From Ferruginibacter sp. (GTDB lineage Bacteria > Bacteroidota > Bacteroidia > Chitinophagales > Chitinophagaceae), in assembly GCA_037969135.1 (NCBI GenBank), contig JBBKWV010000167.1:1-51853 (forward strand): a DNA stretch of 51,853 bases. Reading direction: 5' to 3'. The translations under genes were made by a program, and so were the position numbers. Below, one piece after another: positions 1-51,853 of this stretch. The notes beneath the pieces are model-generated. The model had not been told where the DNA came from. It worked only from the letters and a program-made list of their open reading frames with translations, and did no database searches. Within the stretch, counting starts at the first letter, position 1. Each line of letters begins with the position of its first letter.

Positions 1-1151
1 TAATTAAAACCATCTGTTGGATTTATTTCAGCGGCAGCAGTTTGCCTGATAACAACAATTCTCGATGCACCGTTGCCGTTAGTCCAGTTGATATCCAACC
101 CATTGTTCATTACATTGGAGAGAATGATGTTGTTTGCCTGTGTTCCCGGTTCTGTATCCAGTACATTACCGGAAATATTGACTGTCGCATCCGGCGCACC
201 GCCTCCTTCACAATTAACAGTGGCACTAACGGCACCCAATGGGGCCGTTGATTTAACACGTACATAAATTGCTGTTGCATTTAAGGTTGCTGATGTGAAG
301 GAAACATCTACCGTAGAAGCATATCCGGTACCCATGGACAATGAAACTTCAATATCGGCAGAAGAAGCAGTTACTGAAATGTTATCGGGAAAGCCAGCCA
401 GGTTTGTTCCCGAAACGGTAAAACTCATTGGGGCAGATGTTACGCCAAAAACAGTATTTAAATTCGTGATATTCGGTCCTGCAGATAAAACCGGACCGGG
501 AGCGCCACAAGTAGCAATTGTGCTACCGCTGTTTCTTGGAACCGGATTTGTGATCACTTCAAAATCTGTAAGGTTATTGTCAGTATCCTGGCAGCCATTT
601 ATTTTACGCACTGCCCCGGTGCTAATAGAGAGCGCCGAAACGGCAGCACCTCCTTCGGCCAGATTTGCCGCACCCCAACCAACCAGATCGATCACATTTA
701 CAATGGGAAAAGTACATGGAGTTGCTGTTGCTCCACAACCCAATGCAGCGGCGTTATTTATCAATGCAACTTTACCGGCAGTTGCAGACAAACTCAGGTT
801 TGTTGTTACAAGATCTGCAGTTATCGGTAAATCTGCACCAGCAGTTCCTGCTGAGCCCGTCTGAATCAAAAGATAGGCCCCTGCAGGAATACTTGTGAGT
901 GCAGGAAATGCATAGATCTGGCTTGCAGTACCTCCGATTTGCCCTGCTGATGAACCATACTGCAGGGAATAACCACTGATGTCCTGAACAGCAGTACTTA
1001 TATTGTGTAATTCAACATAGTCATTTTTGTAGGTAACACCTGCTGTACTGCTCCCTCCACCAGAATATACCTGGCTGATAACAACAGTTGATGACTGACT
1101 GAATACAGAAAAACCAATGAATAAGGATAAAATAGTGTAAAGTAACTTCAT
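1..1151 (-). CDS. Partial secreted lamin-tail-domain (LTD) protein with Ig/FN3-like modules; runs off the left edge; not in ORF track
   Basis: Manual translation from ATG at 1151: MKLLYTILSLFIGFSVFSQSSTVVISQVYSGGGSS..NDYVELHNIS..DISGYSLQYGSS..IPAGAYLLIQ..DLVGWG..GCQDTDNNLTDF..PVPRNS..EPGTQA..LDINWTNGNGASRIVV. No stop before base 1. Aligns by eye with the N-terminus of 6495..8972. Confidence 0.9.
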   Translation of the reverse strand, partial: MKLLYTILSLFIGFSVFSQSSTVVISQVYSGGGSSTAGVTYKNDYVELHNISTAVQDISGYSLQYGSSAGQIGGTASQIYAFPALTSIPAGAYLLIQTGSAGTAGADLPITADLVTTNLSLSATAGKVALINNAAALGCGATATPCTFPIVNVIDLVGWGAANLAEGGAAVSALSISTGAVRKINGCQDTDNNLTDFEVITNPVPRNSGSTIATCGAPGPVLSAGPNITNLNTVFGVTSAPMSFTVSGTNLAGFPDNISVTASSADIEVSLSMGTGYASTVDVSFTSATLNATAIYVRVKSTAPLGAVSATVNCEGGGAPDATVNISGNVLDTEPGTQANNIILSNVMNNGLDINWTNGNGASRIVVIRQTAAAEINPTDGFN

Positions 1152-1239
1152 GATACAGGCTTTAGTCTATAAAAATAAATTTTTTATAGCAGAAATCCTT
1201 ATTCTGCATTTACTTACCTCAATCACATCTTAAAAGAGA

Positions 1240-2283
1240 TCAGTTTACTTTTTTTAGCAGGGTAACATATACCGGAAAGTGGTCACTATAGCCGTAGTTG
1301 TAGGTAGTGCCATCCCAGGTCCTTTTTGGATAACCTTTATATTTACCTGTTTGCTGAACAAGGAATTCGTGGTTGAAAATATTTGCTTTATAAAAATAAT
1401 ATCCCTTTTGTTCTTTATCGAGCCATGCACCAGAAATAACAACCTGGTCAAACAGACCCCATGCATCCTGGTATGCAATGGTTCCAATTCCTTTTTTATA
1501 AAAATCTACCCATGGATTGTAAATCCCGGATTCTTTTACTTCAGACAACTTTCCTTTTGTTCCCAAAGTTTTGGTCATACTCGGACTTGTGGGATCATCA
1601 TTCAAATCTCCCATGACAATTACTTTTGATTTCGGATTGATTGCCATCAAAGAATCAACAACTCTTTTATTTACTCCTGCAGCGGCAGCTCTTGCAGGGA
1701 TGGAACGTTCTTCACCACCTGATCTGGAAGGCCAATGGTTTACAAAAACATGAACTGTATCTCCGTCCATAATACCTTTTACATATAAAACATCCCGTGT
1801 AAAATAAGAGTCTTTAGATCCGCCAGGTAAAGTTACAAACAGCGCTTTACTGTATATCGGTGTAAAATATTTTGGATTATAGAGAAGTCCAACATCAATC
1901 CCTCTTTTATCGGGAGAATCGTAATGAACGAATTTTAATTTCCTGTTTTTTAAATTCGGATGACTGATCAAAGCATTGAGAACGGTATCGTTTTCAATTT
2001 CTGCCACTCCAAGTAATGAAAGTCCATCCGGATTGATATCTGTACCAATTTGGGCTATCACAGAAGATAGCTTTCCGATCTTATCCAGAAAAATGCGTGT
2101 ATTATAATGTCTTTCACTATTTGGCAAAAATTCTTCATCATCAACAATTGGATTATTGATAGTGTCATACAAATTTTCAAGGTTATAAAAACCAATCAAC
2201 GATGCATGGTAATTGCTTTTTTGTGCATAAGATCCTGATACTGATATTAATACAATAATAAGAGCGAAGAAAAATCTATTCAT
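1240..2283 (-). CDS. Secreted endonuclease/exonuclease/phosphatase (EEP) family protein
   Basis: Signal peptide; motifs YNLENLYD, AEIEN, NHWPS, MGDLND, LFDQ, YSDHFPV. Confidence 0.92.
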   Translation of the reverse strand: MNRFFFALIIVLISVSGSYAQKSNYHASLIGFYNLENLYDTINNPIVDDEEFLPNSERHYNTRIFLDKIGKLSSVIAQIGTDINPDGLSLLGVAEIENDTVLNALISHPNLKNRKLKFVHYDSPDKRGIDVGLLYNPKYFTPIYSKALFVTLPGGSKDSYFTRDVLYVKGIMDGDTVHVFVNHWPSRSGGEERSIPARAAAAGVNKRVVDSLMAINPKSKVIVMGDLNDDPTSPSMTKTLGTKGKLSEVKESGIYNPWVDFYKKGIGTIAYQDAWGLFDQVVISGAWLDKEQKGYYFYKANIFNHEFLVQQTGKYKGYPKRTWDGTTYNYGYSDHFPVYVTLLKKVN

Positions 2284-2303
2284 AAATTTTATTTAATAAG
2301 CGG

Positions 2304-2311
2304 CAAAGTTA
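2304..2311 (-). promoter_or_regulatory. Bacteroidota -7 promoter element (TAACTTTG) for the EEP/LTD arm
   Basis: Exact TAnnTTTG match 20 nt upstream of the EEP start. Confidence 0.6.
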
Positions 2312-2394
2312 TCTATATACGCGAGATTTGAATTAATTAAATATCAATAAAATGTTAATGGGCACTTTTTATGTTCAAAACCACTTTAAATTAA

Positions 2395-2402
2395 TACATT
2401 TG
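2395..2402 (+). promoter_or_regulatory. Bacteroidota -7 promoter element (TACATTTG) for the transporter arm
   Basis: Exact TAnnTTTG match 23 nt upstream of ATG 2426. Confidence 0.6.
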
Positions 2403-2425
2403 CTGTCTTTTTTAACAAAACATAT

Positions 2426-5008
2426 ATGACACCAAAACTTAAACATTGCTTGCTTATGATTGTGGTCTCGGGTTTTTTAATTCCGACAGCCTATTCACAG
2501 GTAGAGAAAGCTAAAGAAACATTACCTGTCAGGGACACTATTTATGAGGGTTCAAGAGACAATTTCCAGGACAATCTTCCGGTAATTTCATTGGATGAAA
2601 ATGATGGCGTGGATGGAAGTGCTCAAAATATTTCATCTCAGCTTGGCGCTGGCCGTGATCCATTTTTAAATGCAGCTACTTTTAAATTCAGTGCAGTAAG
2701 ATTTCGTATCAGGGGATATGATGCTGACCAGTTCAGTACTTATATCAATGGGATACCCATGGAAAACCTTGATAACGGGTTTACTCCTTACGGCCAATGG
2801 GGTGGGTTGAACGATGTGATGCGTAACCGCGAAAACTCTATGGGATTAAGACCAACCACTTTTGCCTTCGGGGAAAATGGCGGTTTAACCTCCTTTGATA
2901 CCCGTGCATCTCACCAACGTAAACAAACCAGCATTAACTATGCATTGTCTAACCGGAATTATGTACATCGCATGATGCTTACCCATTCTACCGGTTTAAA
3001 TAAAAAAGGGGTTGCATTTTCCTTTTCTGCATCACGCCGTTGGGCTGATGAAGGATTTACAGATGGAACCTACTATGATGGCTGGTCTTTTTATGCCGCT
3101 GTTGATAAACGATTTAATGACAGACATCTGTTATCCTTTGTTGCTTTTGCAACACCTACAGAAAATGGCCGTCAGGGTTCTTCTGTAACAGAAATGATTG
3201 AAATTGCCGGAAATAATTATTACAATCCTTATTGGGGATATCAAAATGGCAAAAAAAGAAATGCCAGTGTGGGCAAATCTTTTCAACCGGTGGGTATTTT
3301 AACCCACGACTGGAAAATTTCAGATAAATCCACTTTGGTTACGGCTGGTTCTTTCAGTTATGGTAAAAGAAGTACAACTGGATTGGATTGGTACAATGCT
3401 GCTGACCCAAGACCAGATTACTATCGCTACTTACCAAGTTATCAAAATGATCCTGTTTTGGCAGAAAGACTTAGGGAAGAACTTGGTTCAGATATAAACA
3501 AGCGTCAGATAAACTGGGATGGATTATACAACACCAATTACGGTGCTTATGAAGTATTTCACAATGCAAACGGTATTATAGGGAATGATTATTCCGGTAA
3601 AAGATCGCATTATATACTTGAAGAAAGAGTGATCAATACAACCAAGTATAATTTTAACTCAACATTTAATACAAATGTTTCTGAGAATATAACCTTTACT
3701 GCTGGTATGACTTACCAGTCGCAAAAGAATAATTATTACAAAAGAATCAATGATTTATTGGGTGGAGATTATTATGTTGATATTAACCAGTTTGGTGAAA
3801 GAGATTTCCCAAGCAGTCCAAGTGCAGGTCAAAATGACCTGAACAATCCCAACAGGATTTTATTAACCGGAGATAAATTCGGTTATAATTATGATATCGA
3901 TATTAAAAAAGGATCGGTTTGGTTACAGGGTGTATTTAAGTTCCGGAAGCTGGATATTTTTGTGGCCACTGAACATTCTTATACCAGTTTCTACAGAAAA
4001 GGAAATGTAAAGAGTGGTTTGTTTCCAAATAATTCCTATGGGAAATCTGATACGTATAATTTCTACAACTCAGCACTCAAAGGAGGTATAACATATAAGA
4101 TTGACGGACGCAATTATATTTTCGCCAATGGTTCTTATCAATCAAGGGCTCCTTTCTTTGAAAATGCTTTTATTGCACCAAGAACAAGGGATTTTGTGCA
4201 GGACAACCTTAAGTCGGAAGAAATCGTTTCTGTTGAAGGAGGATACGTGATGAATGCCCCGAAATTAAAATTAAGGGCAACTGGTTATTTTACCCAGTTT
4301 AAAAACCAGATAGATGTAATGACATTCTATCACGATGAATTAAGAAATTTTGTAAATTACGCTATCAGCAATATCGGAAAAGTGAATACAGGTATTGAAT
4401 TTGGTGCTGAAGCAAAAGTGTACAAAGGTTTGAGTGTTAATGCTGCAGCTGCAATAGGAAAGTATTATTACAATACCCGCCAGCTTGCAACGGTAACAGC
4501 TGATAATAGTGCAACGGTATTATCGAAAAATGAAATCGTTTATTCGAAAGATTTTTATGTACCAACACCACAACAGGCCTATACGATCGGATTGGATTAC
4601 CGTTCACCTAAATTTTGGTTTGTGAATGTAAATTTTAATTACTTTGATAAAATGTATTTGAATTTTAACCCGATTCGCAGAACTGCAGCAGCAGTTAACG
4701 GTGTGGATGAAGGTTCGGTATTATGGCATGATATTGTTGATCAGACAAAATTGAAATCACAATACTCACTGGATGCATTTGCCGGTTATTCATGGATGAT
4801 GAACAGGAAATTTAAAAGCATGAAGAAAAGAACATTTCTTGTATTCAATCTGGGTGTAAATAATATTCTGGATAACAGAGAAATCGTATCCGGAGGATTT
4901 GAACAACTCAGGTTTGATTTTGCAGAAAAGAACACAGAGAAATTTCCGGAGAAAAGGTTTTATGCATATGGCATTAATTTCTTTGCCAGCATGGGATTAA
5001 GATTCTAA
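2426..5008 (+). CDS. TonB-dependent outer-membrane transporter-like beta-barrel (non-SusC type)
   Basis: Signal peptide; plug-like FRIRGYD..YINGIPM..FGENGG; amphipathic beta strands; C-terminal ASMGLRF. Confidence 0.85.
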   Translation: MTPKLKHCLLMIVVSGFLIPTAYSQVEKAKETLPVRDTIYEGSRDNFQDNLPVISLDENDGVDGSAQNISSQLGAGRDPFLNAATFKFSAVRFRIRGYDADQFSTYINGIPMENLDNGFTPYGQWGGLNDVMRNRENSMGLRPTTFAFGENGGLTSFDTRASHQRKQTSINYALSNRNYVHRMMLTHSTGLNKKGVAFSFSASRRWADEGFTDGTYYDGWSFYAAVDKRFNDRHLLSFVAFATPTENGRQGSSVTEMIEIAGNNYYNPYWGYQNGKKRNASVGKSFQPVGILTHDWKISDKSTLVTAGSFSYGKRSTTGLDWYNAADPRPDYYRYLPSYQNDPVLAERLREELGSDINKRQINWDGLYNTNYGAYEVFHNANGIIGNDYSGKRSHYILEERVINTTKYNFNSTFNTNVSENITFTAGMTYQSQKNNYYKRINDLLGGDYYVDINQFGERDFPSSPSAGQNDLNNPNRILLTGDKFGYNYDIDIKKGSVWLQGVFKFRKLDIFVATEHSYTSFYRKGNVKSGLFPNNSYGKSDTYNFYNSALKGGITYKIDGRNYIFANGSYQSRAPFFENAFIAPRTRDFVQDNLKSEEIVSVEGGYVMNAPKLKLRATGYFTQFKNQIDVMTFYHDELRNFVNYAISNIGKVNTGIEFGAEAKVYKGLSVNAAAAIGKYYYNTRQLATVTADNSATVLSKNEIVYSKDFYVPTPQQAYTIGLDYRSPKFWFVNVNFNYFDKMYLNFNPIRRTAAAVNGVDEGSVLWHDIVDQTKLKSQYSLDAFAGYSWMMNRKFKSMKKRTFLVFNLGVNNILDNREIVSGGFEQLRFDFAEKNTEKFPEKRFYAYGINFFASMGLRF

Positions 5009-5048
5009 TGAATAAAAAAACACTTATAAAAATTTTAAAAAATAAATT

Positions 5049-6404
5049 ATGAACAAGATTTTTAAATTAATAACAGCGGTAATACTGATTGCTTCAATCG
5101 GCGTTTTCAGTGCATGTAAAAAATCATTTGATAATCCTCCGGGAGCTTCAGATCCTAATATTGTAGCCAATACAAGCATCAAAGCGTTAAAAGCTATGCA
5201 CACGACTGCAGGTGCATATGATGTTATCAGTACCGATATTATTATTTCGGGTATTGTAGTTGCCAATGATAAAAGCGGTAATCTGTATAAGCAATTATAT
5301 ATTCAGGATTCAACCGGTGGTTTGCAAATATTATTAGATGCAAACAGTTTATATGGAACTTATCCAGTTGGACGCAGGATCTATATCCGTTGTAACGGTC
5401 TTACTATAAGCGATTATAATAAAACAATGGAATTGGGTATAAAAGCTTTGGTTGCTGGTTTACCTTCTTTGGAAGCGATTCCTTCTAACCTGATCAGCAA
5501 ATATGTTGTGGGTGGTTCTTTGAACAATCCGGTTGTTCCGATCCCGGTTACATTTGCCCAATTGGGTGGTACTTCTACCGTGAATATGCAGGATAAGTAT
5601 ATCGGTACTTTGATTCAGTTGGATGGATATGCGTTCTCTGTACTTTCTGGTACTTATGCAGATACTTCAGTTTATAAAAGTACAGTGAACCGCGATATTA
5701 AGAATTGTGCCAATCAAACCCTGATCGTTCGTTCAAGTGCCTATGCAAATTTTGCTGCACGCCAGGTAGCACAGGGACGTGGAAAGTTGAATGCGATCTA
5801 TACCGTTTTCGGAAATACAAAGCAATTGATCTTGCGTGATATTGATGATGTTCAATTCAATGATCCATATGCTTGTCCTTTGCCGCCCGGAACATTGCTT
5901 TTACAGGATTTTGAATCAATTGGTGCAAATAACCTGACATTGACTTTACCAGGTTGGAAAAATATAGCAGAAGTTGGTGGAGTGCTTTATCAGAATGCTG
6001 TATTTGGTCCGGTTAAATGCGCTAAGATATCTGCTTTTGGTTCAGGTTCTTCAACTGCTACCAGTTGGTTGATTTCTCCGGCAATTAATTTAACAGGAGC
6101 AACTGCTCCGAATCTTAGCTTTACGCATGCTTCGGGATTTGCAACAGGTCCAACAACTTTAAAAGTGATGATTTCTACCAATTACGCCGGTAGCAATACA
6201 CCATCTACTTCTACATGGACGCAGGTTTGGCAAACGCTTGCCACAACACCCACAACCGGATTTTCTACTTTTGCAAGTTCTGGGGTAATTAATTTGTCAG
6301 CATATATTGGTCAGACTATTTATATCGGTTTCAAGTATGAAGGTGGTGATCCAACCAAAACAACTACCTATGAAGTTGATGACATAAAAGTATTGGCTCT
6401 TTAA
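5049..6404 (+). CDS. DUF5689-like surface lipoprotein with OB-fold-like repeats and a C-terminal beta-sandwich (choice-of-anchor J-like)
   Basis: Lipobox FSAC23-KKSFD; ISGIVVANDKSGNLYKQLYIQDSTGGL..YPVGRRIYI; RSSAYANFA; C-terminal QDFE..WLISPAINL..YIGFKY..YEVDDIKV. Confidence 0.8.
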   Translation: MNKIFKLITAVILIASIGVFSACKKSFDNPPGASDPNIVANTSIKALKAMHTTAGAYDVISTDIIISGIVVANDKSGNLYKQLYIQDSTGGLQILLDANSLYGTYPVGRRIYIRCNGLTISDYNKTMELGIKALVAGLPSLEAIPSNLISKYVVGGSLNNPVVPIPVTFAQLGGTSTVNMQDKYIGTLIQLDGYAFSVLSGTYADTSVYKSTVNRDIKNCANQTLIVRSSAYANFAARQVAQGRGKLNAIYTVFGNTKQLILRDIDDVQFNDPYACPLPPGTLLLQDFESIGANNLTLTLPGWKNIAEVGGVLYQNAVFGPVKCAKISAFGSGSSTATSWLISPAINLTGATAPNLSFTHASGFATGPTTLKVMISTNYAGSNTPSTSTWTQVWQTLATTPTTGFSTFASSGVINLSAYIGQTIYIGFKYEGGDPTKTTTYEVDDIKVLAL

Positions 6405-6426
6405 TCTATTATTAAAAACATTCAAG

Positions 6427-6469
6427 GATAAGCGCCATGCTATAATGATCATGGCGCTTATCTTTTTTT
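6427..6469 (+). terminator. Intrinsic terminator
   Basis: 13-bp perfect stem GATAAGCGCCATG/CATGGCGCTTATC followed by T7. Confidence 0.85.
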
Positions 6470-6494
6470 CGAATTTCAAAATTAAAAGCGGGTT

Positions 6495-8972
6495 ATGAAA
6501 AAAATATTTACGTTGTTTTTTATGCTTTCTGCATTCCTTTCTTACTCTCAGTCAACTACTTTGGTTATAAGCCAGTTGTACGGAGCAGGAGGAAATACAG
6601 GTGCATTGTTGGATGCTGATTACGTTGAATTACACAATGTATCCGGTTCTGCAATCAGTTTATCCGGATATTCTATTCAATATGCATCCTCAGCTGCAAC
6701 CGGTACCTGGACAGGAGTTTCTCCTCTTCCTGTTGCCAGCATTCCAGCCGGTGGGTATTATTTGATTCAAATGTCTGCATCTGGTGCAAATGGTGTTCCA
6801 TTACCTACTCCTGATTATGTGGCAAATCCTTCGATCGCAATGGCTGCAGCCAATGGAAGAGTTGCGTTGGTGAATGGTTTAGTTGCCCTTTCTGCCTGCC
6901 CGGCAACAAGTGCTTATGTTGATCTGGTTGGGTATGGCACGGCAACCTGTTTTGAAGGTACCGGACCAACAACTGCAATCAGTACGATCCTCGCTGCTTT
7001 TCGGAACAACAGTGGTTGTACGGATACAAACAACAATGCAGCAGATTTTACCATTGCTACTCCTGCTCCCAGAAACAGTGTTACTGCTATTTTTGCCTGT
7101 GGTGCAATAGCACCTTCACTAACAGTTACGGGTACAGTAACTGATTTTGGAAATATTTTTGTCGGTTCAAATTCTGTTTCTCAAACCTATAATATTTCCG
7201 GAGCAAACCTTACAGGTGCCCCCGGTGTTATTACAGTCACTTCTCCTTCAGTAGATTTTCAGGTATCAAATGATAACACAACCTGGGGAGCTACAACTAC
7301 CATTGCATATAGTTCCGCTACACTTGCAGCTACAGCTGTTTGGGTAAGATTCACTCCTCAGTCTGCAGGTCCTAAATCAGGTAATGTAAGCAATTTGGGT
7401 GGCGGCGTTTCCACGGCTGTTAATGTTGCTGTAAGTGGAAATGGCGATGTTCCCGTTACGCCGGTTTTATCTGCAACTACGCTTACTGCTTTTGGAAATA
7501 CCTGTTTGAACACAACTGCAGGACCCAATAGTTTTTCTATCAGTGGCATCAACCTGACAGCGACGAATATTACCGTTGGGCCTTTGGTTGGTTATAGTTT
7601 TTCCACAACATCAGGTGGAACGTATATGGCATCATTAGATTTAACGCAGCCTGGTGGAATTTTTGCTCAAACCGTTTTTGTCAATTTTACCCCTGTTGCC
7701 AATCAGTCATATAATGGCAATATCAGTGTAACAGGTGGCGGTGCCACAACAGTTGATGTTACTGCAGTAGGAACGGGTGCAAATAATCCTCCTGCGGTTA
7801 CAACAGGAACTGCAAGTGCTATTACAATAACAACAGCTACACTGGGTGGAAGCATAACCGATATTGGTTGTTCTGCAATTACTGCTTATGGTTTTGAATA
7901 CAGTTTAACAAGTGGATTCCCTAATGGTAGTGGAACAGCGGTTGCATCAACCAATCTGTCAACTGGTACTTTTTCGGCAAATTTAGCTGGACTTACTCCT
8001 GCTACTACTTATTACTATAAGGCATATGCAACAAATACCGGCGGTACCACATACGGTGCTCAACAGTCATTTACAACTGCAACTCCGGTATTAACTGCAA
8101 CAACATTAACCGGGTTTGGAAGTATCTGTTTGAATACCACTTCAACGGAAAACAGTTTTACTATTAACAGCACCGGATTAACGGCTGCGAATATAACAGT
8201 CGGGCCACTTACCGGTTATAGTTTTTCTGCAACGTCTACCGGAACTTATACTGCTTCTTTAAATTTAACGCAAGTTGGAGGTCCCTATACACAGGTAGTT
8301 TTTGTCAGGTTCACTCCGATTGCAATCCAATCGTATAATGGGAATATTCCAGTTGCCGGTGGCGGTGCAAATGCTATAAATGTAGCAGTTACCGGAAGTG
8401 GATATGATGCAAAACCTACAGTAGTTACAGGTTCTGCAGTTGTTAACAATCCCAATTCTGCAACAATGAATGGGATAGTGACAAGTATCGGTTGCAGTCC
8501 ACTTTCTTCATATGGTATTGAATACAGTGGTGTCAATGGATTTGCAAATGGACACGGTACAAAAGTTACCGGTTCTAATATTTCAGGTACAGATTTTTCT
8601 GTTACTTTAAATTCACTGGTACAGGCTACAAAATATTATTATAAAGCTTATGCAGTGAACAATGGGGGTATTTCTTATGGTTTACAAGATTCATTCACAA
8701 CTGATACAATCCCTTCAGGTTTGATCGTTTATTCTTCTCCTGTTGTACGTGGTGGTAGTTTGCATTATACTTTGAACAATATGAAACCTGGTCATTACCA
8801 AACCATGATATTTAACCAGGTAGGACAATTGGTTTTCCAGCGTGAAGTAATACTGCAAGTTAATTTCATTGACGACAATTTTGTTTTACCTTATCAATTG
8901 GGTACTGGTTTATATACATTACAGGTATTTAACCATGAATTCAAAATGAGTAAAGCATTTTTAATTTATTGA
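6495..8972 (+). CDS. Secreted LTD protein with Ig/FN3-like repeats and a probable T9SS type A C-terminal domain
   Basis: Signal peptide; LVISQLYGAGG..DYVELHN..LSGYSIQY..GCTDTNNNAADF..PAPRNS; two TxYYYKAYAxN modules; C-terminal IVYSSP..GQLV..GLYTLQV..KAFLIY. Confidence 0.85.
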   Translation: MKKIFTLFFMLSAFLSYSQSTTLVISQLYGAGGNTGALLDADYVELHNVSGSAISLSGYSIQYASSAATGTWTGVSPLPVASIPAGGYYLIQMSASGANGVPLPTPDYVANPSIAMAAANGRVALVNGLVALSACPATSAYVDLVGYGTATCFEGTGPTTAISTILAAFRNNSGCTDTNNNAADFTIATPAPRNSVTAIFACGAIAPSLTVTGTVTDFGNIFVGSNSVSQTYNISGANLTGAPGVITVTSPSVDFQVSNDNTTWGATTTIAYSSATLAATAVWVRFTPQSAGPKSGNVSNLGGGVSTAVNVAVSGNGDVPVTPVLSATTLTAFGNTCLNTTAGPNSFSISGINLTATNITVGPLVGYSFSTTSGGTYMASLDLTQPGGIFAQTVFVNFTPVANQSYNGNISVTGGGATTVDVTAVGTGANNPPAVTTGTASAITITTATLGGSITDIGCSAITAYGFEYSLTSGFPNGSGTAVASTNLSTGTFSANLAGLTPATTYYYKAYATNTGGTTYGAQQSFTTATPVLTATTLTGFGSICLNTTSTENSFTINSTGLTAANITVGPLTGYSFSATSTGTYTASLNLTQVGGPYTQVVFVRFTPIAIQSYNGNIPVAGGGANAINVAVTGSGYDAKPTVVTGSAVVNNPNSATMNGIVTSIGCSPLSSYGIEYSGVNGFANGHGTKVTGSNISGTDFSVTLNSLVQATKYYYKAYAVNNGGISYGLQDSFTTDTIPSGLIVYSSPVVRGGSLHYTLNNMKPGHYQTMIFNQVGQLVFQREVILQVNFIDDNFVLPYQLGTGLYTLQVFNHEFKMSKAFLIY
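7461..8702 (+). repeat. Intragenic tandem duplication, period 624 nt (208 aa)
   Basis: PVLSATTLTAFGNTCLNTT..NITVGPL..QSYNGNI..IGCS..YYYKAYA..SFTT starts at 7461 and recurs from 8085. Confidence 0.9.
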
Positions 8973-8990
8973 TACTATTTGATCTTTTTA

Positions 8991-9022
8991 AAAAAGGAGA
9001 CTCAATTTTGAGTCTCCTTTTT
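8991..9022. terminator. Intrinsic terminator (symmetric)
   Basis: AAAAAGGAGACTCAA-TT-TTGAGTCTCCTTTTT. Confidence 0.9.
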
Positions 9023-9154
9023 ATTTTTTTACAACCCATAACCGGTGTTCTTAACCCGGCAGATTGAACCGGATCCTTATCGTTAGTAAAATATGGTTGT
9101 TCCTTTTTGACAGTCCTGATCGTGATTCTTCAAGGGTAAAATTTTCAGTAAAGT

Positions 9155-9194
9155 GTCAAAATGACCAAATTTGAATTATGGTAATGTATTTGCA
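9155..9194 (+). promoter_or_regulatory. Putative htpG control region: GTCA-N3-TGAC palindrome plus sigma54-like -24/-12 element
   Basis: GTCAAAATGAC at 9155-9165; TGGTAATGTATTTGCA at 9179-9194 (GG-N10-GC). Confidence 0.5.
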
Positions 9195-9227
9195 TACCTG
9201 TAAATACAAATTATTAAAATATTATTT

Positions 9228-11063
9228 ATGCAAAAAGGAAGTATAAGGGTACAAACAGAGAATATTTTCCCCATTATTAAAAAGTTTTTATACAGTGAAC
9301 ATGACATATTTATCAGGGAACTGGTGAGCAATGCTGTTGATGCATCCCAAAAAATAAAAACATTATCATCCATTGGTGAAGCAAAAGGTGAATTGGGTGA
9401 GCTCAGGATCAATATTATTATTGATAAAGAAAAGGGAACATTAACCATTGAAGATAATGGAGTGGGAATGACTGCTGAAGAAGTGGATAAGTATATTAAC
9501 CAGGTTGCTTTCAGTGGGGCAGAAGAATTTCTGGATAAATATAAAGGGCAGAACGAAAACAATATCATTGGACACTTTGGTCTTGGTTTTTACAGTTCAT
9601 TTATGGTGAGTGAAAAAGTGGAGATCATTACAAAGAGTTACCAGGCAGATGCAAAAGCAGTAAAATGGGAATGTGACGGAAGCCCGGAATTTACCCTGGA
9701 AGAAACAGAAAAATCAGGAAGAGGAACATCGATTATCATGTACCTCAATGAGGAGAGCAAAGAATTCCTGGAATCTGAAAGGGTGGGTAAGGTGCTGCAG
9801 AAATTTTGTAAATTCCTGCCCGTACCCATTTATTTTGAAGATAAGCAGATCAATAATCCGGCTCCGGCATGGACCAGGAAACCATCTGAATTGACAAAAG
9901 AGGATTATGAGAATTTCTACAAAGAATTATATCCGTTCAGTGAAACGCCTTTATTCTGGATCCATTTGAATGTTGATTATCCTTTCAATCTTACAGGGAT
10001 ACTCTATTTCCCTAAAATTAAACAGAGTTACGAGATCCAGAAAGACAAGATCCAGTTATACAGCAACCAGGTTTTTGTAACGGATGAAGTAAAAGACATC
10101 GTACCTGAATTCCTGATGTTGCTTCATGGAGTCATCGACAGTCCGGATATACCGTTGAATGTTAGCCGCAGTTATTTGCAGGGTGATCCGAATGTAAAAA
10201 AGATCAATGCACATATCACTAAAAAGGTTGCAGATAAACTGGAAGAGATCTTTAATTCAGAGCGTAAAACATTTGAAGAAAAATGGGAAAGTCTGGGTTT
10301 GTTTGTAAAATACGGAATGATGACTGATGATAAATTCCTGGACAAAGCCAATAAGTTTTTTGTTATGGAAGATACCGGTGGGAAATTTCACACAGTAACA
10401 GAGTATAAAACTGCAACGGAAGTTTTACAAAAGAATAAGGAAGGAAAACAGGTAATCATTTATACAACCAATCCTGTACAGCAGGATGCATTTATACAAC
10501 AAGCTGTTGCAAAAGGATATGTTGTAGTTAAGATGGAGACTTTGGTGGATTCCTCTTTCATCAATACAGTTGAAATGAAATGGTCTGATGTCGTCTTTAC
10601 CAGGGTTGATTCAGATATTGCAGAGAATTTAATTGATAAGTCAGAAGCCAATGATAGTGTTTTAAGTAAAGAGGATGCGGAGAAATTAAAAGCCCTTTTT
10701 GATAAACCCCAGGAAGGACTTAACCTGAATATAGAAATTAAAGGGTTGAGTGCAGATGCAGCACCGGTAATGGCTACAAGGCCTGAACAAATGCGCCGTA
10801 TGAAAGATATGGCTTCTATCGGCGGAGGAATGGCTGCATGGTATGCCAGTATGCCTGATGAGGTAAACCTTACTGTAAACGGGAATCATCCCATTTTTCA
10901 AAATGTATTGGCACTGAGTGATAGTGGTATGCAGGAAAAAATGGTAAAGAATCTTGCCGATCTCGCACTGCTTTCTCAGGGATTATTAACAGGAAATAAC
11001 CTTACCAGTTTTATTAGCCGAAGTGTTGAATTACTGGAAGAAAAAAAGATAATAAGCGGTTAA
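9228..11063 (+). CDS. htpG: Molecular chaperone HtpG (Hsp90)
   Basis: FIRELVSNAVDA, DNGVGMT, IIGHFGLGFYSSF, DSPDIPLNVSRSYLQ. Confidence 0.97.
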   Translation: MQKGSIRVQTENIFPIIKKFLYSEHDIFIRELVSNAVDASQKIKTLSSIGEAKGELGELRINIIIDKEKGTLTIEDNGVGMTAEEVDKYINQVAFSGAEEFLDKYKGQNENNIIGHFGLGFYSSFMVSEKVEIITKSYQADAKAVKWECDGSPEFTLEETEKSGRGTSIIMYLNEESKEFLESERVGKVLQKFCKFLPVPIYFEDKQINNPAPAWTRKPSELTKEDYENFYKELYPFSETPLFWIHLNVDYPFNLTGILYFPKIKQSYEIQKDKIQLYSNQVFVTDEVKDIVPEFLMLLHGVIDSPDIPLNVSRSYLQGDPNVKKINAHITKKVADKLEEIFNSERKTFEEKWESLGLFVKYGMMTDDKFLDKANKFFVMEDTGGKFHTVTEYKTATEVLQKNKEGKQVIIYTTNPVQQDAFIQQAVAKGYVVVKMETLVDSSFINTVEMKWSDVVFTRVDSDIAENLIDKSEANDSVLSKEDAEKLKALFDKPQEGLNLNIEIKGLSADAAPVMATRPEQMRRMKDMASIGGGMAAWYASMPDEVNLTVNGNHPIFQNVLALSDSGMQEKMVKNLADLALLSQGLLTGNNLTSFISRSVELLEEKKIISG

Positions 11064-11092
11064 AAAGTAAGACCAGGTATTTATTCAGGCAG

Positions 11093-11157
11093 GCCATTGC
11101 GAAAAAGATTTATTTCCATAAAACAGGGATAAATGTCTTTTCCGCAATGGCTTTTTT
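11093..11157. terminator. Long hairpin terminator between convergent htpG and recJ
   Basis: GCCATTGCGAAAAAGA..TCTTTTCCGCAATGGC followed by a T-run. Confidence 0.75.
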
Positions 11158-11175
11158 ATTTTTGAAAAAGTATTT

Positions 11176-12882
11176 TTACTGTTCACTTAACCGGAGATCC
11201 AGCATTTTTAACTGAATGGTTTTGCTTCCATTCCATTCATTCTCATCAATAGTAAAAACGATATCCAGTGGTTTTTTAGAACCAAGCAGTTGAAATTTTT
11301 CCGGCATATTAAAACCAATTCCGTTGAGAACTACCTCGTTTTGTTTTAAAACAAATCTGATGTGCTGTTCTTTTAAAATTTTGGATAATCCGGTTTCTGA
11401 AACTCTTTTCGCAATAAAAACCGGCCGCATGTTTTCCGGTCCGAATGGTTCCATTTGACTGATGATGTCGAACAGGCTTTGTGTTATTTCTGAAAAACTG
11501 ATCTCTGCATCAATAATTATTTCAGGTATCAGCAAGCGTTCATCAATTGTTGCAGAAACCACTTCATCAAATTTTTTGCTGAAGGCATCTACGTTTTCCG
11601 GCAACATGGAAAGGCCGGCTGCGGCAAAATGCCCGCCATAAGCAACCAATTGTTCCCTGCAGGCATATATCGCTTCATATAAATTAAATCCTGTCACACT
11701 GCGTGCACTACCGGTAACCATGTCACCGCTTTTTGTCAATACTACCGTGGGCCGGTAGTGCTGTTCAATTAACCTGGAAGCAACAATACCTACCACACCC
11801 TTGTGCCATGCTTCCCTGAATACAACGGATGATTTTCTGTTAATATGCTCCGGATCTGCCTGTATCATTTCCAGTGCTTCTTTAGTAATGTTTTTGTCTT
11901 CCAGTTTTCTGTCGCTGTTATCGGCGTGTAACATTTCAGCAAATTCCATTGCAAGTACAGGATCGGTTTCAATAAAAAGCTGCACAGCTTTACGGGCATC
12001 ATCCATACGTCCGGCAGCATTTACCCTGGGTGCAATGACAAATACCACATTGGTTATGCTTAACTTATGTTGGATATTTCCTAATTGGATCAGCGCTTTG
12101 ATGCCTTCAGACGGGTTTGTGTTTATTTTATCCAGTCCCCAAAAAGCCAGCACCCTGTTTTCACCCGTCATGGGTACAATATCAGCGGCAATTGCAGTGG
12201 CAACAAGATCTAGATAACACATAAAAGTTTCATCCGGTAGAGAAAAATGATCTGCGAGTGCGGTCATTAATTTAAATCCGACGCCACATCCGCAAAGATC
12301 TTTGTAAGGATAATTGCAATCAGGTTGTTTGGGATTTAAAATGGCTGCTGCATCAGGCAATATTTTATCCGGCAGATGATGGTCGCAAACAATAAAATCT
12401 ATACCCAGTGTTTTGGCATAAGCGATCAGTTCAACAGATTTAATACCGCAATCCAGGCAGATGATTAAAGTGAATCCGGTATCAGCGGCATAATCAATAC
12501 CCATTTTGCTTACGCCATATCCTTCTCTATAACGGTGAGGGATATAGAAATCTGTAAGATCAGGATTTGTGAGCTTTGAAATAAAGCCGTACATCGATGC
12601 AACAGCTGTAGTACCGTCGACATCATAATCACCGAAAATCAATATTTTCTCATTGGAAGAAAGTGCAGAATCAATCCTGTCTACTGCTTTTCTCATGTCT
12701 TTCATGAGCCAGGGATCATGCAACGTATTTAAATCCGGACGGAAATATTTTTTAGCATCTTCATAGTTTTCAAAACCTCTTTGGACGAGGATCTTACTAA
12801 CAGTTTGATTTATACCAAGAGACTGTTGTAACAGGTCAGTCTTTAATTTATCAAAGGGTAATATGTTCCATCTTTTATCCAA
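11176..12882 (-). CDS. recJ: Single-stranded-DNA exonuclease RecJ (probable TTG start at 12882)
   Basis: GDYDVDG, DCG, DHH, PRVNAAGR, GSARS, GGHFAAAG. The TTG start (xDKRW) removes the overlap with the upstream gene. Confidence 0.95.
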   Translation of the reverse strand: MDKRWNILPFDKLKTDLLQQSLGINQTVSKILVQRGFENYEDAKKYFRPDLNTLHDPWLMKDMRKAVDRIDSALSSNEKILIFGDYDVDGTTAVASMYGFISKLTNPDLTDFYIPHRYREGYGVSKMGIDYAADTGFTLIICLDCGIKSVELIAYAKTLGIDFIVCDHHLPDKILPDAAAILNPKQPDCNYPYKDLCGCGVGFKLMTALADHFSLPDETFMCYLDLVATAIAADIVPMTGENRVLAFWGLDKINTNPSEGIKALIQLGNIQHKLSITNVVFVIAPRVNAAGRMDDARKAVQLFIETDPVLAMEFAEMLHADNSDRKLEDKNITKEALEMIQADPEHINRKSSVVFREAWHKGVVGIVASRLIEQHYRPTVVLTKSGDMVTGSARSVTGFNLYEAIYACREQLVAYGGHFAAAGLSMLPENVDAFSKKFDEVVSATIDERLLIPEIIIDAEISFSEITQSLFDIISQMEPFGPENMRPVFIAKRVSETGLSKILKEQHIRFVLKQNEVVLNGIGFNMPEKFQLLGSKKPLDIVFTIDENEWNGSKTIQLKMLDLRLSEQ

Positions 12883-12889
12883 ACAGTTG

Positions 12890-13852
12890 TTAATATTTTC
12901 TATCTGTAGTAAAGCGAACCAATGATTCCAGTGCATTTCTCACCGGTGATTCATCAAATTGATTTAAAATTTCAAGGGCTTCATCTCTGTATGCGATCAT
13001 TTTCTTTTCTGCATAAGCAATTCCACCACATTCATTTACCGAATTGATTACAAATTTCACACTTTCTTTATTTTTATTTTCATTTTTCAGGATGTATATT
13101 AAACGCTTTTTAGTGGTTTTATCCACTTTGTTTAATGTATAAATCAACGGCAGGGTAAGTTTTTTTTCCCTGATATCATTTCCGGTGGGTTTACCAATAT
13201 CCGCTTCCCCGTAATCAAACAGATCATCCTTGATCTGAAAAGCCATACCAACTTTTTGTCCGAAATTTTTCATTTTCTCTGTCAAATCCAGATCCTTACT
13301 TGTACTGTAAATTCCAACAGCACAGGAAGAAGAAAGCAATGAGGCTGTTTTATTTTTTATGATCTCAAAATAAATATCCTCATCAAGATTCAGTTTTCGT
13401 GATTTTTCCATCTGCAGTAATTCACCTTCGCTCATTTGTTTAACGGCTTCAGAAAGAATGTGCAGATGCATAAAATCTTCATTGCTTGTAGACAGCAATA
13501 AACCTTTCGAAAGCAGGTAATCACCTACCAGGACTGCAATTTTATTTTTCCATATTGCATTTATAGAGAAAAAACCCCTGCGTTCCAATGATTCATCAAC
13601 TACGTCATCATGAACAAGGGTTGCTGTGTGTAAAAGTTCCACCAGGGCAGCGGCCCGGTAAGTACTTTCATTTATTTCACCGTGAAGCCGGGCACTTAAA
13701 AAAACGAACATGGGCCTCATTTGTTTGCCTTTTCGCTTTATGATATACTTCATAATCCGGTCAAGCATCGGGGTTTGACTCCGGACAGCATCCGCAAACT
13801 TTTTTTCAAAAGTGTCCAGTTCCTTGCCAATTATATCTTTTACAAATTTCAT
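12890..13852 (-). CDS. Long-chain polyprenyl diphosphate synthase (IspB-like)
   Basis: GKQMRP, LVHDDVVD..RRG, GDYLL, KTASL, FQIKDDLFD. Confidence 0.93.
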   Translation of the reverse strand: MKFVKDIIGKELDTFEKKFADAVRSQTPMLDRIMKYIIKRKGKQMRPMFVFLSARLHGEINESTYRAAALVELLHTATLVHDDVVDESLERRGFFSINAIWKNKIAVLVGDYLLSKGLLLSTSNEDFMHLHILSEAVKQMSEGELLQMEKSRKLNLDEDIYFEIIKNKTASLLSSSCAVGIYSTSKDLDLTEKMKNFGQKVGMAFQIKDDLFDYGEADIGKPTGNDIREKKLTLPLIYTLNKVDKTTKKRLIYILKNENKNKESVKFVINSVNECGGIAYAEKKMIAYRDEALEILNQFDESPVRNALESLVRFTTDRKY

Positions 13853-14054
13853 TCAAAAAAGAGGCAATATAGCACAGTAAGCAACCTTATCAAATTATTT
13901 TATTTTTTAAAAAATACATTTTACGTTCGTCCGTTTTTGTATTAATTCTTCAATGATTACAGGGTTTTTTTCAAATAAACGACCATCGCGGAGCCGTATA
14001 TACGAAATTTTATCCAACATTTAAAGCAGATATATATAAATAAATGTAAAAAAA

Positions 14055-14085
14055 TTTGGTTTTTCGTACGCATTTGATAAATTTG
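14055..14085 (+). promoter_or_regulatory. Bacteroidota housekeeping promoter (-33/-7)
   Basis: TTTG (14055)-N19-TAAATTTG (14078). Confidence 0.75.
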
Positions 14086-14130
14086 CATCTAATCATCTCG
14101 TATATTTAGAAATCTATCAATCATTAAGTT

Positions 14131-15780
14131 ATGGCAAGCAAAAAGTTAAAACTATTTTTATTAGGCATTTTTACGTTCCTGTTGTCAGGAGTGTATGCCC
14201 AAACTGGCAGTGGTTATAGTGTATATGACTCTTCAGTTATTTCATCAAAAAAAATGCCTCAACAGAATGAATTCTGGAATAACTCATATAGTTTTCCTGC
14301 TAAACCCCGTAATATGTGGGAGGTTGGTGCATCGGTTGGTACATTAATGATCAGTGGTGATGTGCCCATTAAATTTCCAACTGTTGGATTTGAAGCCCAT
14401 GTAAGAAAGGCATTCGGATATGTTTTTTCTATGAGATTACAATACATGAATGCTACCGGAAAAGGATTAAGCTGGCTGGCATCTGAAAACTTTGGAAAAA
14501 ATCCGGCATGGAAAGGTTATTTTGCCCCGGTTCGTACTAATGCAGGGCCAATCTCCTACAGCGATGGTATTCCTGGCAATGCTCCAGGCACTTCTCCTGA
14601 TATCGTTTATTACAATTATAAATCACATGTGCAGGACCTTTCTTTGCAAGGTATCATAACGTTGAACAACGTACGATTCCACAAACAAAAGACTGGATTT
14701 ATAATATATGGAGGTGCTGGTATCGGTGCTACTATTTACAAGACCATGGTAAATGCAAGAAATGCAGCCGGAGGTACATATGCGACTGATTTCAGAAATA
14801 TTTTCAATCAATATGGCACAATATACAAAGATCGTAAAGATGTAACAAAAGCATTGAAAGCAGTTATGGACGATTCTTACGAAACTCCAGCTGAAACAAA
14901 TGGCGAGCGTCGCCCAAAAATAGGTGATAATACCTTAAAGCCATCCGGAACTGTAATGGTTGGGATTGCCTTAAAACTGGGCAAGAGATTAAATCTGGCT
15001 ATTGAAGATCGCCAAACATTTATTAAAGATGATTTGTTGGATGGTCAGCGTTGGCAGGAACATACATACGGAGATGCAGTAATTACAAGTGATTTTGATT
15101 CTTATAATTTCCTTTCAATAGGATTAAACTTCAATTTAGGTGCAAAATCTGTTGAGCCATTATGGTGGATTAATCCATTGGATTATGCATACAGTGAATT
15201 GAATAATCCGAAGCACATGAAGTTGCCAAAACCAACTTACGAAGATGCTGATGGAGATGGAGTATTGGATCAATTGGATCGTGAGCCAAACACACCCGCT
15301 GGTTGCCCGGTAGATACGCATGGTGTAACTAAAGATACAGATGGTGATGGCGTTCCTGATTGCAAAGACAAGCAATTGATCACTCCAACAGAGTGTCAAC
15401 CAGTTGATGTTGATGGAGTTGGTAAATGCCCTGATCCTGAGTGTTGCAAAAATATTCAGGCAATGCAACAGGCCGCAATTCCAAATTGCCCTGCTGATTT
15501 CCCAAGTTTAACTTTTAAAGGTAACGGGATCACATTGGCTAATGATGCTAAAGCAATGTTGGCAACAGTAGCTGCTAAATTAAAAGCCAATCCAAACTGT
15601 AATATCAGCATAAACGGATATCCTGAGGCTTCTAAAGCTTCTCAGGCAGTTTGTCAGAAAAGGGTTGATGCGGTTAAAAGATACCTGGTAGAAAGAGAAG
15701 GAATCAGCGCTGACAGGATCACAACGAATTGCGAAGTAGGAGCAGGAGATAAAAATACAATTGACATTAAGTCAAACTAA
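14131..15780 (+). CDS. OmpA-family outer-membrane protein (barrel, DxDGDG repeats, degenerate OmpA-like C-terminal domain)
   Basis: Signal peptide; barrel ending SIGLNFNLG; DADGDGVLD and DTDGDGVPD; KRVDAVKRYL..GISADRI. Confidence 0.85.
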   Translation: MASKKLKLFLLGIFTFLLSGVYAQTGSGYSVYDSSVISSKKMPQQNEFWNNSYSFPAKPRNMWEVGASVGTLMISGDVPIKFPTVGFEAHVRKAFGYVFSMRLQYMNATGKGLSWLASENFGKNPAWKGYFAPVRTNAGPISYSDGIPGNAPGTSPDIVYYNYKSHVQDLSLQGIITLNNVRFHKQKTGFIIYGGAGIGATIYKTMVNARNAAGGTYATDFRNIFNQYGTIYKDRKDVTKALKAVMDDSYETPAETNGERRPKIGDNTLKPSGTVMVGIALKLGKRLNLAIEDRQTFIKDDLLDGQRWQEHTYGDAVITSDFDSYNFLSIGLNFNLGAKSVEPLWWINPLDYAYSELNNPKHMKLPKPTYEDADGDGVLDQLDREPNTPAGCPVDTHGVTKDTDGDGVPDCKDKQLITPTECQPVDVDGVGKCPDPECCKNIQAMQQAAIPNCPADFPSLTFKGNGITLANDAKAMLATVAAKLKANPNCNISINGYPEASKASQAVCQKRVDAVKRYLVEREGISADRITTNCEVGAGDKNTIDIKSN

Positions 15781-15814
15781 AATAAGTTTTAATTCCACTT
15801 TTTGCTCAATGATG

Positions 15815-15845
15815 AAACCCTCCCAATTTTTGGGAGGGTTTTTTT
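15815..15845 (+). terminator. Intrinsic terminator
   Basis: AAACCCTCCCAA..TTGGGAGGGTTT plus T-run. Confidence 0.9.
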
Positions 15846-15935
15846 AGCCTTTATGGAATACTTAACAACTCTTTTTTGGTGATTTATGTATTTACAGGCA
15901 TTTTTGATAAAAATCTATTAATTTTGCACTTCTTT

Positions 15936-16766
15936 ATGAGAATACTAAAAATAATTGTTCCGGCCCTTTTAATATTGTTTGGATTTACTGCTTGTAATAA
16001 ATTCAGTAAAATTCAGAAAAGCAGGGACTACGAGTATAAGCTTTTGAAAGCAGACGAGTATTATGGAAAAAAGAAATATCAAAATGCCCGTCAATTATAT
16101 GAAGAGTTGTTTCCGGTTTTAAAAGGCACACAAAAATTTGAAGATCTTTATTATAAATATGCATACTGTTTTTTTTATCAGAAGATGTACAGAGATGCTG
16201 AAAATTTATTTAAGGGCTACCTCGAAGTGTTTCCGAACAGCAGCAGGGCAGAAGAAGTGGATTATATGAGGGCATTTTGTTTTTATAAGCAATCTCCCAA
16301 GATAGACCTTGAGCAGGTTAATACAGTAAAGGCAATGGGTATGATGCAAACATTTATCAATACACATCCAGGTTCTTCAAGAATTAAAGATGCTACAGAA
16401 ATTATTGATAAATCAAGAGCAAAACTGGAAGTAAAAGAATACAGAGGTGCTAAGTTATACTATAACCTAAGCCATTTCAGGGCTTCGGCAATTGCTTTTG
16501 GAAATTTACTTAATAATTATCCGGAGTCTGTAAAAGGGGAAGAGTATAAATTAATGATTGTAAAATCTTATTACCGGTTTGCCAAACTAAGTATTCCGGA
16601 AAAAAAAGGAGAACGATTTGAGAAAGTGATTTCGGAATACGAAGATTTTGCAGACAGATACCCAGAAAGCAACCTATTAAAAGAAGCAGAGAATTATAGT
16701 AATTTAAGTCAAAACCATATTAAAGAAATACAAAATGAGCAAAATACGTCGTCAGCTAAGCGCTAG
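15936..16766 (+). CDS. bamD: Outer-membrane protein assembly factor BamD (start reassigned to ATG 15936)
   Basis: Lipobox FTAC; TPR-like repeats; TAATTTTG promoter element at 15919-15926; bamD-rpoZ-coaBC synteny. Confidence 0.88.
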   Translation: MRILKIIVPALLILFGFTACNKFSKIQKSRDYEYKLLKADEYYGKKKYQNARQLYEELFPVLKGTQKFEDLYYKYAYCFFYQKMYRDAENLFKGYLEVFPNSSRAEEVDYMRAFCFYKQSPKIDLEQVNTVKAMGMMQTFINTHPGSSRIKDATEIIDKSRAKLEVKEYRGAKLYYNLSHFRASAIAFGNLLNNYPESVKGEEYKLMIVKSYYRFAKLSIPEKKGERFEKVISEYEDFADRYPESNLLKEAENYSNLSQNHIKEIQNEQNTSSAKR

Positions 16767-17076
16767 TACCAATAGTGTTGTTGAGCCTAAAAAACTAACA
16801 GACCTGAAAGATAGAACCGGAAATTTATATGAATCTATTGCCATTATTGCAAAAAGGGCTAATCAGATTAATATATCTATCAAAGAAGAATTGCATAATA
16901 AATTGGAAGAATTTGCAAGTCATACAGATACATTGGAAGAAATTCACGAAAACAAAGAGCAAATTGAAATTTCTCGTGCATATGAGCGTATGCCCAATCC
17001 GGCTTTACTTGCAACGGCAGAATTTTTAGAAGATAAAGTATATTTTAGAAGGAATGAAGAAGATTTATTCAGTTAA
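16735..17076 (+). CDS. rpoZ: RNA polymerase omega subunit (Bacteroidota type)
   Basis: TGNLYESIAIIAKRANQI..EQIEISRAYERMPNP; synteny. Confidence 0.88.
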   Translation: MSKIRRQLSASTNSVVEPKKLTDLKDRTGNLYESIAIIAKRANQINISIKEELHNKLEEFASHTDTLEEIHENKEQIEISRAYERMPNPALLATAEFLEDKVYFRRNEEDLFS

Positions 17077-17129
17077 TTAAACCTGGATTCAACTTTACAC
17101 ATTTTTTTTAGAATAGAAGTTATAATTTT

Positions 17130-17159
17130 AATCTCGCCTTAATCAGGCGGGATTTTTTT
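17130..17159 (+). terminator. Terminator-like hairpin abutting the coaBC start codon
   Basis: AATCTCGCCT-TAATC-AGGCGGGATT with a T7 run ending at 17159. Confidence 0.6.
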
Positions 17160-18353
17160 ATGTTAAAAGGAAAAAAAATACTTGTAGGGATTACAGGCAG
17201 TATTGCAGCATATAAATCTGCCATATTAGTGAGGTTATTAATCAGGGCAGGAGCAGACGTGAAAGTGATCATGACATCAGCTGCATCGGGTTTTATTGCA
17301 CCCCTTACTTTGTCTACTTTATCAAAGAATGAAGTGTTAACTGAACTGTCTGACAATGATTCCTGGGCAAACCATGTAATGCTGGGAAGATGGGCAGATA
17401 TCATGCTGATAGCACCTTTGAGTTGCAACAGCCTGGCAAAAATGGCCAATGGGTTATGCGATAATTTATTACAGGCAGTATATTTATCTGCCACCTGCCC
17501 GGTGGTGGTTGCTCCGGCAATGGATGAAGATATGTGGAAGCATCCGTCTGTGAAAAATAATATTCAGCAAATTCTCGCATATGGAAATTATGTCATTCCT
17601 GTAGAGAATGGTGAACTCGCCAGCGGACTGAGCGGTGATGGGAGAATGGCAGAACCGGAAAACATCCTTACATGGCTGGAAGGTTTTTTTTTGAAAATTC
17701 GCGACCTGGCAGGTAAAAAAGTATTGGTTACTGCTGGCCCAACTTACGAGGCGATAGATCCTGTTCGATTTATCGGAAACCATTCCTCCGGTAAAATGGG
17801 AATCGCTTTGGCGGATGAATTTTATTCAAGGGGGGCAGAAGTTATTTTGGTCACAGGTCCGGTTTCAGAAAACCTTAATGGTAATTATAAAACCATTAAA
17901 GTTACTTCAGCTTCAGAAATGTTTAATGCATGTTTGCAAATATTCCCCGGAATGGATATAGCCGTTATGAGTGCAGCTGTAGCAGATTATACCATTGCAG
18001 ATCCCTCACAGGAGAAAATAAAAAAGAATGCGGATAAAATTAATATTGAATTGAAAAAAACAACAGACATTTTAAAGTTGATGGGGGAAATAAAGAGATC
18101 AAACCAGTTTCTTGCAGGCTTTGCACTTGAAACAAATAATGAAAAGGAATTTGCTTTAAAAAAACTGAATTCCAAAAATGCAGATATTATTGTATTAAAT
18201 TCTTTAAATGATGTTGCTGCAGGATTTGGACACGACACTAACAAAATCACTATTTTTGATAAAGCAGGAAATGAATATCCATTTGAAACAAAATCAAAAA
18301 CAGCGGTTGCAACAGATATCGTTAATACCATTCTAAAAATTTCTCATGCATAA
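17160..18353 (+). CDS. coaBC: Phosphopantothenoylcysteine decarboxylase/ligase
   Basis: GITGSIAAYK, PAMD, VTAGPTYEAIDPVRFIGNHSSGKMG, AAVADY, GFALET. Confidence 0.97.
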   Translation: MLKGKKILVGITGSIAAYKSAILVRLLIRAGADVKVIMTSAASGFIAPLTLSTLSKNEVLTELSDNDSWANHVMLGRWADIMLIAPLSCNSLAKMANGLCDNLLQAVYLSATCPVVVAPAMDEDMWKHPSVKNNIQQILAYGNYVIPVENGELASGLSGDGRMAEPENILTWLEGFFLKIRDLAGKKVLVTAGPTYEAIDPVRFIGNHSSGKMGIALADEFYSRGAEVILVTGPVSENLNGNYKTIKVTSASEMFNACLQIFPGMDIAVMSAAVADYTIADPSQEKIKKNADKINIELKKTTDILKLMGEIKRSNQFLAGFALETNNEKEFALKKLNSKNADIIVLNSLNDVAAGFGHDTNKITIFDKAGNEYPFETKSKTAVATDIVNTILKISHA

Positions 18354-19263
18354 AATAATATTGCTACTGGTTTTTTTTATTATGACCGGTTTGGTCAGGG
18401 CACAGGAACTCAATAGCAGGGTTACCGTTGTTACAACCCGTGTAGGAAACAATGTAAATAAAAATGCTTTCCGGACTTTACAGACCTCATTGAATAATTT
18501 TTTAAATAATCGGAAATGGACTGCTGAAACCTTTGCGCCGAATGAAAAAATTGATTGTAATTTTTTATTGAACCTGGAATCTACGGGTGAAATAAATGTG
18601 TACAAGGCGTCATTGACCATTCAGGCGGCCCGGCCTGTTTTTAATACATCTTATTTATCCCCGATCATTAATTTTAAAGACGATGACATATTGTTTAAAT
18701 ATGTTGAATTTCAGCAACTCGATTTTAATGAGAACCGGGTAAGCGGAACAGATCCGCAGGTGTCGAATCTTACAGCTGTATTTGCTTATTACGCCTATCT
18801 GGTTTTGGGGTTTGATGCAGCTTCTTTTGCGTTACACGGTGGTGATCTTTTTTTTCAAAAGGCCCAGAATATTGTAAATAATGCCCCGGATGGCAGGAAT
18901 ATATCGGGATGGAAGGCTTTTGACGGGATACGTAACCGTTATTGGCTTGTAGAAAATATGTCGAATAGCCGGTATGCCATTATGCATGATGTTTATTATA
19001 ATTATTACAGGCTGGTAATGGATAAGATGTACGATGATGAAAATTCGGCGAGAACAGAATTATTAAATGTGTTAAACCAGCTTGAAAATTTTAATAATGA
19101 GAATCCCAATAAAATGATTTCCCAGTTTTTTTTCCAGGGAAAATCAAATGAACTGATCAAAGTATTCTCCAAAGCAAAACCGCCAGAGAAAGCAAGAGCT
19201 ATTGAATTGCTTACCAAACTCGATCTTACCAATGCAGGGAAATATAAAGAGGAACTTAAATGA
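18346..19263 (+). CDS. DUF4835 family protein (T9SS-associated, PorD-like)
   Basis: Signal peptide then AQELNSRVTV; FLNNRKWT; ARPVFNTSY; AYYAYLVLGFD; position after coaBC. Confidence 0.8.
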   Translation: MHKIILLLVFFIMTGLVRAQELNSRVTVVTTRVGNNVNKNAFRTLQTSLNNFLNNRKWTAETFAPNEKIDCNFLLNLESTGEINVYKASLTIQAARPVFNTSYLSPIINFKDDDILFKYVEFQQLDFNENRVSGTDPQVSNLTAVFAYYAYLVLGFDAASFALHGGDLFFQKAQNIVNNAPDGRNISGWKAFDGIRNRYWLVENMSNSRYAIMHDVYYNYYRLVMDKMYDDENSARTELLNVLNQLENFNNENPNKMISQFFFQGKSNELIKVFSKAKPPEKARAIELLTKLDLTNAGKYKEELK

Positions 19264-19625
19264 GGTATATAATACTTAGCCTGATTACCGTATTTATATT
19301 TTCGTGTACGGGAAAAAACGATGTTCCAAAAGGAATAATGAAACCCGAAAAAATGCAGGAGGTCTTTTGGGATTATGTAAGAGCTGATGTATATACACGA
19401 GAATATTTATTAAAGGACAGCAATAAAGATGCAAATATCGAAAACCTGAGATTGCAGGAAAAAATTTTTACATTACATCATACCGACAGGAAGACTTTTT
19501 ACGAGAGTTTTAATTATTATTCAAACCATAAAGAATTAATGTCTGCTTTGATCGATAGTATGGTTACAAAAAATCAACGGGTTAAGGCAACAAAGAAAAA
19601 GGCTGATAGTTCAATTAAAAAATAA
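19260..19625 (+). CDS. DUF4296-like lipoprotein
   Basis: Lipobox IFSC; PKGIMKPEKMQEV..D..AD; FYESFNYY; ATGA overlap with the upstream gene. Confidence 0.75.
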   Translation: MRYIILSLITVFIFSCTGKNDVPKGIMKPEKMQEVFWDYVRADVYTREYLLKDSNKDANIENLRLQEKIFTLHHTDRKTFYESFNYYSNHKELMSALIDSMVTKNQRVKATKKKADSSIKK

Positions 19626-19634
19626 TCTATTTGT

Positions 19635-20336
19635 ATGAATAAAGTTTTTAAGGATGCCGATCAGGCAATTAGTGACATTCATGATGGTGCTGTACTTATG
19701 CTTGGAGGATTTGGTTTATGCGGGATACCCGAAAACTGTATTACTGCTTTGGTAAAAAAAGGTACAAAACAATTAACCTGTATTTCGAATAATGCCGGTG
19801 TAGATGATTTTGGTATCGGGCTGATGCTTCAGCAAAAGCAGGTAAAAAAAATGATATCATCTTATGTAGGTGAGAATGCTGAATTTGAAAGACAATTATT
19901 AAGCGGGGAACTTGAAGTAGAGTTAATTCCGCAGGGAACACTTGCAACGCGTTGTATGGCTGCCGGATACGGGATACCCGCTGTTTTTACTCCTGCCGGT
20001 GTAGGAACGGAAGTAGCTATTGGAAAAGAAATAAGGAATTTTTCCGGAAAAGATTATTTGCTTGAATATGCTTTTGATGCTGATTTCGCCATTGTAAAAG
20101 CATGGAAGGCAGATACCATGGGAAACCTGATTTTTAAAGATACCGCCAGAAATTTTAATCCCCTGATGGCTATGGCGGGAAAAATAACCATTGCAGAAGT
20201 GGAAGAACTGGTAGAGGCGGGAGAATTGGATCCCAACCAGATCCATACACCCGGAATTTATGTTCAGCGTGTGTTTCAGGGTAAGAATTATGAGAAAAGA
20301 ATTGAACAGAAAACGGTTCGAAAAACAGCCCGTTAA
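19635..20336 (+). CDS. scoA: 3-oxoacid CoA-transferase subunit A
   Basis: GGFGLCGIPEN, SNNAG, PQGTLA, RNFNP, HTPGIYV. Confidence 0.93.
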   Translation: MNKVFKDADQAISDIHDGAVLMLGGFGLCGIPENCITALVKKGTKQLTCISNNAGVDDFGIGLMLQQKQVKKMISSYVGENAEFERQLLSGELEVELIPQGTLATRCMAAGYGIPAVFTPAGVGTEVAIGKEIRNFSGKDYLLEYAFDADFAIVKAWKADTMGNLIFKDTARNFNPLMAMAGKITIAEVEELVEAGELDPNQIHTPGIYVQRVFQGKNYEKRIEQKTVRKTAR

Positions 20337-20372
20337 TCAATTTTTCAGAACAATTTTTCAAAATAAAATAGT

Positions 20373-21026
20373 ATGCTTTCAAAAGAACAAATAGCTCAAC
20401 GAATTGCAAAAGAACTGCGTGATGGTTATTATGTAAACCTCGGAATAGGCATTCCAACGATGGTTGCCAATTATATACCCGTAGGAATAAATGTAGTATT
20501 ACAAAGCGAGAACGGATTATTGGGAATGGGGCCATTTCCTGAAGATGGACAAGAAGACGCCGACCTGATAAATGCCGGTAAGCAAACAATAACCACTTTA
20601 CCGGGATCTGCTTTTTTCGACAGTGCAATGAGCTTTGGTATGATCCGTTCCGGGAAAGTAGACCTTACCGTTCTGGGCGCAATGGAAGTGAGTGAACAAG
20701 GTGATATCGCAAACTGGAAAATTCCCGGTAAAATGGTAAAGGGAATGGGAGGGGCAATGGATCTTGTGGCAAGTGCAAAAAATATTATTGTAGCTATGAT
20801 GCATACCAACCCAAAAGGGGAAAGCAAACTGTTAAAAGCCTGTTCATTGCCGCTCACCGGTGTTAAGTGTGTGAAGAAGATCGTGAGCGATCTTGCAGTA
20901 ATGGAAGTAACAGAATATGGTTTTAAATTACTGGAAAGAGCACCCGGCGTATCGGTAGAAGAAATAAAATCAAAGACCGAAGGCAAACTGATCATTGAAG
21001 GAGAAATTCCGGAAATGGTTTTCTGA
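20373..21026 (+). CDS. scoB: 3-oxoacid CoA-transferase subunit B
   Basis: VNLGIGIPT, QSENG (catalytic Glu), GMGGAMDLV. Confidence 0.93.
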   Translation: MLSKEQIAQRIAKELRDGYYVNLGIGIPTMVANYIPVGINVVLQSENGLLGMGPFPEDGQEDADLINAGKQTITTLPGSAFFDSAMSFGMIRSGKVDLTVLGAMEVSEQGDIANWKIPGKMVKGMGGAMDLVASAKNIIVAMMHTNPKGESKLLKACSLPLTGVKCVKKIVSDLAVMEVTEYGFKLLERAPGVSVEEIKSKTEGKLIIEGEIPEMVF

Positions 21027-21046
21027 TCTTATAATCAATTGAATAA

Positions 21047-21075
21047 AAAATGCCCCGGTATTAACGGAGCATTTT
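21047..21075. terminator. Hairpin between convergent scoB and pckA
   Basis: AAAATGCCCCG..CGGAGCATTTT (one mismatch). Confidence 0.65.
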
Positions 21076-21095
21076 CTTTTTAAACAATAATTCAA

Positions 21096-22709
21096 TTAAA
21101 TTTTTGGAGCTGCTGCCAGAATTTCTTCCTCAACACCGGAAGCATATTTTTGAAAGTTCGCAATAAATTCTTTTGCAAGTTCCTTTGCTTTTACATCATA
21201 ATTTTCTTTATCATCCCAGGTATTGCGTGGGTTGAGGATCTCTGAAGGTACTCCCGGGCACTCTGTAGGCATCATCATACCAAAAACAGGGTGTGCTTCA
21301 TATTGCACATTTTTCAGCTTGCCTTCAAGTGCAGCAGTGATCATTGCCCTGGTAAAAGCAAGTTTCATTCTTTGTCCAACGCCGTAAGGTCCACCACTCC
21401 AACCGGTATTGATCATCCAAACATTCACATTATGTGTTTTCATTTTTTTTCCCAGCATCGCAGCGTATTTTCCAGGATGTAAGGGTAAGAATGGTGCACC
21501 AAAACAAGCACTGAAAGTAGATTGGGGTTCTTTAACACCATCTTCTGTACCGGCAACTTTTGCGGTATAACCACTGATAAACTGGTACATGGCCTGGCCA
21601 GCAGTCAATTTACTTACAGGAGGTAAAATACCATAAGCATCGGCAGTTAAAAAGAAAATATTTTTAGGCGTTTTTCCAATGGATGGTTCCAGTGCATTGC
21701 TGATAAAAGACAAAGGATAACTTACCCTGGTATTTTCAGTGATCTCTTTACTGCTGAAATCTATTTTGTTTGTACCCGGAAAGAAAGTAACATTTTCAAC
21801 CAATGCTCCCGGTCTGATCGCATGGAAAATTTCCGGTTCCTTCTCTTCACTCAGGTCAATTGTTTTGGCATAACAGCCTCCTTCAAAATTAAATACACTG
21901 TCATTCGTCCACCCATGTTCATCATCACCAATAAGTTTTCTGTTAGGATCTGCACTCAATGTTGTTTTGCCAGTTCCACTCAAACCAAAAAATACAGCAG
22001 TATCGCCGTCATTGCCCATATTGGCACTGCAATGCATGCTCAATACATCTGCACGTTCGGGTAAAACATAATTCAACATGGTGAAAATTCCTTTTTTCAT
22101 TTCACCGGTATATCCTGTTCCACCAATTAATATTGTTTTATGCTTGAAACTCAGTACAGCAAAATTTTCTGAAGCAGTACCATCTGTAGAAGGATCAGCT
22201 TTAAAACCCGGTGCCTGGATAATATGCCAGTTGGGAGTAAAATCTTCTAATTGTTTTTCCGAAGGGCGAATAAACATATTATAACAAAACAGGTTGCTCC
22301 ATGGATTTTCATTGATAACCCGTAATCTTAAACGATAATCTTCTGCAGCGCAAGCAATACAATCACGTACCCATAATTCCTTTCCGGAAAGATATTTAAT
22401 CATCTTATCGTTTAGCTGGAGGAATTTTTTTTCTTCCATTGGGATATTGAAATTATTCCAATGAACAGTATCTGTTGTTAATTCATCTTTTACGGTAAAT
22501 TTATCTTTTGGGCTTCTTCCGGTAAATTTCCCTGTCTTAATTACCAGTGCACCTGTATCATTTAAAACCCCTTCATTGCGTTTTACTGTTTGATCACTTA
22601 ATTCACTTGGGCTCAATTGGTAATGTATTGGTAGCGAAGTTTCTAGTCCTAATTCCTTCAAAGCACCAATTGGTGCTTCAATCATAAGATTTTCTGACAT
22701 AGCAAGCAT
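21096..22709 (-). CDS. pckA: Phosphoenolpyruvate carboxykinase (ATP)
   Basis: TGRSPKDK, GLSGTGKTTLS, IGDDEHGW, NFEGGCYAK; TAACTTTG element at 22730-22723; start may be 22700. Confidence 0.97.
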   Translation of the reverse strand: MLAMSENLMIEAPIGALKELGLETSLPIHYQLSPSELSDQTVKRNEGVLNDTGALVIKTGKFTGRSPKDKFTVKDELTTDTVHWNNFNIPMEEKKFLQLNDKMIKYLSGKELWVRDCIACAAEDYRLRLRVINENPWSNLFCYNMFIRPSEKQLEDFTPNWHIIQAPGFKADPSTDGTASENFAVLSFKHKTILIGGTGYTGEMKKGIFTMLNYVLPERADVLSMHCSANMGNDGDTAVFFGLSGTGKTTLSADPNRKLIGDDEHGWTNDSVFNFEGGCYAKTIDLSEEKEPEIFHAIRPGALVENVTFFPGTNKIDFSSKEITENTRVSYPLSFISNALEPSIGKTPKNIFFLTADAYGILPPVSKLTAGQAMYQFISGYTAKVAGTEDGVKEPQSTFSACFGAPFLPLHPGKYAAMLGKKMKTHNVNVWMINTGWSGGPYGVGQRMKLAFTRAMITAALEGKLKNVQYEAHPVFGMMMPTECPGVPSEILNPRNTWDDKENYDVKAKELAKEFIANFQKYASGVEEEILAAAPKI

Positions 22710-22974
22710 TTTAGTTAAAAAGCAAAGTTACTATATCATTAAAATAAAAAAAATAACAATTTATTCATTTACATCAGGTTATTTGTATTCTGTATGCTTT
22801 GTTTGTAAAAATTTAATAAGAAGCGGTCTTTTTAAAAGATTGTCTTACCAAATCAACGTTCTGTTGAAGGAAGTTTATTTTAATTTATTTACTGCCATAT
22901 AGAAAAATTATTAAAACGTATATTGCGTATAAATAAACAGCATATCTTATTATAAAGCATCAAAAATTTATATA

Positions 22975-24264
22975 ATGAAATATCTTCCTTTAAATCCTGA
23001 AATATTTATTCATAACCGCAGCAGGTTTACTCCTAAGATCGGAAAAAATGCTATTGCCATTTTTAACAGCAATGATGAATTACCAACCAATGGCGACCAG
23101 TTATTTGGTTTTAAACAAAACAGTGATTTGTACTGGATGACAGGAATTGAGCAGGAGGATACGATGCTGGTAATATTCCCCGATAATCCCGATCCCAAAT
23201 ACAGGGAAGTTTTGGTTATTGTAAGACCGAATGCATTAAAAGAGAAATGGGATGGACATCGGCTGCGTATGCAGGAAGCGCAGGCTATATCCGGAATACA
23301 GACCATTGTTTTTCTGGATGCGCTGGATGGATTGTTGCAGCCATGGATACATCTGGCAGATACCATCTATTTAAACAGCAATGAAAATGACAGAAAATCC
23401 AATCTGATAGCAGTAAGAGATTACCGTTATGCAGAAATGATGAAGCAACGTTATCCCTTACATGAATTTAAACGGAGTGCAAAAATATTGAAAGATCTGC
23501 GGGCAATAAAATCCGGCCTGGAAGTGGAAGTATTGCAAAAAGCGATTGATATTACTGACAATACATTCAGGCGCTTATTGCAGTTTATTAAGCCGGGTGT
23601 AATGGAATATGAAATAGAAGCAGAAATTTATCATTCTTTTTTATCACAGAGATCTACAGGTCCCGGATATGGTTCGATCATTGCAAGTGGCGACAGAGCT
23701 AGAACACTGCATTATGTTGAAAACAACCAGGAATGTAAAGAGGGTGAATTGATATTGATGGACTTTGGTGCTGCCTATGGAAATTACACTGCGGATCTTT
23801 CCCGTACCATACCGGTTAGCGGTAAATTCGGACGGAGACAGAAAACGGTTTACAATGCCTGCCTTCACCTGCATCACTACGCAGCAAGCATTCTTAAACC
23901 CGGTATCAGCATTGTGGATTATACAGAAAAAGTTGGGGATGAAGCAACCATTGTATTTCAAAAGATCGGCTTACTTAAAAAATCTGAAATTAAGAATGAG
24001 GATCCGGAAAACAGGGCTTACAGAAAATATTTATATCATGGAATTTCCCATCACCTGGGTATCGATGTACATGATCTGGGTACCAGAACTGAGCCAATAA
24101 AAGCCGGTATGGTATTTACCATTGAACCCGGAATATATATTGAAGAAGAAAAAATGGGTGTACGGATTGAAAATAATTTCTGGATCACAAAAAATGGCAA
24201 TAAAGATCTGATGAAGAATATTCCCATTACTGTGGAAGAGATTGAAGCACTAATGAAGAGGTAA
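22975..24264 (+). CDS. Xaa-Pro aminopeptidase (M24B)
   Basis: TLHY, MDFGA..YTADLSRT, HGISHHLGIDVHD, TIEPGIY, GVRIEN. Confidence 0.93.
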   Translation: MKYLPLNPEIFIHNRSRFTPKIGKNAIAIFNSNDELPTNGDQLFGFKQNSDLYWMTGIEQEDTMLVIFPDNPDPKYREVLVIVRPNALKEKWDGHRLRMQEAQAISGIQTIVFLDALDGLLQPWIHLADTIYLNSNENDRKSNLIAVRDYRYAEMMKQRYPLHEFKRSAKILKDLRAIKSGLEVEVLQKAIDITDNTFRRLLQFIKPGVMEYEIEAEIYHSFLSQRSTGPGYGSIIASGDRARTLHYVENNQECKEGELILMDFGAAYGNYTADLSRTIPVSGKFGRRQKTVYNACLHLHHYAASILKPGISIVDYTEKVGDEATIVFQKIGLLKKSEIKNEDPENRAYRKYLYHGISHHLGIDVHDLGTRTEPIKAGMVFTIEPGIYIEEEKMGVRIENNFWITKNGNKDLMKNIPITVEEIEALMKR

Positions 24265-24374
24265 TATTAATTTGAAAATTTTAATATTTTAGAAAGGTTG
24301 CATACTTAAATTGAAAATATGCAAAAAAAGAAACCCGGATCTTCCATTTTTCAAATCAGTGAATTTTCAAATTA

Positions 24375-25133
24375 ATGAAACAAATACCAAACCTGTTTAC
24401 ACTCCTGAATCTTATTTTCGGATGTATGGCGATCGTTGCTACATTACAAAATGGCATCAGCATTCAATATAATCCTGAAGGAGCACAGTTCATTGATATA
24501 CCCGAATCAATCTGGATGGCTTCTTTGTATATCGGTCTTGCTGCCCTGGTTGATTTTTTAGACGGCTTTATCGCACGGATATTCAATGCATCCTCAGAAA
24601 TGGGCAAACAATTGGATTCACTGGCGGATGTTGTCAGCTTTGGTGTTGCACCTTCCATGATCATTTACCAGTTATTGAGGATGAGTTATGCAAGAGAAGC
24701 TGCAGCTGTTGATGTGTCTGTCATGTATTTATTGCCCGCATTTATCATTGCCGGGGCTGCTGCTTACCGGCTGGCAAAATTCAACCTGGATAATACACAG
24801 CAATATGGATTTAAAGGAGTGCCAACACCGGCTGTCGGTCTTTTAATAGCATCATTTCCGCTTATATACTGGCATGCGGGTTCTGAAATTGTACTATCGC
24901 TTTTATTAAATAAATGGGTACTCTATGCGGTGATCGTTTTTTTATCCTGGCTCATGATAAGCAATATTCCCATGATGGCTATGAAGTTTAAAAATTTATC
25001 CATTAAGAATAATCTTTCAAAATTTTTGCTGATCATTTTTTCAATACTTGCCGTTGTTTTTTTGCACTGGCTGGCAGTTCCGGCCATTTTTATCACATAC
25101 ATTATTTTATCTTTGGTATTCAAAAATAATTGA
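24375..25133 (+). CDS. CDP-alcohol phosphatidyltransferase (PssA-like)
   Basis: PNLFTLLN; DFLDGFIAR..GKQLDSLADVVSFGVAP; RLAKFN. Confidence 0.9.
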   Translation: MKQIPNLFTLLNLIFGCMAIVATLQNGISIQYNPEGAQFIDIPESIWMASLYIGLAALVDFLDGFIARIFNASSEMGKQLDSLADVVSFGVAPSMIIYQLLRMSYAREAAAVDVSVMYLLPAFIIAGAAAYRLAKFNLDNTQQYGFKGVPTPAVGLLIASFPLIYWHAGSEIVLSLLLNKWVLYAVIVFLSWLMISNIPMMAMKFKNLSIKNNLSKFLLIIFSILAVVFLHWLAVPAIFITYIILSLVFKNN

Positions 25134-25135
25134 CC

Positions 25136-25381
25136 ATGATATTTACAGCAGAGATAAAAGTAATGCCTTTAAAAGATTTGCTCGATCCGCAGGGAAAAGC
25201 AGTTCTAGGCGGATTACAACATTTAGGATTGAATGCAATTGCTGATGTGAGAATTGGAAAACACATCAACCTGCAAATTGAAGCAGAAGATAAAGAAGCT
25301 GCCCTTAGTTTAGCTTCCGAAGCTGCAAAAAAATTACTATCAAACCCGGTGATGGAAATGTTTGAGATATCCATTAACTGA
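25136..25381 (+). CDS. purS: FGAM synthase subunit PurS
   Basis: LLDPQGKAV, VRIGK, LLSNPVME. Confidence 0.93.
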   Translation: MIFTAEIKVMPLKDLLDPQGKAVLGGLQHLGLNAIADVRIGKHINLQIEAEDKEAALSLASEAAKKLLSNPVMEMFEISIN

Positions 25382-25473
25382 AATGATAAAATACCCTGTT
25401 AAAAATTATTTAAGAATGTAAACAGGTTTATATGTATTAAATTCCAATTCCCCATCGAATAATTTCCAAATAG

Positions 25474-26139
25474 ATGCTTTACTTAGTACCATCTCCCATA
25501 GGCAACCTCGCCGATATAACTTACCGGGCTATAGAAGTATTGAAAATGGTTGATCTGATCCTTGCAGAAGATACACGCACTTCTTCTGTATTATTAAATC
25601 ACTACGGGATCAAAAAAAATATTTCTGCTTACCACCAGCACAATGAGCATAAAATTGTTGCACATCTTGCAGATCAGATGCATGCAGGGAAAAAGATTGC
25701 ATTGATAACGGACGCGGGTACCCCTGGCATAAGTGATCCTGCTTTTCTGCTGGTAAGAGAGTGTATAAAGAATAATATTACAGTTGATTGCCTTCCCGGA
25801 GCAACTGCTTTTGTTCCTGCATTGGTAAACAGCGGACTTCCAATAAATAGTTTTTGCTTTGAAGGATTTCTTCCGCTAAAAAAAGGGCGCCAAACTTTTT
25901 TGAAAAAAATGGCAACGGAAGAACGGACCATGGTATTTTACGAAAGTCCGATGCGGCTGGTAAAAACTCTTTCACATTTTATTGAATACTTTGGAGGAGA
26001 TAGACGCTGTTCTGTGAGCCGCGAACTTACTAAGAAATTTGAAGAAAATAAACGCGGATCCTTACAGGAAGTGCATGATCATTTTAATGCCAAAACGGTG
26101 AAAGGGGAGATTGTAATTGTTGTTCAGGGAAAAGAATAA
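25474..26139 (+). CDS. rsmI: 16S rRNA C1402 2'-O-methyltransferase
   Basis: PIGNLADIT, AEDTR, DAGTPGISDP, FYESP, RELTK. Confidence 0.96.
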   Translation: MLYLVPSPIGNLADITYRAIEVLKMVDLILAEDTRTSSVLLNHYGIKKNISAYHQHNEHKIVAHLADQMHAGKKIALITDAGTPGISDPAFLLVRECIKNNITVDCLPGATAFVPALVNSGLPINSFCFEGFLPLKKGRQTFLKKMATEERTMVFYESPMRLVKTLSHFIEYFGGDRRCSVSRELTKKFEENKRGSLQEVHDHFNAKTVKGEIVIVVQGKE

Positions 26140-26156
26140 TTTTAAAATTATTTCAT

Positions 26157-27308
26157 ATGAAAAAACATTTTTGTTTACCGTTTCTCTTTTTTTTTGTTTC
26201 CGGAACGTATGGGCAGGACGTTTTATTTGCAAAGAAAATGGTTGATACACTCACATCATCCACTTTTTGGGGAAGAGGTTACACGAAGGATGGAATGGGA
26301 AAGGCCGCCGCTTTTCTTGCATCTGAATTTGCATCTTATGGCCTGGAGCCAATGAAGGGAAAATCGTTTATGCAGCAGTTTTCATATCCGGTGAATATTT
26401 TTCCGGGTAAAATGGAATTGATGATCAATAATGTGGATCTTATTCCCGGAAAGGATTTTATCGTTGCTCCGGAAGCAAAAGGAATAAAAGCAAAAGGAGA
26501 TTTAGTTCAAAAAGACAGTGTTACATTTATCAATGCTGCTGAAAGATTTATTGTTCATTTGGATGACAAACTTACCTGGTCTGTATCCCAGGAAACAGCT
26601 GATTACAGTATGATCAATATTGACAAAAGATCTTTATCCGGCAAACCCGGTAGTTTTAAAGTGAATATTGAAAATAAACTGATTAATAATTTTAAGGCTG
26701 CGAATATATGTGCATTCATCAAAGGAAAAGTAAAGCCAGATTCAGTGATCATGATCACCGCCCATTATGACCATCTTGGCGGCATGGGAAAGGATGTTTA
26801 TTTCCCTGGTGCAAATGACAATGCAAGTGGTATTTCATTATTGCTTAACCTTGCCCGTTATTACGCAAAAAATCCTCCCCCATATTCCATCGGATTTATT
26901 TGTTTCGCAGGTGAGGAAGCCGGATTATTGGGATCAAAATATTTTACAGAAAACCCACTGATACCATTAAGTCAAATCCGGTTCCTCATAAATACAGATC
27001 TGGCAGGAACAGGAGAAGAAGGAATCACGGTTGTAAATGCAACAGAATTTTCAAAAGAATTTGCAATGATGAATGCGGTAAATGATGAGCATAAATTATT
27101 GGTAAAGATCAATCCCCGCGGCAAAGCAGCCAATAGTGATCATTATTTTTTTTCTGAAAAAGGAGTCCCTGCTTTCTTTTTTTATACACTAGGCGGAATA
27201 AAAGCATATCATGATGTTTTTGATATTGCGGCAACCCTGCCATTGAATGAACACGAAGACCTGTTTAAATTAATCGTACAATTCAATCAAAAGTTAATGG
27301 GAAATTAA
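26157..27308 (+). CDS. Secreted M28 metallopeptidase
   Basis: Signal peptide; AHYDH, GANDNASG, GEEAG, SDH. Confidence 0.9.
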   Translation: MKKHFCLPFLFFFVSGTYGQDVLFAKKMVDTLTSSTFWGRGYTKDGMGKAAAFLASEFASYGLEPMKGKSFMQQFSYPVNIFPGKMELMINNVDLIPGKDFIVAPEAKGIKAKGDLVQKDSVTFINAAERFIVHLDDKLTWSVSQETADYSMINIDKRSLSGKPGSFKVNIENKLINNFKAANICAFIKGKVKPDSVIMITAHYDHLGGMGKDVYFPGANDNASGISLLLNLARYYAKNPPPYSIGFICFAGEEAGLLGSKYFTENPLIPLSQIRFLINTDLAGTGEEGITVVNATEFSKEFAMMNAVNDEHKLLVKINPRGKAANSDHYFFSEKGVPAFFFYTLGGIKAYHDVFDIAATLPLNEHEDLFKLIVQFNQKLMGN

Positions 27309-27393
27309 AATCAGTTATTTTCATAACCGTTTATCCGATAAATCCTTTTTAGCAATTTTATTTTACCGATTTTTGATCAAATAATAACTCAGC

Positions 27394-29331
27394 ATGTTAA
27401 TTAAAAACAGTTTCTTATTTCTTATCTCTGCATTTCTTTTCCATTTTGCTAATGCTCAACCCGATCGCTGGCAACAAAAAGTGAAGTATCAGATGCAGGT
27501 TGATGTGGATGTAGTATCCAACAGGTTTAACGGAAAACAAAAACTGGAATACAGTAATAACTCTTCTGATAAACTGGATAAAGTTTTTTATCATTTATAC
27601 TGGAATGCATTTCAGCCAAACAGCAGTATGGATATCCACAGCAGGGAATTGGGTAAAGTACTTGTAAACAACCGGCCCGACTGGGATTCAAGGGTTAAAG
27701 ACCGGATACTGAATCTGAAAGAGGATGAGATCGGTTATCAGAAGATCATTTCATTAAAGATGAATGGGGTTGCTCAACCATTTAAATATCATGAAACGAT
27801 ACTCGAGGTTAATCTTACAAAACCTATTTTGCCAAAGTCAAAAGTGGTTTTTGAAATGGAATTTGAAGCACAGGTGCCATTGCAGGTAAGACGCAGCGGC
27901 AGGGATAATCCGGGTAATGCAGTTCGTTACAGTATGAGCCAATGGTATCCAAAGATGTGCGAATATGATTATGAAGGCTGGCATCCTACACCTTATATCG
28001 CCCGTGAATTTTATGGTGTGTGGGGAGATTTTGATGTGACCATTAAAATTGATAAAGCATATAAACTGGGTGGCACAGGGGTTTTGGTAAATGCCAGTGA
28101 AATTGGATGGGGTTATGACAAGCCCGGGACCGAATTGAAAGCACTATCTGCAGCAAAAAGAAGCTGGCATTTTATTGGAAACAATGTGCATGATTTCGTT
28201 TGGGCTGCAGATCCGGATTACAATCACCTGGTAAGAAAAATCACCAACGGACCGGTTATTCATATCATTTATAAAAACAAAAAAGACAATGAAAAAAACG
28301 ACAATGCATGGGAAAAAGTGGGAGATGCAGCTGTAAACGTACTTCCCTTTATTGAAAGTCACTTTGGAAAGTATGCATACCCGCAATATTCATTCATCCA
28401 GGGTGGAGATGGAGGCATGGAATACCCGATGGCAACTTTGATCAACGGGCCTTCTTTGGGAACTGTATTTCATGAATGGATGCACAGCTGGTACCAGATG
28501 ATGCTGGGAACCAATGAAAGTCTGCATCCATGGATGGATGAAGGATTCGCAAGTTATGCGGATGATCTAGTTGGTAAATTTTACAATAAAAAATCCTCTT
28601 TACAGGATTACAGGGATACATTGCTTACAAAACCGGATAATAAATTTTTAAAAGACCTTATTGATAATGTATTGCCCGAAGATCATGCAGGATCTTATAA
28701 TAGTTATTTCCGGTTGGTAAAAAGCGGCAATGAAGAACCGCTTACTACACACAGTGACCATTATAATTCCAATTTTGCATATTCTGTGGCTTCCTATAGT
28801 AAGGGGGAAGTTTTTTTAGAACAGCTTGGATATATTACTGGGGCTGCTGCAAGAGATAAAATATTATTGGAATATTATAAAAAATGGCGTTTTAAACATC
28901 CCAATGCCAATGATTTTATTAAACTGGCCCAGGATGTAAGCGGGATTCAGTTAGATTGGTATAAGCAATATTGGATCAATTCAACCAAAACAATCAATTA
29001 CAGTATTGACAGCCTTTGGGAAGAAAATGGGGTTTCTAAAATCCGGTTGAAAAGGATTGGTCAAATGCCAATGCCTGTTGATCTTCAACTAACTTTTAAG
29101 AACGGGAATTCAGAGATGCATCAAATTCCATTGGACCTGATGTTTGGCAGCAAGAAAAGCGAAAATGAATCACAGCTTTATTTTGTACATGATGAGTGGA
29201 AATGGGTTCAACCTACTTATGTTGTTGAGATCAAACAAAAGCTTACAGATCTGGTGAAGGCAGAGATCGATCCTTCAAAAAGAATGGCCGACATCGATCG
29301 TAAAAATAATTTACTGGAACTTAACTGGTAA
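27394..29331 (+). CDS. Secreted M1 family aminopeptidase
   Basis: Signal peptide; GGMEYP; HEWMH-x18-E. Confidence 0.93.
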   Translation: MLIKNSFLFLISAFLFHFANAQPDRWQQKVKYQMQVDVDVVSNRFNGKQKLEYSNNSSDKLDKVFYHLYWNAFQPNSSMDIHSRELGKVLVNNRPDWDSRVKDRILNLKEDEIGYQKIISLKMNGVAQPFKYHETILEVNLTKPILPKSKVVFEMEFEAQVPLQVRRSGRDNPGNAVRYSMSQWYPKMCEYDYEGWHPTPYIAREFYGVWGDFDVTIKIDKAYKLGGTGVLVNASEIGWGYDKPGTELKALSAAKRSWHFIGNNVHDFVWAADPDYNHLVRKITNGPVIHIIYKNKKDNEKNDNAWEKVGDAAVNVLPFIESHFGKYAYPQYSFIQGGDGGMEYPMATLINGPSLGTVFHEWMHSWYQMMLGTNESLHPWMDEGFASYADDLVGKFYNKKSSLQDYRDTLLTKPDNKFLKDLIDNVLPEDHAGSYNSYFRLVKSGNEEPLTTHSDHYNSNFAYSVASYSKGEVFLEQLGYITGAAARDKILLEYYKKWRFKHPNANDFIKLAQDVSGIQLDWYKQYWINSTKTINYSIDSLWEENGVSKIRLKRIGQMPMPVDLQLTFKNGNSEMHQIPLDLMFGSKKSENESQLYFVHDEWKWVQPTYVVEIKQKLTDLVKAEIDPSKRMADIDRKNNLLELNW

Positions 29332-29333
29332 AT

Positions 29334-29363
29334 AAAAACCCGGTGCATTGAACCGGGTTTTTT
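29334..29363. terminator. Bidirectional terminator
   Basis: AAAAACCCGGT..ACCGGGTTTTT. Confidence 0.85.
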
Positions 29364-29383
29364 ATTTTATGTATTTTCAAACA

Positions 29384-30019
29384 TCAACGACCAAAAAATT
29401 TATTAACTGCTTCAACCCTGTTGGATACATGTAATTTGGCATATACATTGTATACGTGTTTTCTGACAGTTTCCGAACTGATATTCAACTGATCAGATAT
29501 CTCTTTATAAATCAATCCTTTTGAAAGCATTTCCAGAATTTCTCTTTCGCGTTTCGTTAGTACATCCAGACTGTGATCAGCATGTATCCCTGATAGTTTA
29601 TGCTGAAATGCGGTGACGACTTTTCTTGCTATCTGGCTGCTCATGGGTGCTCCACCTTCATACAATTCTTTTATCGCATCCAGCATTTTTTGTGGTGCGG
29701 TTTTTTTAATGATATATCCACTCGCCCCTGCATTCAATGCTTCAAATATTTTTTCATCTTCTTCATATATAGTACACATCATAAACTGCATATCGGGGAA
29801 AGAGGGTTTTAATTCTCTTACCACTTCAATCCCGTTGATGCCACCAAGCCGAATATCCATCAAAACGATCTTGGGTTGAAATATCGGTAGTTTGATCAAT
29901 GCGTCTTCTCCATTTATGCAGGAGCAGGCAAGTGTGTAACCTTCGGCAGTATCGATAATTTGCTCCAGCGCATTGCGGATATCATGATTATCTTCTACAA
30001 TGGCAACAGTTATATTCAT
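29384..30019 (-). CDS. NarL/FixJ-family response regulator (REC + LuxR HTH)
   Basis: IVEDN, VLMDI, GASGYIIK; LTKREREIL..YKEI..SETVRKH. Confidence 0.95.
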   Translation of the reverse strand: MNITVAIVEDNHDIRNALEQIIDTAEGYTLACSCINGEDALIKLPIFQPKIVLMDIRLGGINGIEVVRELKPSFPDMQFMMCTIYEEDEKIFEALNAGASGYIIKKTAPQKMLDAIKELYEGGAPMSSQIARKVVTAFQHKLSGIHADHSLDVLTKREREILEMLSKGLIYKEISDQLNISSETVRKHVYNVYAKLHVSNRVEAVNKFFGR

Positions 30020-30078
30020 AGTTACAAATCTGAATTAAAAATACCTAAAATACAATACCCTAAAGTGGTAGTGAATAA

Positions 30079-30708
30079 CTATTTTCTGATTGGCTGGTAC
30101 AGTACATATTTACTGGCAAAATAAGAGTCAGTAAAAATCTTTTCCACTTCCCAAATGAATGGTTTACAACCACTTTCAGATATTTCTTTGCTAAGGTCGC
30201 CTCCCTTTAGACAAATAAGACCGTTCACTTTCTCCGTATCCTTATTTTTATTCAGGAGTGGTTTACTCCAGTGCCAAAGATCTTTTAATGGGGCTACTGC
30301 CCGGGAAACAACGACATCAAATTTCCTGTTTTTGATTTCTTCTGCCCGTGTATGCTGCGTAGTAATATTTTTTATGCCAAGTGATTCAGCCACCTGGTTT
30401 ACAACCTGTAATTTTTTATTGATACTGTCAACGAGATGGAAGGAAACTTCCGGAAAAAAAATGGCTAACGGGATGCCCGGAAAACCACCACCCGATCCAA
30501 GGTCCATTACCTGCATGTTATTTTCAAAATTAAATTTTGCTGCAATGGCCAGAGAATGCAATACATGATGCAAATAAAAATTATCCATGTCCTTCCGGCT
30601 GATAACATTTATTTTATCATTCCATTCCATATATAATTCTTTCAGTTGTGTAAACTGGTTTTCCTGTTCTGTTGAAAAATCTGAAAAATATTTTTTTATT
30701 AATTCCAT
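30079..30708 (-). CDS. rsmG: 16S rRNA m7G527 methyltransferase (start reassigned to MELIKKYF)
   Basis: WNDKINVISR, HVLHSL, DLGSGGGFPG, VSRAV, LKG. Confidence 0.95.
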   Translation of the reverse strand: MELIKKYFSDFSTEQENQFTQLKELYMEWNDKINVISRKDMDNFYLHHVLHSLAIAAKFNFENNMQVMDLGSGGGFPGIPLAIFFPEVSFHLVDSINKKLQVVNQVAESLGIKNITTQHTRAEEIKNRKFDVVVSRAVAPLKDLWHWSKPLLNKNKDTEKVNGLICLKGGDLSKEISESGCKPFIWEVEKIFTDSYFASKYVLYQPIRK

Positions 30709-30764
30709 ATTCGAAATGTTGATCAGGCACAATATTAAAAACGGTCAAATAAAGCCCCGGTTTT

Positions 30765-31901
30765 TTATTTCCAGGTAGATTTTGGTTTTGTGAAAAGAGC
30801 TGGTGCAAAAAGTATATAATAAAAGAACATCCAGATATCAAATAAAATAAAATATGGGAAAAGGTCTTTTTCATCGAGCCTGTTCATCGTTTTGTAAAAA
30901 ACAATGCATTGTATGATCAGCCTCAATGCAAATGCAATTAAAGCATATTGCCAGTTGAAAAATATACAGGTACTTATCAGTAACGGATAAAATAATAAAT
31001 GCGATACTGCATACAGGCTTAATAAAAATTTATGAATAGGTTTATAAAGTTTACTGGTTGTATAGTGCCGTTTTTTTTGTGTCAGCCACTGGGTCCATGA
31101 ATTGGGAGGTTTGCTGATCGTAAAACTTTCTTTATTGATATTAATTTTTGTGTTCTTCCTGTTTGCTGCAGCACTGATAAACAGGTCATCATCACCGCCG
31201 GGTATATTATTATGTGCTGAAAAACCTTTGTGACGGTAGAATATTGCTTTTTTGTAACTAAGATTTCTGCCAACTCCCATATAAGGAGTTCCGGCAAGTG
31301 CATAGCTGAAATATTGCAGGGCTGTATGAAATGCTTCCCAGCGGATGAGTTTGTTCAGAAACCCCGGTTTTTTATAATAGGCACCATAGCCTAAAACGAT
31401 CTCTGTATCATCATCAAACACATTTTGCATGTTGGAAATCCAATGCTCTGTTGCAGGAACGCAATCTGCATCGGTTAGTAAAACGATCTCGTATTTAGAA
31501 GATTTTATTCCAATACTCAAAGGGAATTTTTTACCCGGAATCATTTTTGCTTCCTGTGTAAGTTCTACGATCTGTAATTGTTTATACGATTTTTTAAACT
31601 CTTCCAGAATATATTTACTCTCATCAAATGAATTGTCATTCACAACAATCACCTCATGTGTGGTTTTATAATCCTGTACCAAAGAACCCGGTAAATTGTT
31701 GGCAATATTTTCTGCTTCATCCCTTGCACAAATGATAACACTCACTGCATGTGTGCGGGAATGGGTTTTGTTTTTTTCTTTATAGAATGACAACCTGAAG
31801 AAAAAAAACAGGTAGTAGAAAAGCTGAACAAATGTAACTGTACAAAAGAAAATAAATAATATCAGTTGCCAGTGCAACAGTAATAGCTTTGGTAAATGCA
31901 T
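30765..31901 (-). CDS. Membrane GT2-family glycosyltransferase
   Basis: SVIICARDE, VNDNS, GKK, TDADC, GDDD, QKKRH; terminal TM helices. Confidence 0.9.
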   Translation of the reverse strand: MHLPKLLLLHWQLILFIFFCTVTFVQLFYYLFFFFRLSFYKEKNKTHSRTHAVSVIICARDEAENIANNLPGSLVQDYKTTHEVIVVNDNSFDESKYILEEFKKSYKQLQIVELTQEAKMIPGKKFPLSIGIKSSKYEIVLLTDADCVPATEHWISNMQNVFDDDTEIVLGYGAYYKKPGFLNKLIRWEAFHTALQYFSYALAGTPYMGVGRNLSYKKAIFYRHKGFSAHNNIPGGDDDLFISAAANRKNTKININKESFTISKPPNSWTQWLTQKKRHYTTSKLYKPIHKFLLSLYAVSHLLFYPLLISTCIFFNWQYALIAFALRLIIQCIVFYKTMNRLDEKDLFPYFILFDIWMFFYYILFAPALFTKPKSTWK

Positions 31902-32019
31902 AAAAGCAAAATTAAGCTTTAAAACAATTCATTATTTTATGATTTGAAACCGGTGATTGATTATTCATTTCAGGGAGATTTACCCATTTATGAATATCTT
32001 TATGCAAATTATTTATTGT

Positions 32020-32658
32020 ATGAAAAAGTTACTTTTATTTCTGATTGCCTTAGTTTTTTATGGTTTTGCAATTGCCCAAACCCGCAGCATACAAGTAGAA
32101 TATCAGAAGATTTCCCGTTCGGCAATGGAAAATGAAATGCCTTTTTCTTCCAAAACCGTTGAAAAAGCCATTGAAGATATGTTCTCAAAAATGGGATACA
32201 AAGGCTCAGGAATTAAAGGGTTTGACCTTTATAAAGGAGTGCGGATCTCAGATTGGGGAACAGATACTTATGATATTTATTTTAAAACAGAAAGAAAAAG
32301 CAGGAGAGACAAAGAAAATACTGTAGTTACCATGATGATCTCTAAAGGATTTGACGCTTTTGTAAGTGATACTTCTGATATGGAAGTTTTTAGAAAAGCT
32401 AAATTGTATTTAGACTCCCTGTTATTTGTAGTCGCGGCTTATGATCTGGAACAGGAAATTGCTGTTCAGGAAGATGAATTAAAATCGGCTGAGAAAAAAA
32501 GTACTAACCTCCAGGATGATGGGAAGGATCTTGAAAAAAAGAAACGTAAACTGGAAGATGATATTACAGATAATATCCGGGATCAGCAAAATCAGTCAAA
32601 TGAGGTAATAAAACAAAGACAGATTCTGGAAAATTTAAAGGCAAAACGGGTTAAATAA
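32020..32658 (+). CDS. Exported hypothetical protein with C-terminal coiled coil (start reassigned to MKKLLL)
   Basis: Signal peptide ending AIAQ; heptad-rich EQEIAVQEDELKSAEKK..LEKKKRKLEDDI. Confidence 0.75.
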   Translation: MKKLLLFLIALVFYGFAIAQTRSIQVEYQKISRSAMENEMPFSSKTVEKAIEDMFSKMGYKGSGIKGFDLYKGVRISDWGTDTYDIYFKTERKSRRDKENTVVTMMISKGFDAFVSDTSDMEVFRKAKLYLDSLLFVVAAYDLEQEIAVQEDELKSAEKKSTNLQDDGKDLEKKKRKLEDDITDNIRDQQNQSNEVIKQRQILENLKAKRVK

Positions 32659-32680
32659 AATTAGCATAAACTGCTTCTAT

Positions 32681-32711
32681 AAAAAGATATCCGTAAATGG
32701 GTATCTTTTTT
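32681..32711 (+). terminator. Intrinsic terminator
   Basis: AAAAAGATATCC..GGGTATCTTTTT. Confidence 0.75.
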
Positions 32712-32793
32712 AATATCTGTAATAGAAAACGATTGCAGTTTTTGGATTTTATATAAAACTATATTTGCAGCATTAAGGAATCGAAAACAAATT

Positions 32794-33933
32794 ATGGCTA
32801 GTTTACAGTTTGAAGTAATTAATACGGATAATCATTCAAAAGCAAGGGCAGGAAAAATAGTTACAGACCATGGCGAAATAACAACGCCCATTTTTATGCC
32901 TGTTGGTACAGTGGGCAGTGTTAAAGCCGTTACGCAGCAACAGTTGAAAAAAGAGGTGCAGGCACAGATCATTTTGGGTAATACCTATCATCTCTATTTG
33001 AGGCCTGGATTGGAAGTATTGGAAAATGCCGGTGGGTTGCACAAATTCAATGGCTGGAACCAGCCCATCCTTACAGACAGCGGAGGATACCAGGTGTTCT
33101 CTCTTGCAGGAAATCGTAAAATTAATGAAGAAGGGGTCGTATTTCAATCCCATATTGATGGAAGCAGGCATTTGTTCAGTCCGGAAAAAGTAATGGATAT
33201 TCAGCGCATCATTGGTGCCGATATCATCATGGCTTTTGATGAATGTCCCCCCGGAGGCAGTGATCATAATTATGCAAAAACATCTATGGAATTAACACAC
33301 AGATGGCTTGACAGGTGCTTTGAACAATTCAATTCCACAACAGACAAATACGGCTATACGCAAAATTTATTTCCAATAGTTCAGGGAGGAGTTCATCATG
33401 ATCTGCGGAAATATTCCTGTGAATACATTGCTTCCAAAAATGCAACAGGCAATGCAATCGGAGGTTTAAGTGTGGGGGAACCTTTAGATAAAATGTATGA
33501 AATATGTGCGCTTTGCTGCGATCATTTACCTGAAGCAAAACCCCGGTATCTGATGGGAGTAGGTACTCCCTGGAATATTCTGGAGTGCATAGAAATGGGG
33601 GTGGATATGTTTGATTGCGTAATGCCCACCCGCAATGGGCGGAATGCCATGTTGTTTACTACGAAAGGGGTTATAAATATCGATAACAAAAAATGGGAAA
33701 ATGATTTTTCAGTTTTAGATGATGGTTTTGAAAATGAGATGAGTAATTATTACAGCAAAGCTTATCTGCGTCATCTGATGAAATCAAAAGAATTCCTGGG
33801 ATTAACCATCGCAAGTGTTCACAACCTGGCTTTTTATTTATGGCTTGTAAAACAGGCAAGAGAACATATTATTGCCGGAGATTTTAAGTCATGGAAAGAA
33901 AATATGGTTTTACAACTTCAACAAAAATTATAG
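32794..33933 (+). CDS. tgt: tRNA-guanine(34) transglycosylase
   Basis: TPIFMPVGT, TDSGGYQVFSL, AFDEC, IVQGG, GGLSVGE, DMFDCVMPTRNGR; TATATTTG element at 32760-32767. Confidence 0.97.
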   Translation: MASLQFEVINTDNHSKARAGKIVTDHGEITTPIFMPVGTVGSVKAVTQQQLKKEVQAQIILGNTYHLYLRPGLEVLENAGGLHKFNGWNQPILTDSGGYQVFSLAGNRKINEEGVVFQSHIDGSRHLFSPEKVMDIQRIIGADIIMAFDECPPGGSDHNYAKTSMELTHRWLDRCFEQFNSTTDKYGYTQNLFPIVQGGVHHDLRKYSCEYIASKNATGNAIGGLSVGEPLDKMYEICALCCDHLPEAKPRYLMGVGTPWNILECIEMGVDMFDCVMPTRNGRNAMLFTTKGVINIDNKKWENDFSVLDDGFENEMSNYYSKAYLRHLMKSKEFLGLTIASVHNLAFYLWLVKQAREHIIAGDFKSWKENMVLQLQQKL

Positions 33934-34026
33934 TGGATAAATTATGTGTTAATTACAATTCCTTTAAATACTAAATGCATAGTTTAGTACCATCAAATAT
34001 TTCAGAAGAATAAAAAAACAGATAAA

Positions 34027-34737
34027 ATGAATAGAATTTTCTTAATGCTGGTCTTATATTTCATTATGCCGTCCAATGCTTTTACACAAACCAAGGAAGT
34101 ACAAAATGCCTCCATACCCAAGGACGCTCAAATTGATGTAACAGTAACGGATTTCAAGAACAATCGGCGTTCAAATGAGATCATCATTTTCAAAAGCGAG
34201 TTAAATTCACGGGAATACCAGGGGCTTACAAATGAAAACGGCGCATTTTCTGTAAGGCTGCCTGCGGGTGATAAATATGAAATATTCATACTGGGGTTTA
34301 AAGACTCTGCTTCATATAATATTCTGGAAATTCCGGCAACAAAAGGGAATGCATATTATAAAGACCCATTTAAGATTGATATACAATTTCAGCCTGCGAA
34401 AACTTTTGTACTGGATGATTGTAATTTTGAAACCGGAAAAGCAACCCTGGAAGCTGAATCATTTTCCGTGATAGATGAACTGGTAGCTTACCTTAAAAGA
34501 AAAGAAGATGTAAAAATTGAATTGGGCGGGCATACAGATAATGTAGGCAGTGCTGCGAATAACCTGAAACTTTCACAGGAAAGAGCTAATACCGTTATGG
34601 CGTACCTGCTGGAAAAAGGGATTGATCCGGAAAGGGTAACAGCTAAAGGTTACGGGCTTACCCAACCGGTGGCTGATAACAAAACTGAAGATGGCCGTGC
34701 TCAAAACAGGAGAACAGAAGTAAAGATCCTGGAATAA
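34027..34737 (+). CDS. Exported OmpA-domain protein
   Basis: NFETGKA, GHTDNVG..NLKLSQERA, GYG..P..NRRTE. Confidence 0.92.
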   Translation: MNRIFLMLVLYFIMPSNAFTQTKEVQNASIPKDAQIDVTVTDFKNNRRSNEIIIFKSELNSREYQGLTNENGAFSVRLPAGDKYEIFILGFKDSASYNILEIPATKGNAYYKDPFKIDIQFQPAKTFVLDDCNFETGKATLEAESFSVIDELVAYLKRKEDVKIELGGHTDNVGSAANNLKLSQERANTVMAYLLEKGIDPERVTAKGYGLTQPVADNKTEDGRAQNRRTEVKILE

Positions 34738-34754
34738 TGTTTTTCGGTATAAAT

Positions 34755-34787
34755 AAAAAGGCAACCAATTAATCGGTTGCCTTTTTT
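34755..34787. terminator. Bidirectional terminator
   Basis: AAAAAGGCAACC..GGTTGCCTTTTT. Confidence 0.88.
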
Positions 34788-34803
34788 AGATTCGGTTTAT
34801 TAT

Positions 34804-35472
34804 TTATAAAATTGTTGCTGTTTTTAAAAGCGTCTGTGTATTTGTGTTTGAACTGGTACCATTAAAACTAAAGTCGATCTGGCTGTCATTTTGAATCATA
34901 CCAAATTTGCGTGCATAATAATAATGGATATCCGTATTCAATGTAAGTACTCCGGGAGGAAGTCCGGGAACGGATAAGGTAGTTATTACATGAATTACAT
35001 CTGTATATGCAACCCCATTTACCGTTTTGCTTATTCCTTTTTCCTGTATTTTATTGGTTACTACTACAGTTACCGGAACACCGGAATAGGTTATTGAAAA
35101 ATTTTGAACCCAGGTACTGTTTACCGCAGCATTGTCTTTCAGATAGAGGTTATCAACTTTTGTACCTCCCAATGCAGCAGGAAGGCTTTGAAATGAAAAA
35201 TAATCATTACCGGTAATATTGTAATACTCATTGGCCCCGTTGCTGTTGGAAAATACATGGTATGTCTTGGCATTTACCGCTGTATCACGGGTTGTGGAAG
35301 TAATTGTATACAGGCTTGAGTTGGCAGGAGTAATATTATCCTTGAATTCATAATTCCATGAATTTCCGGCACTGAGGCTCATATAAGTATCCCCAACGGA
35401 TGGGTTATCACTTTTTTTACAGGAAATTGCGAAAAAGCAAATGGAAATGCAGGCAAATGCAATTTTTTTCAT
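34804..35472 (-). CDS. Hypothetical beta-rich lipoprotein
   Basis: Lipobox AISC-KKSD; GNSWNY; YYARKFGMI. Confidence 0.8.
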   Translation of the reverse strand: MKKIAFACISICFFAISCKKSDNPSVGDTYMSLSAGNSWNYEFKDNITPANSSLYTITSTTRDTAVNAKTYHVFSNSNGANEYYNITGNDYFSFQSLPAALGGTKVDNLYLKDNAAVNSTWVQNFSITYSGVPVTVVVTNKIQEKGISKTVNGVAYTDVIHVITTLSVPGLPPGVLTLNTDIHYYYARKFGMIQNDSQIDFSFNGTSSNTNTQTLLKTATIL

Positions 35473-35509
35473 ATGTGTCTAATGTTTAATTATGTAAATA
35501 TCAGTTTTA

Positions 35510-35543
35510 TTTGTTTATAATTAAAATATTCCTCCTATCTTTG
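35510..35543 (+). promoter_or_regulatory. Promoter for the infA..rplQ operon
   Basis: TTTG (35510)-N22-TATCTTTG (35536); upstream gene is divergent. Confidence 0.65.
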
Positions 35544-35556
35544 CGCTCCCAAATTT

Positions 35557-35775
35557 ATGGCTAAACAGGCACTTATTAAACAAGACGGAACAATAGTTGA
35601 AGCACTTAGTAATGCTATGTTCAAGGTTAAATTAGAAAATGGTCATGAGATATTGGCTACTATTTCGGGAAAAATGAGGATGCACTATATCCGAATTCTT
35701 CCGGGCGATAAAGTTGGAGTGGAAATGAGTCCCTATGATTTAACGAGGGGCAGGATTATTTTCAGGTACAAATAA
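35557..35775 (+). CDS. infA: Translation initiation factor IF-1
   Basis: [31 protein letters not shown]. Confidence 0.98.
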
Positions 35776-35782
35776 AAAACAG

Positions 35783-35810
35783 GCTTTTAGCCAATGGCTA
35801 TTAGTTAATG
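35783..35810. repeat. Degenerate heptamer repeat x4
   Basis: GCTTTTA GCCAATG GCTATTA GTTAATG. Confidence 0.6.
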
Positions 35811-35832
35811 CTCAAGATAAAAACCAAATAAA

Positions 35833-35949
35833 ATGAAGGTAAGAGCTTCAATAAAAAAACGCAGTGTTGATTGCAAGATCGTAAGGAGAAAAGGACGTTT
35901 GTATGTAATCAACAAAAAAAATCCCCGCTTTAAGCAAAAGCAAGGGTAA
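35833..35949 (+). CDS. rpmJ: 50S ribosomal protein L36 (38 aa, below ORF-track cutoff)
   Basis: [38 protein letters not shown]. Confidence 0.97.
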
Positions 35950-36032
35950 AATGAACGTATTATATGAGGATATTGAAATTCCCCATATGCATGCAAATCA
36001 GAAATCGAAAACTCATAAATCTTAAATAAATT

Positions 36033-36413
36033 ATGGCTCGTATTGCCGGTATCGATTTACCAAAAAATAAAAGAGGCGAAATTGGTCTTACCTACATCTA
36101 TGGTATTGGCCGTTCTACAGCTCAGTACATTTTAACCAAAGCTGGTATTGACTTAAATAAAAAAGTTAATCAGTGGAATGATGATGAGCAGACTTCCATC
36201 CGTAATGTGATAAACAATGAGTTTAAAACAGAAGGAGCATTGCGTAGTGAAACCCAGATGAACATTAAGCGTTTGCTTGATATCGCCTGTTACAGGGGTT
36301 TACGTCACCGTAAAGGATTGCCTGTTCGTGGACAACGTACACGTACAAACAGCCGTACAAGAAAAGGAAAACGTAAGACGGTTGCGGGTAAGAAAAAAGT
36401 GGCTAAGAAATAA
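36033..36413 (+). CDS. rpsM: 30S ribosomal protein S13
   Basis: [27 protein letters not shown]. Confidence 0.98.
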
Positions 36414-36421
36414 ATCTGACA

Positions 36422-36455
36422 GCTGATAGTTAATAGCTATCGGCTTTTAGCATAG
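36422..36455. repeat. Degenerate heptamer repeat x5, hairpin-forming
   Basis: GCTGATA GTTAATA GCTATCG GCTTTTA GCATAG. Confidence 0.6.
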
Positions 36456-36561
36456 GCTTGGATTTCTTGAATTGATTCCGGATAGCTACAAGTCAGCAGG
36501 AGGGATGGTTCAGTTCCGGGTAAACCGGGATTATTTTTAATGATTACCTATTTTTAAAATT

Positions 36562-36960
36562 ATGGCAAAGGCACAAAGCGCAAAAGCAGCTGCAAAAAAA
36601 AGAGTAGTAAAAGTAGATAGCTACGGCGATGCTCATGTTACTGCAAGTTTCAACAACATCATTATCAGTTTAACCAACAAAACAGGGCAGGTGATTTCCT
36701 GGTCTTCTGCTGGTAAAATGGGTTTTAAGGGCAGTAAAAAGAATACACCTTATGCAGCCCAGATGGCAGGAGCTGATGCTGCTAAAGTAGCAGTGGATGC
36801 AGGTTTAAAAAGAGTGGATGTTTATGTAAAAGGACCGGGAAGCGGCCGTGAAGGTGCTATCCGTTCTTTATCTCAAAATGGCCTTGAAATTGCCATGATC
36901 AAAGACGTAACTCCATTACCACATAATGGTTGCCGTCCTCCGAAGAAAAGAAGAGTTTAA
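36562..36960 (+). CDS. rpsK: 30S ribosomal protein S11
   Basis: [35 protein letters not shown]. Confidence 0.98.
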
Positions 36961-36964
36961 GATA

Positions 36965-37032
36965 TTTTGAATGATAAATTTTATTTGTTGAATTAAAAAC
37001 CATTCAAAATTTATAATTCAAAATTCAACATT
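36965..37032. repeat. Inverted arrays of degenerate heptamers
   Basis: TTTTGAA TGATAAA TTTTATT TGTTGAA .. ATTCAAA ATTTATA ATTCAAA ATTCAAC. Confidence 0.6.
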
Positions 37033-37042
37033 ATTATTAACG

Positions 37043-37096
37043 GGTGCATTATTCATTTAAAAGGTCTTTATAATGATGCATCGACACTAAAAGACC
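37043..37096 (+). promoter_or_regulatory. Putative rpsD leader RNA (H-type pseudoknot)
   Basis: 11-bp stem 37043-53/37072-82; loop GGTCTTT pairs with AAAGACC at 37090-96. Confidence 0.6.
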
Positions 37097-37109
37097 AAAA
37101 TATACAATT

Positions 37110-37715
37110 ATGGCACGTTACACAGGGCCCAAAACAAAGATCTCCCGCAGATTCGGAGAGCCTATCACAGGCAACGGTAAGTGGTTAACCAAAAACAGCA
37201 ATCCTCCGGGACAGCATGGTGGTACCAAAAAACGCAAAACACTTAGCGAATACGGTCTTCAGTTAAAAGAAAAGCAAAAAGCAAAATACACTTATGGTTT
37301 GCTGGAAAAACAATTCCGCAAAACATTTGATGAAGCTAACCGTAAAAAAGGTGTTACCGGTGAAAACCTGATCAAATTACTGGAAGCCCGTTTGGATAAT
37401 ACCGTTTTCAGAATGGGTATTGCTCCAAGCCGCCAGGCTGCACGCCAGTTGGTTAGTCATAAGCATATTACCGTAAATGGTGATGTTCTGAACATTCCTT
37501 CCTATTGTTGCCAACCGGGCGACGTTATCAGCCTGAAAAATAAAAGTGCTGCTAATGGAGCAATTACCGGAAATTTGCGTGGTAAAAATCCAAAGTTTGG
37601 ATGGATCGAGTGGAATGAAGGTGATATGAAAGGTACTTTCATCACTTATCCTGAAAGAGAAAGTGTTCCTGAGAATATCAAGGAGCAACTGATCGTGGAA
37701 TTGTACAGTAAGTAA
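37110..37715 (+). CDS. rpsD: 30S ribosomal protein S4
   Basis: MARYTGP, PGQHG, LEARLDN, ARQLVSH, IVELYSK. Confidence 0.98.
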
Positions 37716-37852
37716 GAGAAAGAAAAAAAGCAGCATAGTGCTTTAACTGTACAAGTGAGTCCAGATAATCCGGGATCAGGATAACACAACGAAGCCGGGA
37801 TATATTCAAAAGCCGGCAAACAAATTTTAAACAATTAAACAACCGCATACAA

Positions 37853-38848
37853 ATGGCAATTTTCAATTTTGTTAAACCCGATAAGATTGTACTTCAGAAA
37901 GCAAATGATTTTGAAGCACAGTTTGAATTTCGTCCGTTAGAACCAGGATATGGAGTAACTATTGGTAATGCATTACGCAGGGTATTGCTTAATTCCTTAG
38001 AGGGTTATGCAATTGTTGGTGTAAATATTGCCGGAGCTGACCATGAGTTTGCAACATTAAAAGGTGTTACTGAAGACGTAACAGAAATAATTCTTAACCT
38101 GAAGCAGGTAAGATTTAAAATGAAAGTTGACCATGATGTAAGTACGGAAAAAGTTTCTCTTTCCATCAAAAATAAAACTGAATTCACAGCAGGAATGATC
38201 GGAGAAGCTTCTCCGGCATTTGAAGTAATGAATCCGGAATTGTTGATCTGCACAATGGACAACAGTGCAAAATTCGATATCGAGATCAGCATTGGAAGAG
38301 GCCGTGGTTATGTGCCAGCAGAAGAGCATAAAGAAAAGAGTTCTCATTTTGGATATATTCCAGTTGATGCTATCTACACTCCGATCAAGAATGTAAAATA
38401 CCTGATCGAAAATACAAGGGTGGAACAGCGTACCGATTTCGAAAAACTGATCATGGAAGTGGTTACCGATGGTACCATTCATCCGGAAGAAGCTGTAAAG
38501 CAGGCAAGCCGTATCCTGATCCAGCACTTGATGATCATCACCGATGAAAACATCACATTCGATACAAAAGAAGATAAGAAAGAAGACCTGGTTGATGAGC
38601 ATACTTTGCAATTACGCAAAATGCTGAAAACACCATTGGAAGATCTTGATCTGTCTGTACGTGCATTCAATTGCCTGAAAGCCGCTAAGATCAATTCTTT
38701 GAGCGAACTGGTACAATATGAGCAGGAAGACCTGATGAAGTTCAGAAACTTTGGTCAGAAATCTTTGAGCGAAATTGATCAGGTATTGCAGGAAAGAGGC
38801 TTAAGCTTCGGAATGGATCTGAGCAAGCTGAAATTAGACGACGAGTAA
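37853..38848 (+). CDS. rpoA: RNA polymerase alpha subunit
   Basis: PLEPGYGVTIGNALRRVLL, GRGYVPA, LSVRAFNCLK, NFGQKSL. Confidence 0.98.
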   Translation: MAIFNFVKPDKIVLQKANDFEAQFEFRPLEPGYGVTIGNALRRVLLNSLEGYAIVGVNIAGADHEFATLKGVTEDVTEIILNLKQVRFKMKVDHDVSTEKVSLSIKNKTEFTAGMIGEASPAFEVMNPELLICTMDNSAKFDIEISIGRGRGYVPAEEHKEKSSHFGYIPVDAIYTPIKNVKYLIENTRVEQRTDFEKLIMEVVTDGTIHPEEAVKQASRILIQHLMIITDENITFDTKEDKKEDLVDEHTLQLRKMLKTPLEDLDLSVRAFNCLKAAKINSLSELVQYEQEDLMKFRNFGQKSLSEIDQVLQERGLSFGMDLSKLKLDDE

Positions 38849-38934
38849 GCATATTGAAAGATCGGGAAATGGATCCATTCATTGAATCATCATCTCCGGT
38901 CTGATCATTTTAAATAAAACCATTTTAAAATCAT

Positions 38935-38979
38935 CTCTGTAATTCCTGACACGGTACAGAGTAAAACAAACAAGTCATG
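38935..38979 (+). promoter_or_regulatory. Putative rplQ leader hairpin/pseudoknot
   Basis: CTCTGTA/TACAGAG stem; loop TGAC is complementary to GTCA overlapping the A of the ATG. Confidence 0.45.
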
Positions 38980-39483
38980 CGTCACGGAAACAAAAAAAAC
39001 AATTTAAGCAGAACGGCTTCTCACAGAAAAGCATTGCTGATGAACCTGGGTTGCCAGTTGATCACTTACAAGAGGATCACAACCACAGTTGCAAAGGCAA
39101 AAGCTTTGCGTACATACATTGAGCCAATCATTACCAAAACGAAGCATACGGATACCAAAGAAGTTATCATGCACAATCACCGGTTGGTATTCAGCCATCT
39201 GAATGATAAAGCGGCGGTTAAAGAATTATTTACAGTGGTAGCTCCTAAAGTTGCCTCTCGTCCGGGTGGATATACACGTATCATCAAATTGGGTGCACGT
39301 ACAGGTGATAATGCAGAAATGGCAATGATTGAGTTGGTTGATTTCAACGAGATCTATGGTAAAGGAATCAGCGCAGAACCAAATGTTGAAGCAGTTAAGA
39401 AAACACGTCGTTCAGGTGGTGCTAAGAAAAAAGCAACTGACACTACGGAAGAAGATACAACAGCTGAAAACACAGAAGCATAA
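38977..39483 (+). CDS. rplQ: 50S ribosomal protein L17 with C-terminal extension
   Basis: [31 protein letters not shown]. Confidence 0.98.
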
Positions 39484-39505
39484 TTTTGAAATTAATGCAT
39501 ATTAT

Positions 39506-39539
39506 AAAAGCTCCGATTTATTTATCGGAGCTTTTTTTT
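39506..39539 (+). terminator. Operon terminator
   Basis: AAAAGCTCCGAT..ATCGGAGCTTTTTTTT. Confidence 0.9.
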
Positions 39540-39639
39540 GATCTTTTTTACTGAATGATAGCATTGAATGATCATGTGAGAAATTTTATTTGTTTAAAAT
39601 GGATTTCTATTCTTTTCTTTGCAAAACCCTTATTTATAC

Positions 39640-40746
39640 ATGGCTCATCTTTCAACAAAACCTGCGGTATTAATTTTAGCTGACGGAACGATCATTCGGG
39701 GGAATGCATTTGGTAAGATCGGTACTGCCACCGGAGAAATATGCTTTAATACAGGAATGACTGGTTACCAGGAAGTGTTTACGGATCCCAGTTATTTTGG
39801 ACAGGTACTGATCATGAACAATGTGCATGTGGGTAATTACGGAACAAGAGCTGTTGATGTAGAAAGCAATTCAGTAAAAGTGAAAGCAGTTATCGGACGA
39901 AATCTGGAAGATAAATACAGCCGGTTTATGGCTGATGCATCTCTCCAACAGTATTTTGAAACACAACAGGTGGTTGCCATTGATGGGATAGATACCAGGG
40001 CACTTGTAACCCATATCCGCACAAAGGGTGCAATGAACTGTATCGTTTCTTCGGATAATACGGATCTGGAATTGCTGAAACAGCAATTAAAACTCGTTCC
40101 TTCCATGGATGGATTGGAACTGGCTTCTGCTGTCAGCACAAAGGAATCCTATGAATTGGGTACTGTTGACAGCAAATGGAAAATAGCCGTTTTGGATTTT
40201 GGAGTAAAGAAAAATATCCTCCATTGCCTTGTAGAAAGAGGTGCTCATATTAAAGTGTTCAATGAAAAGACGGCCTTTGAGGAAATGATGAAATTCAATC
40301 CTTCCGGATTTTTTATCAGCAATGGCCCCGGTGATCCTGCTCCCTTGGATTATGCGGTAAAAACAGTAAAGCAAATGCTGGCAGGAGGAAAACCATTATT
40401 TGGAATTTGTCTCGGACACCAGTTACTGGCACTCGCCAACGATATACCCACATTTAAAATGCAAAACGGTCATCGGGGTTTGAATCATCCGGTGAAAAAT
40501 ATCATCACAGGAAAAGCGGAGATCACCACACAAAATCATGGATTTGGAATAGATCCCGACGCTGTAAAAGCAAATGAACACATAGAAATAACACATGTAA
40601 ACCTGAATGACAACAGCATAGAGGGTATCCGCATAAAAAATAAAAATGCTTTTTCAGTGCAGTATCATCCTGAGGCAACTCCCGGACCGCATGACAGCAG
40701 GTATTTGTTTGATGCATTCATCTCGATGATTCATAACAACCAATAA
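39640..40746 (+). CDS. carA: Carbamoyl-phosphate synthase small subunit
   Basis: GEICFNTGMTGYQE, SNGPGDP, GICLGHQ, QYHPEA. Confidence 0.97.
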   Translation: MAHLSTKPAVLILADGTIIRGNAFGKIGTATGEICFNTGMTGYQEVFTDPSYFGQVLIMNNVHVGNYGTRAVDVESNSVKVKAVIGRNLEDKYSRFMADASLQQYFETQQVVAIDGIDTRALVTHIRTKGAMNCIVSSDNTDLELLKQQLKLVPSMDGLELASAVSTKESYELGTVDSKWKIAVLDFGVKKNILHCLVERGAHIKVFNEKTAFEEMMKFNPSGFFISNGPGDPAPLDYAVKTVKQMLAGGKPLFGICLGHQLLALANDIPTFKMQNGHRGLNHPVKNIITGKAEITTQNHGFGIDPDAVKANEHIEITHVNLNDNSIEGIRIKNKNAFSVQYHPEATPGPHDSRYLFDAFISMIHNNQ

Positions 40747-40817
40747 TTTTTCAATAGCCCTAGATCAATCTGTATAGATTTGATTTTGATACGTGTCAAT
40801 TTGTGTAATTTGTGACA

Positions 40818-41237
40818 ATGAAAATAGCAATCATCAACGGACCAAATTTAAACTTACTCGGAAAAAGAGAGCCCGGTATTTATGGAAGCGAATCTTTTGA
40901 AGTTTTCTTGCAGCAGTTAAAAGAGACTTTCAATACTGTGGAGATTTATTATTTTCAAAGCAATATTGAGGGAGAACTGATCAATGAAATTCAACGGGTG
41001 GGTTTTGATCACGACGGCATCATACTGAACCCCGGAGGTTACACACATACATCTGTAGCGATAGGGGATGCGGTTGCTGCCATCAGCTCTCCTGTTATCG
41101 AAGTGCATATTTCGAATATTTACGGAAGGGAAGAATTCAGAAAACTGTCTTTTGTTTCCGGCAAAGCCAAAGGGGTTATTTCCGGATTGGGGTTAAACGG
41201 TTATACTTTGGCCATGGAATATTTTTTAAAGTTTTAA
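40818..41237 (+). CDS. aroQ: Type II 3-dehydroquinate dehydratase
   Basis: NGPNLNLLGKREPGIYG, QSNIEG, EVHISN. Confidence 0.96.
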   Translation: MKIAIINGPNLNLLGKREPGIYGSESFEVFLQQLKETFNTVEIYYFQSNIEGELINEIQRVGFDHDGIILNPGGYTHTSVAIGDAVAAISSPVIEVHISNIYGREEFRKLSFVSGKAKGVISGLGLNGYTLAMEYFLKF

Positions 41238-43343
41238 TTTCCGGATGGTTGATTTAACCTGCGTTTTCAAAACATCCAATGCTGCCAACTGCTGCTGTAT
41301 AAATACATTTTCTTCCAGTTTTCCCAGCACCTTGTTCATTTCTTTGTTGTTATCATAAACCATTTTCCTGAAATCATTGCTGTAATCTTTGGCACGGGAA
41401 TCGTAAATGCCTTTACTCATCCAGGCTTTGGTTTCCAGCGCATTATTCAGCAAGTTTTTAAAAAGTTCGGGATTGAATTGTTTGGGGGTTATGTGAAGAA
41501 TTTCGAGTAATGATGTATAAGCATGACTCAGCTTATCTTTTTCATAAGCGGTACCCTGTACACGATAAAAATCATGCAGCATTTCCCAACTGGTTACTTT
41601 ACCGGATTTGATATTTATCTTAATAAGATCAATTTCTGTTTTTTGGATCAATTGCCCTCCGGTATTCACCCACTCACTGCGTTGAATTTTAGCCGACAAT
41701 GATCTTTTCAATTTCTCAAAATCAGCAAATTTATTTTTCTGATAATGTTTGAAAATTTCCATGGTCCCATAATATTGAACCAGTTCGCGAAATAAATTAA
41801 CCGATTGTTGAACTTTAAAAATAACTGTTTTGCGGCCAGAATTTTCCCAGCCGGTTACCATTGCGGAGCCGTCGGTTTCCGGTTTTAATTTTTCCAGGAT
41901 CGACAAAGCATTGAATATTTCATTGATTGTATCCGGGGCAAGAAAATCATATTCTATATGTTGAATTTTTTCTATTCTCTTATCCCGGTCAATATATTTC
42001 CAGGCATTTCTTGCGAGGGCGTACATATTGTACATAAACCAATATCCTGGTATGATAACCAACCGGTCGCGGGCAGGGTCGTTACTAACCAAACTGAAAG
42101 GAATGGGTATATTTAATTCAGCCGGGTAATCTGCTTTTGCCATTATGGTAAAAGACGCAAATTTTGAATTGTGTTTTAAACTTACACAAAGCCCCGGCCA
42201 AAAACCACGTCCGGCAATGATCTCACCATCCGGGCTGCGGCTGTTGTGGTTGCTGCCAATTGTTGCACCGGCAGCAATATTGCTTTGTCCCATGATCGTG
42301 GAAGCACATAAAAAAGAATTGTTGTGGTGTTGTTCATGCGAGGGGAAAATCAATGAATTTAAAACCTCACAACAGGAAATGGTAGAATTGTTTCCGAGAT
42401 AAGAATTGATAAGCCTGGCACCATATTTCAACTGCGAATGCGATGCCATTACAAATCTCACCGCTTTAACACCATAAAAAATACGACAACCATAGCCAAC
42501 AATTCCATTTACCAATTCACAACCTTCACCAATCTGGCTTTTACGTTCCGGATCGCTGTTGATGGTCAGGTTTTTTAATTTATTGGCTCCTTTAATATAT
42601 GCATCGGATCCGATCCAGACATCTTTTATGATCCGGCAGTTTTTGATGACGGTTCTGTCACCGATCTTACCATAATATCCCCGTTGTTTATCAAATTTTT
42701 CATCGGTAAATAATTTAAATTTTTCCAGTAACACGGTATCCTCTCTGAACTTACTCCAGAACCAGGCGTCCCCTGCAAGCATGCCGTTAAAAGGTAAAAT
42801 ACTTCTTCCTCCATTTTCATTGCATACTTCTATCCAGGTTCTTACATTTTCTTTTTCACCTTCTTTAAGAATTCCGTTTCCAAATTTTGAAATGGCGGTT
42901 GCAGCAAGTTCGTTAACATTGGCGATCATTACATTATTGCCAATGATATAATGGCTGAGGTAATTTACATTGTCTATGCAAATATTATCTCCCAGATCGC
43001 AACTGATGATGGTACTGTTGTATAATCCAACAGCCATGCGCAGGTTGTGAAACTCGTGGTATAAAGCCTGTAATTTTCCAATCCGGACAAGACCGAAAAA
43101 TTTACAGTTTCTGACAAGATTTGCATTGAATAAGTCTGTTACCAGGATCCGGTTCCAGTTATCTGAAGTATTTCTGTTGTGAACAAGTGTATCTATTTCA
43201 GCTGTAGTCAGTGAACGGTAAATGGCTTTATACCTGTTCTGAATATTGCGGAGATAATATTCATCTTTCCCTTTGGGAATATATTTTTTATCAATAAAAT
43301 TATAACCAAGTTCTTTTACCGGATGTGTTTGTATAATATTCAT
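41226..43343 (-). CDS. DUF4954 family protein with left-handed beta-helix-like segment
   Basis: IEVCNENGGR; hexapeptide-like IGDRTV/IGSDAY/IGEGCE; HEQHHNNSFL; GSNHNSR; FWPGLCVSLKHNS. Confidence 0.8.
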   Translation of the reverse strand: MNIIQTHPVKELGYNFIDKKYIPKGKDEYYLRNIQNRYKAIYRSLTTAEIDTLVHNRNTSDNWNRILVTDLFNANLVRNCKFFGLVRIGKLQALYHEFHNLRMAVGLYNSTIISCDLGDNICIDNVNYLSHYIIGNNVMIANVNELAATAISKFGNGILKEGEKENVRTWIEVCNENGGRSILPFNGMLAGDAWFWSKFREDTVLLEKFKLFTDEKFDKQRGYYGKIGDRTVIKNCRIIKDVWIGSDAYIKGANKLKNLTINSDPERKSQIGEGCELVNGIVGYGCRIFYGVKAVRFVMASHSQLKYGARLINSYLGNNSTISCCEVLNSLIFPSHEQHHNNSFLCASTIMGQSNIAAGATIGSNHNSRSPDGEIIAGRGFWPGLCVSLKHNSKFASFTIMAKADYPAELNIPIPFSLVSNDPARDRLVIIPGYWFMYNMYALARNAWKYIDRDKRIEKIQHIEYDFLAPDTINEIFNALSILEKLKPETDGSAMVTGWENSGRKTVIFKVQQSVNLFRELVQYYGTMEIFKHYQKNKFADFEKLKRSLSAKIQRSEWVNTGGQLIQKTEIDLIKINIKSGKVTSWEMLHDFYRVQGTAYEKDKLSHAYTSLLEILHITPKQFNPELFKNLLNNALETKAWMSKGIYDSRAKDYSNDFRKMVYDNNKEMNKVLGKLEENVFIQQQLAALDVLKTQVKSTIRKLKL

Positions 43344-43461
43344 CTATTGTAAAGGAAATTTAATAATTGATAAGTGAAAATATGATGCATTCAATATAGC
43401 TTCCTGTATGCATTCAATTTCAACAATGCTTTTAAAGATCTCATGTAGCATTATCTTTTTT

Positions 43462-45297
43462 CTACTCCACCGTTACACTTTTAGCAAGATTCCTGGGTTT
43501 ATCAACATCAACACCCTTGGCAATACCTACATAATAACTCAGCAGTTGCAATGGAATGGTACTCAGCAACGGGGCGATGATCTCATCTGCAGGAGGAACG
43601 TAAAAGATATCGTCGGCCAAACCAGGAATGACTTCATCTCCTTCAGTGACGATTGCAATCACTTTTCCTTTACGTGCTTTGATCTCCTGGATATTGCTTA
43701 CGATCTTTTCATGATAAGAATCCTTTGTTGCAACAAAAACAACCGGTAATGCATCGGTAACCAAAGCAATGGGTCCATGTTTCATTTCTGCCGCAGGATA
43801 ACCCTCTGCATGTATATAAGAGATCTCTTTCAGTTTAAGTGCACCTTCAAGAGCGATGGGGAAGTTATATCCTCTGCCCAGGAACAATGCATCTGCGGCA
43901 CCCATATATTTTTGGGCAATGGGTTTTAACAGGTCTGCGTTTTTGAGCAAAGCAGCAACTTTTTCAGGAACAGCATCCAATTCAAAAAGTAAACTGGTAT
44001 AACGTTCATCACTGATGGTCTTTTTTTCTTTGGCAATTTTCAAAGCCATCATAACAATAACTGCAAGTTGACCGGTAAATGCTTTGGTACTGGCGACCCC
44101 GATTTCCGGACCAGCATGCGTGTAAGCCCCGCCGTCACTTATCCGTGCAATGGATGACCCAACCACATTTACAATTCCAAAAATGATAGCTCCGTATTCT
44201 TTTGCTCTTTCTATGGCTACCATTGTATCGGCGGTTTCCCCGCTCTGGCTAATCGCTATGATGATATCACCTTTGTTAATGATCGGGTTCCGGTACCTGA
44301 ATTCAGAAGCATATTCCACTTCAACGGGTATACGGCAAAGCTCTTCAATGATATATTCTGCCAGTAAGGCAGCATGCCAGCTGGTGCCACAGGCCACAAT
44401 GATGATCCTGCTTGCATTCTTAAAATGTTCTATATTATTCTCAACACCACTCATGGTGATCGTACCGTTAGCTGCATCTAACCTGCCTCGTAAACAATCA
44501 TGTATCGTACTCGGTTGTTCAAATATCTCTTTTAACATGAAATGATCATAGCCGCCTTTTTCAATGGCAGCAAGTTCCATATCCAGTTTGGTAATGAAAG
44601 GAGTTATCTTTTCATTACCCAGATTTTTCAGGATAAGTTCATTTGGTTTAACAATTGCCAGTTCATAATCGTTAACGTAAACAACCTCTTTGGTATATTC
44701 AAGCATCGGACTTGCATCACTTCCAAGAAAATGTTCGCCTTTACCAACACCAATAACCAATGGACTTCCTTTACGTGCTGCAATAATTGTTTCGGGATCA
44801 CTTGCATCGATCAATAGAATACAATAAGCTCCTGTAATTCTTTTAAGAGCAACCCTTACAGCTTCTTCCAGATCACATTCATTGTTCTTTTGGATATCTT
44901 CAATAAAATTCAACAGTACTTCAGTATCTGTATCACTGGTAAAACTGTATCCCTTGTTTTCAAGTTCTTTTTTTATTTGTGCATAATTTTCAATGATACC
45001 ATTGTGAATCATTGCCAGTTTACCACTTGCGCTGGTATGCGGGTGTGCATTGCGGTCACTGGGTTCGCCATGTGTTGCCCAACGGGTATGGCCAATGCCT
45101 ATATGCGCATGCAGATCTTTGCCAATCAGCGTTTGTTCAAGATCAGCAACCCTTCCTTTCTTTTTATACACTTTCAGGCCACTGTTCAGTAAGGCAACGC
45201 CGGTACTGTCGTAGCCACGATATTCAAGTCTTTTTAATCCGGTAATTATGATCGGGTATGCTTCTTTAGGCCCGGTGTATCCAACGATTCCGCACAT
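43462..45297 (-). CDS. glmS: Glutamine--fructose-6-phosphate transaminase
   Basis: MCGIVG, LEYRGYDS, GHTRWATHG, SQSGETADT, PRNLAKSVTVE. Confidence 0.98.
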   Translation of the reverse strand: MCGIVGYTGPKEAYPIIITGLKRLEYRGYDSTGVALLNSGLKVYKKKGRVADLEQTLIGKDLHAHIGIGHTRWATHGEPSDRNAHPHTSASGKLAMIHNGIIENYAQIKKELENKGYSFTSDTDTEVLLNFIEDIQKNNECDLEEAVRVALKRITGAYCILLIDASDPETIIAARKGSPLVIGVGKGEHFLGSDASPMLEYTKEVVYVNDYELAIVKPNELILKNLGNEKITPFITKLDMELAAIEKGGYDHFMLKEIFEQPSTIHDCLRGRLDAANGTITMSGVENNIEHFKNASRIIIVACGTSWHAALLAEYIIEELCRIPVEVEYASEFRYRNPIINKGDIIIAISQSGETADTMVAIERAKEYGAIIFGIVNVVGSSIARISDGGAYTHAGPEIGVASTKAFTGQLAVIVMMALKIAKEKKTISDERYTSLLFELDAVPEKVAALLKNADLLKPIAQKYMGAADALFLGRGYNFPIALEGALKLKEISYIHAEGYPAAEMKHGPIALVTDALPVVFVATKDSYHEKIVSNIQEIKARKGKVIAIVTEGDEVIPGLADDIFYVPPADEIIAPLLSTIPLQLLSYYVGIAKGVDVDKPRNLAKSVTVE

Positions 45298-45417
45298 ATA
45301 TCTTTTATTATTATTTGTGTTAAGAATTTAATGCACAATATTATCGAAAATAATGCTTAAAACAAGGATTTTCGCATCTTATAAAACATATATTAGCAAT
45401 AGATTAAGCCCCATTTA

Positions 45418-45993
45418 ATGAAAAATTTACCGGTAATAATTTTATTTCTCTGCATCAACCCCCTGAATGGGTTGTTTGCTCAAAAGCAAACAGAACCATT
45501 TGAGAATATTTGCTTTTATCTGGTAAGGCATGCCGAAAAAGATACGGGTAAAAATCCAGGGCTCACACAGGCGGGGCTCATACGTGCCGGTGATCTCTTT
45601 CGTAAACTGCAGAAACTGCAGATAACTGATATTTTTGTAAGTCAGTGGCTTCGCACACAGATGACAGCGGATTCATTGAGGATCTATCAGCATATTGATA
45701 CCATACATTACCGGGCTGATCTCACTGGGGATGATCTGATATCGAAAATAAACAGTCTTAAAGGGAAGTTGAAAAATGTACTGATCATTGGCCATAGCAA
45801 TACTATACCGTCAATTATCAGAAGGCTCGAGATAAAGGATTATATAATAGATGAAATTCCGGATAAGGAATATGATAATCTTTACCGGATAAAATTCAAA
45901 AAAAAGAAAGCCATCTTTAAACAAATGAAATATGGAAAACGGGCTGATAATTTAATCTCAGCAGGAAATGAAAAGATGAAGCCATTACAATAG
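45418..45993 (+). CDS. Exported histidine phosphatase family protein
   Basis: Signal peptide; LVRHAEK, RTQMTA, IGHSNTIP. Confidence 0.85.
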   Translation: MKNLPVIILFLCINPLNGLFAQKQTEPFENICFYLVRHAEKDTGKNPGLTQAGLIRAGDLFRKLQKLQITDIFVSQWLRTQMTADSLRIYQHIDTIHYRADLTGDDLISKINSLKGKLKNVLIIGHSNTIPSIIRRLEIKDYIIDEIPDKEYDNLYRIKFKKKKAIFKQMKYGKRADNLISAGNEKMKPLQ

Positions 45994-47376
45994 GAATCCT
46001 TTTAAGAAAAAGTATGCTACTGAAAAATAGATCACAATTCCGGTAACATCCACGAGGGTAGCCACAAAAGGAGCAGATGATGCGGCCGGATCCAGTTTTA
46101 ATTTTTTTAAGATGATGGGCAGCATGGAACCCATCAGGCTTCCCCAAAGTACTATACCGATAAGTGAAAAGAAAATGGTAAAAGCAACCAGTTGCCAATA
46201 AATGCCATAATCAAAAATGTGCAGGTTTTGCCATAATAAAATACGCAGAAATCCGATACTGCCCAATATTATTCCCAATAATAATCCGGAGATCAGTTCA
46301 CGCCTCATTACTTTCCACCAATCCAGAATGGTAAGTTCACCCAAAGCCATTGCCTGTATGATCAGAGTAGAAGCCTGTGAACCACTGTTTCCACCACTGC
46401 TCATGATCAAAGGTATGAACAGGGCCAATACGGTTGCAGTTTCAATTTCTTTCTGAAAGAACTGCATGGCAGTAGCAGTAAGCATTTCACCTAAAAAAAG
46501 CAATACCAGCCAGCCGGCTCTTTTTTTAACCAGTTTAAGGATATTAATCTCCAGGTAAGGCTCATCCAATGCCTCTGTACCACCAATTTTCTGAATATCC
46601 TCACTGAATTCCTCGTGGCCAACCCAGAGTACATCATCGATGGTAACGATACCCAAAAGTAAATTCTGGCTGTCTGTAACAGGTAAGGCTACCCGGTTAT
46701 TCATTTTAAACGCTTCGTATGCCAGTTCCTGGTCATCAGTAACATTCAGTGAAATGTAACGTCCATCCATGATCTCATTAACCTTTGCATCCGGTGAAGC
46801 AAGGATAATATCTTTGATCCGGATATCATCAATCATTTCACCTTTTGAATCAATTACATAGATGACATCAATGGTCTCTGTGTTTTTTCCATATCTGCGA
46901 ATGGTGTCTAATACTTCTTTTACTGTATTGTATTCATACACATAAACATAATCAGGTGTCATTAACCTGCCTACACTGTTTTCGGGATAACCCAGTAATT
47001 CAAGTGTTATTTTTCTTTCTTCAGGATCCAGTGTTTTGATCAATTCCCTAACGGTACTGTTAGGGAGTTCTTCCAAAAACGAAACACGGTCATCGGGCGG
47101 TAATTCATTTAATAATTCCGCAGATTTAAATGCAGGGAGGTTTTTGATGATCCTTTTCTGTTCATTGGTGTCCAGGATTTTAAAAACACCCGCTGCCCTG
47201 TGAATGGATAAATGGGAAACGATCTGCGTTTCATAATCGGTATTTTCATAAATGAGATTGGCAACATCACTGATGTTCTGGTCATTCAGGAATTCCTGAA
47301 TGGCGAGTTTGTTTTCGGAGGCGATAACCTCTTCAAACTGTTGCTGTAACGATATTTCATCAATTTCCAATGGCAT
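45985..47376 (-). CDS. mgtE: Magnesium transporter MgtE
   Basis: CBS pair; RAGWL, GGNSGSQ, DPAASSAPFVATLVDVTG. Confidence 0.96.
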   Translation of the reverse strand: MPLEIDEISLQQQFEEVIASENKLAIQEFLNDQNISDVANLIYENTDYETQIVSHLSIHRAAGVFKILDTNEQKRIIKNLPAFKSAELLNELPPDDRVSFLEELPNSTVRELIKTLDPEERKITLELLGYPENSVGRLMTPDYVYVYEYNTVKEVLDTIRRYGKNTETIDVIYVIDSKGEMIDDIRIKDIILASPDAKVNEIMDGRYISLNVTDDQELAYEAFKMNNRVALPVTDSQNLLLGIVTIDDVLWVGHEEFSEDIQKIGGTEALDEPYLEINILKLVKKRAGWLVLLFLGEMLTATAMQFFQKEIETATVLALFIPLIMSSGGNSGSQASTLIIQAMALGELTILDWWKVMRRELISGLLLGIILGSIGFLRILLWQNLHIFDYGIYWQLVAFTIFFSLIGIVLWGSLMGSMLPIILKKLKLDPAASSAPFVATLVDVTGIVIYFSVAYFFLKGFLL

Positions 47377-47540
47377 GCTGAATGACTGAAAATTATTTTT
47401 TATGAAACGGCAATTTAGTTTTTTTAAATTTAATCAAATGTTATGAATATGAGTAAGTATGAATTTATGAGCGTTCATTGTTGAATTAAATGCTAACAGA
47501 TTGTATTGTACATTCGCAACAGGAATTATTATTTGCCTTT

Positions 47541-47924
47541 ATGATAAAATCATACCTGTTTGTTGATAAAACAAAAAAAAAAGGGAAAGCGGTTTTTACC
47601 AGTGAAAAAATTGCTGCAGGTACTGTTATCGAAATTGCCCCGGTTATTGTGATGCATAAAGATGACAGAATCCATCTTGACAAAACCTTATTGCATGATT
47701 ATATTTTTGAATGGGGAAAATTAAAAGATAAATGCTGTATGGCTCTTGGATTTATTCCGATGTATAATCACAGTTATAAAAGTAATTGTGAATATTTTAT
47801 GGATTTTGAAGACGAAACCATTTTGGTGAAAACGGTTAGAATAATTGAAAAAGGAGAGGAGCTTACGATCAATTACAACGGTGATTGGAATGATAGTAAA
47901 AATGTATGGTTCGATGCGAAATAA
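47541..47924 (+). CDS. Stand-alone SET-domain protein (start reassigned to MIKSY)
   Basis: KGKAVF, MYNHSYKSNC, IEKGEELTINY. Confidence 0.88.
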   Translation: MIKSYLFVDKTKKKGKAVFTSEKIAAGTVIEIAPVIVMHKDDRIHLDKTLLHDYIFEWGKLKDKCCMALGFIPMYNHSYKSNCEYFMDFEDETILVKTVRIIEKGEELTINYNGDWNDSKNVWFDAK

Positions 47925-47938
47925 GTTAACCAAAAAGT

Positions 47939-47969
47939 AAAAAGCGAAACCAATTTGGTTTCGCTTTTT
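47939..47969. terminator. Bidirectional terminator
   Basis: AAAAAGCGAAACCAA-T-TTGGTTTCGCTTTTT. Confidence 0.9.
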
Positions 47970-47986
47970 ACCAGCTTTTCATTTAT

Positions 47987-48523
47987 TTATTGTTGTTCAA
48001 TAAGTTGAATTTCACATACAATTCTTACCTCATCACTTACTACAATTCCACCTGCTTCGGTAACTGCACTCCAGTTCAGACCGAAATCTTTGCGGTTAAT
48101 TTTTCCATTGATGGTAAAGCCTGCTTTGGTATTGCCATATGGATCTTTTACCACGCCTCCGAACTCTACCGATAATTTAATGTTTTTGGTTACTTCCCGA
48201 ATGTTTAAGTCGCCATACATTTCGTAAGAACCATCCCCATCCGTATTTTCAAATTTTGTGGCGGTAAATTTAATTTGGGGATATTTTTCCCCATCAAAAA
48301 AATCGGCACTTTTCAGGTGGGTATCTCTTTGTTCATTATTGGTAGAAATAGAATCAATATCAGCTGTAAAACTGATCTTCGCTTGCATAAAATCTTCCTC
48401 ATCTGTTTGCACAGTAGCCTGAAAAATATCAAAACTCCCTGTAACATTGGTAATCATCAGGTGCTTTATCTTAAAATGTACCTCGCTGTGTGTGGGGTCT
48501 ATTACCCAATTTTTCGTAGCCAT
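47987..48523 (-). CDS. YceI family protein
   Basis: WVIDPTHSEVHF, RDTHLKSADFFD, INRKDFGL. Confidence 0.95.
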   Translation of the reverse strand: MATKNWVIDPTHSEVHFKIKHLMITNVTGSFDIFQATVQTDEEDFMQAKISFTADIDSISTNNEQRDTHLKSADFFDGEKYPQIKFTATKFENTDGDGSYEMYGDLNIREVTKNIKLSVEFGGVVKDPYGNTKAGFTINGKINRKDFGLNWSAVTEAGGIVVSDEVRIVCEIQLIEQQ

Positions 48524-48555
48524 AATTTTTAATTTAACTGCAAGATACTAAAACA

Positions 48556-48567
48556 ATGTTTAAACAT
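48556..48567. promoter_or_regulatory. Perfect 12-bp palindrome (candidate operator) upstream of yceI
   Basis: ATGTTTAAACAT. Confidence 0.5.
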
Positions 48568-48597
48568 CAAATATTGTTTTGAAAAGAGTTGTTAAAT

Positions 48598-48622
48598 AAA
48601 AATCCCACCGGATGGGTGGGAT
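48598..48622 (-). terminator. Aconitase terminator
   Basis: ATCCCACC/GGTGGGAT stem with a minus-strand T-run. Confidence 0.75.
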
Positions 48623-48642
48623 CAAAAGCATCAAAATGAAAT

Positions 48643-50919
48643 TTAATTTTTAGAGTTTTCAAATTCCCTGCGAATGATATTCAGTGCAGCTCCTGATTTA
48701 AACCATTCAATCTGTTGTTGATTGTAGGTATGGTTGACCATGATCTTATCTGTGCTGCCATCGGGGTGATTTAAAACCATTGTGAGTTTTTTATCAGGTG
48801 CAAATTCAGTCAGCCCGATGATATCTATATTATCATTCTCCTGTATCTTATCATAATCTGACTTGTCATCAAAGGTCAGGGCAAGCATCCCTTGTTTTTT
48901 CAGGTTGGTTTCATGGATACGGGCAAAGGATTTCACCAGCACGGCTCTTACTCCGAGATGGCGGGGTTCCATGGCAGCGTGTTCCCTGGAAGATCCTTCA
49001 CCATAATTTTCATCACCCACAACAATGGTTCCAACTCCCGCTGCTTTATAAGCACGCTGTGTATTGGGTACAGTACCATATTCACCGGTCAGCTGATTTT
49101 TTACCGAGTCTGTTTTTTCATTGAAAAAGTTAATAGCACCAATCAGCATATTGTTGCTGATATTATCGAGGTGACCGCGAAACTTAAGCCAGGGGCCTGC
49201 CATAGATATATGATCTGTAGTACATTTTCCCTTTGCCTTGATCAATAGTTTCAAACCTTTCAGATCAGTTCCTTCCCATGCTGCGAATGGCTCAAGAATT
49301 TGTAATCTTTTACTATCTGGGGAAACTTTTACCTGAATATTACTGCCATCTGCAGAAGGAGACTGGTAGCCGGCATCTTCCACGTCAAAACCTTTTGGCG
49401 GAAGTTCAAAACCGGTTGGTGGATCCAGCATCACCTGTTCCCCTTTATCGTTAGTAAGGGTATCGGTAAGCGGGTTAAAATTCAATGTACCTGCAATGGC
49501 AAGTGCGGTTACCAGTTCGGGTGAACCAACAAATGCCATGGTATTCGGATTGCCATCGGCACGTTTTGCAAAATTGCGGTTGAAGGAATGCACGATGGTG
49601 TTTCTTTCTTTTTTCTCTGCACCTACACGTGCCCACATCCCGATACATGGACCACAGGCATTGGCAAAAACAGTAGCACCAATTTTATCGAATGTTTCTA
49701 AAAATCCATCCCTTTCTATAGTGAATCTCACCTGCTCACTGCCAGGTGTAATCGTAAATTCTGATTGTAATTTCAGTCCCTTATCTGTTACCTGTTTTGC
49801 CAGGCTCACTGCACGGCTGATATCTTCGTAAGATGAGTTTGTACAGCTACCTATCAGGCCATATTCAATTTTTGTAGGCCAGTCATTTGCCGCTGCCGCT
49901 TCTTTCATTTTTGAAATAGGAGTAGCCAGGTCTGGGGTAAAAGGGCCATTCAAATGAGGTTCCAACGTGTTCAGGTCAATTTCTATAACCTGGTCAAAAT
50001 AAGCTGTCGGATTTGCATATACTTCAGCATCTCCGGTTAAATGCGCTGCAATGTTATCAGCCATCGCTGCAATTTCTTCCCTTCCTGTTGCTTTTAAATA
50101 CCGGCTCATGCTCTCATCATAACCGAAAGTAGACGTGGTTGCACCAATTTCTGCACCCATATTACAAATGGTTCCTTTTCCTGTGCAACTCATGCTGGTA
50201 GCACCTTCTCCGAAATATTCCACAATGGCACCAGTTCCACCTTTTACGGTAAGGATGCCAGCTACTTTTAATATCACATCTTTGGGAGCAGTCCAGCCAT
50301 TTAGTTTTCCTGTCAGTTTAATCCCAATCAGTTTTGGCATTTTTAGTTCCCATGCCAGTCCGGCCATCACATCGCATGCATCTGCTCCGCCCACACCAAT
50401 AGCAACCATTCCCAAACCACCGGCATTAACCGTATGGCTGTCTGTACCGATCATCATCCCACCCGGGAAAGCGTAATTTTCCAAAACTACCTGGTGAATG
50501 ATACCAGCTCCGGGCTTCCAGAATCCAATGCCATATTTATCAGAAACGGAAGAAAGGAAATCAAACACTTCACTGCTTTCATGAACCGCTCTGTCGAGAT
50601 CGGTTTTGCTGTTCACCTTTGCTTCAATCAGGTGATCGCAATGAACAGTTGAAGGAACGGCTACTTTATTTCTGCCGCTTTGCATAAATTGCAATAAAGC
50701 CATTTGAGCAGTTGCATCCTGCATGGCAACACGGTCTGGCGCAAAATCTACATAATCCTTGCCTCTTGCATAAGCTTTCGTTGCAGATCCGTCCCAAAGG
50801 TGGGCATATAATATTTTTTCAGTAAGTGTAAGTGGTTTACCGGTTGCTTTACGGGCTGCTTCTACGCGGTTGCTGAAATTGGCGTAAAGTTTTTTGATCA
50901 TTTCAATGTCGAATGCCAT
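48643..50919 (-). CDS. Aconitate hydratase (mitochondrial-like Bacteroidota clade)
   Basis: [46 protein letters not shown]. Confidence 0.96.
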
Positions 50920-51045
50920 AATATATTTTTGGTTATTTGGGATTTGGCCAATAAGAGATCGGGGAATTTTTAAGAAAGAAATTATGTGATTGGATCAGCT
51001 AATTTACGAATCTCCAAATTTTCATATCTCCTGATTGGGATGTTG

Positions 51046-51053
51046 CAAATTTA
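51046..51053 (-). promoter_or_regulatory. -7 element for aconitase
   Basis: TAAATTTG on the minus strand, about 125 nt upstream of the start. Confidence 0.5.
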
Positions 51054-51114
51054 CTGAAACTACTTCACTATTTAAAGTGCTTGTTTTTGAAATAATTCTG
51101 TTTAATTTTGTGTC

Positions 51115-51336
51115 ATGAACCGATTTAAGCATTTTATCGAATGGCATGTCTTCGGAGTATGCACTGCCATTGGTGAAAAGATGGGAATTGCCACCTCTAT
51201 CATCCGCAAATACTTTATCTACATTTCCTTTCTTACAATGGGATCTCCGGTGATCATTTATCTATTCGTAGCATTCTGGATGAATATCAAGCGGTATATT
51301 TTCAATGCCAAGCGGAATCCGCTGCGGTATTTATAA
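51115..51336 (+). CDS. PspC-domain small membrane protein
   Basis: FGVCTAIGEKMGI..IRKYFIY..PVIIYL. Confidence 0.85.
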   Translation: MNRFKHFIEWHVFGVCTAIGEKMGIATSIIRKYFIYISFLTMGSPVIIYLFVAFWMNIKRYIFNAKRNPLRYL

Positions 51337-51433
51337 GCTCTTGCTTTTTCTGCCCCATGAAGGTTTTTAAAAAAAATAATGAACAAGGAAAATTGAATAA
51401 AGAACAGATTTCTTCATTTCATATTCACTTTGT

Positions 51434-51853
51434 TTAAATCGCCGCTCTTATCTTCACCAATTTCTCCAACAACGGTTCCAGCAGATCCAATCGCAACATA
51501 TTGGCACCATCACTTTTTGCAACAGCAGGGTTTGGATGAGTTTCAATAAACAATCCATCTGCACCTGTTGCAATGGCGGCTTTGGCAATGGTTTCAATGA
51601 GTTCAGGACTGCCTCCCGTAACACCGGCTGTTTGGTTGGGCTGTTGTAAAGAATGAGTACAATCCATGATTACAGGAACTTGTATCTCTTTCATCCAGGT
51701 GATATTGCGGTAATCAACTACCAGATCCTGATAGCCGAAAGTATTTCCTCTTTCAATCAATCCTACTTTATCATTTCCGGCATTTTTTATTTTTTCCACA
51801 GCAAACTTCATAGAGGGGCCGCTGAGGAACTGGCCTTTTTTTACGTTTACGAT
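51434..51853 (-). CDS. kdsA: KDO 8-phosphate synthase, 3' part (5' end beyond window)
   Basis: Frame open to the edge: IVNVKKGQFLSGPSM..ERGNTFGY..DCTHSLQQP..FIETHPNP..SDG. Confidence 0.96.
   Translation of the reverse strand: MVNVKKGQFLSGPSMKFAVEKIKNAGNDKVGLIERGNTFGYQDLVVDYRNITWMKEIQVPVIMDCTHSLQQPNQTAGVTGGSPELIETIAKAAIATGADGLFIETHPNPAVAKSDGANMLRLDLLEPLLEKLVKIRAAI

What the first reader, a model, noticed from the sequence alone, without database searches (positions are those of the whole stretch)
1..8972. Candidate extracellular nucleic-acid capture/utilisation locus (PUL-like, without SusC/SusD)
Seen: five adjacent genes, all exported, in two arms from back-to-back promoters: [LTD protein < EEP enzyme] and [TonB-dependent barrel > DUF5689 lipoprotein > LTD/T9SS protein]. 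There is no CAZyme, SusD or regulator. Known: ExeM/NucH-type extracellular nucleases fuse LTD, OB-fold and EEP domains in one chain. Here the same three modules appear as separate proteins around an importer. Inference: surface binding and cleavage of eDNA/RNA, then TonB-driven import of oligonucleotides as a P/N/C source or for transformation. From memory a related gene set in gut Bacteroides (ddb) has been tied to DNA breakdown; this needs verifying. The version with two LTD proteins and T9SS cargo may be undescribed.
Basis: partly seen in the sequence, partly recalled or inferred. Interest (0 to 1): 0.82.

Follow-up and report, generated by a model that had tools for sequence, protein, structure and literature searches.

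The report
Bacteroidota DNA importer with lamin-tail stalks
Three of these five genes are a sediment bacterium's copy of a recently described gene set that other Bacteroidota use to take in and break down DNA from outside the cell, and it likely does the same here; the two flanking secreted lamin-tail proteins are an add-on of untested function.

Summary
The five genes are real. The middle three are a divergent EEP nuclease, an outer-membrane barrel and a DUF5689 lipoprotein. They are homologues of DdbB, DdbC and DdbD of the Bacteroides DNA-utilisation locus (40/35/27% identity, same layout). Riemerella needs the DdbC/D homologues for natural transformation.

A nuclease faces the barrel in 25 of 25 genus loci: 17 EEP, 8 S1/P1. 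The downstream lamin-tail (LTD) protein is a non-catalytic stalk with a T9SS-like tail. It tracks the barrel within the genus (81 of 85 genomes that carry it) but is rare outside it. The upstream LTD gene fills a variable slot (1 of 25 loci).

Corrections: the EEP is probably periplasmic, this is not a split ExeM, the lipoprotein is the SusD analogue, a strong hairpin precedes gene five, and LTD binding to DNA is unsupported. Nutrition versus transformation is unresolved.

This scan noted similar loci twice in other genomes. Verdict: new variant of a known kind, modest interest.

The parts
3..1151 (-). LTD1: secreted lamin-tail protein, N-terminal 383 aa only (cut by the contig start). Nearest full-length homologues are about 930 aa: LTD, Ig-like, FN3, an unnamed 300-aa domain, T9SS tail.
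   Evidence: PF00932 52 bits; 68% identity over 381 aa to P0002/P0003; rest of the gene not found in the assembly
1240..2283 (-). DdbB-like EEP nuclease, 347 aa, SPI-like leader, probably periplasmic
   Evidence: PF19580 374.5 bits; 40% to the B. faecis homologue, best hit in this genome; N34, E36, E95, D226, N228, D279, D334, H335 invariant in 14 of 14 aligned
2304..2311 (-). Bacteroidota -7 promoter box (TAACTTTG) facing the nuclease
   Evidence: consensus TAnnTTTG as quoted in PMC6414381; a motif match, not a mapped start
2395..2402 (+). Bacteroidota -7 promoter box (TACATTTG) facing the barrel
   Evidence: a motif match, not a mapped start
2426..5008 (+). DdbC-like outer-membrane barrel of TonB-dependent type, 860 aa, single copy in the assembly
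   Evidence: 35% (BLAST) to 39% (aligned columns) to Bt1-type DdbC, E 5e-163; single copy
5049..6404 (+). DdbD-like lipoprotein, 451 aa: DUF5689 (predicted tandem OB folds) plus a C-terminal choice-of-anchor J jelly roll that resembles DdbE repeats; same domain set as Riemerella RA0C_RS04920
   Evidence: model pLDDT 88; jelly roll Z 15.7, rmsd 2.7 over 152 residues to a gingipain adhesin domain; PMC8459023
6424..6465 (+). Strong hairpin ending in a U-run between ddbD and LTD2 (terminator or 3' stabiliser)
   Evidence: -23.3 kcal/mol, z -4.2, 0 of 200 shuffles as good; most relatives show a hairpin at this position
6495..8972 (+). LTD2: 825-aa non-catalytic stalk: LTD head, five Ig/FN3 domains, divergent T9SS-type C-terminal domain
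   Evidence: model pLDDT 83.6, all-beta beads on a string
8991..9022 (+). Intrinsic terminator-like hairpin closing the locus before htpG
   Evidence: 14-bp stem; z -7.0

Best explanation
This is a Chitinophagaceae DdbB-DdbC-DdbD locus that likely imports extracellular DNA through an outer-membrane barrel, mainly as a nutrient, with two secreted lamin-tail proteins that are predicted to be non-catalytic accessories. Shown: homology, layout, co-conservation and intact nuclease motifs. Inferred steps: (1) secreted nucleases encoded elsewhere in the genome shorten the DNA; (2) the DdbD lipoprotein sits on the barrel as a lid and binds DNA with its OB folds; (3) the barrel moves fragments into the periplasm with TonB energy; (4) the DdbB-like nuclease cuts them there; (5) nucleotides go to salvage and DeoC, and some DNA may reach ComEA/ComEC. 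LTD2 is likely a T9SS-exported surface stalk that serves this machine in this genus, in the position DdbE holds in Bacteroides. Its ligand is unknown. LTD1 is an optional passenger.
For: DdbB/C/D homologues in the same divergent order. The Bacteroides locus is needed for DNA depletion, and purified DdbB degrades DNA (PMC12478041). A nuclease faces the barrel in 25 of 25 genus loci, 17 EEP and 8 S1/P1: an unrelated nuclease fold took the same slot, once by the quick tree. Across 130 genera of the family, barrel and PF19580 are both present in 60, both not found in 60, and discordant in 10. A second nuclease lies near 11 of 66 family loci and an LTD is fused to DdbD in 8 of 56. The stalk's tail domain occurs in 85 of 200 genus genomes; 81 have the barrel, 62 with the tail within 10 kb downstream on the same strand. 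The genome encodes three NucA-type nucleases, two endonuclease I proteins, one S1/P1 nuclease, DeoC and a 5'-nucleotidase domain. Barrel-DdbD complex prediction: weak support, score 0.46 against best control 0.00, partner pLDDT at least 84, runs agree in at least 92% of contacts; that band held 18 of 157 solved complexes and both passing mismatches of 215.
Against: No experiment on this organism or family. [quoted passage not shown] The minimal triad and the DdbD domain set match the Riemerella transformation locus more than Bt1. B. thetaiotaomicron used DNA poorly as sole C, N or P source. No NupC-type nucleoside transporter was found in this 99.6%-complete, 311-contig assembly. The LTD heads carry 3-4 basic against 8-11 acidic residues. 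Of 9 DdbD-fused LTDs aligned, only 1 is of the same subfamily as LTD1/LTD2. A separate LTD protein lies near only 2 of 66 family loci. The co-occurrence counts are among kin and between linked genes, so they overstate independence.
Confidence: 0.58

Rival explanations
1. The same import machine serves mainly natural transformation: the barrel and lipoprotein carry double-stranded DNA to ComEA/ComEC, and the periplasmic nuclease trims it, as proposed for Riemerella.
For: RA0C_RS04915 and RS04920 deletions abolish transformation (PMC8459023). The window lipoprotein has the same DUF5689 + DUF5017 + anchor J set, and its best NCBIfam hit is NF052645, M949_1556 family, 215 bits against a cut-off of 475. 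The genome holds ComEC, DprA, a ComEA-like protein with three HhH matches and NamZ/DUF1343. No DdbA/F-type gene is in the locus.
Against: ComEC is in 124 of 130 family genomes but the barrel in only 62, and a Pv-like barrel adds only one further genome, so the two are not coupled. [quoted passage not shown] Relatives repeatedly add degradative nucleases beside the barrel.
Confidence: 0.27
2. The core handles DNA, but the lamin-tail proteins are ordinary adhesins or biofilm surface proteins that settled next to it by descent and have no role in DNA capture.
For: LTD2 is all Ig/FN3 beads, with fold hits to structural and adhesion proteins. Its head is swapped for an unrelated domain in 6 of 17 relatives. 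A hairpin separates it from ddbD. The upstream slot also takes a PHP hydrolase or an M43 peptidase. LTD1-type genes occur away from the barrel (L184, L185, L187). The ExeM LTD was dispensable for clearing DNA on plates (PMC6085458).
Against: Only 4 of 86 barrel-less genus genomes keep the stalk's tail. LTD, anchor J and ExeM-type modules recur around this barrel in other genera, fused or free. Loss of the LTD slowed ExeM in vitro.
Confidence: 0.4
3. The locus remodels extracellular DNA in biofilms, or imports another phosphodiester polymer such as RNA, rather than feeding on DNA.
For: In B. thetaiotaomicron VPI-5482 a related operon, BT3560-3563, was found in a biofilm screen (PMC8851478). S1/P1 nucleases prefer single-stranded DNA and RNA (own knowledge).
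Against: That phenotype was traced to the secreted DNase BT3563, a DdbF homologue, which this locus lacks. DdbB is a shown DNase.
Confidence: 0.1

Closest known systems
ddbABCDEF DNA-utilisation locus, Bt1 subtype, Bacteroides thetaiotaomicron (Sharan et al., PNAS 2025, PMC12478041)
   Same: Divergent ddbB | ddbC ddbD; 40%, 35% and 27% BLAST identity to the B. faecis copies, each the best hit in this genome; PF19580 and PF18942 shared
   Different: No DdbA or DdbF nuclease and no separate DdbE in the locus; a DdbE-like jelly roll is fused to DdbD; barrel below the paper's 50% subtype threshold; two T9SS-type LTD proteins flank the core
Riemerella anatipestifer transformation genes RA0C_RS04910-RS04915-RS04920 (PMC8459023; linked to ddbBCD in PMC12478041)
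   Same: Minimal nuclease-barrel-lipoprotein triad; lipoprotein with DUF5689 + DUF5017 + choice-of-anchor J
   Different: The window barrel has no N-terminal carboxypeptidase-regulatory-like domain hit; NF052645 scores 215 against a cut-off of 475; no LTD proteins are mentioned in the passages read; Riemerella sequences were not compared directly
ExeM/NucH extracellular nucleases (PMC6085458; NF033681)
   Same: LTD, OB-type and EEP modules all occur in the locus
   Different: The EEP is of another family (24 bits against 300), the LTDs are of another subfamily, and the parts are likely in different compartments
SusC/SusD polysaccharide-utilisation loci
   Same: Barrel followed by a lipoprotein lid, hydrolase, surface accessory protein
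   Different: No SusC or SusD family hit, no regulator, nucleases in place of glycosidases

Membership tests
ddb loci (PMC12478041) | Anchored by a DdbC homologue | tested here: met
   35% over 889 columns, E 5e-163, to the B. faecis barrel, which shares a 90% cluster with P0122; P0122 differs from the Dataset S4 Bt1 sequence at one position that I saw by eye
ddb loci (PMC12478041) | DUF5689 lipoprotein directly after the barrel | tested here: met
   PF18942 201 bits, 40-bp gap
ddb loci (PMC12478041) | Nuclease in the locus (DdbB, SPI, divergent) | tested here: met
   40% identity, catalytic motifs invariant; leader judged by eye
ddb subtype Bt1 | More than 50% identity and 75% coverage to Bt1 DdbC | tested here: not met
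   35-39%: same type, not this subtype
ddb subtypes Bt2, Pv1, Pv2 | More than 50% identity to that subtype's DdbC | not tested
   Those sequences were seen only in the paper's supplement and were not aligned; Pv-like barrels from the same order are 22-25% identical to the window barrel
ddbABCDEF (full Bt1 locus) | Surface nucleases DdbA and DdbF and separate DdbE in the locus | tested here: not met
   Best hits of DdbA/F lie on contigs C62, C150, C297; DdbE matches only the C-terminal domain of the lipoprotein. Sequence left of base 1 is not assembled.
ddb loci (PMC12478041) | DNA depletion and nucleobase release depend on the locus | not testable with these tools
   needs a culture and mutants
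Riemerella-type transformation system | Lipoprotein with DUF5689 + DUF5017 + anchor J next to the barrel | tested here: met
Riemerella-type transformation system | ComEC, DprA, HhH protein and DUF1343 protein in the genome | tested here: met
   not discriminating, since the B. thetaiotaomicron control also rings. ComF and RecA were not searched.
Riemerella-type transformation system | Barrel-dependent natural transformation | not testable with these tools
   needs experiment
ExeM/NucH nuclease | EEP domain of the NF033681 family, fused to LTD and OB in one chain | tested here: not met
   24.2 bits against 300; separate genes
SusC/SusD PUL | SusC- and SusD-family proteins | tested here: not met
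   no such Pfam or NCBIfam hit at E 0.1
T9SS type A cargo (LTD2) | C-terminal sorting domain PF18962/TIGR04183, and a T9SS in the genome | tested here: inconclusive
   No library hit; a local T9SS-tail profile scores it weakly (E 3e-4); its own profile matches short domains in many large ORFs across the family; close homologues P0062 and P0076 carry PF18962; SprA and PorD present; no full-length PorU found, one candidate is cut at a contig end

The most novel reading that the evidence does not exclude
LTD2 is a dedicated surface antenna of the DNA importer: a T9SS-exported stalk with interchangeable heads that catches extracellular nucleic acid away from the cell and passes it to the DdbD lid. 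That would give bacterial lamin-tail domains a first defined ligand, and show an aerobic sediment lineage rebuilding the ddb system from T9SS parts with swappable nucleases (EEP or S1/P1), possibly also making it naturally competent through a TonB-type barrel.
Probability: 0.22. Interest if true: 0.65.

Novelty: new variant of a known kind. Interest (0 to 1): 0.37.

Why it matters
The system type is in print, so the locus is not a new mechanism. It shows that the ddb importer is common in free-living Chitinophagaceae (62 of 130 genera sampled), outside the gut and pathogen settings where it was studied. It offers the minimal triad for asking whether this barrel feeds or transforms, which the source paper leaves open. 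The role of bacterial lamin-tail domains is unresolved (PMC6085458), and here a non-catalytic LTD protein is tied to one machine, which makes that question testable with a single deletion and a binding assay.

Tried and rejected
Recovering the sequence left of base 1: the window is the whole contig; no other contig holds the rest of LTD1; contigs from four runs of one sediment sample matched in short pieces and gave no loose end at base 1. No RNA holder was listed.

Sequence search of solved structures: no meaningful hit for the EEP, the barrel or the lipoprotein.

The idea that LTD2's divergent tail docks on the barrel throughout the family: dropped. Strong matches to that tail were found in only 2 of 130 family genomes, so it is a lineage trait. 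It was not tested by complex prediction.

The idea that genomes without this barrel carry a Pv-like one instead: only 2 strong hits in 130, one in a genome without the Bt-type barrel.

The sigma-70 promoter scan was at chance level, 32 against 30.7; it is the wrong consensus for this phylum.

The wide fold search covered only the C-terminal domain of the lipoprotein. The OB assignment rests on the model's secondary structure, a weak Foldseek hit to p204 HIN-dsDNA (5z7d, rank 38, E 3e-5) and the paper.

The unnamed 300-aa domain of LTD1's homologues: no Pfam, NCBIfam or Atlas hit and no conserved His; it was not folded.

The barrel tree is the quick tree; the careful search did not finish.

Literature searches that found no paper on this arrangement. 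The one paper listed (Tannerella vesicles) was not opened. The library lacks most subscription journals.
Full report
Setting. The window is the whole of contig C167 of a 3.39-Mb, 311-contig assembly rated 99.6% complete. Names on protein hits point to Ferruginibacter-like Chitinophagaceae. Near-identical short contigs occur in one sediment metagenome sample, which may be the source and is not independent support. The genes identified to the right are housekeeping, starting with htpG and recJ.

Observation. The 142-bp gap between nuclease and barrel holds one TAnnTTTG box per strand, and such boxes recur at similar places in relatives. That consensus is quoted for Bacteroidetes in PMC6414381 (two passages read). 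A 16-pair hairpin ending in a U-run separates the lipoprotein gene from LTD2, and most relatives have a hairpin there whatever gene follows. LTD2 is therefore probably read at a lower level or separately.

The core is DdbB-C-D. I read parts 1-4 of 5 of Sharan et al. (PMC12478041) and Dataset S4, and searched its supplements for four terms. A motif search fetched 29 named Bacteroidales loci. The B. faecis locus has the six-gene layout, and its barrel clusters at 90% with one named B. thetaiotaomicron. Against the B. faecis proteins the window nuclease, barrel and lipoprotein are 40%, 35% and 27% identical, each the best hit in this genome. The lipoprotein's last 165 residues match repeats of DdbE, so it joins DdbD and a DdbE-like domain. 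Passages of PMC8459023 give that same domain set for Riemerella RA0C_RS04920, which with its barrel is required for transformation. The paper's subtype screen needed over 50% identity, so this barrel would not have been counted as Bt1, although Ferruginibacter genomes were in its database.

Conservation. In the first draw of genus relatives, 25 of 25 loci with an upstream gene have a divergent nuclease: 17 EEP and 8 S1/P1. The seven S1/P1 loci in the quick tree form one group with 99% support, so this is one replacement event. Over 130 genomes from 130 genera of the family the barrel was found in 62 and PF19580 in 68, 60 shared. Among all 66 barrel loci, the EEP lies divergently within two genes in 46 of the 63 with upstream sequence, and DUF5689 follows in 56 of 63. 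A second nuclease is near in 11. DUF5689 was found in 102 of 201 genomes across the phylum. The EEP keeps the GDxN and SDH motifs and the N-terminal Asn/Glu in 14 of 14 sequences; that these are the EEP catalytic set is my knowledge of the superfamily.

The lamin-tail proteins. LTD2 models as an LTD head, five Ig/FN3 domains and a terminal beta domain, with no catalytic domain. A gene of this family follows ddbD in 17 of 20 genus loci; 11 have an LTD and 6 have an unrelated head instead. In 200 genus genomes its tail was found in 85 and the barrel in 114; 81 have both, 4 the tail alone and 82 neither. In 62 of the 81 the tail lies within 10 kb downstream; in the other 19 it is on another contig. 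Outside the genus a separate LTD protein was near only one family locus, but 8 of 56 family lipoproteins carry a fused LTD, mostly of the ExeM-type subfamily. LTD1 fills a variable slot: 4 of 25 loci have any co-oriented secreted gene there and 1 of 25 an LTD gene. A targeted look at 20 loci, some chosen because they had LTD1 hits, found the five-gene layout in L170 and L174 and, with S1/P1, in L173; L040 has it too. In L186 the LTD1-type gene remains beside an ExeM-like nuclease with no barrel. So the layout recurs but is a minority form. Against DNA binding: both heads are poor in basic residues. PMC6085458 (passages) says the role of bacterial LTDs is unknown, and that the ExeM LTD aids activity in vitro but is dispensable on plates.

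Mechanism. Import is well supported by homology to two genetically tested systems. The lid-on-barrel step rests on the paper's model and a weak pass here (0.46 against 0.00). I place the EEP in the periplasm because it has an SPI-like leader and no T9SS tail, and the paper does so for DdbB. Outside cleavage would fall to nucleases elsewhere in the genome. I favour nutrition over transformation because ComEC is nearly universal in the family while the barrel is in half, and because relatives keep adding degradative nucleases. The Riemerella-like minimal layout and the competence genes keep transformation open, and the two uses are compatible. The abstract of PMC8383284 reports that tonB mutations lower Riemerella transformation, one of them through iron. 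Passages of PMC8851478 tie a related operon to biofilms through its secreted DNase.

Novelty. The kind is known. My searches found no paper on ddb loci in Chitinophagaceae, on LTD/T9SS accessories to them, or on the S1/P1 swap; the library is incomplete, and I did not view figures or the SI appendix text beyond a term search. Two earlier reports of this scan describe similar loci in other genomes. I class this as a new variant of a known kind, interest 0.37.

Noticed in passing
L042:1136-1996, L043, L044, L045, L047, L048, L049, L068: An S1/P1 nuclease replaces the EEP in the divergent slot in 8 of 25 genus loci; the seven in the tree form one group.
   Followed up: yes
P0003 residues 452-755 (homologue of window 3-1151): An unnamed domain of about 300 aa with no Pfam or Atlas hit; 143 relatives found, present in two or three copies in 1,360-1,580-aa T9SS proteins, some with DUF5017.
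   Followed up: partly
L031:14193-14915 and most genus loci: A PolB-type 3'-5' exonuclease-domain gene (PF10108) converges on the nuclease arm directly in 16 of 25 loci; it was not found in this assembly and may lie in the gap left of base 1. Contig C211 ends in the OMP gene that precedes it in relatives.
   Followed up: partly
L031:10762-14181, L033:3550-6960, L040:1027-4293, L052:12157-15258: The slot behind the nuclease also takes a T9SS PHP-type metallohydrolase, an ExeM-like nuclease or an M43 peptidase.
   Followed up: partly
L101, L105, L113, L115, L118, L124, L125, L157, L056: DdbD lipoproteins with several DUF5689 units and a fused C-terminal LTD.
   Followed up: partly
L062:8360-13203, L063:4624-10707: Pv-like barrels in other families of the order sit next to a T9SS endonuclease I, or a DUF5689-PLD T9SS protein plus a small LTD protein.
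   Followed up: no
L052 (G019), L053 (G017): The barrel gene is in pieces while its neighbours look intact; assembly error or decay.
   Followed up: no
L108 (G269:C13), G372:C30: ComEC lies about 6 kb and 12 kb from the barrel in 2 of 62 family genomes.
   Followed up: no
G000 C144:2-3484, C90:3631-4920, C277:1534-2331, C62, C150, C297: Six other nuclease genes in the genome, most with signal-peptide-like leaders; one is an endonuclease I fused to an ExeM-type LTD.
   Followed up: partly
window 18346-19263; G000 C148:7251-7817: T9SS PorD is in the window; the only PorU-like N-terminus found is cut at a contig end.
   Followed up: no
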